Shown: positions 1-64,000 of the stretch, piece by piece
Layout: every line of letters starts with the position of its first letter
How positions within the stretch are numbered: the first letter of the stretch is position 1
From: Octopus vulgaris
Lineage: Eukaryota
NCBI GenBank assembly: GCA_951406725.2
Contig: OX597825.1
Span: 8,928,001-8,992,000 of the forward strand
Direction: 5' to 3'
Length of the DNA: 64,000 nt
Translations under genes and position numbers: made by a program
The notes under the pieces: generated by a model
Database searches by the model: none
What the model was told of the DNA's origin: nothing
Seen by the model: only the letters and a program-made list of their open reading frames with translations

Positions 1-1512
1 ATTATTGTATTATTGTTTGTCTATCTATGTATCTGTCTCTTTGTTTGTTTGTGTATGTATCTATATATTCACCTTTCTATTAATCTGTATATCTGTTTGT
101 CTACCTATGTATCAATCTGCCTATCTTTTAATCATCATAGCTTTTACCTTGATACATCTCACCCAGCCTACCAGCAACTTCGACTAACAGTTGCTGCCTG
201 TCTACCTCAGTTTTATCAATTCCATTATTTCAAGGAGATACCTGAATGGTAGTTTAACACAACCGTTTATGATGAACACTTATATGGATTTAACAATTTA
301 TCATGCATAAAGGAATTGTAATTTCATTCACAGCAGCAATGCAGTGGCAGCTGGTGAGAGAAACTAAACTGCATCAAGAGACACAGTGAATGTTAGAGAG
401 ACTTTTAGAAGAACAAAACAGAAATCCTATCACGATATGCACTTCGACACAGAAATACAAAGTAACTGTCATCTAAAATACAATGTCACCATGTTCTGAT
501 AGAAAATTATTAATTGTTCTGGACAAAACAAACAATGAATCGTGCTTTAGGAAAAATCCATATAATAAAACCAATATAATGATAGATTGCTACTTATGAA
601 GGTGTCAATTGTCAATACTGTTTTGTTGTTGAGGGCTAAAATCTTTGGAATATACTCGAAACATGATAACCGTTTATTTCCTTGGCATACTTTAATAAAA
701 CGTAAAGTGACCACGTTGTGATTTAAACGCAAAATATAAATACCTAACATGTATGGTACTTAAAATGACAGTGGTAATCCACCCCATTTCACTCTACTAT
801 TATGATTTTAGAAATAGTGACAGTTTATTTTCAGATATAAATAAGCTACGTACACTTGAACCAAATTGAATGTTTACATTTTTGAATATTTTAATTGCTT
901 TCCGGCAATCAATTGACTTACACTAAAATTTTGTTAAGTACTCAAATCCCCATATTTTATTCACATTGATAATATCTAATTTCGGTCACACATAAATAAT
1001 TGTATAGAAGACGTGTATTCTCGCGATTACAGTTCCGAACTCACACACGTACTCACACACGCGTGCGCACTCACACACAACTGCATAACAACATTCTCCA
1101 ATACATAGAGTAGGCATCTATTATTGAATAAAATAGAATTAATATATTCTTGTGTACTTTAAACGATTTAATATCTTGGCACTGTCAGCGTAATCAATCA
1201 ATCATTCCCAAATGTGATTCAATATATTATTTATACGTTTTTATTATACATGTGTATTAAATTAGATTTATCTACATATAAACTATTCTTGGTTCACAGT
1301 TAACATACTTTCTGGTAGATAATCATCAGTTTTTCTTTGTTTTCTGGCCGTAGAATATTAGTATGAAATATGGAATGCATTCATAATTATTTATTTCAGT
1401 TATCATGCATATTTGCACCGGAATATATTTATTTACACAAAAATATATGAATCCATACACAGATTTATATAAGTAATGCGTGCATATGGATATATGTATT
1501 ATGAATGTGTTC

Positions 1513-1515
<3 letters not shown>

Positions 1516-1549
<34 letters not shown>

Positions 1550-1570
1550 TATATATATATGCCTATATAT

Positions 1571-1639
<69 letters not shown>

Positions 1640-1808
1640 TACATATATATATATATACATATATATATATACTTATATATATGTATATATATGTATATAT
1701 ATATATATATGTATTTATATATATATATATATATGTATATGTATATATATGTTTGTTTGTACTCCACCTGCCTTCGTCTTTTCTTTATTTTCATAAAGCT
1801 TCCCGTTC

Positions 1809-1840
<32 letters not shown>

Positions 1841-1849
1841 CATATATAC

Positions 1850-1916
<67 letters not shown>

Positions 1917-1940
1917 TATATATATATATAGTATATATAA

Positions 1941-2020
<80 letters not shown>
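1516..2020. repeat. Compound (TA)n/(GA)n microsatellite, interrupted by a short unique spacer
   Basis: Long TA runs 1516-1750 and 1809-1984 followed by (GA)n to 2020; source of the YIYI ORFs. Confidence 0.97.
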
Positions 2021-2023
<3 letters not shown>

Positions 2024-3361
2024 TGCACATTTTTTGGTGACGATGGTTGGTTGAAGGCCAAGTAAAAACCCAAGGCTTCCCGCTGATTTATCGTATAAAT
2101 TTTGAATTGACACAATAAAAACTATTCATCGAATATGACAAATGATATTTAAGTTGAATCAAATTTACTGCCGATGGAGGCACATTTCCCTGTTTCTTCC
2201 TGTTCCCGTTTTGTTGTTGTTGTTGTTATTTTTTCTGACAAAAATATATCAATACATTCTGCTGATGCGAAGCACAATATTTTAAAATGCATCAATATTC
2301 ACTCGACTGCCCGGTTTGTTATTTACTCGGTGATGAATGTTGATTTTTTTTATTTAAATATTTTTCTTCGCGTCATATCCAAGCTTAATTCTGAAAAGAC
2401 GTTATCCTTGAAAAATAAGAAATGCCATTATTAAGATCTTGTTCTTTTGGTTGAGAATATACATACAGTTAAACAAATATATGTGAGAATAGATACGTGC
2501 TTCCTGCGTACATGAGTATGTGTAAGTGTGTGCGTATGTGTGCGTGTGTGTTTGTGTGTGTGTGTATGTGTATGTGTGTGCGTGTGAAGGGCTGCAGTCG
2601 ACCAAATATTTTGGCAATGAAAATTACATTATTCAACGACATGAACCACATTGAGATTCATAAAAAATATCGAAATATGAAGACTATATTAGATAATGAA
2701 AATTTTAAAAAAATAGTGAAATTCATCAAGAGCTAAAGAGGAACAGCAAATATTAAGAAACTTTTCTATGTGACCGCAGTTTTATCGGCCAAAAATAACA
2801 GCTAAATCCTCTTCAATACAAATCCATCATCCAGAATGGACTATTATTTTACAGATGGCATTTAGAATATTGTTTCCTTCCCGAAGTTGTGATGTGTTTC
2901 AGGAACTAGATTTATGCTAACCAGTCATATAGATGCGAATACAGACACATATATAAATCATTAATTAGGATTCGATTAGCAGAACTGGGACCGTAATTAA
3001 CATGCACAGTCTTTATTCAGTAATAATCCGAAGGGTTAACGGAAAGCGGACACTATATTTGATCATATGAAAATAGCCAATGAGCTAAGAGCCTTACGTT
3101 GGTCTGCTGTATAGGGTAATGCCGAAAAATTCGGCGATATTTTCCATGTACCCTTCTACAGAAATATATCCCAACAAATCAAACTCTTGGGTTGGAATCT
3201 GAAAATCTCGGAATGATACAGAGAACAAGTAATTCGACTGCTGAATATTTAGTACATTGTATCATAAAGGGTATAATAATTGTGATATGAAATATGTACC
3301 CGTATAAATTTGGACATGAAATGCGCGTGAGTATATATAATAGATCGGTAGCCACTACACA

Positions 3362-3524
3362 CATTTTTCTCTCCTTGTTTCTCTACTTCTTTCTTTCTGT
3401 GTTCCTTTCTGTGGAGGAGCGTAGGCTCGAAACGTAAAATACTTTTTTCAGTTCCCGAGCGTTATACTAATACATCTGTTTGTTTTCTATACCATCTGTC
3501 TTCATCTCTTTTTTCGGGAATTCT

Positions 3525-3527
<3 letters not shown>
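3362..3527 (+). mobile_element. Penelope-like terminal (pLTR) fragment with degenerate minimal hammerhead, abutting (TA)n
   Basis: CTGTGGA-G-GAGC-gtag-GCTC-GAAA-CG-TA at 3409-3436; the fragment ends directly in a (TA)n tract at 3528. Confidence 0.55.
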
Positions 3528-3582
<55 letters not shown>

Positions 3583-5314
3583 CTAAGAAAATCAAAGCTA
3601 CACAATGTTAGAGAATTTTGAGTGTTATATTCGTATGAGAATGCGCCTGTTCTACAAAATACAGAAAGTGGTGTTTGAAAATGATTGTATGGATAGTATT
3701 AAACTTTGGCAGTTGCAGATATCGAACAATATGAAAAATTAGGTTACATATTTCTATAGATATCGACTATTTCACAATTCAGTCAATGTTTAATCACAGA
3801 CTATAATAGATTTTGATTGGGTCTATCTGCAACCATGCATGTGGAATTTCTTTTGACCACTTCCCCACGTTGTAGATTGTTGAGCTGTATTGTTGTAGTG
3901 GATATTTTGCTGAATAACAAGGTTTTTGTTATCCTTGTGGGGGTAAGTGGAGAACATCGATGTTAGTGTTCCGTTTCTGCATTCAATCTTGAAGTTGATG
4001 GAGATTAATAGCTTTCCAGACTGACATCCAATGAACTTTCGATAGATTTTTATATGTTTTACAGTTTTATGACTTGCGGTTATATGTAGATGTCTCGCTT
4101 AAGTTTATATTATGTACGGTTTCCTGGGCAGCGTTTTCATCTTGAAAAATTTGGTGAGGTTTAAATTATGTTTTTAATTTTATGGTAAACATCCAAAATT
4201 GGTACGATACTTTTAAACTTTTCCTTTTCAATATAGAGTCTTCTGCATATTTCTGTTCTTGGTAACTTCCTTCTTGAGACAAAGTAGATATTTACACATA
4301 TCCTTGAATAGTAGGACTATATATATCACAGTAATTTAACTTGACTTTAATTAGATTTCTTCTTTGTTTCTATATTAGTACGTTACATATGGTTCATTCG
4401 AACAAATTTACACTAATCTATTATGTATACGTTGCAGAACTTCAGTACTGTATATGCATGTAACACAGTAATGCGAAATACAGTGCTATGAATGGAGGTT
4501 TTTTTTTTTCATGGATCCATTTTTATTTAGTCTGGTTCCTCAATCAATGTGGAATTTTCTGCTTCAACTTGTATTTTTCATAGAATGCGTTTTCGCTATA
4601 AATTACAGAGGATAGTGTTTATAAAAGTTAACGTGCGTGATTTGCTGAATGTCTTGTTATATCAATAGGAGAGACGACAGACTATTGATACGAGGGAGAT
4701 ATTGCATGTAGATGTGTTGTTGCGAGTGAATGTGGGTATGAGATATAGGGTGCTGCATGTGCTTATATGATTTCGATAATTAAGAAATTTCTAAATTTTG
4801 TATGATCATCGATACAGGGTCACTAAATGCAAGGGTTTTTTTTTTGGTACACTTTTCAATGTAAGAGTTCCAAATATATATTTAGCATTTGGAGATAAAT
4901 ATGTAGATGATGAGTGGTGAACTATATACTTAATTGAGATGGATATAGTATGTGAAGGATTCTAAGTTGAGGAGACCTAGTAAAACTCCAACAAATACAC
5001 ATGTTCTCTTTTGCTAATAAAACCAGGCGTACACAATTACATATAATTGCATACAAAAATACATACACACACAAACACACACACACAGATACAAGTCGAA
5101 TAGTAAGACAAAAATAGTTATCACATCTTTGATGATTAGTTACAATTGCTTCTATACCAACTCTGCTTTCAAATCCATTTTACGTAAAATTTCGAAGTGA
5201 AAATCTACGTAATATTTACAATTTTAGACGGTAGATTCGGATTTGTATCAAATGAGTATTCTTGCATTGTGCGTCTTCCACAAAATGTTTTTTGCTTATA
5301 TCTAGGGGAAACAA

Positions 5315-5397
5315 GCATGACGGCTTAGCGACCATCTGTTTCCGGTTTCAGTCCCACTGCGTGGCACCTCGGGCAAGTGTCTTCTAATATAGCCTCG
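5315..5397 (+). mobile_element. SINE family A, 5' fragment
   Basis: ttcagtcccactgcgtggcacctcgggcaagtgtcttct matches the head of full copies at 18978 and 56077. Confidence 0.85.
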
Positions 5398-8300
5398 TTT
5401 AGGTTAGGCCTTTGCTAATATTTACTATAGATACAATCAAGAAACATTTGTCACTCTCACATGATGACTCTCGACATTCCTCATGGATCTAATGTGCCAC
5501 TTCTGCTACCATCAACTTTAAACTGTTCAACATATTTAAATATCTTCCTCGATTACAAAAGTTGCCAGCAAACTCATCAACTCGAAACAAGTGTCCAGTC
5601 AGAAAGTACCACCGGTGCTACCCTAACATCCCAGCCAATAGCAATGACGTTATCTTTTCCCCTACATTCGTATGATTATTTCCATAACCATATCGTATTC
5701 ATGCTCTCTCTGTATTTCCGTCTTTCTCACTATAGTATGACCCATTTACAAGAGTGTAAATCGTTTTGAGTATCATTCTCTAGCTCTTCCTCACAATATA
5801 TCAGTGTCACTAACATCTAGAAGTCTTTGCTAACCATCAATGTGAAAGTCGTAAACTCACATCTGCATCCCTCTCAATTTCAATACTTTCCCTATGTTCA
5901 ATACCGTTGCACTCACGTGGGCGGGCGCCTAAACTCACGCTCACGACGCTTGTAAGTCAATTAGAAGAGTTAATAATAGAGGACTGTGTTCTCATCAGTA
6001 AGAAATCAATATTTATCAAAGGAATTGTGGCTATTGAAATAGAAAAATAATTTAATAACAATAAGAAATAGTAGTTTTAAGAGGGGAAAGGAGAATGATA
6101 ACGGATAAAACGCCAATCATTCCGTCCTTTTGTATGCTTTTGACTCTACGCTTTCCTGTTTGGGTAACGAAATGTACAAATATTAGTAAATTGAACGTTT
6201 TCAAACTGCGTCCATTTTTTTTTTTACTGAAGCAGAGACAATGTTGCAGGGTTTTCAGACGTCAAGTAATAACATTAAAACTTCATATACTCGTTTCGTA
6301 TTTGATATCAACTGCTCTATGTTGATATCAATGTATGTTAATGTATGGCAGTGCGTTGTGTATGCGCGCGTTTAATATAGAAACATGGTGAGGGATTTCA
6401 TTGGTTTAAAATAATACGAAAAACAACTTTGTATATGAGTCGCTATATTTTATGCATAAATTTTTTGCGATCGTGTCTCTACATAAGGGAAGAAGTTTAG
6501 AATAAATATATGTTTCTAGTGTAAGTTGCCCACACATATACTAACACTCATTTAGACTTATGCAAATGCATATATGTAGCGCGAATTGTAGTTAAAGATA
6601 TGGAAAGAATATATCCCAACATACGTTTTTTATACGGAAACCTGTGAGAGAACACAAGTGCAGTAAGAAAAACATCTACACCAAAAAGATATGTTGAAAT
6701 CTCACAAATAATTTATCACCCCACCCCCTCAGTTTGTATTTACGACATGTTGTACTATTTGTCTGTGATACGTCTGCACCATTCGTATCTCCTTTACCAC
6801 TAGGTGATCTGTCGCACATGATACGGTTTGACGTACCGATCCTCGATTCGAACCTCCGACGTTCCGATAATCATTTGGATTGTTCAATCAATAGACCTCA
6901 TCCATTCACTGAAAACTGATTTTCAATCGGTTCACCGATTTCAGGTGTTATTTTAATAAATGATTGTTTCTTTGTATAACAATCTTAGAGTTCCATGTCA
7001 GCTATCTGTGTGTTCATATACATATTGCATAGTTTTATTTGTTAACAATTTGGTAAATAATAAACAGGTTTTTATTTTCATTTCAGCGAATCTAGACATT
7101 TTTAAAGCACGGATCTATATAATTACGAAGAAAATCCTTCGTAAATAATATCATAAACACTTAGAAAAACTGTGATATATAAATGTAAAGCAAGAAAATT
7201 CCAATCCTATTTGTTTCATGAACGTAGTAAGCTCCAAATGGCTTAACAAAAATTCGTTTGCTTTCGGTTACTTCACTTCCCAGAAAGTTATATAAAATAT
7301 ATTCCTTAAGGTTAGAGTTGTTGGACACCTTATACGTTTTACTTATATTAATTTCAAATTGCTTACAATTACCCTCCACCACCATCAACATATACACACT
7401 AACATAACTGAACTTAGTTATTTTAATCTTAAACTTGCTGTAGTAGGGAATATAATATGAAAAACATCGCATATTTTCTGACTGCAAAGTTTCTTTCAGC
7501 TAATATTACTGAAAGCCCACATATGTATCCTATATACACAAAGTCATATAGAAAATAATTCAGCTGAATTGCAAAGATCATTGCAGAAAAATATTCTCAT
7601 AGCGATCAGGACAATTGATTGGAAAAAAATTGACGGTGAAATTTGAGCAGAGAAACTTTCTAGAAGAAATTGAATAAAATTATGTATTAACGTAACAATT
7701 TGCTGTCTTCAATATCTTCTATACATTGATACTTGCAGTAACTGATTTTCCAGTCACTTATATAATGTTATATTATTCTTGAGAGAGAAACTAGATATCT
7801 AGGCAAACTAGTTCAGTGCAGAAAGATCGGGTCATTGTTTCACTGAAAGAAAGTCTGAATAGATTGTTTTGATTGAGTGGTTTACTTTGAAATCAAAGGC
7901 GTTCTTCGTTGTTTTGAGGACGGTCGAAAGTCTTTGTGCTGTTTAGTGAAAGGATTGACATAGTGTTGAACTTTTTCTGTATAATTCAATGAGATACTTG
8001 ATAACGGATAGAAGGTCAATGGTGAATAACAATAAAGCATGAAGACTATTTGACTCCCCGTTGACTGAGCCCTGAATTAATCATATGATGTATGAATAGA
8101 AATTCGCAGATTATAACTACAACTGAACTTGCTATATATACTGACAAAATTCTGGCTATTGTGAGAGAACGGTGCGTGCAATTCTAATCAGGCAAAAGCT
8201 GGTTTAAATAATTTTAAACAATTGAATTTCAGATAACAGACAATACAATCAACAGCAGCTAACAAAGACAAACATGGGAGAAACTGAAACATGGAAAATA

Positions 8301-8661
8301 GATTCAACGATGAAGCGATTTTGACATGGACGTGAAGTAGGTTTGAATAGATTTAAGACAAGATCGATTAGGAAAAGCAGAAGTATTGTGTGAGTTATCC
8401 AATAATATCACTTGACAAGTTAAATCATTTTTGCTGTTAATAATCGATGTGGTAATGATCCATCGATGGCATTTCAAACCGTATTATGCAGTTGAGCAGG
8501 ATATGTTCTACAATGTCCTGGCAGAAATAAAATTCTATTTAAATACCATATTTAAGGATATTATGTAAATCTTCTCCTTGTATGATTAACGTTCACATTG
8601 CCATTTCTAAACTAATGAGTTAATGAGGTGTTGATACTTTTATATAATATATATATATATA

Positions 8662-9144
8662 TAACTAATGTTGGATAAAATTTATAAATTTAACCCTTAA
8701 AGGTATTTTTTGATATCTTGGCCATTGATGAAGTTTTTTTCCAGAAAAATTTTTATCATACATTAGTTATGAATTGAATAGTGTTCACTTCCGGATTCTC
8801 TCACTCTGTGAAAGTTTCTAGTTCGAATCACACGTGTCTCGAGATTTGCCGAAGATTTTCTCTATTTTGGATATATTTGGGGTACTTAGGTCTGCTCAGG
8901 ACTCAGTGCTTGCTTTTTCCATGGGTATGAGTAAGTATTTCACTTATATCTCGCGTATTTGCCGCTGAAGAGGGGAAGATTTCTTACAAATTAACCCCGA
9001 AATTGGACCAATACGGTAATAACGAATTTTTTAGAAATTTCTATCGGTTTGTTTTGAGACGCATAAATTATAATGGTGATTGACAATTTTTGGGGTTTTT
9101 TCGGCATATTTGGCATTAGAATTTTTGTTTTGCCCTTATCTTGT

Positions 9145-9148
<4 letters not shown>
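8662..9148 (+). mobile_element. ~490 bp hammerhead-carrying non-coding element (retrozyme/PLE pLTR-like) between two (TA)n tracts
   Basis: Bounded by TA arrays at ~8641-8661 and 9149+; contains an intact hammerhead; no credible ORF. Confidence 0.65.
8959..9019 (+). ncRNA. Type I hammerhead ribozyme
   Basis: Stem I TTGCCG/CGGTAA; core CTGAAGA 8965-8971; stem II GGGG/CCCC; GAAA 8999-9002; stem III TTGG-a-CCAA; AUA cleavage triplet ending 9013. Confidence 0.85.
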
Positions 9149-9184
<36 letters not shown>

Positions 9185-9201
9185 CATATGCAAATACACA
9201 T

Positions 9202-9274
<73 letters not shown>

Positions 9275-9986
9275 AGTAGGAGAAAACATATGGGTCGAAG
9301 TTAATGAACAAATCTATTACATTATTAAAAACAAAACGTATATTTCAACGTAATTTTACATTTAAGATTCGGGGCAGAAAAGAATATATGTCGACTCCTT
9401 GATCTCGGTGACGATCCATCGAGTGAATACAGAAAGTGTAGCGATGGAAAAGTGCCATAATCCTATAAACAAACGAAGCGATGCAAAGTCATTAATTGAT
9501 GTTAAGAGGAATAGATAATGAAATGTAATGTCTCTGTCGCCATTTTTCCAGACAAATGGCGTCCAATCAGAGTCTTTTAGTGATAACATACACTTATATT
9601 TCTACATATACAATTCTAAAAGACATTCCATAAATTACAGACACAAGAAGGAAAACAAATTAAAAATACATAAGTATTGTATATATACACAAATAAATAT
9701 ATTCATATAATCCTGCAGCGTATACACACACACGCACTCCTACATATATAAACCAATTATAACATTGACAATATAAACCCATATGTACATAAGATTCACA
9801 CACACACACAAATACATAGAACATTATAGCCACTTATACTCACGCAAACGGACCTTATACAGATACACACGTAGATACAGAAACTCAAATACACACACAC
9901 ACACACATATATATATACACACACGTACGCACACATACACATGTACATATACCACGATTCAATTGACTGCTGCAAGAAATTAACAC

Positions 9987-10359
9987 AGATGTGACTGTAT
10001 GGTAAGTAGCTTGCTTCCCAACAACATGATTCCGTGTTCAGTCCCACTGCGTGGCACATTGGGCAGAAATATTTTTCTATAGTCTCTGGCCAAACATAGT
10101 CTTGTGAGTGGATCTGGTAGACGAGAAACTGAAAAAACACGTCGTATATGTGTGTGCGCGTGTGTGTCTGTGTGTGTGTTTTCCCCACCCCCACATCATC
10201 GCTTGACAACCGATGTTGGTTTGCTTACTTGCTTACATCTTCGAAACTTAGCGGTTCAGCAAAAGTGACCGATTGACTAAGTACTAGGCTTATAAGGAAT
10301 GAGTCGTGCGGCCGATATCTTCATCATGGACGCAGTCAAATGATTGAAAAGTATAAAAG

Positions 10360-10362
<3 letters not shown>
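9987..10362 (+). mobile_element. SINE family A (tRNA-derived, internal TG/TA microsatellite), diverged full copy
   Basis: Colinear with 18978-19380 and 56077-56510 from head (ggtaagtagcttgct) to tail (gcagtcaaatga.tgaaa). Confidence 0.9.
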
Positions 10363-10419
<57 letters not shown>

Positions 10420-10514
10420 TTGTGTGTGTGTGTATGTATGTATATGTATATGTATAATAATAATAATGATTCTTATTATTATTAGTAATATTATCGTACT
10501 GATAATATATCAAA

Positions 10515-11042
10515 TACCTTATGACAATATAGTAAGGATTGTTCATTGGGTACCTTGCAACAAGTATGGACTTAGCAGAGTAAAAACGTGGTACGAACAT
10601 AAGCCCGAAGGCATCATCGAAACTGATAATGCAAAGATCCTATGAGATTTTATGATTCAGTGCGACCATGAGATAGAGAAACGGAAGTCTTAATTGAGAA
10701 AGAAAGCAATCGATGGTTGATCATAGATATAGTATGCCAAGCTGACAACGTGATAAGGAACAAAGAAAAGTCGATAAATATGACAGGCTAGCTTGGGAGG
10801 TAAGCAGTTGTGGTCGCTGAAAAAATTGCCGGAGCCCCGGGAACGGTGAGTAAAAATCTTGGGAAGTACATGGAAGAAATAAGGTCTGCAATAAGGATAA
10901 AGACTTGCAGAAAACAGCACTGCTTGGAACCGCTGGAATACCTCCGATAGTGGTCGAAAAATAAAATGAATTATCTTAGTTTACTGGTGGTGAACAGCTG
11001 AACCCGTAGTATGTCTCCAGCGTTAGAAGGTTTGCAATGAGG
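10515..11042 (+). mobile_element. R4/Dong-like non-LTR retrotransposon 3' fragment (restriction-like endonuclease domain plus 3' UTR), decayed
   Basis: Translates across stops/frameshifts to YDNIVRIVHW..KYGL..WYEHKPEGIIETDNAKIL*DFMIQCDH..LIIDI..KVDKYDRL..LQKTALLGTA, the typical RLE C-terminus; (TAA)n-like sequence lies upstream. Confidence 0.85.
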
Positions 11043-11044
11043 GA

Positions 11045-11235
11045 GAAGAAGAAGAAGAAGAAGAAGAAGAAGAAGAAGAAGAAGAAGAAGGAGGAGGAGG
11101 AGGAGGAGGAAAAAGAAGGAGGAGGAAAAGGAGGAAGAAGGAGAAGGAGGAGAAGAAGAAAAAGAAGAAGAAGAAGAAGAAGAAGAAGAAGAAGAAGAAG
11201 AAGAAGAAGAAGAAGAAGAAGAAGAAGAAGAAGAA
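11045..11235. repeat. (GAA)n/(GGA)n microsatellite
   Basis: Pure purine triplet tract. Confidence 0.97.
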
Positions 11236-11329
11236 GGGGCGAGTCAAGTCCAAAAGTCATAATATGCATACAGACTGCTGATAGCATTGAAACAGATGTG
11301 CTGCTCGAAGCATTTTTATGTGTAACTGC

Positions 11330-12005
11330 TTAACATCTTGGAAGAAAAACAAACGAAACATGAGAATGGAACCAAGGTGGAGAAAACAATAGTTGAGCAC
11401 GTTGCCTATTTGCGAAAATATATGAGCAGGTTTCAAAGTGGAATAAACAATGAGCTGCAGAATGTTGAAATTAAAGCTCAACTGAAAAGAGAATACAAAG
11501 AACGCAGGATTGCAATTTACGATATTGAAGGGAGCAGGCAAAGATTTACTGCGAAATCAGGAAAGCTTGCAAGGTATGAGGGACATACACAGCAGTTGAT
11601 GCAGAACATGATGTTCCAGATAAATTACAAATATTGTTCGGTAAGTTAGAGAAAAAGATTCAATTCAGTGATATCATACCAGGGGGGAAAGAGTGTGTAT
11701 GGCTTATGGGACGGTGTCTCAAATGGAGCATTCATATCAATGAGGAAGTTAAATAGAAGGAAAAAGTTGAAGAGAAAATGAGAGATAAAACAAACAATGA
11801 AATATCACAATATCACAGACAACAATTAAGAAATAAATAATTAAAATTTTAAAAAAAATTAGAAATCACCAACCCCGATGAAATTGAAAGGATATTGCAT
11901 TAAGGTATTTACGGCATGCCATTTATGAACTGCAAGCCGATTTCAGGAAATTCTGGATGGCGGGGATGATCCACGGGAAAACAACATTAGCGTTGAAGGA
12001 TATGT
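11330..12005 (+). mobile_element. R4/Dong-like LINE fragment, region upstream of and entering the RT domain, decayed
   Basis: KLARYEGHTQQLMQNMMFQ resembles RL.RY..R..Q..QN.LF; later KSP..D..GY and MIHGKTTLALKD resemble WKSPGPD..GYW and W.T.GRT.LI.K. Confidence 0.65.
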
Positions 12006-15000
12006 CGAAGTATCGTCAGGAGCCAAACAAGTATTGCTTATATAGTCGCTTGGTATGCACAGATTGCTGTCAAATCGTCTTCGGTTTTAATCTTACGGTG
12101 ATACTTGTTCGTCTCCTGAGATTACATACAGAGTGTGATATCGTAATATCAATTTCATATAACTTATTAAACTAGCCTAAAGTCAACAATATCGCACTGC
12201 CGTGTATACTAGTATTCATTATTTATATTCATTTTAACTAATAAAAATGTACAGTTGGTGACATCTACATAAAATATGCATTACAAGGTATAATATTCTT
12301 AATGTAATCAGCAACAACAATATCTCGAATTTAAATTACACATGTGGCTGATATAATTTAATTAAAAATTAAATAGAAATAAACAAGTTTGTAATCGGTA
12401 TAGCAAATGGCGTGACACTTATATACATACCTTCGTAACATTACACCCACTGAACGGCGTACGATCTAAACAATATTAATAGCCCTCCTTTTGTTTTCGC
12501 TCATAAAATTAAGTACACAAGGTTCTAATTAGCATCTTAATTATATGAAGAAGACATTCACTGATAATTCACGCTGGTTCTTTTTTACTTCTATTTATTC
12601 CCAATTCACTCTACAGTAGTAGAATGTACTGAGAATATCAAATATAAGAGACATTGTTTATAGTAGTGAACGGATTTGCTAAAGTCCGGGCTTACTCTGG
12701 GGTTCATAAACCTATTTGTTTAATTAACCAGACAATTAAACAAAATTGCCATTAAATCTACTGATTTTCCACCTCACTACGCTTGCAATTTCATTTAATT
12801 AAACATATTTTCTCTCACTTGTAACGCGACGTAACTGCAAATTTAACTGAAGTACGGTTGTTATTTTTAATCCAGAACAAAAATTAAACATTTAGCTCGA
12901 TTTAATGTGATTATATGAATGATACATGATACGTCTCTTATCGAATTTGTTCGCAACTGCCATACTACTCTACCAGAACAAGCACACATACACACACACA
13001 CACACACACAAACGCACACACGCGCACAAACACACACACACACACACTCACACACAGCCAGACACAGATACATCCACACATAAGATATTGGTGTGATCTA
13101 TCAAAAATTAGCATGAATGAATAGTTGAAAGAGATACATTAACACAAAAATTAATATGGTTTTTCAAATAAATTACTATGAATCCACTTCTGAAAATGTT
13201 GTTTCACTGCTGCGCTTAGCTTCCTTTAATTATACTTATTTCTTTTTAATTGATGAAATATTTGTCCTAAGGAAACTCTACCACTAATTCAGTTGATATA
13301 CAATGACTCGATATGTTACCCTAGCTTTCATTAATTAAAACTATTTCTACTTCGTTGCTTATAATAATGATTCATGCAGTAATGACTTTTTCCCGGCTTT
13401 ACTTTAGTCGGGCATTTATATTTCATAAACATTACCACAGAAAAGATTTTTCATCATGTGCACAACCTTTTAACATACATGATCTATAATGACGTAGAAA
13501 GATAATTGCTTAAAACATTCCTTTCCATAATTAATCACATTATGTAAAATACCTACCATTTCATTAATTTATGCAAATATTATATTTTTGGTATATAGGA
13601 GTAACTTAAAGTAGATGCGTGTATCTGGGAATAGCTAATACAATGACAAAATGTATATATTATTGAATTCCATATTTATAGTTATAATTTGTGTGTAAAT
13701 ATAATTAGAAATGAAGAATAAAGCAACTCTATGAAGTCGATTTCTTCGATGTAATGAAATAATTTGATTATTCTTTTATGAAAGATAAAAAATATTCCAC
13801 AATATAAAATCTACTGGATAACATCAAAATGAATGGAAACATAAGTTCTGAATTAATTCAAGACAGGCTTTATTGTTACAGGAAGATTTTATATATGGCT
13901 TCATTGTAGAGGAGGAAGTTTGATCCATCCGTTCATGATAAGAATGTACTATTTAAACACACGAATTTTGTATTTATGTTGTACACAAATATTATGATTC
14001 AACAATAATGAAACTTACACAGCTCACTAAATTATTAGTATACTCTAAGCGGTAAACAATCTCACAGAAACCTTAGGATTACTGAATGAAACAACCACAG
14101 ATTGAAACCAAAATGCTTTTAATGCTTAAAACATGTGCTTTCTCCAGGGACCATCCAGGAAGTTGCCTAACGCCAAAGCTAAGGAAAATTGTCTATCACA
14201 GAGTAACTTATTTTATAGACCCAAATTTCGTTTACGTCAAATATAATTGTATATGAACGTGTAATAATTTTCAGAACTTCATAACCGAGAAGACGCACCT
14301 TAACCATGTTAACTAAAGGAATTAGCTGAGTAAATTACCATGTGTTTTCAATTAAATTCTTTTAGAAAGTTTTAAGTAAGTTGCTTCGGTGCTAATTACA
14401 ATTCTGTCAAGCTACATACTGGCAAATAATTTCTGCAACGTTTTCAACTAATGGATTATTTGCTATATAAAACCAGTGCGTGTTAAAGGATGGACAATCA
14501 CTGACAGGTAGTCAGGTTATCTAACATGGTGCTACATCCAAACACTTTATATCCATAAACAATGTTACATCTGCAGTGAACATCACGTTTATTCATATAT
14601 ACGTTCACCTACGTTTCAAATATTAATCTTTACATTACGTTTGAACTAAAAGAATTGCGTAAATATAAAACTTGATGTCACCAACTTCAATATTTCCAAC
14701 TTTCCATGTAGTTATCTCTTGGAATAGATAAAATATATCTTTATAGATTCTTCTCTTTATATTTCATAGTCAATTCAAGCGTTTGTTTTGGATCCATTCT
14801 TCATGAATTGACTATAATCCCTAGAGATTTCAAACTTACATATACATACTTAAGAGCTTGGCGGGTGAAGTAAAAGATTATAAAAATATATAGTTGGGAA
14901 TTCAAATAAAACGTTACAGTTAAATGGCAATTATTTGGATCATTGACATGCTGTTCTGTGAAAAGAACCAGATCCTCTCAAGGAAGGCAGAAGTCAGTGG

Positions 15001-17625
15001 TGAGTATAAACAGATTGTATAATTGTCTAACGGATCATTACGCAACATTTCTAGTTATCTTTAAACTCTCCCTATATGTTTTTATTAATGCCAGTTCTGA
15101 TAAAGCGTATTATTCCTCAAAGCAGTGCAAATCTAGAAATAACCGATATGTTCAGTAATCCTTAACGCAGAACATACTAATTAAATTGTGCTTCATAATT
15201 GAGCAAAAAGTGATTTTTAAACAAATTGACTGTTATTTCCAGGAGATCAATTAACCACGTTGGGGACGTTTGTACTGACTCATTAATCTCTAAACGTGTT
15301 GTGTTTTTCAAGTAAGAATAATTTATGTAGAAAGTCGATGCTTTCAATACTGCCTGGAACTAATCTAAGAATGAATGTTTAACCAACTTATAATAATGGA
15401 AGGATTATGAAAGATATGGTTTAACACAACTTTACGTCACCATCTATGCTTTCTTTTCTCATGAGAAACAGAGCCATGCCGATAATATATTGCACAGAAG
15501 TGTCTTTTGATGAATTAATATTAGTATTATCACTAATTAATTCTAATACGTATTATTCCAACACATTTTTCCATTTGTAGTATAATACTGATTTAAGTTC
15601 TAATATTAATCTGTCACATGTACTCTTATGACATATGCATAAGTCATTCACCACTAATACTGTCATCCAGATTAAGAAATCCGTCAATGCCACAAACAAT
15701 TTCATTGTTCCTCCAAACAAATAATAGTAAAAGTTATTCCTTCTCCTGGGATTACAGCCACAAGGTCTCTTGATTCGACTGGTGTGCAATGTTACATATT
15801 CGACAGGAGTAATAATCGTCAAAGAAAAATGCAAATGTTAAAACTTTTGCTAATTATACATGGGAAATTGAGTAATTATTTTATATAACTTTTGTCGCCA
15901 AAAGTATTTCTGCTGTAAATAATTCAGAAATATTTCCAATCAAATCGGTTTAATAATATACTTTTAAACGATAATATACTAGAGAAAAGCGTTTTTTCTG
16001 AGCATTTTGATGAAGCACCCTGCGTCATTGGATCTAATGATATGTTACAGAACAGAAAATTGCTTTAAAGGGGTAAGTCTTTATTTCCAATACCTTATTT
16101 TAAATATTTGTAGATATACAATTTGTAATACTTTTATCAGGAACGGCAAACTTTACGATACATTTTCGTGATTGAAACAGTAAAGTGTATTGTGCTTTGG
16201 TTACAAAGTAATTCTGAGTTTGAAAGACATTTGTTCCTGACAGAAATATTGTTCCTAGGGAAATAATTAGGATACCCTCTGATTTAGTAACGAGAAAACT
16301 TTCAGTGAATAGAATGTTCCTTGATATTTTGGCTTTCAAACAAATATTTCATTCACAAGTGGATTCAGTGTATCCATGACAGGCACATCTATTGGAAAGA
16401 AGGCACGTAGTTCATTCTATATCTTGACAAATACAGTGTACAAAAACTTGAACAAGAGAATGAACACAATTTTCAGTATCAAATCAAATAAAATACACCA
16501 TCGGACAAAATCATTTTGGTTAATATCCCTTAAAGATGGCTTTTTGCACAACAGAGTCAGCTTGAAGTTGACACGTTACTTTCTTATTTATTTACGGATT
16601 GTCATGCGACGTTTTTGTTAAATCAAATCTGCTTGTACTTTAAGAAATTATATCATTTTAATAAGGCAAATTCCCACTGGAGGATGTATAACTTAATTAA
16701 TTATAGGTTTCAAAAATATAATTTTCATTTACTCAAAAATAATTTTTAGTAACTGGAAATAGTCTTCTTAAGATTGAAATAAAAACCTGTGACAAATGCA
16801 CAAATTACCTTAGATACTTAAACATTGAATTACAAATATTTTGATATACAATACAGAAGGATTTATTTATATTTCCTATATAAATGACAGAATTGAGAGA
16901 CTCGTTCACCAAAAGTTTTAGCAAACCAAAACACGCTGAGAAGGCTAAGTCCTATAAATCTTTTATCATTATCTTCCAATTAATAATTACATAAAACCCA
17001 AATCTGTTATTCCAGGATTTAAAAAATTATACAAATTCTGTCCCTCAGTAGTTTTGCATATATATGAGCATCTATTATTGTTGTGCTATTCCAGTTCAAA
17101 ATTTTACAGTCACATACACAATGATTCGATATTTCATTTTCAGTGATAGAAATCACCAGTAGTGACAGAACATAGTATTGGAAACGATTCGTATAGAAGG
17201 TCCGAATTCAGAAGGCAATCGAATTCTCTACATAACCATGACACATATTTATGATCATTTATATCAAATAAAATACACACACACACACATATATACACAC
17301 ACACCCATGCACACATACACAAGTTGCGTACGACTACAGATTGCCATTACTAAACAAATCAAATTACCCACGAAATAGTGAAACGTACTGTCCATAAACG
17401 AGGCCACTTAAAGCAATGTGCAATAGAGTGATCAAAGTTGTAGATGAAATAAGAAACGTGATGTCATCAATGGAATACTCATATGTATTTGTGGGTGTAT
17501 CCATACATACATATATATGTATGTATGTATACACACATATATAAGTAGGTATGTATGTGTGCATACGCAGATATGTTCATAAAAATAAATAAATATATAT
17601 ATATATATATATATATAAGTACGTA

Positions 17626-17679
<54 letters not shown>

Positions 17680-18623
17680 TGTACGTATGTATGTATGCAT
17701 GTGTATATATGTAGGTATGTATATATTCAAGTATACAGATCAAAGATTTCATATACATCGACGTGGAAATTTTCTTATTGCGTAGGATTCAGTCAAGTGT
17801 GAAAGAATCGGTGTAAATAGCTATGTCAAATTCAGGTTTGGCTAAATCAGGTCACTACATTCTTTGTATAAGAATAATGTTATTTTCTGTGTTTTAGAGT
17901 TTTAAAAAAAATTGCTTGTCGATGGAATATTTGGTAATCCAGTGAAGTCTGACTCAAGTGAAATTGGTTTTGGTATTATTTTATTTCTATTAAAAAATTC
18001 CATACTGGAATGTTTTTTTGAAAGTGAGGATTGGAAATTCAGTCATTCTGTTTAATTTGTAAATATACCATTAATAATAAATGTATAAATAATATATATA
18101 GCAATAAACTATATTAATACAAAGTTGTATATACTCCTGGTCTGTAAATATACTCGTACGTTCTCATTTTTTTACTTATCTATATACACTTATAAGGAAC
18201 GATGATCATATACTGACGGAAGGAGACACGCTCGCAGAATCGTTTTTCAAGTTCCAAAGGAGCTTACACTCGTTTAATGGTCTAATATGCAAACACCTAT
18301 GTACAGATGTAAATGTATGTCTTTGTGTATGTCAATCTATGGTTGTGGATACGTGCATAACATATATTTTCTGTACAGTTAGATGTATGACAGCTGCTGA
18401 GTTTAGAGCTCCGTTCCCCTAATATTACGTTGTATTAAGTCGTCAAGTATGAAATTTGTAGTAAGGTATATGGTAAAATTTGATAGCTGCTCATTTTGCG
18501 CCTGTATTATATTTTGACAATCTTTATGTTTTGTTAGACATCTGACACATCTATTTCTTTATCCTAACTCATTTTGCTCTTTATAAAGTATTTATATATC
18601 GTTTTTGCTATTTTCGTTTAGAG

Positions 18624-18769
18624 ATGGATAAGTCGGAAATTCGTACAGTTTTGAAATACGAGTTCTTTCTTGAAAATACAGGATCACGGACATTAATATT
18701 AATGGAGTATTTTATTCTAATGTTATTACACAGCAGACAGTATGAAATTGGTTTACAAAATTTCGTTCA
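18624..18769 (+). pseudogene. mariner transposase N-terminal HTH remnant
   Basis: MDKSEIRTVLKYEF..(frameshift)NINGVFYSNVITQQTV*NWFTKFRS matches the first mariner HTH. Confidence 0.8.
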
Positions 18770-18966
18770 TGTAGAACCCTCTTATCGAACTTTTTCACTT
18801 TACCGATTTGAACTAGGTGAGTTAGTTTTGTTTGCTTCCAAACACCAAACAACAACGATAATTCACGGGTCCTTGGAAATGTATCTGACTCGACGGTGGC
18901 TTTCAGTTCGTCGTTATCCACCTTTGTTTCTGGTTGATAGAGTTGCTTATTTGTGAGGTCGAAGTT
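18766..18966 (-). pseudogene. mariner transposase second HTH/linker remnant, inverted
   Basis: NFDLTNKQLYQPETKVDNDELKATVESDTFPRTRELSLLFGV..HLVQIGKVKKFDKRVLHE matches mariner ..L.NEPRGRP..DND.LK..VE.D...TRELA..HL..IGKVKKL.KWVPHEL. Confidence 0.88.
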
Positions 18967-18977
18967 ATATGTTATAT

Positions 18978-19140
18978 AGGCGCATGAGTGGCTGTGTGGT
19001 AAGTAGCTTGCTAACCAACCACATGGTTCCGGGTTCAGTCCCACTGCGTGGCATCTTGGGCAAGTGTCTTCTGCTATAGCCCCGGGCCGACCAATGCCTT
19101 GTGAGTGGATTTGGTAGACGGAAACTGAAAGAAGCCCGTC

Positions 19141-19204
<64 letters not shown>

Positions 19205-19380
19205 ATGTGCTTGTGTGTCTGTGTTTGTCCCCCTAGCATTGCTTGACAACCTATGTTGGTGTGTTTACGTCCCCGTCGCCTAGCGGTTCGGCAAAAGAGA
19301 CCGATAGACTAAGTTTGGGCTTACAAAGAATAAGTTCAGTGAAATGACTGAAACAAGTAAAAGAGTAAAGAGTAAAAGAG
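18978..19380 (+). mobile_element. SINE family A, near full length
   Basis: A-box-like tggctgtgtgg, B-box-like gggttcagtccc, cttgggcaag motif, internal (TA)n, gtaaaaga tail repeats. Confidence 0.95.
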
Positions 19381-20435
19381 TATACGTATCGACAACTATA
19401 GAAATACATACAGAAAGACATACATTTACATCTGTACATAGTTGTTTGTGTATTAGACCATTCAACGGGAGTATGCTCCTTTCGGAACTTGAATAAAACT
19501 GTTTGCGTTGCAAAGGATTTCTATGTACGTGTTTGTATACATGTAAATGAAAGTGTAGATTTATGTTAACCTATATTCATATCTATTTGTCTCAGTTTAT
19601 ATTTGTATATTCATATGTGTGTCTATATCAATAAATCACACAAATATATATACTCATCCACTTTCTCATATTTTCTCTGTATGTTACGAAGTTAGATAAA
19701 AGTACAATGATATATGAATTGGTATGTCTCTTAATTAATAGTGAGAAAGATAGAGAGAGAGAGAGAAAGTGAGAGAGAAAGAGAGAGTGAGAGAGAGAGA
19801 GAGAGAGAGATCTGTTGAACAGCAAATAATATCGAATGATATTTGGATGTAATGCAAATCTAAGTATTGAAATGTCCAGCTATTGAAATAGTGACTGAGA
19901 AATAGAGAAACCGGAAAGATGAATGAATTAGAAAGCATATATGCAAATATATTATAATAAGTGTAGGTAGGCCCTTAATAAATATTATTTTCTACCATTG
20001 GCGAAATGCCACCTCTTAGAATAATATTAGATATTTTATATATTTGATATAAAATTACGTCGAAATTTTAGTAATATTGTCGTGTTTCTATTATTGAAAG
20101 ATGATAATGTGTGTAGTAACCCCCAAGCGCAAGACTGATAATATTTTGAATATAATAAAATCATTCATTACATCTGAGTATTTGAAAACAGAAATAGATA
20201 ATCTGAAGGAAGCTTATCTCAGCAGAATAATGTTGAATGCTATAGCAAAGCATACCTGTGTCTAAACATTTGTTACACACTAAAATACATTTATTGAAAA
20301 CCATTGTGTATTCGGAGGATGTTAAATTTGTATTTAAAATTGTAAATGTCGGATACATACCTAAAGGTATTTAGGCAATATTCATTCTGAAAACAGATTT
20401 TAGATTTTTCTACCATATTTGGAATATATTGGTAT

Positions 20436-20561
20436 CAGAATTTGGCACAAAGCCAGCTATTTCGGGATTGGGGTAAGTCGTTTACATCGACACCAGTGTT
20501 CAATTTGTACATATCTTCTCGTCCCCGAAAAGGATAAAAAAGGTTAATTCGATTCCAGCGA
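20436..20561 (-). mobile_element. SINE family B 3' fragment
   Basis: Reverse complement matches the atcctttcgggg..cactggggtcgatgtaatcgactta..ggccttgtgccaaa part of family B. Confidence 0.75.
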
Positions 20562-21324
20562 AGGGAAGATGGACCATATACTCAGAAGGGAAAGAAAAAA
20601 CATGTATTTGTAATGTATTAAGTCATAACGTATCTCATATGTTCAGCATGTAAATAAGATAAACTTCGGAGACAAATATTAAAAGAGAGTTAAGTTTGTA
20701 TATAAGGGATAACTTGTATAAACCGAAAATTAGACAAAGATACGAGAATTGCTTTTAAAAATTAGGAGAGTAAAAAATAAGTAGGAGAGTTTTTAAAAAA
20801 TGAAATTGCACATATAATGCATAACTTAGAAGAATCACTGTGAATGTGCCAACAGACGAGCTTGAGACATGGTCGCCCTCACGCACTTCTCATGAGGGAT
20901 TCCGGAAGGGGCTTTGGGAGACCAATGCAGAGAAGCTTCCGAAAAAATAAAACAGATTTTAGGAGTGACAAGAAAAATTATTAGCGATATCTGAGAAAGG
21001 AATTTTTGTATTCCGAAATACTATTATATCAGACTATGGATAATTTAATTATAACAGTTATTATAGTCCATCGTTGTTATTTTAGTGCTTTGTTGTGCCA
21101 TTCAAGACACATTATATTTTAAAAACTAGCTTTAAGATAGAAATTATTATGCAACATAATGACTGAATTTGCTGTCCTTGGTGCAATGCAAATATGAAGC
21201 AAACTTAGGTGTCATCTGATATGATAACTCTGACATATGGATGACATGCCGAAACTGACCACCACTTATTCGTGGTACTGTGCATCGATAGTGATTTTAT
21301 TATTGCACAAATTACATTCAAGTG

Positions 21325-21664
21325 AAAAAGGGAATACAAAGGAGTGACAGAGGGAGAGAGAAGAAATGGAAAGAAAGGAAGTGACAGTAAAAGAGGGAAT
21401 ACAAAGGAGTGACAGAGAGAGAGAGAGAGGAGAAATGGAAAGACAAGAAAAGACGTCAACAAGAAACTATGGCATTACAACCAGCTAGGAACAGTGTTTG
21501 CTACATTTGCGGTACCTGCCAGAAGGAGTGTTTGTCCAGGATAGGACTACACAACCACAGCAGGAAATGTATCAGGACATGAAATAAAAAAAGCCGGACT
21601 AGACTACTTCATGCGCAACTCCATTGTCTCCCGAGACAGAAAGGATGCCAACCAACCAACCAAC
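21325..21664 (+). mobile_element. RTE-clade LINE 3' end
   Basis: YICGTCQKECLSRIGLHNHSRKC zinc finger at 21502-21570, short 3' UTR with gtctcccgagac hairpin and (CAAC)n tail; internal ~50 bp duplication at 21329/21393. Confidence 0.8.
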
Positions 21665-23101
21665 GTTCAAGTGACCTCTAGAAGATTTCATTTAAAACAT
21701 TGTGGAAGAAAACCCAAATCACAAATCTCTGAATTAATTCATTACCTTACTATCTTTATGAGTAGGGTCAATGTATTTTGTGAAGGAATATGGAGACAGT
21801 ATATATTAGAATAGTACTCTCCAGTTATATGTTAAGATGGAGTATAAAATTATACATACCATGTCCACTTTATACATACATGCATAATTACATACATGTC
21901 TGTGTATGTGTGTATGTGTGTGTGTGAGTATCAGTACGTACTCAGAAAGATAATTACCCAAGGAAAGTGAGTATATATAAATCGAAAGATTAATCAAAGT
22001 TATTTTCTAAAATATCTCACCTGCAGCGTAGTCATGATTCTAAAATTCTGCCAATCTCAGATGGGTTTAATTTAAAGAATATAATTTCTTGATTTCACCT
22101 GTAAGAAGTGTTCCAGGATATCCTTAACTTAGTCACGAGGACGAATCAAATTATGAATAATCTCAAAGACACAAATATCACCATACCAATATCTTTATTT
22201 TATAAAACAACATTTGTGTCTTTTCAAATAAAATCCAACAATTCGAACATTGTCTGAGCTCCGTTGTCAATCAAGAATAACTTACACCTTTAGTGAGGGA
22301 ACCGATAGGTATTGTTTCGATTGTGGTTGTAGTCGGGAATTATTCTAATCCTATGAAATTCACAATTTTCACTTAGTTCCCCATATCCATACAGTTGACG
22401 CCATTCAATTACTGCTATTAGATACGAATTGTCTACAAACCAAAGAAACATTTATTTCTAAGACAGTTATGAATGAGGAAAAAATATAACAAAAACAAAA
22501 TAACATCTTCAAAACCCCTCCATTGTTAAAACGTATGTGCACATTATTCATAATTTCTACTAATTATCTTCATTCATGAGTTACAGAGTAATGTTAACCG
22601 CTTCAGACAACTAAAACTGCTAAATGATAGAAATATACATTGCATTATAAGAGAAGAGATTACCCTCAAAATTGACTTTTAGCCAGACATACTGGCTGCA
22701 GAATATCTCTCTCCCATATGGATCAATGCAACCAGAAATATGTAGCTAATGCCATTTAGTTCATTGCGTTTCATATCATATTTCGCTAAACATATCACTT
22801 TCATAACACTATTCTCACACTTTCAGCTATTTTCCTCTATTATGTGATATATGTTGTCTCTTAAATTTGTGTCTTTCTTATTTTCCAGATCGAAAATATT
22901 TAAGTAGCATAATGTGATCTCATATGATGTTTTCTATATATTTACAAAACACAACGTCAAAGCAAGTTCTTCTCTAGAGTGGCTAGGGGTACATTCATAT
23001 TGATCAGAACAATAAACCTGATCGTAGCAGCTTCCATATTGCTTGAGTGAGCAAACATTTATTATGTAACATGTTCTTGATTAGGAATCACATCAACCAA
23101 C

Positions 23102-23144
<43 letters not shown>

Positions 23145-23235
23145 GTATGTATGCATGTATGTATGTATATACATTATATATATATATATATATATACATA
23201 CATAGGTACATATATATATATATATATTTATATAC

Positions 23236-23292
<57 letters not shown>

Positions 23293-23302
23293 CATATATA
23301 TA

Positions 23303-23511
23303 TGTGACCTCGTATGTACCGTTGGCGATTTTTTTCCTCTGTCTTCCCTTCTCTGGACCTTTCCTTCTGCTATGTTTCCGAGGAAGAGCTCCGCTCGAAA
23401 CGTTAAACCCTCCTTCTTTCCTTTTTTTTTCCTGAGCTTCCAATAATACTATATTTGCTCCACATCCTCGCGTTGTTGTGTTTTTTTGTTTTGTTTTTTG
23501 TTTGGATTAAC

Positions 23512-23512
<1 letters not shown>
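23303..23512 (+). mobile_element. Penelope-like terminal fragment with minimal hammerhead-like motif, between (TA)n tracts
   Basis: gttt-CCGAGGA-A-GAGC-tcc-GCTC-GAAA-CGTT-aaac at 23374-23408; flanked both sides by TA arrays. Confidence 0.6.
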
Positions 23513-23542
<30 letters not shown>

Positions 23543-23577
23543 ATGCATATGTAGATATAACTTAAATGTGTGTATAC

Positions 23578-23610
<33 letters not shown>

Positions 23611-23616
<6 letters not shown>

Positions 23617-24190
23617 GTATTTATAAAATTATGTACTTCGTAATAATTACGTTAATTGGCTACATGATAAAATCTTATTTAGACTTTGTCCTTAAATTTA
23701 ATTGAATAATATTAAACTGTCATATATTCAGTGCCCAAATATGTTGGATATACACAGGTGCCTGAAACGAATAAGATGTTTTCACAGATATATAAGTGAG
23801 AACATTTGTATAATTGCTCTGTGAATAGGTTGTGCTCGTATGAATATGTATAAATGTTTATATTTATGTATTTCTGGTTATATCATACTGACGAAATCAG
23901 AGATAATTACAACGCTGACCTTGATATCGTTTCGATATATGACTGAACTTTTTCAAAAACTTTTTTCTTTGTTCTCTCCCTCGATTTCAGCATGTGTGTA
24001 CATTTTATAAACCAGCTTAAGGCCTTTGGCGTCTATTTCCGGCGTGTGACTTTACTTCTCGTAACTGCCCTTAATATAATATTGTATTTATAACATCATA
24101 CACCTTCTATTAATTTTTTTACTATAATTGGTTTTACACGCAGGCCACTTGATAAAATCTTATGTAGATTTTATCCTTAAATTTAATTTA
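23611..24190 (+). mobile_element. Old terminally redundant hammerhead-carrying element starting at a (TA)n tract
   Basis: Degenerate direct repeats 23611-23705 and 24078-24187 (aatattgtatttataa..tgataaaatcttat.taga.ttt.tccttaaatttaatt) enclosing a hammerhead-like fold. Confidence 0.55.
23883..23942 (+). ncRNA. Degenerate type I hammerhead ribozyme (GAUA instead of GAAA)
   Basis: Stem I TCATA/TATGA; CTGACGA 23888-23894; stem II TCAG/CTGA; GATA; stem III TCG-ttt-CGA; AUA site. Confidence 0.6.
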
Positions 24191-25364
24191 TATTTATATA
24201 CGAATAGTACTTTTATTTTTATGTGCACACACTACGGTAAAATTAGGATACAAAACACCATTTTGAATCTTTTAAATATGAAAGACTAATCGGTATATTG
24301 GAATGAAACATCTGTAAGATGAGCAGTATTTTTAAGACTTTACTCAGATCGCTCTTAGTAAATATAATCTTGATAGCACTTTTATTAATAAAGAATGGAT
24401 CAAATACGTTTAGTATCATTTCGTGAAGAAGAATTTAAAGAGGTAGCCTTCGACAATATATTCTATGTCTTCCTAATTTTGGAGGACGTAATATATATAT
24501 GAGGTTCAGTAAATTCGAATCTTGTATTCTCACATCACCTGGAGTAGATTCACGTGAAATATTTAAGAACATCAAAGAGATGAATTTCGTTATTATTACT
24601 GCTGGCGCTTCATAAAATAGCAGATGTCAAAACAACTGATGTAAAAAGACACTCTCTATAACATGATTTAATTTGTATGTGTCAACACACAGTAATTTGA
24701 ATATAATTATTCATAATTTTTGCGAATATCAATGATGGTAGGTTCCTGAATTTCTAGAGATTCGATTGGAATTAATGCTACGATATAGTGACAGCACCAG
24801 CAAAAACGAGTACAAGGATTTCATAAAGCATTGTAGTAATATAAATGGTGTAGTGTATGTGAGTCTTCTTATACATCGGAATTTTATTCTTAATACATGT
24901 TTTTATAGTGAGACAACATAAACGGAAACAAATAGCAGAGTAAATGACCGTCTTACGGTTTTCTGCTATTCGTTATAGAAAGGAGGGACTTTACATACTC
25001 AGCCACACCCAGAAGACAAGCACATGCTCTCTCTCATTCTCTCTCGCACTCTCTCTGTCATACAAACACACACACAACACACACATGCATACACATTCAG
25101 ATACATTCTCACACACACATGCACATACACGCAGACGCATGCACATACACGTACATATTTACATACACACATACACACGCACATGCATTCTCACGCACAC
25201 ATATATATACATATATATAATAACAAAACAGTAAAATTAAATAATTAATTAATCAATTATTAATAATTTTACCAAGTATTTCGGTACGTTAAAATAACCC
25301 TTTTAGGTAAAATTATACAAATATTCTAAAATTATGCTTAAAATTAGAGAATCTTTGTGTATAT

Positions 25365-25453
<89 letters not shown>

Positions 25454-26465
25454 TGTGTGTGTGTATGTGTGTGTATGTATGTGTATACATACATCTATAT
25501 ATATATATACGTACATATATAGATATATATATATAGATATATGTAAGTATGTATGTATGTACGTGTGTATATGTGTATTCATGTAATTCCGTATACGTGT
25601 ATGTATAACATATTAAAAACATGGAAATAAAATAAAGTTTGGTGAATATGATATCGCTTCACATCTTTAATCAATCTGCTTGAATTCCCTCTGGAATATT
25701 TCATTCCTGCACTTTAAACGTTATCCCTATGAATCTTTCCAATCGTGGAAGACCAGCAATGACCCTGGGCTCAGTGAATTCTATCAGACTGAACACAGAA
25801 AATTATACCCAGAGGAAAACTATCATTTAATCTTCTTATACAGGTATGTTATTTAAATTCCCCTTGTCAAATTTGGGGCATCTCTGCTTATATTTTATGG
25901 CATGTTCAAAGTATTAGGATTGCGCTAAATAAGAATCGAACTTTGGAAGCTACATGCAAGAAAATAATATCTGTAAAACTATTTCCTGATATGTAATTAT
26001 ACTGACAGGTTAATACCACATGGTAATATCGATATGCCAGTATAGATAATTCCATAAAGCATTTGGCAGTAAGCTACAGTGAATAGCCTACAGCAAAGTG
26101 AACCGGGCTCGCTGAATTTATCTCGTATCTTGCATGAATACCTGAGAAATGATTTCAATGGATATATTTCGCACGCTTCTCAATTATGAACGGCGCCAAT
26201 AACTTGCATTTGGAACACGGCAGGATTAGTTCTGCCTGATGCTTACTATTCATAGCTAAAAGAGTGAAAAACATTCACGAGTAAAAAAAATACTCAAATT
26301 TCAAAGATGGATTCTGTAAGTTTTAATCTAACTTGAAAGACATGTAAGCCTTAATTTAATTATTCATATTCGTTTGGTTTGCTTCATATTTACAGTTTGA
26401 AGTAGGGTTATGTTGATTAGACGAGTATGAGATACACATTCATGCATATATATATATATATATAT

Positions 26466-26603
26466 AAATAGTGCATACATACATCCGAACACATACATAC
26501 GTACATATATATATATTTATATATAAATATATGTATGTATATGTATATACATATATGTATATATATATATATGTATGTATGTATATATATATATATATGT
26601 TTG

Positions 26604-26636
<33 letters not shown>

Positions 26637-26766
26637 TGCATACATACATCCGAACACATACATACGTACATATATATATATTTATATATAAATATATGTA
26701 TGTATATGTATATACATATATGTATATATATATATATGTATGTATGTATATATATATATATATGTT

Positions 26767-26790
<24 letters not shown>
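26466..26790. repeat. 165 bp tandem duplication inside a compound TA/TATG microsatellite
   Basis: aaatagtgcatacatacatccgaacacatacatacgtac... begins at both 26466 and 26631. Confidence 0.9.
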
Positions 26791-26819
<29 letters not shown>

Positions 26820-26916
26820 ATGTATGTATATATATGTGTGTGTGTCTGTATATATATATGTGTGTGTGTATGTATGTATGTATGTATGTATGTATGTGTA
26901 TAATATATATATATAC

Positions 26917-26958
<42 letters not shown>

Positions 26959-27711
26959 CAATCTACTCTACTTTATCAATCTTTTACGGGTTTCTTAAAT
27001 ATATTTTGCTTCACATGGATGTGATAAGTGTTAATGTTTTCGAGTCACAACTCCAACATTCGCATACAGGACGTTTGTTTCGACTGCGTGTCATTATTTC
27101 GGTCACATCCAATTCGGCAATCTTGGTAGTTGAACTGCAATGGAATAATATCAAACCTGAATGAGAGTCTGTGTCATGTCGCAAAGCCTTTATGTATGGA
27201 GAATCAAACATGGCTTCCACAGATACACACAGACATATATTTACGTAGCGAACACGCAAACACAGACACACGCATATACAAAATGTGTCGTCGTCGGCGT
27301 CATCGTGGTATAAAATGTCCCTTATTTTGTCGTACTTAACGAACGTGCAAACACACACACCTCACAGATACATACACACTCATATACAAAGTCTAATTAG
27401 TATATACATTCTAATTAGTTTTTCTTAGTGAATTAACAAATGGTAAAACTTTAGAATTATCCGGTAGTAGTATAGCCTGCCTCCCTGAGAAATGAACTGC
27501 TAAGAAGCTATATTGGGCCGAACAGTTAGCAGTATGTAAGTAAAACATCGCTTCGGTTTTGGATAGCTTTAAACCAAGAACATTTCTAGCAAGATTGAAG
27601 CTTATACCTTAACATTTTTTACGAGACTGATTCAGAATTTAATATCTGAAAATAACGATGAAATATTGTATGTCTAAGACGTCTTGTTAATCAAATTGTT
27701 TTTGGAGTATA

Positions 27712-28154
27712 TCTATTATATAAAATCCGTTCTGTCTGTGTGGGTGTCTTCTAGGATCTCGGGTATCCTCCATCCGATTGCGTTCAAATTTGATATGTAG
27801 AAACCGACGGTATCAAGGCGTGTATAAGTCTTGAAAATATTACAAAAATCGATTCCAGGTGATAATGCGACCGATAAAGCCGTGGGAACGTGCATTTGTA
27901 CGCGCAAGTACATCAGCTGTACATACTGGTAATTTAAACAAATCGGTTGCATATTTGTGTGAATAAAATCGGTTTTCTTTGGAATAGAAAAAAATCTATC
28001 TTTATTTCTTCTATTGCCGGTGAGTCAAATTTAGGTTAAATTAGTGTTTCTCAAAGGGGCGGCCTATGGCACGGTCAGACAAGTTGTTTTGAGAACATTC
28101 GGTTTAAATGTTTGACAACTCAGCCCCGTCCATTGGACGGGGACGTTTTGCTCG
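27712..28154 (+). mobile_element. Non-autonomous Helitron-like element
   Basis: A|TCTATTATATAAAA 5' end; subterminal GC hairpin CCCCGTCC-att-GGACGGGG 28124-28142; 3' CTCG|T (one mismatch from CTAG); A/T insertion site. Confidence 0.7.
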
Positions 28155-28693
28155 TCATTTATATAACTTCAGCTGTTGAAAGGGTTGAATATGTCTCTCG
28201 TATTGAAAGAATATCCAGTGAATTTACTAAATTAACTGTGACGAATTAATTTACATAGAAAAACAGAGGAAATATATTTGCACTTGTTATTGTAAAGATC
28301 AAGAAATTAGCCGCACTGAAGCATCGTAAAAGTTTTCTGTATTTCCTAAAGGAAGATACAGTTGGGACTTACAGTGGGATGAAAGTGTCCAGTTTGTTGA
28401 TTCTGGGCATTTTCTCATCTCTTTCACCAATACACAGGATCTACTCCTATTTGTCTAGACTATATTTTCAAAATATGTCGATTCATATTTTATTTATTCC
28501 CCTAAGCTATTCTTTTATCTTTATGTATCCTACGAGTTTTTGTGAGCTTATTGTAAGTTTTGTTAGCTAAGGTATATTAGGGGGTCTTCAAAAGTATCTT
28601 AATAGAGAATTGAAACATATCAATTTAAACGATTTATTATCATTGTCGTAATAGCTATCATCGTCGTAAACAACAACAACATCGCCATTGTTG

Positions 28694-28694
<1 letters not shown>

Positions 28695-28745
<51 letters not shown>
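28695..28745. repeat. (CAT)n microsatellite
   Basis: Perfect CAT run. Confidence 0.95.
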
Positions 28746-29156
28746 TTTTGCCATTGTCATCGTGCTAACATCATCACTATCACGACGACAACTACGACTA
28801 CCATCGCCTGCCCCAACAGCTCAATGTAAAGGCGTAAAACAATAAATTAATTTTAATCACATACTTTCGAAGGTGTTATTTTCCCAAAGTACTTGCAATA
28901 GAGCGCTTTTTAGCTAACTTTTAAAAGCGTTCTATGAGTGTGTGTCAGTGAATTATAAATATCATTCTTGCATTTCCAGCTAAACATTCAAGTGTTTATT
29001 TCTGTTTTATTGAATATCTTATTATCCATGTAAACAAACAACAACTCGCTTTCTTTTTAGATGAGAATATTTATTTCCATGGCATTTTAAAATGATTGTG
29101 CAAATATACAAAACGTCAGCTCATAAATATGCACATATTTGCCTATGCACTTGAGC

Positions 29157-29217
<61 letters not shown>

Positions 29218-29608
29218 AGTGTTTGTGTATGTGTGTGCGTGTGTTTGTGTATGTGTGTGCGTGTATATGTGTGCGTGTGTATGTGTATGTGTATTTGTGT
29301 GTGTGTGTGCGTGCGTGTGCCTATCTATATACTTAGGCTTCATACTTAAATTCAAGTACCTAATTCCTCTGAATCGTTTATATATATATACGTATGTATG
29401 TATATGTATATAGATAGATAGATAGATATTTGTATGCTGTGGACTTCGAAACAATCGGATGACCAATTATAGCATTTACTCTGCGTCCCTATTTGTTTAG
29501 ATCACCAGTGATCAAAACCCCCCATATCCTTTATATACACGTACATGCTCATCTGTATCCGGCTATCTAAACATATATATATATATATGTTTGTGTGTGT
29601 GTTTGTGC

Positions 29609-29672
<64 letters not shown>

Positions 29673-29881
29673 TCACGTCTATTTTTGTACTGATGCATGG
29701 AACGTGTGTTCAACGCGTGTAAAAGCGTCCGATTTTGTACATATATACTTATATATATATTTTGAGACAGAGAGAAAAAGAGAGAGACCGGGGTAGAGAG
29801 AGAGATACATGTATACCATACATACACACATCCATATGTCTGAAGTTACCGTGATGCGTCGTTAATATTTAGGCTGGATAT

Positions 29882-31045
29882 AAGGCGGCGAGCTGGGAGA
29901 AACTTTAGCGCGCCGGGCGAAACACTTAGTGTTAGTCCGTCTGCCGCTACGTTCAAATTCCGCTGAGGTCGACTGTTCATTTCATCCTTTCGAGGTCGAT
30001 TAAATTAAGTATCAGTTACGCACTGGGGTCGATATAATCGACTTAATCCCTTTGTATATCCTTGTTTGTCCGATCTGTGTGTAGCCCCTTGTGGGCAGTA
30101 AGGAATTAAGAAACTTAGAAACGTAGAAAGCCGGTCGAAATGTTTAGCGTATTTCGTCTGTTTTTACGTTCTAAGTTCAAATTCCGCCGACGTCGACTTT
30201 ACATTTCATCATTTCGGGGTCGATAAATTAAGTAACATTTGCGTGCTGAGGTCGATCTAATCGACTGGACCCCTCCCAAAAAATGTCGTGCCTTGTACCT
30301 AGAGTAAAAAAGAATACTATGCCAGCTGACAGAATTGTTATCACGTCAGGCAGAATGCTCAGCGCCATTTCGTCAGTGTTTCCTTTCTGACTTCAAATTT
30401 TGCCGGTGTTGACTTTCCTTTTCTAAATCCATGGGTCGAGAAAACAAGCACTACTTGAACACTGGTCCCCCAGCGCTAAGAAGTTGGCCTTGTGCCAAAT
30501 GCTTGAAATGGATCCTATAAAATACTAAGTGTCGGTTTACCAGAATCATTAGCGCGCTGGGCTAAATGCTTAGTGATATTTCTTCCGTTATCAAAGGCGG
30601 CGAGCTGGCAGAATCGTTAGCACACAGGGCGAAATGCATAGCCGTATTTCGTCTGCCGTTACGTTCTGAGTTCAAATTCCGCCGGAGTCGATAAATTAAG
30701 TACCAGTTAAGCACTAGGGTCGATGTAATCGACTTAATCCGTTTGTCTGTCCTTGTTTGTCCCCCCTGTGTTTAGCCTCGTGTAAGTACTACAGAAATAG
30801 ATATTTCTTCTGTTATCACGTTCTTGGTCCAAATTCGGCCGAGGTAGACTTTGGACTTATTCCAAAATTTGAACTGTCTGATCAAACCCAAGAAGGTGGT
30901 AAGCTGATAGAATCGTCAGTACGGTGTCAAAATAGTTAGAATTCCTTAGAGATCGATCGTGTCTTTTATCCTTTCGGGGTCGATAACGTAGTCGACTTAC
31001 CTCTCCCCTGAAATTGGTGGACTTGTGCGAAAATTTAAAAATATA
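29882..31045 (+). mobile_element. Cluster of about 6-7 co-oriented SINE family B units (dimer, degenerate monomers, nested copy)
   Basis: Repeated aaggcggcgagctggcagaa..gttcaaattccgccgaggtcgac..catcctttcggggtcgataaattaagtaccag; units start near 29882, 30116, 30320, 30532, 30593 and 30893. The central block resembles the Deu/Nin SINE domain as I recall it. Confidence 0.92.
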
Positions 31046-31806
31046 TTATCAGACCCAAGTATGATAGCACACTTATATATAACTGATTGAAGTCTTTTGA
31101 AATATTTCTTAAGAGCAAGAAACGATATCTGTATGGAGATTGGACTTCTTTCAGCGTACATATCACAAGATAGTACAAACATACATTCAACCAAGCTTAT
31201 TTGATAAAAATACTCTACACAAATATGACGTGAGACTTGAAACAGAGAGGTAAACAAGAGAATCTATTTCTACAGGCAAATGTATAATATATTTCTTTTC
31301 TCAACTATCTTACATCTTTAACAAAGAATCAAAATATAAAACTTAAATCATGAAACAAAATACCTAATACGTTTACAGCAGTGAAACATTCATTTGTTTC
31401 TATATATATATTTTTTTTCATTTTAGTATTCAGAAATATGCGTAAAATCTTGATTATATTTAACAAGTAATTTAAAGATAAACTTAAGCGTGAAGTGGGA
31501 TGGTGCCTCTAAACAAATGTCAATTCGATTTTAAATATATCAGTTTATTTATCCAACCACACGAGTAAAACTTAAATAGGGCACGGTTTTCTATATTACT
31601 CTTGCGGTCACTTCAATGTGCAAGATGTTATCAGACATATTTCTCAACTATGAAATGGTTCTGAAACACAATGAAAAGTATAACCCTATACCGGAGAAAT
31701 TATTTTTTAATATGTTATGCCTGTTAATATTTTTCCTATTCGATTTTTTTATAGTTCAGTGATTACTAACATGTTATATGCCGAATAGCAACATATATAC
31801 ATTCTA

Positions 31807-31853
<47 letters not shown>

Positions 31854-31878
31854 GGATTTATACGCACACACACACACA

Positions 31879-31986
<108 letters not shown>

Positions 31987-32028
31987 CATGTATTTATATA
32001 TATATATATATATATATATACATACATG

Positions 32029-32068
<40 letters not shown>

Positions 32069-34244
32069 TAAGTAAATTTTTGAGTTATATGTTATTGTGT
32101 TTTTTCCGTGGGTTTATGGTAGTTGTGAAACTATAAGCAAGACCCTTCCGAAGAAATGTTTGCTGTTATTCATGTTTAGATTAGCACTATATATGCATTA
32201 ATGTCATGAATTTAAGAAGAGACGTTTACCTGTGTTTTTCAGCTGCTTTTTTAAAGTTTAACAGAGAGCAGAAGACTTTGCTTTGTGTCTCCAAATTTTC
32301 GCTGAGTGCAAGTTACGCAATGGATGAAGGACTCCAGCCATTACTCTCAACAAGCACTCTGCGAATGACAAGAAAGGAAGATGAAAGAAACGCAGACCTG
32401 CCCCAAATAGTCACAGCACAGTCAGCTGTTAAATTCAAGTGTGTTCCATATGATTGGCAAAAATGAACAAGTCGTTTACAAATCCGAAACTAATTACATC
32501 AGGCATGATTCCACACAATTGTAACAGTAACATCGCCAAACCGACGCTTTTGTTGGAATCTTGTACCCAAAGTGCCAGTAAAATGGACCAACGGAGGAAT
32601 CACGCTATTACAAAAAATGATTTGCTGTATAACACAAATTTCCGTTACTAAAATTATGTGAGCTGCTTGTTTGAATTCATATTACTTCAAAATATATTTG
32701 ATAGGCTGTGTTCTGTAATATAAAAATGATGGAATGTTCAGTTGATGTGTTTTTCTCTACAGATGTTTTTTTTTTCAATGGAGAATGTAATTACTCCAAC
32801 GGTAGTAGATTAATGGAGTCTGTAAAGATTGTGGAAAAAGTACATTGCTGTATTTACAAACGAAAGTTGACATTCTGTTTAGGAACGAAGCATGCGTTAA
32901 TTAAAACAATAAACGCTGTAGCATTAGCATAAAGATTGATATAATAGATTTACATCAGCCCCTTTGTAGCTATGTAAGAAAATATTGTTAAATATCTGCC
33001 ACCGACAAACCAACTGCAATTATCACATCACTGGAGTATAACCAAACATTCTACGCTACAATGCTTCTCACTAAGGAAAGACTACTGTTGACACGAATCT
33101 TCAGAAATTTATCGAATGTCTTAACCAGTCCAAATCTTCTACCCAGGTAACGCGATGAAGAATACACAGGCAGAACAAGGCAAAGCAAGCAGCTTTGCTG
33201 TTACGAAAGATGAATACAATTATTTACTTTCGGAATGTGACTTGAAATATGATGCTCCCTCGAAGATAATACTTTAAATTATAAACTTAATGAATGTTCT
33301 TGAGAAACTATTAATATTTTGCCAAAAGCAGTTGCATAGTTTGGCACAATCTCATAGTTCTGCTGCTTACAATTCTAGGAATTGGCAGGCGGCCAGATGA
33401 AGATGGAATACAAGAGGAATAGCAAGTGCTTCAATTTCAACTACATACTCCAAACCTACGGGCTTGAGAAATCAAGAGAAATCAAGAGTCTAAAAATATA
33501 TTAAACGCACGAGACTAAAATCATTATAGCATTATGATAGAAAATTTAGATTTCCCTCTTGAAAAACTAAAGCCAAAAATCATGGACTTCGTGTTTCAAG
33601 TGGGAAACGAAATACATTTAATGTTGCATCGTATTGAAGAGAGGCATTTATGTGGGCGGATCGCAAAGCAAGTGGTTTTGTTAATAAATTGTCTGTTAAA
33701 TCTAATGCCTTCCTTCATACATGCCATAAATCAGAATCACGGTGGTTCGTTTTTCAATTCTCCATCGAAATCCCAGAATATATTCCTGATTAGAAAAAGT
33801 AAACATAAAGATAGTTTCTATCGATTATTTGCCAAATACGAAAGCCAACCTAGAGCTGTGAGATTTATTGTAATGTTTTACGAATAGTGTCCAACTGCTA
33901 CCTAAGTTTCGCCCTCCACTATGTGTATTCTCTATACGTACGTGGATACTAATGACCACCTACATACGGAGTAAATATATACAGTGACAAAATTGTGAGA
34001 GGTATTATATAGCACTAAATAAAAATAATGTAAAAGTAACCCATATTGATTGATGGGTATACCGAAGTAGACACTGCTATATTAAATAACATTGATGTAT
34101 ACCCATTAAACGTTAATGCTTTCAGAGGAAAGTACATTTTGTTCAAGAAAAGCACGTTTAATAATGAAGCTTTTGTTTCCAGTTCATATCAATGCAGTTG
34201 AAGTCTTACAATAGCGGCATATTTCAGCGATATTTTGACTGAAA

Positions 34245-34809
34245 TAATATATTTTCTGCTCTAGCAGACGGCCCGGAATTTTGTGGGGAGGGGGCCAGCC
34301 GATTAGATCGACCCCAGAAAGCAACTAGTACTTAATTTATCGACCTCGAAAGGATGGAAGGTAAAGTCAACCTCAGAGGATTGAACCCAGAACGAAAAAA
34401 ACAGACGAAATACCACTAGGTATTTTACCCGGCGTTCTAAGGTTTTGAGGGACCGTGCCAGTCGATTAGATCTATCCCATTACGCAACTGGTGCTTAATT
34501 TATCACCCCACTCCAAAAGGATGAAAGGCGGAATTAAACTCAGGACGTAAAGACAGATTAAATACGGCTAAGTATTTCGCCCGGCGTGCTAACGTTTCTT
34601 ATTTCTTTATTGCCCACAAGAGACTAAACAAAGAGGGGACAAACAAGGACAAAGTGATTAAGTCGATTACGTCGTCCCCAGTGCGTTACTGGTTTTTAAT
34701 TTATCAACCCCGAAAGTATGAAAGGCAAAGTCGTCCTCGGCGGAATTTGAACTCAGAACGTAAAGACCGACGAAACACCGCTAAGCATTTCTGCCAGCTC
34801 GTCGCCTTT
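34245..34809 (-). mobile_element. SINE family B trimer
   Basis: Three head-to-tail units, reverse complement of the 29882-30315 arrangement. Confidence 0.9.
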
Positions 34810-34840
34810 GATTGATTTAATATTAAAGTACTTCAGATTC

Positions 34841-35050
34841 GCAGTGAGTTCGCAGGATTGTTAGTACGCAGGGAAAAATGCTTAGCGGTATTTCCTCCGT
34901 CTTTACGTTCTGACTTCAAATTCCACCGTGGCCGACTTTGCCTTCCGCCCCCTCGAGGTCAATTAAATAAGTACCAGTTAAGCAACGGTGTGAATGTAAC
35001 GGATTTACCCCTGCAACCGTAATTGCTGGCCTAGTGTCAAAATATGAAAC
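34841..35050 (+). mobile_element. SINE family B monomer
   Basis: atgcttagcggtatttc..gttctgacttcaaattcc..; taaagtacttcagattc repeated at ~34824 and ~35094 (possible TSD). Confidence 0.85.
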
Positions 35051-35095
35051 TAGTATTAAAGTACTTGGGGAATTTTATACCTGAATATATACTAA

Positions 35096-35186
35096 AGTAC
35101 TTCAGATTCCAAAATCTGAACCACATGTAAGTTTTCTTGAAGTACAAGTCATTCATAATACATATGGATACATGTACACAAACTAT
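35096..35186 (+). repeat. ~90 bp dispersed duplication, copy 1 (partner 36903-36992)
   Basis: tacttcagattccaaaatc.gaaccacatgtaagttttcttgaag.acaagtcattcataat.catatggatacatgta.acaaacta occurs twice. Confidence 0.9.
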
Positions 35187-35909
35187 AACAGTTTTAAAAT
35201 CTATAAACTTCTAATAGATTAAATACTTTGACATTATTAATGAAAGTGCTTTCCATTATGTTACCGAACACCTGGACATATATACATTAAATATCTTAAA
35301 TGATATGTATGTGTGTATGTGATTCTCTGTGAGGGAGTGAGAGAATAAGAGAGAGAATATGTGTGTATGTTTGTGTGTGTGTATGTATGTGTGTGTGTGA
35401 GTGTGTGTCTGCGTGTGTTTGTGCCTGTGTCTTTGTATGTAATATTTGGGATTTACACACAAAAATGTATTGAAAAAAACATTAAAAATTAAATGAAAAT
35501 TAGTGGTTATATGAAAACATATAAAATAGATTTTATTTGTTCGAATCTAGGTATGCAGGTTTTGAATAGCATATATCCACCACCTTAGAAACTCTAATGA
35601 TCACAATTTTATCTTTCTGTTAACAGAAGTGTATGAAAAGGCGTATATATATATACAAGTGTGAGACTTTGCTTTTCTTCACCATAGTTTCTGTGTCCGT
35701 TTCAATCACACAATGTAACCGGCAAAGCAGTTTACATTTCTATATTTAAAAAAATCTAAGAGTTACTGCGTTCTGCCATCCTAGACACTGCCTCGACACA
35801 TTCTTTGGAAACAGAATTTTAATATATAAGCGTTTCTAGGTTTGCGTTCGAAATCCCACCATGCATATGTATTCATATGTATATATGTATATATATATAT
35901 GTGTGTGTG

Positions 35910-36501
35910 TGTGTATATTGACAGGGCAAGGCTGATAGGTAGTTCGGCCGCATGCTAGAAATAGATCATCAACGATCAAACTACAAAGAAAGTTCTCTAG
36001 AGGAAAAATTCAGCGAACACCAGAACCAAATTTGGCGGGCAGGACAGATGAAAATTTATATAAAAAAAACAGAATTAGTTGCATACCTCGGTTTCGGCCT
36101 TTAACAAAAGAATTACTTACATAATTCAAATGTCCCTGGCCTCATCAGTACAATCGTTCAGTGTAAATGCAATTTAAAAAGCTAACCCCAGCTTTCTGTG
36201 CCAAAACAGACACGTGTTTAGTTTTACCGATTACATTAGGGATAAAATTTCAAATGTCTTAGTTCCGGCGCGCTAAAAATTCCTGAAGCGAGGAATTGCA
36301 GTATATAATTCACTGCGGTTAGTACTTGGTACTAGAGAACGTACTTATTTCAATATTTAAATAATGAGGGAGGTAAATTAATATTAATTTTAATATCAAT
36401 TTAAAACCAGTATTCTAGCATACAAAAAATCTGAAAAATCAGAGAAAATTCTAATACATGTGTATATTATAATACATGTGTATATTGACAGGGCAAGACT
36501 G
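35910..36501 (-). mobile_element. Hammerhead-carrying element, one ~567 bp unit plus 25 bp terminal redundancy, in TA/TG microsatellite
   Basis: tgtgtatattgacagggcaagNctg at 35910-35934 and 36477-36501; homologous to 39519-39870. Confidence 0.8.
36079..36153 (-). ncRNA. Type I hammerhead ribozyme
   Basis: Minus strand: TTGTA-CTGATGA-GGCC-(38 nt)-GGCC-GAAA-CC-ga-GG-TA|TGCAA; intact core, three stems, GUA cleavage between 36084 and 36083. Confidence 0.88.
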
Positions 36502-36911
36502 CTTATATATATATATATAAGGAATACAAAAAATGGGACGAGAACGCAAAACATCCAGACATAAGTGTTTAATTCGATGTATCATTTAAACCATTTTGAA
36601 GGACAGCAAAAGAGCATTTTTACGGTGACATCAAAATCAGTGTAGTCACAAATTATGGTAAATTTTATATTGACTTCAACCTGAATCTCCATCCGTAAGC
36701 TTGACCAGCCGGTTGTTGAAGAGATCGGCAGACGATATTTGCATCTAGTCACTTGAAATTTTACAGTAATTATTTAAGTATCTTGTTGTGTTTAGGGAGA
36801 GTCTATATATATATATATATATATATATACATAAGTAAATGTACATATGTGTGTGTGTCTGTGTACGCGTATTTTCTGTCTTTGTCTTCCATACATATAT
36901 GTTTACTTCAG

Positions 36912-36932
36912 ATTCCAAAATCGGAACCACAT
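36912..36932 (+). other. Candidate 21-nt microexon (IPKSEPH in phase 0)
   Basis: Pyrimidine-rich run, then tttacttcAG|21 nt|GTAAGT; duplicated at 35106-35126. No gene context identified. Confidence 0.25.
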
Positions 36933-37391
36933 GTAAGTTTTCTTGAAGCACAAGTCATTCATAATGCATATGGATACATGTATACAAACTACTTATTTGA
37001 TATAAAATATGCTTATAAACTACGGTGAGCTATAAACTATGATATCCGAAAACATTTGAAATTTTGTTTCGACCCGAGTCGAATACAATTAACACATACT
37101 GATCTCGGAAAACGGCTTCGTAAGCCTATTTAATTATATACATATAAGCAACTCTCCTTTTTCCATTGAGGCCATATGCTAATAGTTTGTTTTTGAAATT
37201 CGTCTTTCATTTCAAGTGAGTGAGAGAGAGAGAAAGAAAGAGATACTTATACATATAGATATGTAAAGGGGGAGACAAGTAGTTAAATATACATACATAC
37301 GCACACAGACACACACGCACACAGATATACACACATTCATACACGCATGCATGCATACATATTGATAAATAGATAGGTAGATATATGGTTT

Positions 37392-37683
<292 letters not shown>

Positions 37684-38542
37684 CAGATATGTAATGAGAG
37701 GGAGATAGTATGTGTTACTCTAAAAATATGAAATATTTAGTTTAAACTCTACAAAATATTTTCGCATACAGCGTAATAATATGAATTAATTCTCCATAAA
37801 CTTATTCATTTATGTTTGCGCTATAAATATCGAGGTCGACTCCTGAAGAGAGAACATATATGTCTCATAGTTTCTTTTATAGAATCTTTAGAAATTTCTA
37901 AAAGACTTTTCCTTTAAAGAAAATTATGATACATCTACCTATACATGCATACAAACATATAGGAACGTACATATATGTATAACAATAGATTGATGCCTAT
38001 GCATATATGTATATATATACAAACATACGCGCATAGACGTATAAATATATGTATGTATATATGAATCTCTATATGCATGCTTGTAAGAAATATTTCGACG
38101 ATGTCTCGAATACTTCAATATAAATTCAGGAAACCGATTTAAATTCATAATTTGAAATTTTTTTTTTTTGGGAATTGAAGAACATATAAAAGTAAGTTCC
38201 ACATATACCTCTGACACTACTTTCAAAGTTTCATTGAAGGAATTCATTCAGAATAGTATTTTGATATATATTTAGCATTAAATGAATAAAAAGTATTTAG
38301 ACTTAAAATATTAATGTTAACACTTTGCAAATGTCAACTTTCCAACTCAATACATTTTCTTCTGCCCGCCGACACACACACACATATATATATTCATCAT
38401 TTGTCTTTCAGTATGCATTAGTTCCGCTTCTGTGTGTATATGTGTACCTTTATGTTAGTGAACTTGTGCGCTGTTTTGTGTCTAACATATATACATGTAT
38501 ATACGTACATTTATATATTTGTATGTTTCTATATATACGTAA

Positions 38543-38595
<53 letters not shown>

Positions 38596-39025
38596 TAAAT
38601 ATATAGATATATATATATATATATATATGGAGGGGGGGGGAGTTTTATAAGTATGTAGATTTGACTTTATCAAAGTATTTTTCTATATCCGAATATTGAA
38701 GAAAAGTTTTCAAGATCTGACAGCTACACTCAAACTACTGGAGAATGGTAAAATTCTGAATCTAAAAATATATCCTGCAACATAAACCATTGTACAAAAA
38801 GAATCGAAGTAATCCTTTGGTTGTAGAAGTGTTTTTTTATATTGTTCATATCATGAAACCGTAATGACATTTTGGACGACAACTGACGAGGAAAGAGTAC
38901 ACCAATGTCTTGCCTTTGAACTTTACATCCGTTCCCTTGTACTTCTAATACATCTGAAAATTTCACTTTCACACTCTTTCTATCACTTTCTCTCCCTCTC
39001 TCTTTCTCTCTTTCTCTCTCTCTCT

Positions 39026-39076
<51 letters not shown>

Positions 39077-39481
39077 TATATTTTATATTCCAGTCTTCTG
39101 TCAATGCTGTTTTAGCTGTTACGGTTATGACTTCTTGATCCAGTTTTCCTTCCCAATATTTCCTCTTTCTCAAACCTATTCACAATCTTCTTTGTGGTTC
39201 TTGAATGGACTTTCACGATGATAGAAGCCAGTGAATGAATGGTGATACCATAATTGAAGACATAGATCATCTAACCATATCAACATTACACATTTGGGAA
39301 GATTTTGTGAGGCTGGTACAAAACAATTTCGGCCTGTTCTCTGTCTAGCTAATATCTCAATGGATATTCCAAAAATTGGTGTCACTACGTTTGGAAAAGA
39401 TGAAATATTGCAAATCGATTAGTTTGTTGGTTACAAGAAGTTTTAAGAATTTCTAAATTTGGCAATTTTGCCGGTATACCC

Positions 39482-39518
<37 letters not shown>

Positions 39519-39521
<3 letters not shown>

Positions 39522-39970
39522 AATATTTAAAAATTGAGGGAGATAAATTAATATTAATTTTAATATCAATTTAAAACCAGTAGTCCAGCATTCAAAAAAT
39601 CTGAGGAGTCAGAGAAAATTCAAATATATGTGTATATTTGCAGGGCTGGCCTGCTAGGTAGCCGGCCAGAATGCTAGAAAAAATCATAAACGATCAAACT
39701 ACAAGGGAAATTCTCTAGAGGAAGAATTCAGCGAACACCAGAACCAAATTTGGCGGGCAGGACATATGAAAAATTAAATAAAAAACAGACTTAAATGCAT
39801 ACCTCGGTTTCGGTCTTAACAAAAGAATTACTTGCATAATTCAAGTGTCCGTGACTTCTTCAGCACATTCGGTCCTCGAGATGCAAACCGCAAGACTAAC
39901 CCTTGTAGTTTGATCGTTTATGATCTATTTCTAGCATTCTGGCCGGCTACCTAGCAGGCCAGCCCTGCCA

Positions 39971-39983
<13 letters not shown>
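39519..39983 (-). mobile_element. Second copy of the hammerhead element, permuted, with inverted terminal segment, between (TA)n tracts
   Basis: 39519-39630 matches 36350-36470 and 39630-39870 matches 35910-36155; 39900-39983 is the reverse complement of 39624-39707. Confidence 0.85.
39794..39869 (-). ncRNA. Type I hammerhead ribozyme, sister copy (A-C mismatch at 10.1-11.1)
   Basis: Minus strand: AATGTG-CTGAAGA-AGTC...GACC-GAAA-CCGAGG-TA|TGCATT. Confidence 0.78.
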
Positions 39984-40030
<47 letters not shown>

Positions 40031-40033
<3 letters not shown>

Positions 40034-40128
40034 AAAAAAGCAACAAGAATGGATTAAAATCTTGGTACAATTGTTTCGTACGAGGAGATTGTACCGAGAT
40101 TTTAATCCATTCTTGTTGCATTTTTCCT
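40031..40128. repeat. 41 bp-arm inverted repeat at the edge of a (TA)n-embedded element
   Basis: 40031-40071 pairs with 40088-40128 with two mismatches; 16 nt spacer. Confidence 0.9.
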
Positions 40129-40245
40129 TTGTGTAATCACCCCACTTGTCGTATGGTTAACACCATATAGATTTCCGGTGCATCCTAGTTAAGTACCATA
40201 TTCATGTGAATTCATTAGAATTCACTTGAATCTCAATTACTTAAA

Positions 40246-40295
<50 letters not shown>

Positions 40296-40442
40296 CTCCA
40301 TTTATGTTTAAAAATTAAACTTGTTTTACTAATAATTACACAATGCATATCTATATAAAAAAAACTGCGGTATTTACTCAATTTGTTTCTGTATTTTTCA
40401 TATATAGAATATATACATATATATATATATAAATACACACAC

Positions 40443-40537
<95 letters not shown>

Positions 40538-40759
40538 AGCAGCGGCGGTATATTCAGCTCTGTTAGGTAGAAGGAGAGAGTGAGAGAGAGAAAGAGAGAC
40601 AGAGGAAAGCCAATACATATGCCAAAGAACAAAAAGCAGTGAAAAGGGCAATAATAGCTAATATTATTTCTGTGACCCACCAGGGAGAAATTATGTGTGT
40701 GTGTATATATATGTATGTGTGCTAAAGGCTAGAGTGCGTGCAAATATACATGCATATAC

Positions 40760-40805
<46 letters not shown>

Positions 40806-41538
40806 CCAATCAGGCAGCCATTTGAAGATTAAGCTCATAAAACCTTATTAATGAGAAACAATAAAAAAGTATCTTAAAAACTCATACTTTTCCCAGATGG
40901 CCAAAGGTGGTTCCATTCAATCAATCAATGTCAGATTTCTGTTGACATTTTGACATAAAAATAAAAAAAAAGAAATGTTTCGATTCCACTCGCTCACCAC
41001 TTTTCTATTTCTCTAATCTTTTCCCCGTGTCTCCCTCTCTCTACGTCTCTCTCTCTCTTTCTCTCCCTCACTCGATCCAATTTATCTCACCTTGACTCTC
41101 AGTCGCCGTATTGTTTCCAGTGTATTTACTTTGCTCATAACATTAAATAGTTTCTTGACTTTTATTATGAAGTTGATAGTTGCATACAGAATCCGTTTGA
41201 TTCCGTGTAGAGAACCTAGATATCAGACCATTATTCTAATTAACGTCACCGGTATCGGTTTACGCCAATTATGTTAACGCTTGTTCATTATTATACAATC
41301 AGTGTAAATTTATACGGGATTTTAAAAGACCTTCAATAACTAGTCTGGAAGGATTGTTGGACAAAATCTCATTAGGGAAATTTCAAAATGACATTCGTCA
41401 CCAAGTATGTATGAATTGGTAAACATGAACAAATACACCGAAAAATTAATTAACGGTCCCAATCTAATAGCATACAGTAAACGGTAATTAGAGTTAGATT
41501 TACATACACACTTACACAAACACGGATGTATACATATG

Positions 41539-41614
<76 letters not shown>

Positions 41615-41619
<5 letters not shown>

Positions 41620-43245
41620 CCAAGTGAAATACCATGACGAAAACACAAAGCAAAGTTCATCGAAGCAAATCTCAGACAAAAAATATCCGATTTTTAACGC
41701 CAGGACAACAAACACTGGAATGAGAATTAAAAAACAAGAGGAAACATAGCTGAAGCTACTGAACGTATAGACTCTAAAAGAATTAATTTATCTAAATGAG
41801 GTTAAGACAATGATGAACTCCAACGTTCAGGGAACGTGTTGAAATTCACGCCTATGCCGGCAGTTAACCACGAAGAATTGGAAGAGCATATCCAAAAATT
41901 CAGTCGGTGAATTCTTTGCTAATAAAAGTAATGAAACTGATGAATCCCTAGTAAGGAATAAATTAAAGTTCACCCCAACTAAATGAAGAAATGACTATGT
42001 CGACCAATGCATTGTTATCCTGTCTAAATTTCCCCTGAGACACAATACTAATGTTAGGCCAGATATTAACAAATCAGGGAGATCTGCACTTTAACGCCTA
42101 CGAAATGATAACACAATAATCATTAAACCAGTAGATAAATGAGTGGCAGTCATAATGTATGCCGAATACTACAGGAATTTAGTTGAGGACACAATATTCT
42201 ATTGGGAAATGCATTCAAATATAGACCACCACATTATGAAGAAGATCAATAAACTGGTTTCAAAAACATAATTCCTTTGCTAATAATGAAAGAGACGACA
42301 CCACCAGTTGCGAACCAAAACACTGCAACTTCTATGGCTTATCAAAACTACACTTCAAAAGGAATTCAGCATGCAGTAAAGGAAAAAGAAAAGGAGTACA
42401 TAAAATTAATATACCCTTACACATATTATGGCGGGTCCAGAATGCCCTACCCACTGTCTAAGCAATCTTATTGATATTATTTTGAAGCTATTATGCAATC
42501 ACATCAGAGGGGACTTCAAATTCCTACCCAACCTTCTCAAAATAACGGAATCGAATTCCCTTTTTCTTTGTTTTGATGTGCTTGGGTTTGATGGTTTAGG
42601 AATATAGGCGATTAAATACTAGGTAGAAAAACATAAAGTACTGATTCCTAGTAGATTCAGCGTACATCATATATTAGACGCAGTCAAACATTTACTTGAA
42701 AATGACATTAATTTTCAATGGAAAGAATTACATCCAAATTAGAGGCAAAACAATGGGAACGAAATTTGCACCTGTTTATGCGAATTCCGTAATGGGATGA
42801 TTAGAAACAGACCTTTATCAAACAGTAGAGGAAAACTACGGCACTTAATTTAAAAGGTATATTGACGATACTTGGAAGAGATTCTTTGAGGATAGCTTCA
42901 AAATCTGGACAAAATTTTTAGATACTCTGGAAGAATTTTAAAATTTACACCCAAACCTTCAATTTACAAAGAAAATGTGTACCATTTGTAGACATAACAC
43001 CATCACCACTGATATATACTATAAACACAGACACGCATCAATCGTTGGACATCAATTCGTGCCATCCAACACATGCAAAACGCAATATCCCACACTGCCT
43101 AAACAGAAATATTTGTGCCATTTTGGAAGATATGAATACCTGAGTCAACCGCCTAACAGAACTCAAAGACTTTCTACTTAAAGAAAAATACCCCACTCCA
43201 CTTAAAGATAATGGTATACAGCGTGCTATGGAAATATCAACTCAT
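41615..43245 (+). mobile_element. Penelope-like retroelement reverse transcriptase pseudogene
   Basis: Colinear PLE motifs across stops/frameshifts: INLS..LKFTPMP, IIIKPVDK, FYGLSKLH, IMAGPECPTHCLSNLIDIILK, CFDV, QIRGKTMGTKFAPVYANSVMG, WKRFFEDSFKIW, LHPNLQFT, TDIYYK, SCHP..KRNIP. Begins at a (TA)n tract; no GIY-YIG domain seen. Confidence 0.9.
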
Positions 43246-43904
43246 CAGTATACAATACTTAAATCAGCGATGATCAAAATATCGCCGCGCGTTCAGTTAT
43301 ATTTCAACGCCCGTTTACACTTAATCGCGCACAAACATTCGCTTCATATCCTGCGAGCAGTCCTCCTTATTGACGATTTGAATTATACAGTTTCATATCG
43401 ATACTCAATGCACATGGCTGTGTTTCATCAGTTTCTCCAAGCGGAGGTCTTTTCATGATTTACAATAAACAAACGTAATAGAAAACAACTGTATAGAACC
43501 ATATATCATATATATATGTATTTGTAAGAAACTCCAGACTCTTAGATTGGAGCACTTGTGTGTTATCTATACAATCAAAGACCGTTATAGACATATCTGA
43601 TTTTTGTTAATGTAACAGATGTAACTATGAGACAGCTCTATCTAGAAATACACACGGATGTATATTCTAATATCTGTAAAAATAGATTATGTTGTTTGGT
43701 GTATATTTAAGTGCTAAGCTGCTGAGATGTTTTAAATTAACCCTGCTTTATTTTATCACTTGTTATCGTAGCATTATCTTTCATAAACGAATCGCATAAA
43801 TTATTGTATCTGTTTTAATATTTGAATTAATCTACGTTAGAGTGTGATGCAATGTGTCAGAGGTGGAGAGACGGGTTATAGCAAGTGAAACAGAATGCAA
43901 AAGC

Positions 43905-45152
43905 AGGAGAGGAGGAGGAGGAGGAGGAGGAGGAGGAGGAGGAGGAGGAAGATGGGTAGACAAAGAGGGAAAGAAGAAGAAGGAGAAGAAGAAGGAGAAG
44001 AAGAAGAGAAGAAGAAGATGACGAAGAAGAAGAAGGGGTAGAAGAAGAAGAAGAAGAAGAAGAAGAAGGAGAAGAAGGAGAAGAAGGAGAAGAAGAAGAA
44101 GACGAAGAAGAAGGGTAGAAGAAGAAGAAGAATACAAGAAGAAGAAGAAGATGAAGGAGAAGAAGAAGGAGAAGAAGAAGGAAAAGAAGAAGGAAAAGAA
44201 GAAGAAGAAGAAGAAGAAGAAGGAGAAGAAGAAGGAGAAGGAGAAGAAGGAGAAGAAGAAGAAGGAGAAGAAGAAGGAGAAGAAGAAGGAGAAGAAGAAG
44301 AAGAAGAAGAAGAAGAAGAAGGAGAAGAAGAAGGAGAAGAAGAAGAAGGAGAAGAAGAAGGAGAAGAAGAAGGAGAAGGAGAAGAAGAAGAAGAAGAAGG
44401 AGAAGGAGAAGAAGAAGAAGAAGAAGAAGAAGAAGGAGAAGGAGAAGAAGAAGAAGAAGAAGAAGAAGATGAAGGGTAGAAGAAGTAGAAGGGTACAAGA
44501 AGAAGAAGAAGGAGAAGAAGGAGAAGAAGAAGAAGAAGAAGAAGAAGGAGAAGAAGGAGAAGAAGAAGAAGACGAAGAAGAAGGGTAGAAGAAGTAGAAG
44601 GGTACAAGAAGAAGAAGAAGAAGAAGGAGAAGAAGAAGGAGAAGAAGAAGGAAAAGAAGAAGGAAAAGAAGAAGAAGAAGAAGAAGAAGAAGGAGAAGAA
44701 GAAGAAGAAGAAGAAGAAGAAGGGTAGAAGAAGTAGAAGGGTACAAGAAGAAGAAGGAGAAGAAGGAGAAGAAGAAGAAGAAGAAGAAGAAGAAGAAGGA
44801 TAAGGAGAAGGAGAAGAAGAAGAAGTAGAAAACAGAAGAAGGAGAAGGGGAAGAAGGAGGAGGAGAAGAAGGAGGAGGAGAAGAAGAAGGAGGAGGGGGA
44901 GAAGGAGCAGGAGGAGGGGAGAAGAAGAAGAAGGAGATGATGATGAGGATGATGATGATGATGAGGAGGAGGAGGAGGAGGATAAAGAAGAAGGAGAAGA
45001 AGTAGAAAACAAAAGAAGGAGGAGGAGATGAGGAGGAGGAGGAGCAGGAGGGGGATGATGATGATGATGATAAAGAAGAAGAAGAAGAAGAAGAAGAAGA
45101 AGAAGAAGAAGAAGAAGAAGAAGAAGAAAAAGAAGAAGAAGAAGAAGAAGGG
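43905..45152. repeat. 1.25 kb polypurine (GAA/GGA/GAT)n compound repeat
   Basis: Almost pure purine top strand with recurrent gaagggtagaagaagtagaagggtacaa punctuation. Confidence 0.97.
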
Positions 45153-46035
45153 AAAGCTCAGAAACTGTAGAGAGCTTAATAGACTACTTTATTGGAATGG
45201 TTTAGAAATTTTGAATCAGCTTTTTTTCTTTTTTATTGCATTTATTTGAAGCTATCAAATTGTATTGAATTGATTTAACTGCCGTTTGAGAAAAGATTTC
45301 ATGTAAAATGCTTTAGATTATTTTAGAACAAAAGCTGATGAAAATTCAGCGAAGTGGAGACAACTCATCCGTTGCGTACTAGGATTGTTATCACTTTTTC
45401 ATTACTGCCTCTACACTTCGTTCTCCTCTACTACCAATCTAATAATAGCAAGATCACTACTACCGCATCCACAGCTGCTGCTGCCGTCGCTGGTTCTGCT
45501 GTGTTACTGCTGCTGTATTTTTTTTTGCTATTATTTTTAATATTTATTACTTATATCATTAATGTTGCCACTTGTGTTATGCTGTGTTCGTTACTCTTGA
45601 TATTAATGCAACTGTTTGTTTTCCCAAATGGATGTGAAATGTCATATTAAATTCGAGATAAATCAATACAAACAGAACGACGTCGAGATAGAAATGATTG
45701 TACTAACTTCACGAGTTATCCTATATTTATAAACAGACAAAGGTTACAACACTCGTAGACTAACCGATGATTCTGTATGAGTTTTGATGGCTAAATATAG
45801 CTATGTAATTAAATATTAAACGGAATAAATATATTTAAAACAAAAAAACTATAGTCGTAGTACACAGATGATTGGAAGAGCAATGTTATGGCGAATCACT
45901 GACTGAACTTAACATTTGAAGTCAAATTCGGAAGGGTTGTGAAGAATTGAAATCATCAGAGTTCGAGAGATAAAAGTGTGCGTATTTCTCTATAACACAC
46001 ATGATACGTAAATAGATAAACACACACACATACAC

Positions 46036-46106
<71 letters not shown>

Positions 46107-46118
46107 TACATATATGTA

Positions 46119-46168
<50 letters not shown>

Positions 46169-46178
46169 CATATATATA

Positions 46179-46238
<60 letters not shown>

Positions 46239-46271
46239 CGTATGTATACGCATATATATGCATATACATGA

Positions 46272-46638
46272 TTTTTATTCTTTTATTTCTTTTGTTTGTT
46301 TCTGTCATTTGACTGCATCAACGCTGAAGTATCGACCCCAGAAATTATTCTTTATAAGCTTAGTACTTATTCTATCGGTCACTTTTGCCGAACCGCTATA
46401 TTACGGGGATATTAACATAAAAAAGCGTTAATGAAGGGACAAACGCAGACACACAATCATAAACATATATATAAATACGACGGGCTTCTTTCAGTTTCCG
46501 TCTTACAAATCAACTCACAAGGCTTTGGTCGGCTCGAGGCTATAGTAGAAGACACCTGCCGAAGTTGCAACGCAGTGGGACTGAACCCGGAACCATGTAA
46601 TTCTTAAGCAAGCTACTTACCACACAGCCACTCCTGCG

Positions 46639-46641
<3 letters not shown>
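46272..46641 (-). mobile_element. SINE family A
   Basis: Reverse complement of the family A consensus; head ctcctgcgcct abuts (TA)n. Confidence 0.93.
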
Positions 46642-46698
<57 letters not shown>

Positions 46699-49600
46699 CA
46701 GACATAAATATATTTAGGTATGATATGTTTTGTTAAGAACATGGCAGAGTACAGCATAAAGCTCGTCCATCTTCAGATTTACCATGTACTGTCCAGTGGT
46801 AGTATTATACGTATTTTCAAGTTTGTGTTCGGGCATCTGTTGTGTGTGAATAGATAATGAGAAAAAAGATTGAGTCAACAAGATGTTGCGATAAATAAAT
46901 CACGAGACGAACAATCAAAATAACACGGGCGGCCTTCTTCCCTGCAACTATCGTACTCATGTTTCCCTTGGAAATGTTGAATTAGTAACGAAGTCATTAA
47001 GTGAATACACTCCAGTCTTCCTGTATGCGCCTGTGTTGTGTCAGTCAATCATAGAAAAATATAAAAGAAATGAGAAAAGTATGTTTACATATCTGGACTT
47101 GTGAGCTATGGTGGATTAAACAATATAGAGTCGTGTTTATGATTAATGGGTTTTAAAAATATTGAACAGAATTTAAAATGTAATATGCCGTGAGTAGATA
47201 TTCTTTCTCTGGCCTTTGTTTATTATTCATGTATTTATTTACTTCTATGAATTTCATATGTAGTATAGTATTTGAAGGGATTATGTGTAATGTCTTTCTT
47301 TTTATTATTTTGAGATACAATGTTTATGGAAATATATTTTGAAGTTAGATTTTCTAGTAGTGAATGAGAATCAACTCTTGATACGTTTTTTAAATGTGGA
47401 TTTAGATATCGATTTTATGGAAAAGAGATCATGACAACGCAGTGACAAACTATACAATGTTTAAAGGTAATGTTTTTTTTTTTACAAGAGGAAATTTAAA
47501 AGTTAAAAATTATTTGAATATTGATTAATTAAAATTAAAGTCAGGTTGAAATTTATTTCAAAATTCTAAGAAAAATTGTTTTGGAAATCATAATTCAAGA
47601 AATGAAAAAAATTATATTAAACTAAAGAATTTGAAAAAGTTCATGTAATAATTTAGAAAGAAATAATTAACAAGTGTATTAGCTGCAAAATTCCAATACT
47701 TCCTTAACTGCGATAGAATGTGTGCGATATGCTTCATAAATTTCAAGTTAATGTTCTTATTTGTAGGTCATTTAACATTATCAGGAAAGAAGTTAATGTA
47801 ATATTAAGACGCTAACAAGCAAACATATATAAAAAAGATGCAACATTATAAATATGGAAAGGGCATGTTTTGTGGGGATCATATGTGTATAGGGCTTAAT
47901 ATTTTGCCAAATATACTTCCACATACAGAATCTGTGTGTTACTTCATTGGTTGTCGATCGACCTATAATATTCTATAGGCATCAGCATTGCGGATACCGG
48001 CGTTTCTTCTTTTTACCTTCAAAATCTTTCAAACATAAAGTATAAGAATATCGGAATCCAAAAAGGTAAAGGGTGTACCAATAGAAACCTCTCATCGCCT
48101 CTTTAAGTGCTTTATGTTTCTGAAGAAGTACATATTTTTTAAGAATGATATAACCTCTAATGAAGAATTGTTTCTCTATATCACAAAATCCCTCTAAAAC
48201 ATCAGCCGTACACTATAAGAATACTGCTTCGACATTGAAAAATGTTACACAGAAATCGAAATATTTCTATCATAGATAATTTTGTCTATTTCATACTTCG
48301 TAGTTAACGACGAACACACTTTTCAACCCCCACGTTCTGAAGTATCTTCTAACCCCCTACAACCATGCACACTGAAAGTGATCTCTGAATATTAACAAAC
48401 CAGCAACATGCAATTACTTATTCAATTTATTCACCGAAACGAGAGTGGTCGTTACATATAGAAAATGAATTATTTCCAAACAGATTCAAATCTACAGCTA
48501 CCACTTTAGATAAAATATGTAAATATTACATTTTATTTCATATCTTTCTGTATACATAATTTCTTTAGTTTAATAGATTTTAGTTTTCATTTCCAGGTTT
48601 GAAATAATTCAAAAGATATGAGCTAACGCAGCATTTAATGTACAATTATTTGTTTTTCTTTCGTGAGAATCACGTGAATATTTTAACAATTTTTATTTAA
48701 CTAAATATGTTTTTATACAACGGTATTATCTGCGACATCAGATTAAGTTTGACGTAAATAAAAGTTGATCAAATGTTAGGAGATTTTGTTGTTATTTCAT
48801 TTATTTTCATTTTTGTTACATTTCTAAACGAATTATATTTTCCATTTTAAAACAATGGATTAAAATATTAAAAACATATTCATTAGACCTGCGAAATATA
48901 ATTCCACATAATTTAATTAAATTTCTTTTCCTTGAAAGTTAAAGTGCGATTGTAAATCTCTGCTCAATGTAAAAATAAAAAGGATAAAACAAAATCAGGG
49001 AAAAATTCATACATTTGTTTGGTTTTTATATTTCTAATTTCAAATAAATCACGTTCATGGTCCCAGTTATTCATTTTTTCTACAAAATTGAGGTAATCTA
49101 ATTAAATAATATTTAATTTTCTTGTAAATATAAACATAAATCTAACTTTAATGGCCTATGTAGTTTAGAAATTATGTTTTATTACCTAACCTACCTGTTA
49201 ATGATTCCCAATGTAAATTTTGTGTTGTTTATTATTAAGTAAACCATTTCATTTTGCTGTGATAAAACCTTAACGTAAATCGAATGCTATTTAAGCGTAA
49301 GAAGCAAAAACGTAGAAATGCTATTAACTTCTCGCATACACCGTAAAAATTATTATAACTCACCTCGACACACACGCAGCTACTGAAAAAAGGGAACTTC
49401 CAATAGGGCGTTGTAAATTTTTGGAATACCTGTATTTGAACCAATATGGAGCTAAAGTTCACCGTCACCTTCCAGTATTCACTCTGCTTGAAGATGTGCT
49501 CTTGTTGTTGTTATAATGTGTTTCGTCTCCCAAAATTAAGAAACACACTCAATTTAAACAGAAATTTTAGTGACTACATCAAGACTCATTTTCGTCAAGA

Positions 49601-49894
49601 GTGCCTTGGAAAGAAATAAAATTAACTGGTTACTTTGATGAGTTTATTGGGTGAGATTCTCGTCTGGATGTTGTAGGTTATGGTTTCAAATCCAATTTAA
49701 ACAGACTCACATAGCTTTCGTGGATTTCTGATGTGACACACGAGGAGACGCATTCGAACATCTCCATTGCATAGACCCGTGCAGCTCTGGAGACTGGTAA
49801 CTGCTGTTATTTATGTTACTTCTACTCTTCTGAATAAGAATTGTTTTTTTTTTGCAAATTTTATTGAGTCGAAGTTAAAACACACTCAAGAAAT

Positions 49895-50110
49895 CTTGAT
49901 TGTACAATTCATATCTTGACAGGGAAGTGAGTCCAAGTAAAATCCAGCAATGGCCTAAAAGCTCTGGACTAAAAGGAGAAAGAGAAGGACGTATTCTCGC
50001 GGCACAAAACAAATACATGACCACGAACATCTACGAAAGCAGAATAATGAAAACAGGAACTAGCACTAAATGCAGAATGTGAAAGAAGCACAACGAAGCA
50101 TGACCGATTA
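49895..50110 (+). mobile_element. R4/Dong-like LINE fragment preceding the zinc knuckle
   Basis: QWPKSSGLKGEREGRILAAQN..TTNIY..I.K....KCRM* matches W..SGLK.ETEG.I.AAQDQ...T..Y......CR.C. Confidence 0.75.
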
Positions 50111-50172
50111 AGCAACTATATCCACTGGAGAGTAAGTCAATACTACAACGCAAAAACTAACGAGAAATGGTA

Positions 50173-50310
50173 TAAGGCTGCGATCTGGCAGGAATTTTAG
50201 CGCGCCGGGCGAAATGGATAACGGCATTTTGTCTGTCGCTACGTTCTGAGTTCAAATTCCGCCGAGGTCGACTTTGATTTTCATCTTTTCGGGCTCGATT
50301 AAATAAGCAC
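50173..50310 (+). mobile_element. SINE family B 5' part
   Basis: aaggctgcgatctggcagga..gcgccgggcgaaat..gttcaaattccgccgaggtcgac. Confidence 0.88.
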
Positions 50311-50619
50311 ATTGTAGGTGAGGGTTTTTTCTCCATGTACTCCATGATTTATGTTAGGGGGCGACAACTTCACATCGCCGCCCACCTTATGTGTTTATCT
50401 TGCCATTCTCCTTCAGTCTTCAATCCGTTCTTCACCTCCGCAGCCTCCGCAAAACTCTGTTTTTTCCAATATTTTATCCATTTTTTCACGGTTCCTTCTC
50501 CACTAAAGACAACTCAGGCCCGCTAAGGTCTGAATACATTGTCTCTACCCGCAAAACAGCAAACAAAAACCCCCAAAACATCCGACTCGCACACAAACGA
50601 CAAACCAAATGCACTCTGG

Positions 50620-50670
50620 GTAACCGGAAGCCTGGCAACAAGCTACTTACCACGTAGCCTCACCTGCGCC
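50620..50670 (-). mobile_element. SINE family A head fragment
   Basis: caagctacttaccacgtagcctcacctgcgcc followed by TACA/TA microsatellite. Confidence 0.7.
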
Positions 50671-50675
50671 TATAC

Positions 50676-50731
<56 letters not shown>

Positions 50732-50735
<4 letters not shown>

Positions 50736-51026
50736 ATATAAGAGAGTGGTCACTATATGGCTCACTCTAGCACTAGTTAATCCAAAAGGTTTCAACCACA
50801 AAAATACATGTTTCCCATGAAAGTCAGTACGATTGTTAGCTCACACGGACAGGGCAAATAAAAAATAACAAAAATAATCTGTATTTTTGTTATTTTTTAT
50901 TTGCCCTGTCCGTGTGAGCTAACAATCGTACTGACTTTCATGGGAAACATGTATTTTTGTGGTTGAAACCTTTTGGATTAACTAGTGCTAGAGTGAGCCA
51001 TATAGTGACCACTCTCTTATATTTAT
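50732..51026. repeat. Apparently perfect 145 bp-arm palindrome with 5 nt spacer
   Basis: 50732-50876 is the reverse complement of 50882-51026; spacer ATCTG. Confidence 0.97.
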
Positions 51027-51155
51027 TTTGTAAAAATATTATAATATATTATAAAATATTATAATAATCCAGGTTTCTCGGAGCACTAGGCCACTTGGTG
51101 TTGAATAGATATACTATTAAATTAGTATCTAATTCTCTCACCCTTATTAATTAAT

Positions 51156-51195
<40 letters not shown>

Positions 51196-51316
51196 TGTTT
51201 CTGGGGAGAATCATTTTCTTTTTGTGCCTTATAACGTAACATACTGACCGGTAAAATTTCCCCTTTTTTATTTTTTTTACTTTTATCTTATTTTTAGTTT
51301 CCTAATACACATATAC

Positions 51317-51475
<159 letters not shown>

Positions 51476-51484
51476 GTATTATTA

Positions 51485-51720
51485 TGTGTGTGCCTTTGTG
51501 TCTGTGTTTGCCCTACCACTATTGCTTGACAAACGGCGTTGGTGTGTTTACGTACCCGTAAGTTAGAGCTTCATAAAAAGAGACAGACCGTATAAGCATT
51601 AGGCTTACAAAGAATGAGTACTGGAGTCGAATTTAACCCGCTAAGGTAAAACCCCGTTAAGGCGTTGCTCCAGCATGACCGGTGTCAACTGACTGAAACA
51701 AGTAAAGAATAGAAGAATAA
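51485..51720 (+). mobile_element. SINE family A 3' half
   Basis: tgtgtctgtgtttg..gcttgacaa..ggcttacaaagaat..gctccagcatg..gactgaaacaagtaaaga. Confidence 0.88.
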
Positions 51721-52273
51721 AAAAATTCATAAACGTTCTTAGTTAAAAAAGCAACGTATGCAGTCATGGCAGATTTTTGGCTCTCACACTCTGCATATGC
51801 AGCCAGAATTATGTTATGAGATACGAAGAGAATAGTTTTGTGATAAACATAAGTCGAAAAATGTCAAACCGTCTAGAATGTCTTTTATGTAAGGTATGTC
51901 ATTTCGCTGAGGCTGAGAGATCAAAGCAAATCTACCGAATAACCTGTTTTACGAACAATGCAAGATTTGAGAAATGCGCATAAACACTGCGTGAGTAATT
52001 AATATATACGGTGCAATAGGTTTGACGAGATGCAAATGGATCTACAAGCATGCGTACATATATACTTGTGTGTGTGTGTATGTATATATATATATATTTA
52101 TATTTATATATATACATCCATACATACATACATATATATATATATATACATACATACATACATACATAGATATATAAATATATATATAAATTTTACAATA
52201 TATACATTTTATATGTATACTTATATATATATATATGTATACATATATGTATGTGTATATATATGTATATATA

Positions 52274-52318
<45 letters not shown>

Positions 52319-52943
52319 GAATGTGTGTATGCATATAGATTTTTCCATCTATCCATACATATATACACATATATATATATATGTGTGTGTGTGTGAGTGT
52401 GTGTGTATACATGTATACACATATATGCCTTTTCCTACGTCTATAGCTATCTACCTATCTACACCGAGATCTCAAAAGTAAATGAACGATCCTCGCGTTT
52501 AAGTTAATTCTTAACTCAAAAATGAAATAGTTTATATTTATATGAAAACAATGCCTCAGCTGTTTTATCAAATACCTTACATAGTCGTAATTAACCACCG
52601 TACTGAATAAATACAATCTACATCGTTACACTCTGCCCCTTTTTTCCTATTACTAAATGACCTTTCTTCATCTGTCGCTTAGTGTTTTCTTTGAAGAAGA
52701 GTGGTACAAGGAAACTAAAATCTGCGTGACAAGTTCATGGAGGTTGCTCGCTGTTTACTGCTACAAAGGATTTTCGGTACGATAAACGAGACGTTTTTGT
52801 TGTTTTTCTTGTTTTTCTTTCTATTTCTTGGTATTTTATTTTTTTAAATCGTTCGTTCTAATATTGCAAATCTAAAAACATTTTCCTTAAGAGATATAGC
52901 AATAAATACGAACATGTTTATCTGGATATATTCGCATTGGGAA

Positions 52944-53120
52944 AGGCGGCTAACTGACGGAATTGCTAGAGCGTTTTTACATTCTGAGTTCAAATTCCAC
53001 TCGGATCGACTCTGCCATTCATCCCTTTGGGGTCGATGAAATGAGTACAAGTTGAGAAATGCGATCGAAGTTATAGAATTATCCCTCCATCAATATTTCT
53101 CGCTTATGCCAAACATTAAG
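52944..53120 (+). mobile_element. SINE family B, diverged
   Basis: aaggcggc..ttctgagttcaaattcc..ttcatccctttggggtcgat. Confidence 0.8.
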
Positions 53121-53154
53121 TAATTTTATAGGTTGTTTATATTCTCTTTCTCTT

Positions 53155-53357
53155 TCTCTTTTACTTGTTTCAGTCATTTGACTGGGGCCATGCTGGAGCA
53201 CCGCCTTTAATCGAGCAACTCGACCCTGGGCCTTATTCTTTTGTAAGCCCAGTACTTATTTTATCAGTCTCTTTTGCCGAACCGCTAAGTAACGGGGACA
53301 TAAACACACTAGCATCGGTTGTCAAGCAATGCTGGGGGACAAACACAGATACACAAA

Positions 53358-53409
<52 letters not shown>

Positions 53410-53570
53410 TACGACGGGCTTCTTTCAGTTTCCGTCTACCAAATCCACTCACAAGGCTTTGGTCGGCCCGAGGATATAGTAGAAGACACTTGCCCAAGGT
53501 ACCACGCAGTGGGACTGAACCCGGAACTATGTGGTTGGTAAATAAGCTACTTATCACACAGCCACTCCTG
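53155..53570 (-). mobile_element. SINE family A, full length
   Basis: Complete reverse-complement match to 56077-56510 including the internal (TA)n. Confidence 0.95.
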
Positions 53571-54059
53571 TTTCATTTTCTCTTTATTGCGTTATTGTAT
53601 ACGGCTTTGTTGCTAGACACGGGCTTCATACTAAGCAATAAATTAAATATTTCAACCATAGACTAACTATGATTTGCGTTGTACTTTATTAAATCTATGC
53701 TTCGTATATTAAAGTCATCGATTTTTATATATGTACTATGTCTTGTTTTGATGCAGACTTATCATCGCTTGATATTTTCATTATCGTTCATATGTTTATT
53801 TATGAAGTGGAGATTTTCAAGTAAACGAAAAAAAAATTAATGTTGGGTACATTTTGTTATCCCACCAAAATGAACATAAATTAGGTTGCCACTCCACTAA
53901 AAAAATAAAGTTAATGCGGTGACAAGAGAATGGATTCAATATTTTTGATTCTATTCGTCAACACGTTGTTAACTTTTGCCCTCCTCAATAGGAATGGTAT
54001 ATGTCATAAAAATGTTATTTGATCCAGTAAGATGTTTATTTTTTTTCGGTTTTCAGATT

Positions 54060-54060
54060 G

Positions 54061-54146
<86 letters not shown>

Positions 54147-54226
54147 AAGACAGACAGACAGACACTCAGACGGATAGATAGATAGATGGATGCAAGTATA
54201 AATAGATAGATAGATAGATGGATAGA

Positions 54227-54264
<38 letters not shown>

Positions 54265-54310
54265 TATAGATAGATAGATACATACATGCATACATACATA
54301 CATGCATACA
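54060..54310. repeat. (GATA)n/(GACA)n/(CATA)n compound microsatellite
   Basis: Tetranucleotide runs. Confidence 0.95.
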
Positions 54311-54974
54311 TCCATATTTACATACATTAGTGTTAAATATATGGCATGTAACTATATATACATATATAAGCGTATACGTATAAATACGAATATATACGTG
54401 TACCGAAACATGCAATCATCAACATTTACGTGTATTTGTTTATAAGTATTTATTGTAAGTATTGCACCGATATATTTACATTTATCTCATATACATCTAT
54501 AATCTTAAATCTGTGATACAGGCAAAGAATTCTATACGGCTTTCCTTCTCGTTGGGAGTTGTTCTCTGACTAAAGCTGTATTACTTTTTAACGGTGGTAA
54601 GGTGAATGATTCTGTAATCAAAAAATTTAAAATATTACAAGTTTAATAAATGAAGCCATTATTTTTACATCAGTAATTATGGCTTGCCATCCTCTCAGAA
54701 TTATCTGCAAAATGACTAATGCCAGTTGTCGTTTAAACAACGATACCCGCCTACAAATTCCATAATAAAACAAAATTTAATGTAGGGAGAAAATCTAAAA
54801 ACTAGCGAGATTTTTGAGTCTTCAGTATTGCGTCTCGTTAAAGAGGAGACTTTACTATAAATGTACTAATGTGACTAAATATTATATTCATCATCAACTC
54901 AGGTTACACACCTGGTTTAAAAACAAAAAGACACCGTGATCTTTGAATGTTCATTTATGGATCGCTTATTTTTT

Positions 54975-55305
54975 ACATCTTTCAGTTTTGAGCCACATTG
55001 GGACACCACCTTGAGGCGCAGGAAAACAGCCCCAGTACTTATTTCTTAAGTGTGGTAATTAATATATATGCCTCGTCTTGCCGCATCGCTAAGTAAAGGG
55101 GGCGTAAACCATGCAACACCGGTTGTCAATCGGTTTGCAGGACCAACACACACCCACACATATATATATATATATATATAGTTTCCGTCTATCAAATCTT
55201 CTCACAAGACATTAGTCGGCTAGGAACAATAATAGAAGATACTTCCTCACGGTGCCGCGCAGTGAAAGGGAATCCAAGACTACGTAGTTAAGAATCAAAC
55301 GTCTT
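54975..55305 (-). mobile_element. SINE family A, old degenerate copy
   Basis: cccagtacttat..caccggttgtcaa..gtttccgtctatcaaat..ctcacaag..ggtgccgcgcagtg in the expected order. Confidence 0.75.
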
Positions 55306-55319
55306 AATTCAATGCGCCC

Positions 55320-55452
55320 GATCAAGAACTATTTTATCAATCCAAATAGCTGCAAAGCAAAGTGTACCTCGGTGGTATTTGAACTCTGAACGCAACGCTG
55401 GGATGCTGGCCACTATTTTGCCAGACGTGCCAATGATCATGCCAACTTGCCA
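55320..55452 (-). mobile_element. SINE family B, old degenerate copy
   Basis: gcaaagtgtacctcggtggtatttgaactctgaacg..tgccaacttgccacctt. Confidence 0.65.
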
Positions 55453-55511
55453 CCTTGTTCGTTTTCGCATATTATTCTTATTTTTGTGCATCTCTGTGCA
55501 TATATTTGTGT

Positions 55512-55545
<34 letters not shown>

Positions 55546-56076
55546 AAACACACACATACCCATAAATATACATTCAGTAGATACATGTGTGTACGTGTGT
55601 GTGTATATATGTGTGTGCTTTCTTATGTGCAGGTGTGTATAAATGCGGCTTCACATGTTTTTGCTGTACTTATTCCTGAATTTTGTTATAAAAGATAGCA
55701 TTTTTACGAATTTCTTTGTTTTACGAGACTTGTCATTAGAGGGAGATTCAGCTGTTATTTCTACATCTAAATACTCCCAAATAATTCTTTTAGAGCCTTA
55801 AAGATTTAAGCCTTTCACGATTGATTGTTAAGTACTATATATTTCATATAATTAGAAACGTATTTCACGGATCTTTTTCTGAAGACTGCATTTTGAAAAT
55901 ACCATGCTTTTATATTTGGCATCACGTGTTTTTCTTCTCCTCCATGTGTGTTCTTCATATTTTATACTTGCTAATGTGAGCTGTTCAGATATAGTCTGCA
56001 AAATTACGTTGTGGTTATTTTGAAATACATTCATCTTAAGACTTCCGTTGTATTTTGATTTTATTAGGAAATGTAT

Positions 56077-56510
56077 AGGAGCAGGAGTGGATGTGTGGTA
56101 AGTAGCTTCCTTACCGACCACATGGTTCCGGGTTCAGTCCCACTGCGTGGCATCTTGGGCAAGTGTCTTCTGCTATAGCCCCGGGCCGATCAATGCCTTG
56201 TGGGTGAATTTGGTAGACGGAAACTGAAAGAAGCCAGTCGTATATATGTATATGTATATATGTATATGTATATATGTGTGTGTGTGTACGTGTTTGTGTG
56301 TCTGTGTTTGTCCCATCCAACATTGTTTGACAACCGATGCTGGTGTGTTTATGTCTCCGTAACTTAGCGGTTTGGCAAAAGAGACCGATAGAATAAGTAC
56401 TGGGCTTACAAAGAATAAGTCCCGGGGTCGATTTGCTCGTCTAAAAGCAGTGCTCCAGCATGGCCACAGTCAAATGACTGAAACAAGTAAAAGAGTAAAA
56501 GAGTAAAGAG
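56077..56510 (+). mobile_element. SINE family A, full length
   Basis: tRNA-like head, cttgggcaag motif, internal TA/TG repeat, gtaaaaga tail repeats. Confidence 0.95.
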
Positions 56511-57462
56511 TATTGTACTTGTTTATACTTCTTGATACATGTTTCCTACGTCTGTTTTACAATATATTCTACAGACTCGAACAATAAATCTGTAGTACAT
56601 TGAACCGGTATACCAATACTTTTGTAGGCCAACGTCTCGGAGGTAGATAGCAGACTTTATTATACACGAAATGTTGTATGTGTTTTTCATGTTCTTATCT
56701 GTACCTTTCTATTGACTGCAACTTCCAGCTTGCAGCTTCGTATTTTCTATATAGATAATCTATATTTCTACAAACGAAAGTATCGTCCACGTTGTTATCA
56801 AAACGTGTCCAGCAGTTATCAAAATTCGAAAATGCTATTGAATGAAACTTCAAAGCAGTTTCATAGACCAAGACTCCAATGAACTTGCCAAATATTAAAT
56901 ATACTTGAGGCTTTCCAAACTAATTTTTTCAGGTATTTATTGCAGGTTTCCTTCTAATTTTAATTTCCAAATTTCAACCCTTTTTATTGACCAGATTCAG
57001 TTAACATTAATCATTAAACTCATGACGTTTTCTCATTAATATATGGTAATTTCAATTAACTCAGTATTCTTTGCTGACTACATGATGTACATTAGCATTC
57101 ACCCAGTCACTCTTAGATGCTCGACTAAAGTCTTTCAGCAGGGCGGAAATCTTTGAAACCTTCGTATAGAAAATATTGCAACACTGAAGGCAAATAGTAT
57201 TAGTAAACCATGCATACACACATGAAAAAAACGCATGCAATGTTTTCTGCCTTAATACAACACGCTATCGTTGATCTGTAACAGATTGGATAGTGGAGTT
57301 TTACGTTTTTATATCAACATTGTAACTACACCTATATTTCTTCTTTCTCTTATTCTTTATTTATCTAGAAATGCGGTCGAAATTATCGAATTATCCCTCC
57401 ATCAATATTTCTCGCTTATGCCAAACATTAAGTAATTTTATAGGTTGTTTATATTCTCTTTC

Positions 57463-57673
57463 TTTTTACTCTTTTGCTTGTTTCAGTCATTTGACTGCGG
57501 CCATGCTGGAGCACAACATTTAGTCGAGCAAATCGACCCCGGGACTTATTCTTTGTAAGCCCAGTACTTATTCTATCGGTCTCTTTTGCCAAACTGCTAC
57601 GTGATGGAGACGTAAACACACCAGCATCGGATGTTAAGCAATGCTAGGGGCACAAACACAGACACACAAACAT

Positions 57674-57724
<51 letters not shown>

Positions 57725-57881
57725 TACGATGGGCTTCTTTCAGTTTCCGTCTACCAAATCCATTCACAAGGCTTTGGTCGGCCCGAGGCTATAGTAGAAG
57801 ACACTTGCCCAAGATACCACGCAGTGGGACTGAACCCGCAACCATGTGGTTGGTAAGCAAGCTACTTACCACGCAGCCACA
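57463..57881 (-). mobile_element. SINE family A, full length
   Basis: Reverse-complement match to family A. Confidence 0.95.
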
Positions 57882-57937
57882 TTTACTTATTTATTCCATC
57901 GATGAAATAAGAATAGCAGTCAACCTTTTCTTCACAG

Positions 57938-57966
<29 letters not shown>

Positions 57967-57968
<2 letters not shown>

Positions 57969-58283
57969 CACTCAGTCGGTTACGACGACCAGGGTCCCAG
58001 CTGATACGATCAGCAGAACAGCTTGCTCGCTAAATTTACGTGCAAGGGGTTAAGCACTCCACAGACCCGTGTACACGTAACGAAGTTGTCAGGGAGATAC
58101 AGCTTCACACAGAGTGTGAGGAGGCTGGCCACTTGAAGATACAGGCACTACTCATTTTTGCCAGCTGATTCGACCAGAGGAACGTGAAATAAAGTATCTT
58201 GCTCAAGGACACAACACGTTGCCCGCCCGAACTCACAACCTTACGATCGGGACCCAAATACCTTCACCACTAAGCCACACACC
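57967..58283 (-). mobile_element. SINE family C (tRNA-derived, CORE-like)
   Basis: Minus strand: A box TGGCTTAGTGG, B-box-like GAGTTCG, then gtgtccttgagcaagatacttta resembling the CORE-SINE block. Confidence 0.75.
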
Positions 58284-58792
58284 CTCACACACACATATAT
58301 ATAATGTTCTCTTAAGTTTAGAAAAGTTTCTTATTTTGAATTGTCAACCGATTGACTTTCGTAAATGATGAGTGATGAAATTACAATTTCCCTTTGAAGG
58401 TCTGCAGATTCAAATTCGTGATGCAATCGTTTACGTAACTGTAGCTGCACTTGTATTCGCAAAGCGAAACCCACATAGGGATAATATGATTTGCGATTGT
58501 ATAATAAAATGGAAAATATAATTGCCCGTTTTGTTCTCCTCTCGGATATACTCTCTGCAAATTATTCTATTGTACATCATAACGGAAATCGGTGAACAAA
58601 TTATATTTAACACCTGTTTCCAATATGGATATACATGGATCTTCATGGATTTTCACGGATTTCTAAGTTCAAATATTGGTTGATCATTATTCTCTTTCCT
58701 TCCAAACGCAATTCTCAAATATACACATACTTACACACATTCACACACTCGTACATACACACTCATACGTATACAGACATATATGCATACAT

Positions 58793-58869
<77 letters not shown>

Positions 58870-58944
58870 TATATATATATATATACATGTAAAAGCATAT
58901 ACATATTGGTGCATATATTTATGTATATTTAAATATATATATAT

Positions 58945-58975
<31 letters not shown>

Positions 58976-61900
58976 TATGTGTGTCTGTATTATGAATATG
59001 TATATATATGTATATATATATATATACATATATAGATATACTTACATGTATATAACACCACACACATATACATGCATATATATAAACTCAGACACGCACA
59101 CACACTCATACATGTATTCTCGGAATAACTGTTATATCTAATTCCGATAATAATACTGTCGAATCAATTTCTGGTTGCAGGTGATGTGTTAGAATTTATA
59201 ATTTATGCTAATAAATATATAAATATTAGATACAATGACTTATTTAAAATTTAGTGAGCGTTATTTGCAAAAGTCTCTACAATATATACTCCGGGGAAAA
59301 TGTTCGTCCTCGTATACATTGCTAGATCGTTGAATTGCGAATCATAATAGCCCAATTACCCACCTTATCCATCTGTTCAAAAATAAACCACCATGAACTG
59401 AGAGGTAAGTTATAGTTTCAATAGAATTTCCTTTTGGAAAGTCTATGAGAATCATTCTATTATATTGAGTGTGAATACGGTTTTGTTATTTGTTATTATT
59501 AGTATAGCAAGTGATTTTAAAGTTTAGTGAGATAAATATTCGTGGTACAAATAACATTAGACGACTGATTAATGATTCGGCAGAGAAATTCTTATTTTCA
59601 GTATTCAGAGAAAATTTCGGATAATCATAGCGTTGGGTAAATGTAAATTGAACAGCTGAAAGGATTCGAATATTATCTAATATTAGCAATGCAATTAAAC
59701 TAATCAACGGAGTACCGAACTACCAAATGAAGCGACACTCGTGCTCAAAGGCCTGTGGCGCTATAACTTGCGTATGACAAATGTTGGTAACGCTCCAACA
59801 GGCTAATCAGTAAATAAGTCTCTATGCAATGAAATTCAATAAATCTAAGCATTGAGTTCACTGCAAACACTGAGAGTGTCTTGGCTGAAAACAACAACAA
59901 ACTCAGTTTTTATTGAACATGATATAGATGAAGTTAAATCTGATATATAGAGGTTCTAAGAAATACCTGGACGATCGATACGTTTTTATTATCTATAAAC
60001 GCATGATACCTTTCCCAAAGAGATTAACACAGGATTATAAGGGTGTTAATGTGCATAACATGAAATATTATCAAATGAAATTGTATAAGATATATTAATG
60101 TCAAATACTATTTCACTTTAATTATTGAATAATATATTAAGCAAATACAAGTCTTAAGTCAATCCATCAGCACTCACCCTACGAACATACTTCCATCCCA
60201 CCCTCCGCTAACATCAGCATTATACATCTATTTCCCAGACGTACATTCAAGAAAATTAATTATCATCTCACATAGCTACATCTATGCCAGAAGAACAAAT
60301 TACTAGAGACTGTATTTAGCAGAAATGAAACCAAATATGTCACAGCCAAATGTAGGTTAGAAGGCTAAAGCTTAGGAGGTTCGCTTCTTGCAAATATGTA
60401 ATATATAAATGTACAAAAAGTATTGAGAGATTCATCTGCTTTATACTTTAAATTTGTCATAAATCGACACACATATTTATATATAACTTACAGAAGTATT
60501 AAGTTGGTAAATGACAGTAAGACGAATTAGTGACGACATAATTACTTCAAAACATGCTTTTGTTGTCGTAAACAGGGTGCAAATAGTTTCGAATTGATAT
60601 TTATCAAAATTGGTAGTTAGGAGGCAGTTGGTAAGTATTTGCTTCTTATCACCTAACCACAATCTGTATCTTCTGCCACTGTACTAGTATTTTTCTCCAT
60701 TATATATTACTTGCTTTATTCTCGATAACATTGTGACGTTCTTAGTTAATAAAAACGATGCGTTTCATGCCTATTTCGGTCTCTTTAGTTGGAATATTGG
60801 TTATGTTTCTCTTTCGTCATTATCTCTGACCTTTAAACTCGTAACTTCATTTCAGCTAATGAGCTGACCTACCCAAATTTTGATATTTAACTAACAAACA
60901 TTAATAAATATATAAATTTCTATATTTTGAATGGCACTGATTATTGCCTAAAATAATTTCATTAGTCTAGTATATACATCTTTTTGTTTCTTTCAATTCC
61001 GTTTCCCTGTCAATGTGGCGAGCATATTTTCTATTTGAGTTATTGTATTGTTTTCATATAAGATCTTATTGGTCATGAATTCTGGAACTTTGCATATGGT
61101 TATCACTGTATATTAACTATTTCGCTTTCTTTTCCCTTTCAAATCCTCTGAAATTTCGCAAAAACTTTTGCCTTTCACTGTTTTTGTTTTTATCAAGTTA
61201 GTTTCCTAAAATTATACTTAGCACGATTTCCATTAATTAAGGCTAATATTCTGTTAATTCTGCAGTAATTAATTAGAGAACTTTAATGAAGAAGAATTAA
61301 GCAAATAAATAACCCTTCGAAAATATTAACTGTTTCATTCATCTTTGTACTAAACAATATAAAACTGCAAAAGGTTTTTTAGGATAACTTCGGGAAGATG
61401 TCTCGAAATATGTTTTGCGAGGTAGCTAAGTTTAATGTCATCTTTAGAATGGAAACGCCTTTAACTATTCTAAAATTTGTAACCCCAATCTGTTGTTCAC
61501 CCTCTTTATTGTAGAATTTAACTTGAAACGTCACGTGTTGATGATAAGTTGATTATTAAACATATTAATGTTCGCTTGTTCATTTGATAAACCCGATGAG
61601 TGGAGAGTTATGAAATATATTACATAAAATTATGGCTGCTGTTCATTATCTTATGTGCGTTGTGTATATTGGATGTCTGTCTGTACGATGTTTGCATGAC
61701 AAGAAAGGTTCTTAACGAAACAAATGTAGGAGAGAGTGCTGAAAAATTCTAGGCTCTAAGAGTATCACGAATAACCTGGTGGGAGACCCAACCTACCGAG
61801 TTCTTTTATAGGGCTTAGAAAGCCTGAAGGACCGTTGTAATAGTTGCATGGATTTCATATGGGAATATGCCGAATAAAAACAATCTGATCCTCATGTATT

Positions 61901-63353
61901 TTCTTTTACGGAAAGCAAGGAAGTTTCCAGCGTCCATTTGTGCATGTACCAGATAACCCATTCACATCTTATTGTTATGTATGTATATCAGAGTGAGGTG
62001 CTGTAAAAATGATTTGCTATAATTGCTATTCAATAATACAAGGCTACCTTCGTATTTAGCACAAATTATAGGCTGTTATAACTAAGTATAGTTTTCATGC
62101 GTAAATTTAATATTGAAAATGATAACAACATCATGAAAGCATCTGACGTCATCACTTTCATTAAATCTGTGAAATCATTTCATAGTTCTAAGCTGTCAAT
62201 ACCAAAATGCAAGGCAAACGTTGTTGAGTTTGACATAACGGATAATTAATCAAACATTTTTGAAGAGTTATTGGCTCAGGAACTAGATTTCATTAGAACA
62301 TTCCATGATATATGCGATAAGAGCATAATAGTAATTAAGCTCACCAAGAGTGTCGCTGATAATTGCTTGGCCTTCATCAGACGATCCAGTCCAATTAAAG
62401 CCTCTTCTGACATGGGAATAAGTAAATTCGAAAGTGTCGAGATATGCGACTCAGCGCGTATATTAATTGGACGTCCTGCATCATACGTTTCTTTCAACCG
62501 TGTTTCCTTTGTTCAAGGATAGTACATGAGCTACATTTAGGTTTGCCAAACGATAGTCCTAGATATATTGAGGAATGATATTAAATAACTTTCCTTAATA
62601 GAAGTAAACCTAATGCGTGTTAACTTCTGCAACTTGCCAATCTATTGAATTATTAGCACCTACTAAAACTTTGCCTTAGCGTATTGAGAAACTCGCTTAT
62701 ATTAACACTGTGACATGACACCTGGATTCAGAAATTAAAATCCTAGATATGAGAGTGAGCATAACGTTTTCCAGATTGATGTCTACGAAGGAAAAATTCG
62801 ATAGACTACCCACCATCATAAAAAGCAGGACATTCGAGGTACATGTTTCAAAGACGACTTTTCATAAAAACTCATGTGCCCACCAAGAAGCAACAATACT
62901 CAATGTTGAGGCAAGCTTGATGTTGTACATAAGTTAATTGATAAATATTTTCCTTCTCACACATTCACATGTATGAGAAGGAAAATGTTACTATACACGC
63001 GTTATATACACATATCAATATACACGCGCTCAAAATCAATCAATGTTAACAGAAAACAGAATACAGCTTGTCAACGCAATAGATATACAAGAATTTTAAA
63101 AACAAAACAAACACTTTAGATGCCCCCAATATTCTTCTTAACACCTCCCACAAAAACACACAGGTGTACAGTACTATCCACCAGAACATTCTCCTTCTGA
63201 GATAAGACCATAGAATGAAACAAGCACTCAAAATACACAAAGTAATTAAAAGCAAGCGACAATCGAAATCCCTCCAGAAACTGCTCACTATTTCTAAAAA
63301 TTGTGGCTGCCCTAACTGCCGGAACTGGGTCAACATGATTGAAGAAAATAAAT

Positions 63354-63445
63354 ATAAATTTTAATATAAATTTACTATAAAAAGTTATATAAATTTAAAC
63401 ATAAATTTACTATAAAAAGTTACATAAATTTAAATATAAATTTTT
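63354..63445. repeat. ~35 bp AT-rich minisatellite, about 2.6 copies
   Basis: ataaatttactataaaaagttaYataaatttaaa repeated. Confidence 0.8.
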
Positions 63446-64000
63446 CCTTTAATTAAACAGGGCTACATTTATAAACACTATTTCTTGTATATCTTCATAC
63501 CCACCCCCGTTATCTTTGATAATTTTTATTATTACTAGACTAACATTCTGGCATCATTTACTTCCGTCTCTTTGTTGATTTATTCTTCAATTCATCTTAT
63601 TTTTAATTTTTCCTTGAATTGTTTCTTTCTCTTCTCCATTTGTGATCTCAGCCTTTCTATTATTGATCTTGTGCTATTATTATTTTTATTTATGTACATG
63701 TCCTTTTACTCCCTATGAGATATTTTCAAGTTTACGTTCTTCAATCATAGCACCGTTTTGTATCTAATCTTAAAAATATTCTTTATCCTAATTTATTGGC
63801 TTCGGTGATCATTTAAATTTATTTTTAGCTGAGTTGAAAAGCCAACTACATGTACTCTACGTAGCACTCTTTGCGTTTTTATACATTTGCTTATTTCTTC
63901 ACTGTCCACTGGGTCAGCTTAAGTGTAAATACCGAACTGCCTTTCATTAGCCTATCATCCTTCACCTTAGATGTTTATGTGTCTGTTATCCTTATCTTTG

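Follow-up and report, generated by a model that had tools for sequence, protein, structure and literature searches.

The 64,000-nt stretch of the Octopus vulgaris genome analysed here (contig OX597825.1, hereafter the window, whose own numbering is used throughout) carries at 8959-9019 a string that resembles a hammerhead ribozyme and whose stem III is a palindrome centred on a single nucleotide. This raises the questions of whether the site is a genuine ribozyme motif, what kind of element carries it, and how a stem III of this type could fold. In the reading that we consider probable, it is a conserved hammerhead within a non-coding non-LTR retrozyme, likely a non-autonomous passenger of Penelope-like elements (PLEs), with a ribozyme predicted to be inactive as a monomer and active as a double hammerhead.

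All parts of a type I hammerhead were found at 8959-9019 on the + strand (Table 1), as a preliminary description of this DNA had stated for the core and the three stems: CUGANGA, GAAA and UH are joined by three stems and the ends of the motif lie in stem I. The AUA cleavage triplet, presented there as a less common one, is a natural triplet of the eggplant latent viroid (+) hammerhead, though it was the slowest of AUC, GUC, GUA and AUA with purified RNA of that viroid (PMC1636495). The bare core pattern is not rare in the window (10 matches vs 8.4 expected), while a descriptor requiring three stems retains 8959-9019 as its single site and finds none in 60 shuffled windows. Other core-like strings of the window, at 1301-1329, 20991, 43372-43431 and 55879, were set aside as lacking convincing stems. 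The hammerhead-like string at 20991-21035 displays an A8 core variant with weak stems and is probably a chance occurrence or a decayed copy.

Table 1. Features of the hammerhead motif and of the repeat copy that carries it (positions in the window).
Feature	Position	Strand	Evidence or remark
Hammerhead ribozyme motif, type I	8959..9019	+	Core, stems, covariation; cut predicted between 9013 and 9014
Stem I	TTGCCG 8959-8964 / CGGTAA 9014-9019	+	One G-U
Stem I extension	8954-8956/9022-9024	+	Lies past a 2x2 internal loop; overall span 8954..9024
Core CTGAAGA	8965-8971	+	
Stem II, 4 bp	GGGG 8972-8975 / CCCC 8995-8998	+	
Inner helix of stem II, 5 bp	8978-8982/8988-8992	+	Past an AA/AA internal loop
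Core GAAA	8999-9002	+	
Palindromic stem III, ATTGG-A-CCAAT	9002-9012	+	1-nt centre; predicted swap region of the double hammerhead
Cleavage triplet ATA (AUA)	9011-9013	+	Cut predicted after 9013
Full 470-nt unit, non-coding dispersed repeat (retrozyme, subfamily A)	8680..9149	+	DNA search, unit limits, head-to-tail junction
CCATGGGTATGAGTAAGTAT	8919..8938	+	Lies upstream of the ribozyme; identical in A and B; resembles an ATG with a 5' splice site
Tail between S1 and S2	8680..8770	+	A long hairpin at its end; first 62 nt near-identical between A and B
Inverted second arm, 27 nt, ending at S2	8660..8686	-	Reverse complement matches the S2 end of the family
Left (TA)n target tract	8643..8662	.	
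Right (TA)n target tract, after the S1 end	9149..9271	.	

Across 125 instances of the motif, in which intact copies are over-represented because the loci were partly chosen by motif, the core varies mainly at N7. Covariation was assessed on 30 of these instances, hand-picked to span the variant types and drawn from related copies. In this set, 95.0% of cells form standard pairs (24-44% in slid controls) and the cell-based pairing measures exceed those of all 500 shuffles; the count of covarying pairs was reached by 136 of the 500. Nine of the 22 pairs have changed on both sides and are spread over all three stems, most of the two-sided changes being the single split between subfamilies A and B (see below) counted many times. 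Stem I with its extension went from G-C to A-U at two pairs and shows G-U/A-U and C-G/U-G at two others, half of the 8 pairs of stem II and its inner helix changed on both sides, and stem III went from U-A to C-G in subfamily B. The innermost G-C pair of stem III, which can form only in the dimer, never varies and so gives no covariation evidence. Related and hand-picked as they are, these copies thus combine compensatory stem changes with a core invariant except at N7, the pattern of a type I hammerhead, and the covariation suggests that selection preserved stems I-III in those lineages that multiplied. The lack of conservation among paralogues, which the preliminary description had named, together with a failure to cleave, as grounds for abandoning the motif, is not what was found. 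A chance look-alike, or a SINE or satellite in which the motif is incidental, would be in keeping with the weak folding score of the 61-mer, whose stability is not unusual (z -0.81), and with the lack of any match to the Rfam hammerhead models at the gathering score or at E<=10, which is a test against a library rather than of a defining property. Such an origin is nevertheless largely refuted already by the compensatory changes in all three stems and by the 0 of 60 shuffles, and we regard it as extremely improbable.

While right about the motif, the preliminary description had missed the surrounding element, a dispersed repeat with a unit of 470 nt. A DNA search in the 2.8-Gb, microsatellite-rich genome gave 41 near-full-length matches of 91-100% identity, the best 40 of 2,947 candidates being scored, at 91-94%. 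Exact matches to the 3' half of the hammerhead numbered 446 genome-wide (reversed control 0) and 1,525 when the pattern included subfamily degeneracy (reversed control 3), and those to a 27-mer of the tail 1,306 (reversed control 0); the unit has well over a thousand genomic copies. The longest ATG frame in the unit is of 35-48 aa and none exceeds 48 aa. In 22 natural units, the distance from cut to cut is 433-489 nt. The window copy belongs to subfamily A, to which subfamily B, first met nested in a PLE, is ca. 77% identical with a unit of 488 nt; older intermediate subfamilies occur among the loci selected by the tail 27-mer. A small non-coding unit, arranged head to tail and bearing one type I hammerhead, corresponds to a non-LTR retrozyme. 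Among the joints listed, none links by splicing the GT at 8924 or 8931 with the AG that the next unit has at 8702. In contigs of presumed RNA runs, the unit is covered whereas the unique flank at 8150-8633 is absent, but since trace DNA or introns could show so many-copy a repeat, this coverage gives no evidence on expression; assembled contigs moreover cannot reveal a cut end, a strand or a circle.

The architecture of the copies was surveyed in 93 distinct loci and in 30 further loci selected by the tail. Across the 93 loci, copies are 5'-truncated, partly tandem and often two-armed, with both 3' ends pointing outward into (TA)n. These 3' ends are of two fixed types: S1, which is the end of the unit, and S2, located ca. 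95 nt into the next unit (near 8770). When both ends of a two-armed locus could be classed, which leaves 12 more such loci aside, S1 was combined with S2 in 32 of 34 cases (binomial p 3e-8), the two exceptions resembling adjacent separate insertions. A single matching hammerhead is present in 66 of the 83 loci on one contig (C1); the others have two, inverted in 15 and in direct orientation in 2. Among the 40 best dimer matches, the longest array comprises ca. 2.6 units and there were no long satellite arrays. Truncated 5' ends, incomplete tandems, arms in inverted orientation, a (TA)n target and a tail at one end are traits of a PLE-mobilised sequence; as both copy ends lie in (TA)n, any target-site duplication is unreadable. 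The window copy obeys the pairing rule, with a 27-nt inverted arm at S2 and one full unit at S1, the short arm (8660-8686) being joined to the main one via a 7-nt overlap. In the PAc element of Anolis, two internal starts of reverse transcription define the tail (PMC11167929) and, by analogy, the PLE protein likely reads the octopus tail.

The same footprints could be left if the units were 5'-truncated pLTRs of an autonomous PLE, derived from a linear, uncut tandem RNA, and if the ribozyme were marginal to mobility. Every insertion footprint is indeed PLE-like (PMC8557442), ribozyme activity is dispensable in vitro for PAc, in which ribozyme mutants did not impair insertion (PMC11167929), and our genome searches scored only the best 40-150 candidates. 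Yet the sequence upstream of unit position 1 was always the unit's own 3' end and never an ORF, both in the 93 loci and in the 30 tail-selected ones, the latter giving no tblastn match to a PLE protein. We thus consider a pLTR origin to be quite improbable and keep to that of a non-autonomous passenger.

The genome offers many potential partners, that is PLEs having an RT, a CxxC-type linker and, at the C-terminus, GIY-YIG, which are Neptune/Nematis-like according to the description in PMC8557442. A parent was sought by RT DNA, by GIY-YIG family, in ten long PLE loci and by the conserved tail 27-mer; in the 52 PLE loci covered by this non-exhaustive survey (ca. nine families), no terminal repeat was homologous to the unit. 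One young family (L153-L162, see for instance G000:C17:42762000-42768000) has RT + GIY-YIG frames of 781 aa, 17 of which were counted by eye among 150 scored matches. It ends in (TA)n at two alternative 3' ends ca. 35 nt apart, contains CCAAT/TGACGTC repeats within its terminal repeat and displays, ca. 75 nt before its end, a hammerhead-like motif with a U3-A8 core (TTGATAA...GAAACATGTT). Over ca. 16 nt, the S2 end of this family is similar to that of the unit, a weak lead that points to the family as a possible partner.

Several candidates were rejected during this search. The 781-aa family and the L062-L072 family were discarded as parents, their terminal repeats being unrelated, and so was the unit itself as an autonomous PLE, there being no ORF for RT + GIY-YIG between terminal repeats. 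Candidate pLTRs at L064, L134/L154, L161 and L175 turned out to be nested insertions; units there lie inside or right beside PLE copies, which is consistent with shared (TA)n or AT-rich targets. In a second PLE family (L066-L070, L126), a minimal hammerhead with a 6-nt stem III palindrome (AGTACT) is found downstream of the ORF. The window itself contains a decayed fragment of a Penelope-like reverse transcriptase (42620-43260), 73-75% identical to a younger family and, at 43971-45150, a 1.2-kb purine-rich (AAG)n array with a strong strand skew.

How the palindrome could serve as stem III was addressed by nearest-neighbour folding, which ignores tertiary contacts that could rescue the monomer. 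According to the preliminary description, the 1-nt centre prevents full closure in a monomer; this holds for the innermost pair, G9006-C9008, the only one that is impossible, while a 4-bp stem III made of an A-U and three pairs around a GAC triloop can still form, at 1.1 kcal/mol above the minimum-energy fold. In the latter, the catalytic CUGA (8965-8968) is paired with the 5' half of the palindrome. The same masking is seen in the RNAalifold consensus of all 30 rows, and the pairing probability of the monomer stem III is 0.00-0.14 in all seven variants folded. Two strands of the window motif, in contrast, are predicted to form an exact double hammerhead at -35.3 vs 2 x -12.4 kcal/mol. The swapped helix has a probability of 0.95-0.98 in 5 of 7 variants when two strands are folded, with 0.24 and 0.00 for two B variants. 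Natural tandems, in which two motifs could be parsed at 6 of the 9 loci tried, gave 0.95, 0.95, 0.87, 0.78, 0.41 and 0.00 for the swapped stem III. A double-hammerhead fold is thus predicted for subfamily A and for 4-5 of the 6 natural tandems, with short B dimers predicted to stay masked. Folding as a dimer, suggested from the outset, is therefore supported by prediction, though the window copy has no partner in cis: with one hammerhead, and with direct tandems as rare as 2 of 83 loci on C1, it could dimerise only in trans and is likely a dead-end product.

The history of the stem III centre was traced on a tree of 100 copies, built with the centre masked and with a midpoint root not independently fixed. 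Four changes between 1-nt and 2-nt centres are needed, of which at least two are forced by starred branches, and no bootstrap tree has just one. Under the midpoint root, copies with a 2-nt centre are basal in both A and B, which suggests that the 1-nt centre arose twice from 2-nt ancestors. Since a run of G easily loses one of them, tolerance rather than selection may account for it. In one older variant (L019:2614-2691), stem III is a perfect 12-nt palindrome, ATCGGATCCGAT.

These data also bear on whether the hammerhead might instead cut as a monomer, by means of a 4-bp stem III with a 3-nt loop and of tertiary contacts between stems I and II, the palindrome being incidental to the hairpin. 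The small energy gap given above would allow it, and four pairs exceed the 1-2 bp that stem III has in many animal type I hammerheads, among which those of coral and mussel cleave as monomers at 0.8 and 0.1 per min (PMC7229834); the 2-nt centre of older copies would moreover make a tetraloop hairpin. However, the monomer stem III is rarely populated in any of the predictions (at most 0.14), the consensus fold masks the core, and the two lineages that prevail in the sample both had their centre reduced to 1 nt. Monomer cleavage therefore appears unlikely, and cleavage by the double hammerhead is retained as the working model.

The copies further inform on the template of reverse transcription. 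Their 5' ends are not piled at the cut site, with 3 of 105 and 0 of 51 arms lying within 5 nt of it (2.5 and 1.1 expected), and 23 arms (21 + 2) run through two cut sites, indicating a template that was uncut or re-ligated. In the tandem at L119, the two units have the same changes that break the ribozyme, a G at H17 and a mismatch in stem I, which implies that copying passed through two units of a non-cleaving template. Copies from one locus are sisters on the tree in 11 of 17 pairs (7 starred), including 5 of 6 direct tandems, which is the pattern expected from copying one molecule. A single-circle origin was also looked for by other means, with 11 compound loci left out, and was indistinguishable from background: pairwise distances did not separate copies within loci from those between loci, and the A>G excess that fixed A-to-I edits would leave was not seen among shared rare variants. 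Circular units fold more stably than shuffles in the four tested of the 22, with z of -4.3 to -5.2 in three and of -14.6 in one that has an internal inversion. Taken with the template and sister-copy results, these predicted folds make an RNA circle plausible.

Overall, the life cycle that we propose starts from the closed head-to-tail unit, devoid of ORF and found in (TA)n at well over a thousand places, whose stems would be maintained by selection wherever it spreads. A transcript of a single unit is predicted to keep its core masked, the catalytic CUGA being paired with the 5' half of the palindrome. Where two units meet, on one tandem transcript or on two separate ones, the palindromes would swap partners and each core would cut the AUA site of the other unit, releasing unit-length RNA. 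As in published retrozymes, the released RNA may then be ligated into a circle, which would stay uncut because it holds one hammerhead. From the anatomy of the copies and from PMC11167929, we propose that a PLE supplies an RT/GIY-YIG protein, which nicks the two strands of a (TA)n target, and that reverse transcription starts at S1 for one strand and at S2 for the other; the ribozyme would be read through on an uncut or circular template, yielding truncated, partly tandem and tail-out inverted copies.

More tentatively, and with appreciable doubt, the masking may constitute a built-in switch between monomer and dimer, the core being hidden in a single unit or circle and freed only in a tandem, that was tightened independently in two sister lineages as their stem III centre went from two bases to one. 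Were this true, the genome would offer a dated natural series of ribozymes in transition to obligate dimers, and would answer how animal retrozyme circles avoid cutting themselves, a question left open by PMC7229834. Work at the bench would be most worthwhile on the masked-core switch and on the repeated shortening of the stem III centre, and natural variants are at hand for it (1-nt vs 2-nt centre, A vs B palindrome, tandems 470 nt apart) that suit a test of dimer function and also bear on how retrozyme circles remain uncut. Likewise, the strict rule of one arm at S1 and one at S2 provides a genomic readout of a PLE protein priming both target strands.

The class to which this hammerhead belongs is already known, a palindromic stem III of dimer type being the norm for hammerheads of PLE-linked repeats (PMC4209133, PMC6765202), and the value of the octopus family is rather that of a test system. 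No description of this family was found in the papers searched, supplements, Dfam and Repbase being outside that search, and the main text of a 2026 repeat annotation of Octopus vulgaris mentions no ribozyme, hammerhead or retrozyme. Small tandem repeats with type I hammerheads that are expressed as circles are known as non-LTR retrozymes (PMC7229834), and these have been argued to be derivatives of PLEs (bioRxiv 10.64898/2026.07.22.740005, whose accessible text mentions neither octopus nor molluscs). Against the dimer model, the preprint saw no cleavage with 8 of 9 Xenopus retrozyme dimers.

Compared with PLE hammerheads, the octopus motif shares with those of pLTRs the type I order, the palindromic loop 3 positions and the predicted double hammerhead (PMC4209133). 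In the minimal PLE hammerheads of the same study, helix III is reduced or missing, helix II is long and a bulge follows position 9, whereas the octopus motif has canonical stems of 6 bp and 4 bp and a long palindrome, lacks the bulge and shows no ORF between its copies. At the level of insertion, PAc (PMC11167929) and Neptune/Naiad copies (PMC8557442) resemble the octopus ones in the AT-rich target, the tail at one end and the inverted 5' arms and, under the model proposed above, in the extension of both strands and the two internal RT start sites; the octopus element differs in being non-autonomous and in having a tail of ca. 90-100 nt vs 30-40 nt. The AUA triplet is shared with the eggplant latent viroid (+) hammerhead (PMC1636495) which, unlike the octopus motif, is that of a viroid, of type III and stable as a monomer.

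The closest resemblance is with animal non-LTR retrozymes (PMC7229834; bioRxiv 10.64898/2026.07.22.740005), which also consist of a non-coding unit with one type I hammerhead and a GC content below 50%, lack LTR, PBS and PPT, occur as head-to-tail copies and coexist with PLEs in the same genome. The dimer-dependent cleavage of axolotl retrozyme families has its counterpart here in a folding prediction. Differences are found in the unit length, 433-489 nt vs 170-400 nt in invertebrate retrozymes (PMC7229834) though within the 51-972 of Li et al., in stem III arms of 5 nt vs 1-2 nt, and in the predominance of dispersed truncated monomers and inverted pairs. The octopus family has the sequence-level features of a retrozyme, and we expect that it works like one.
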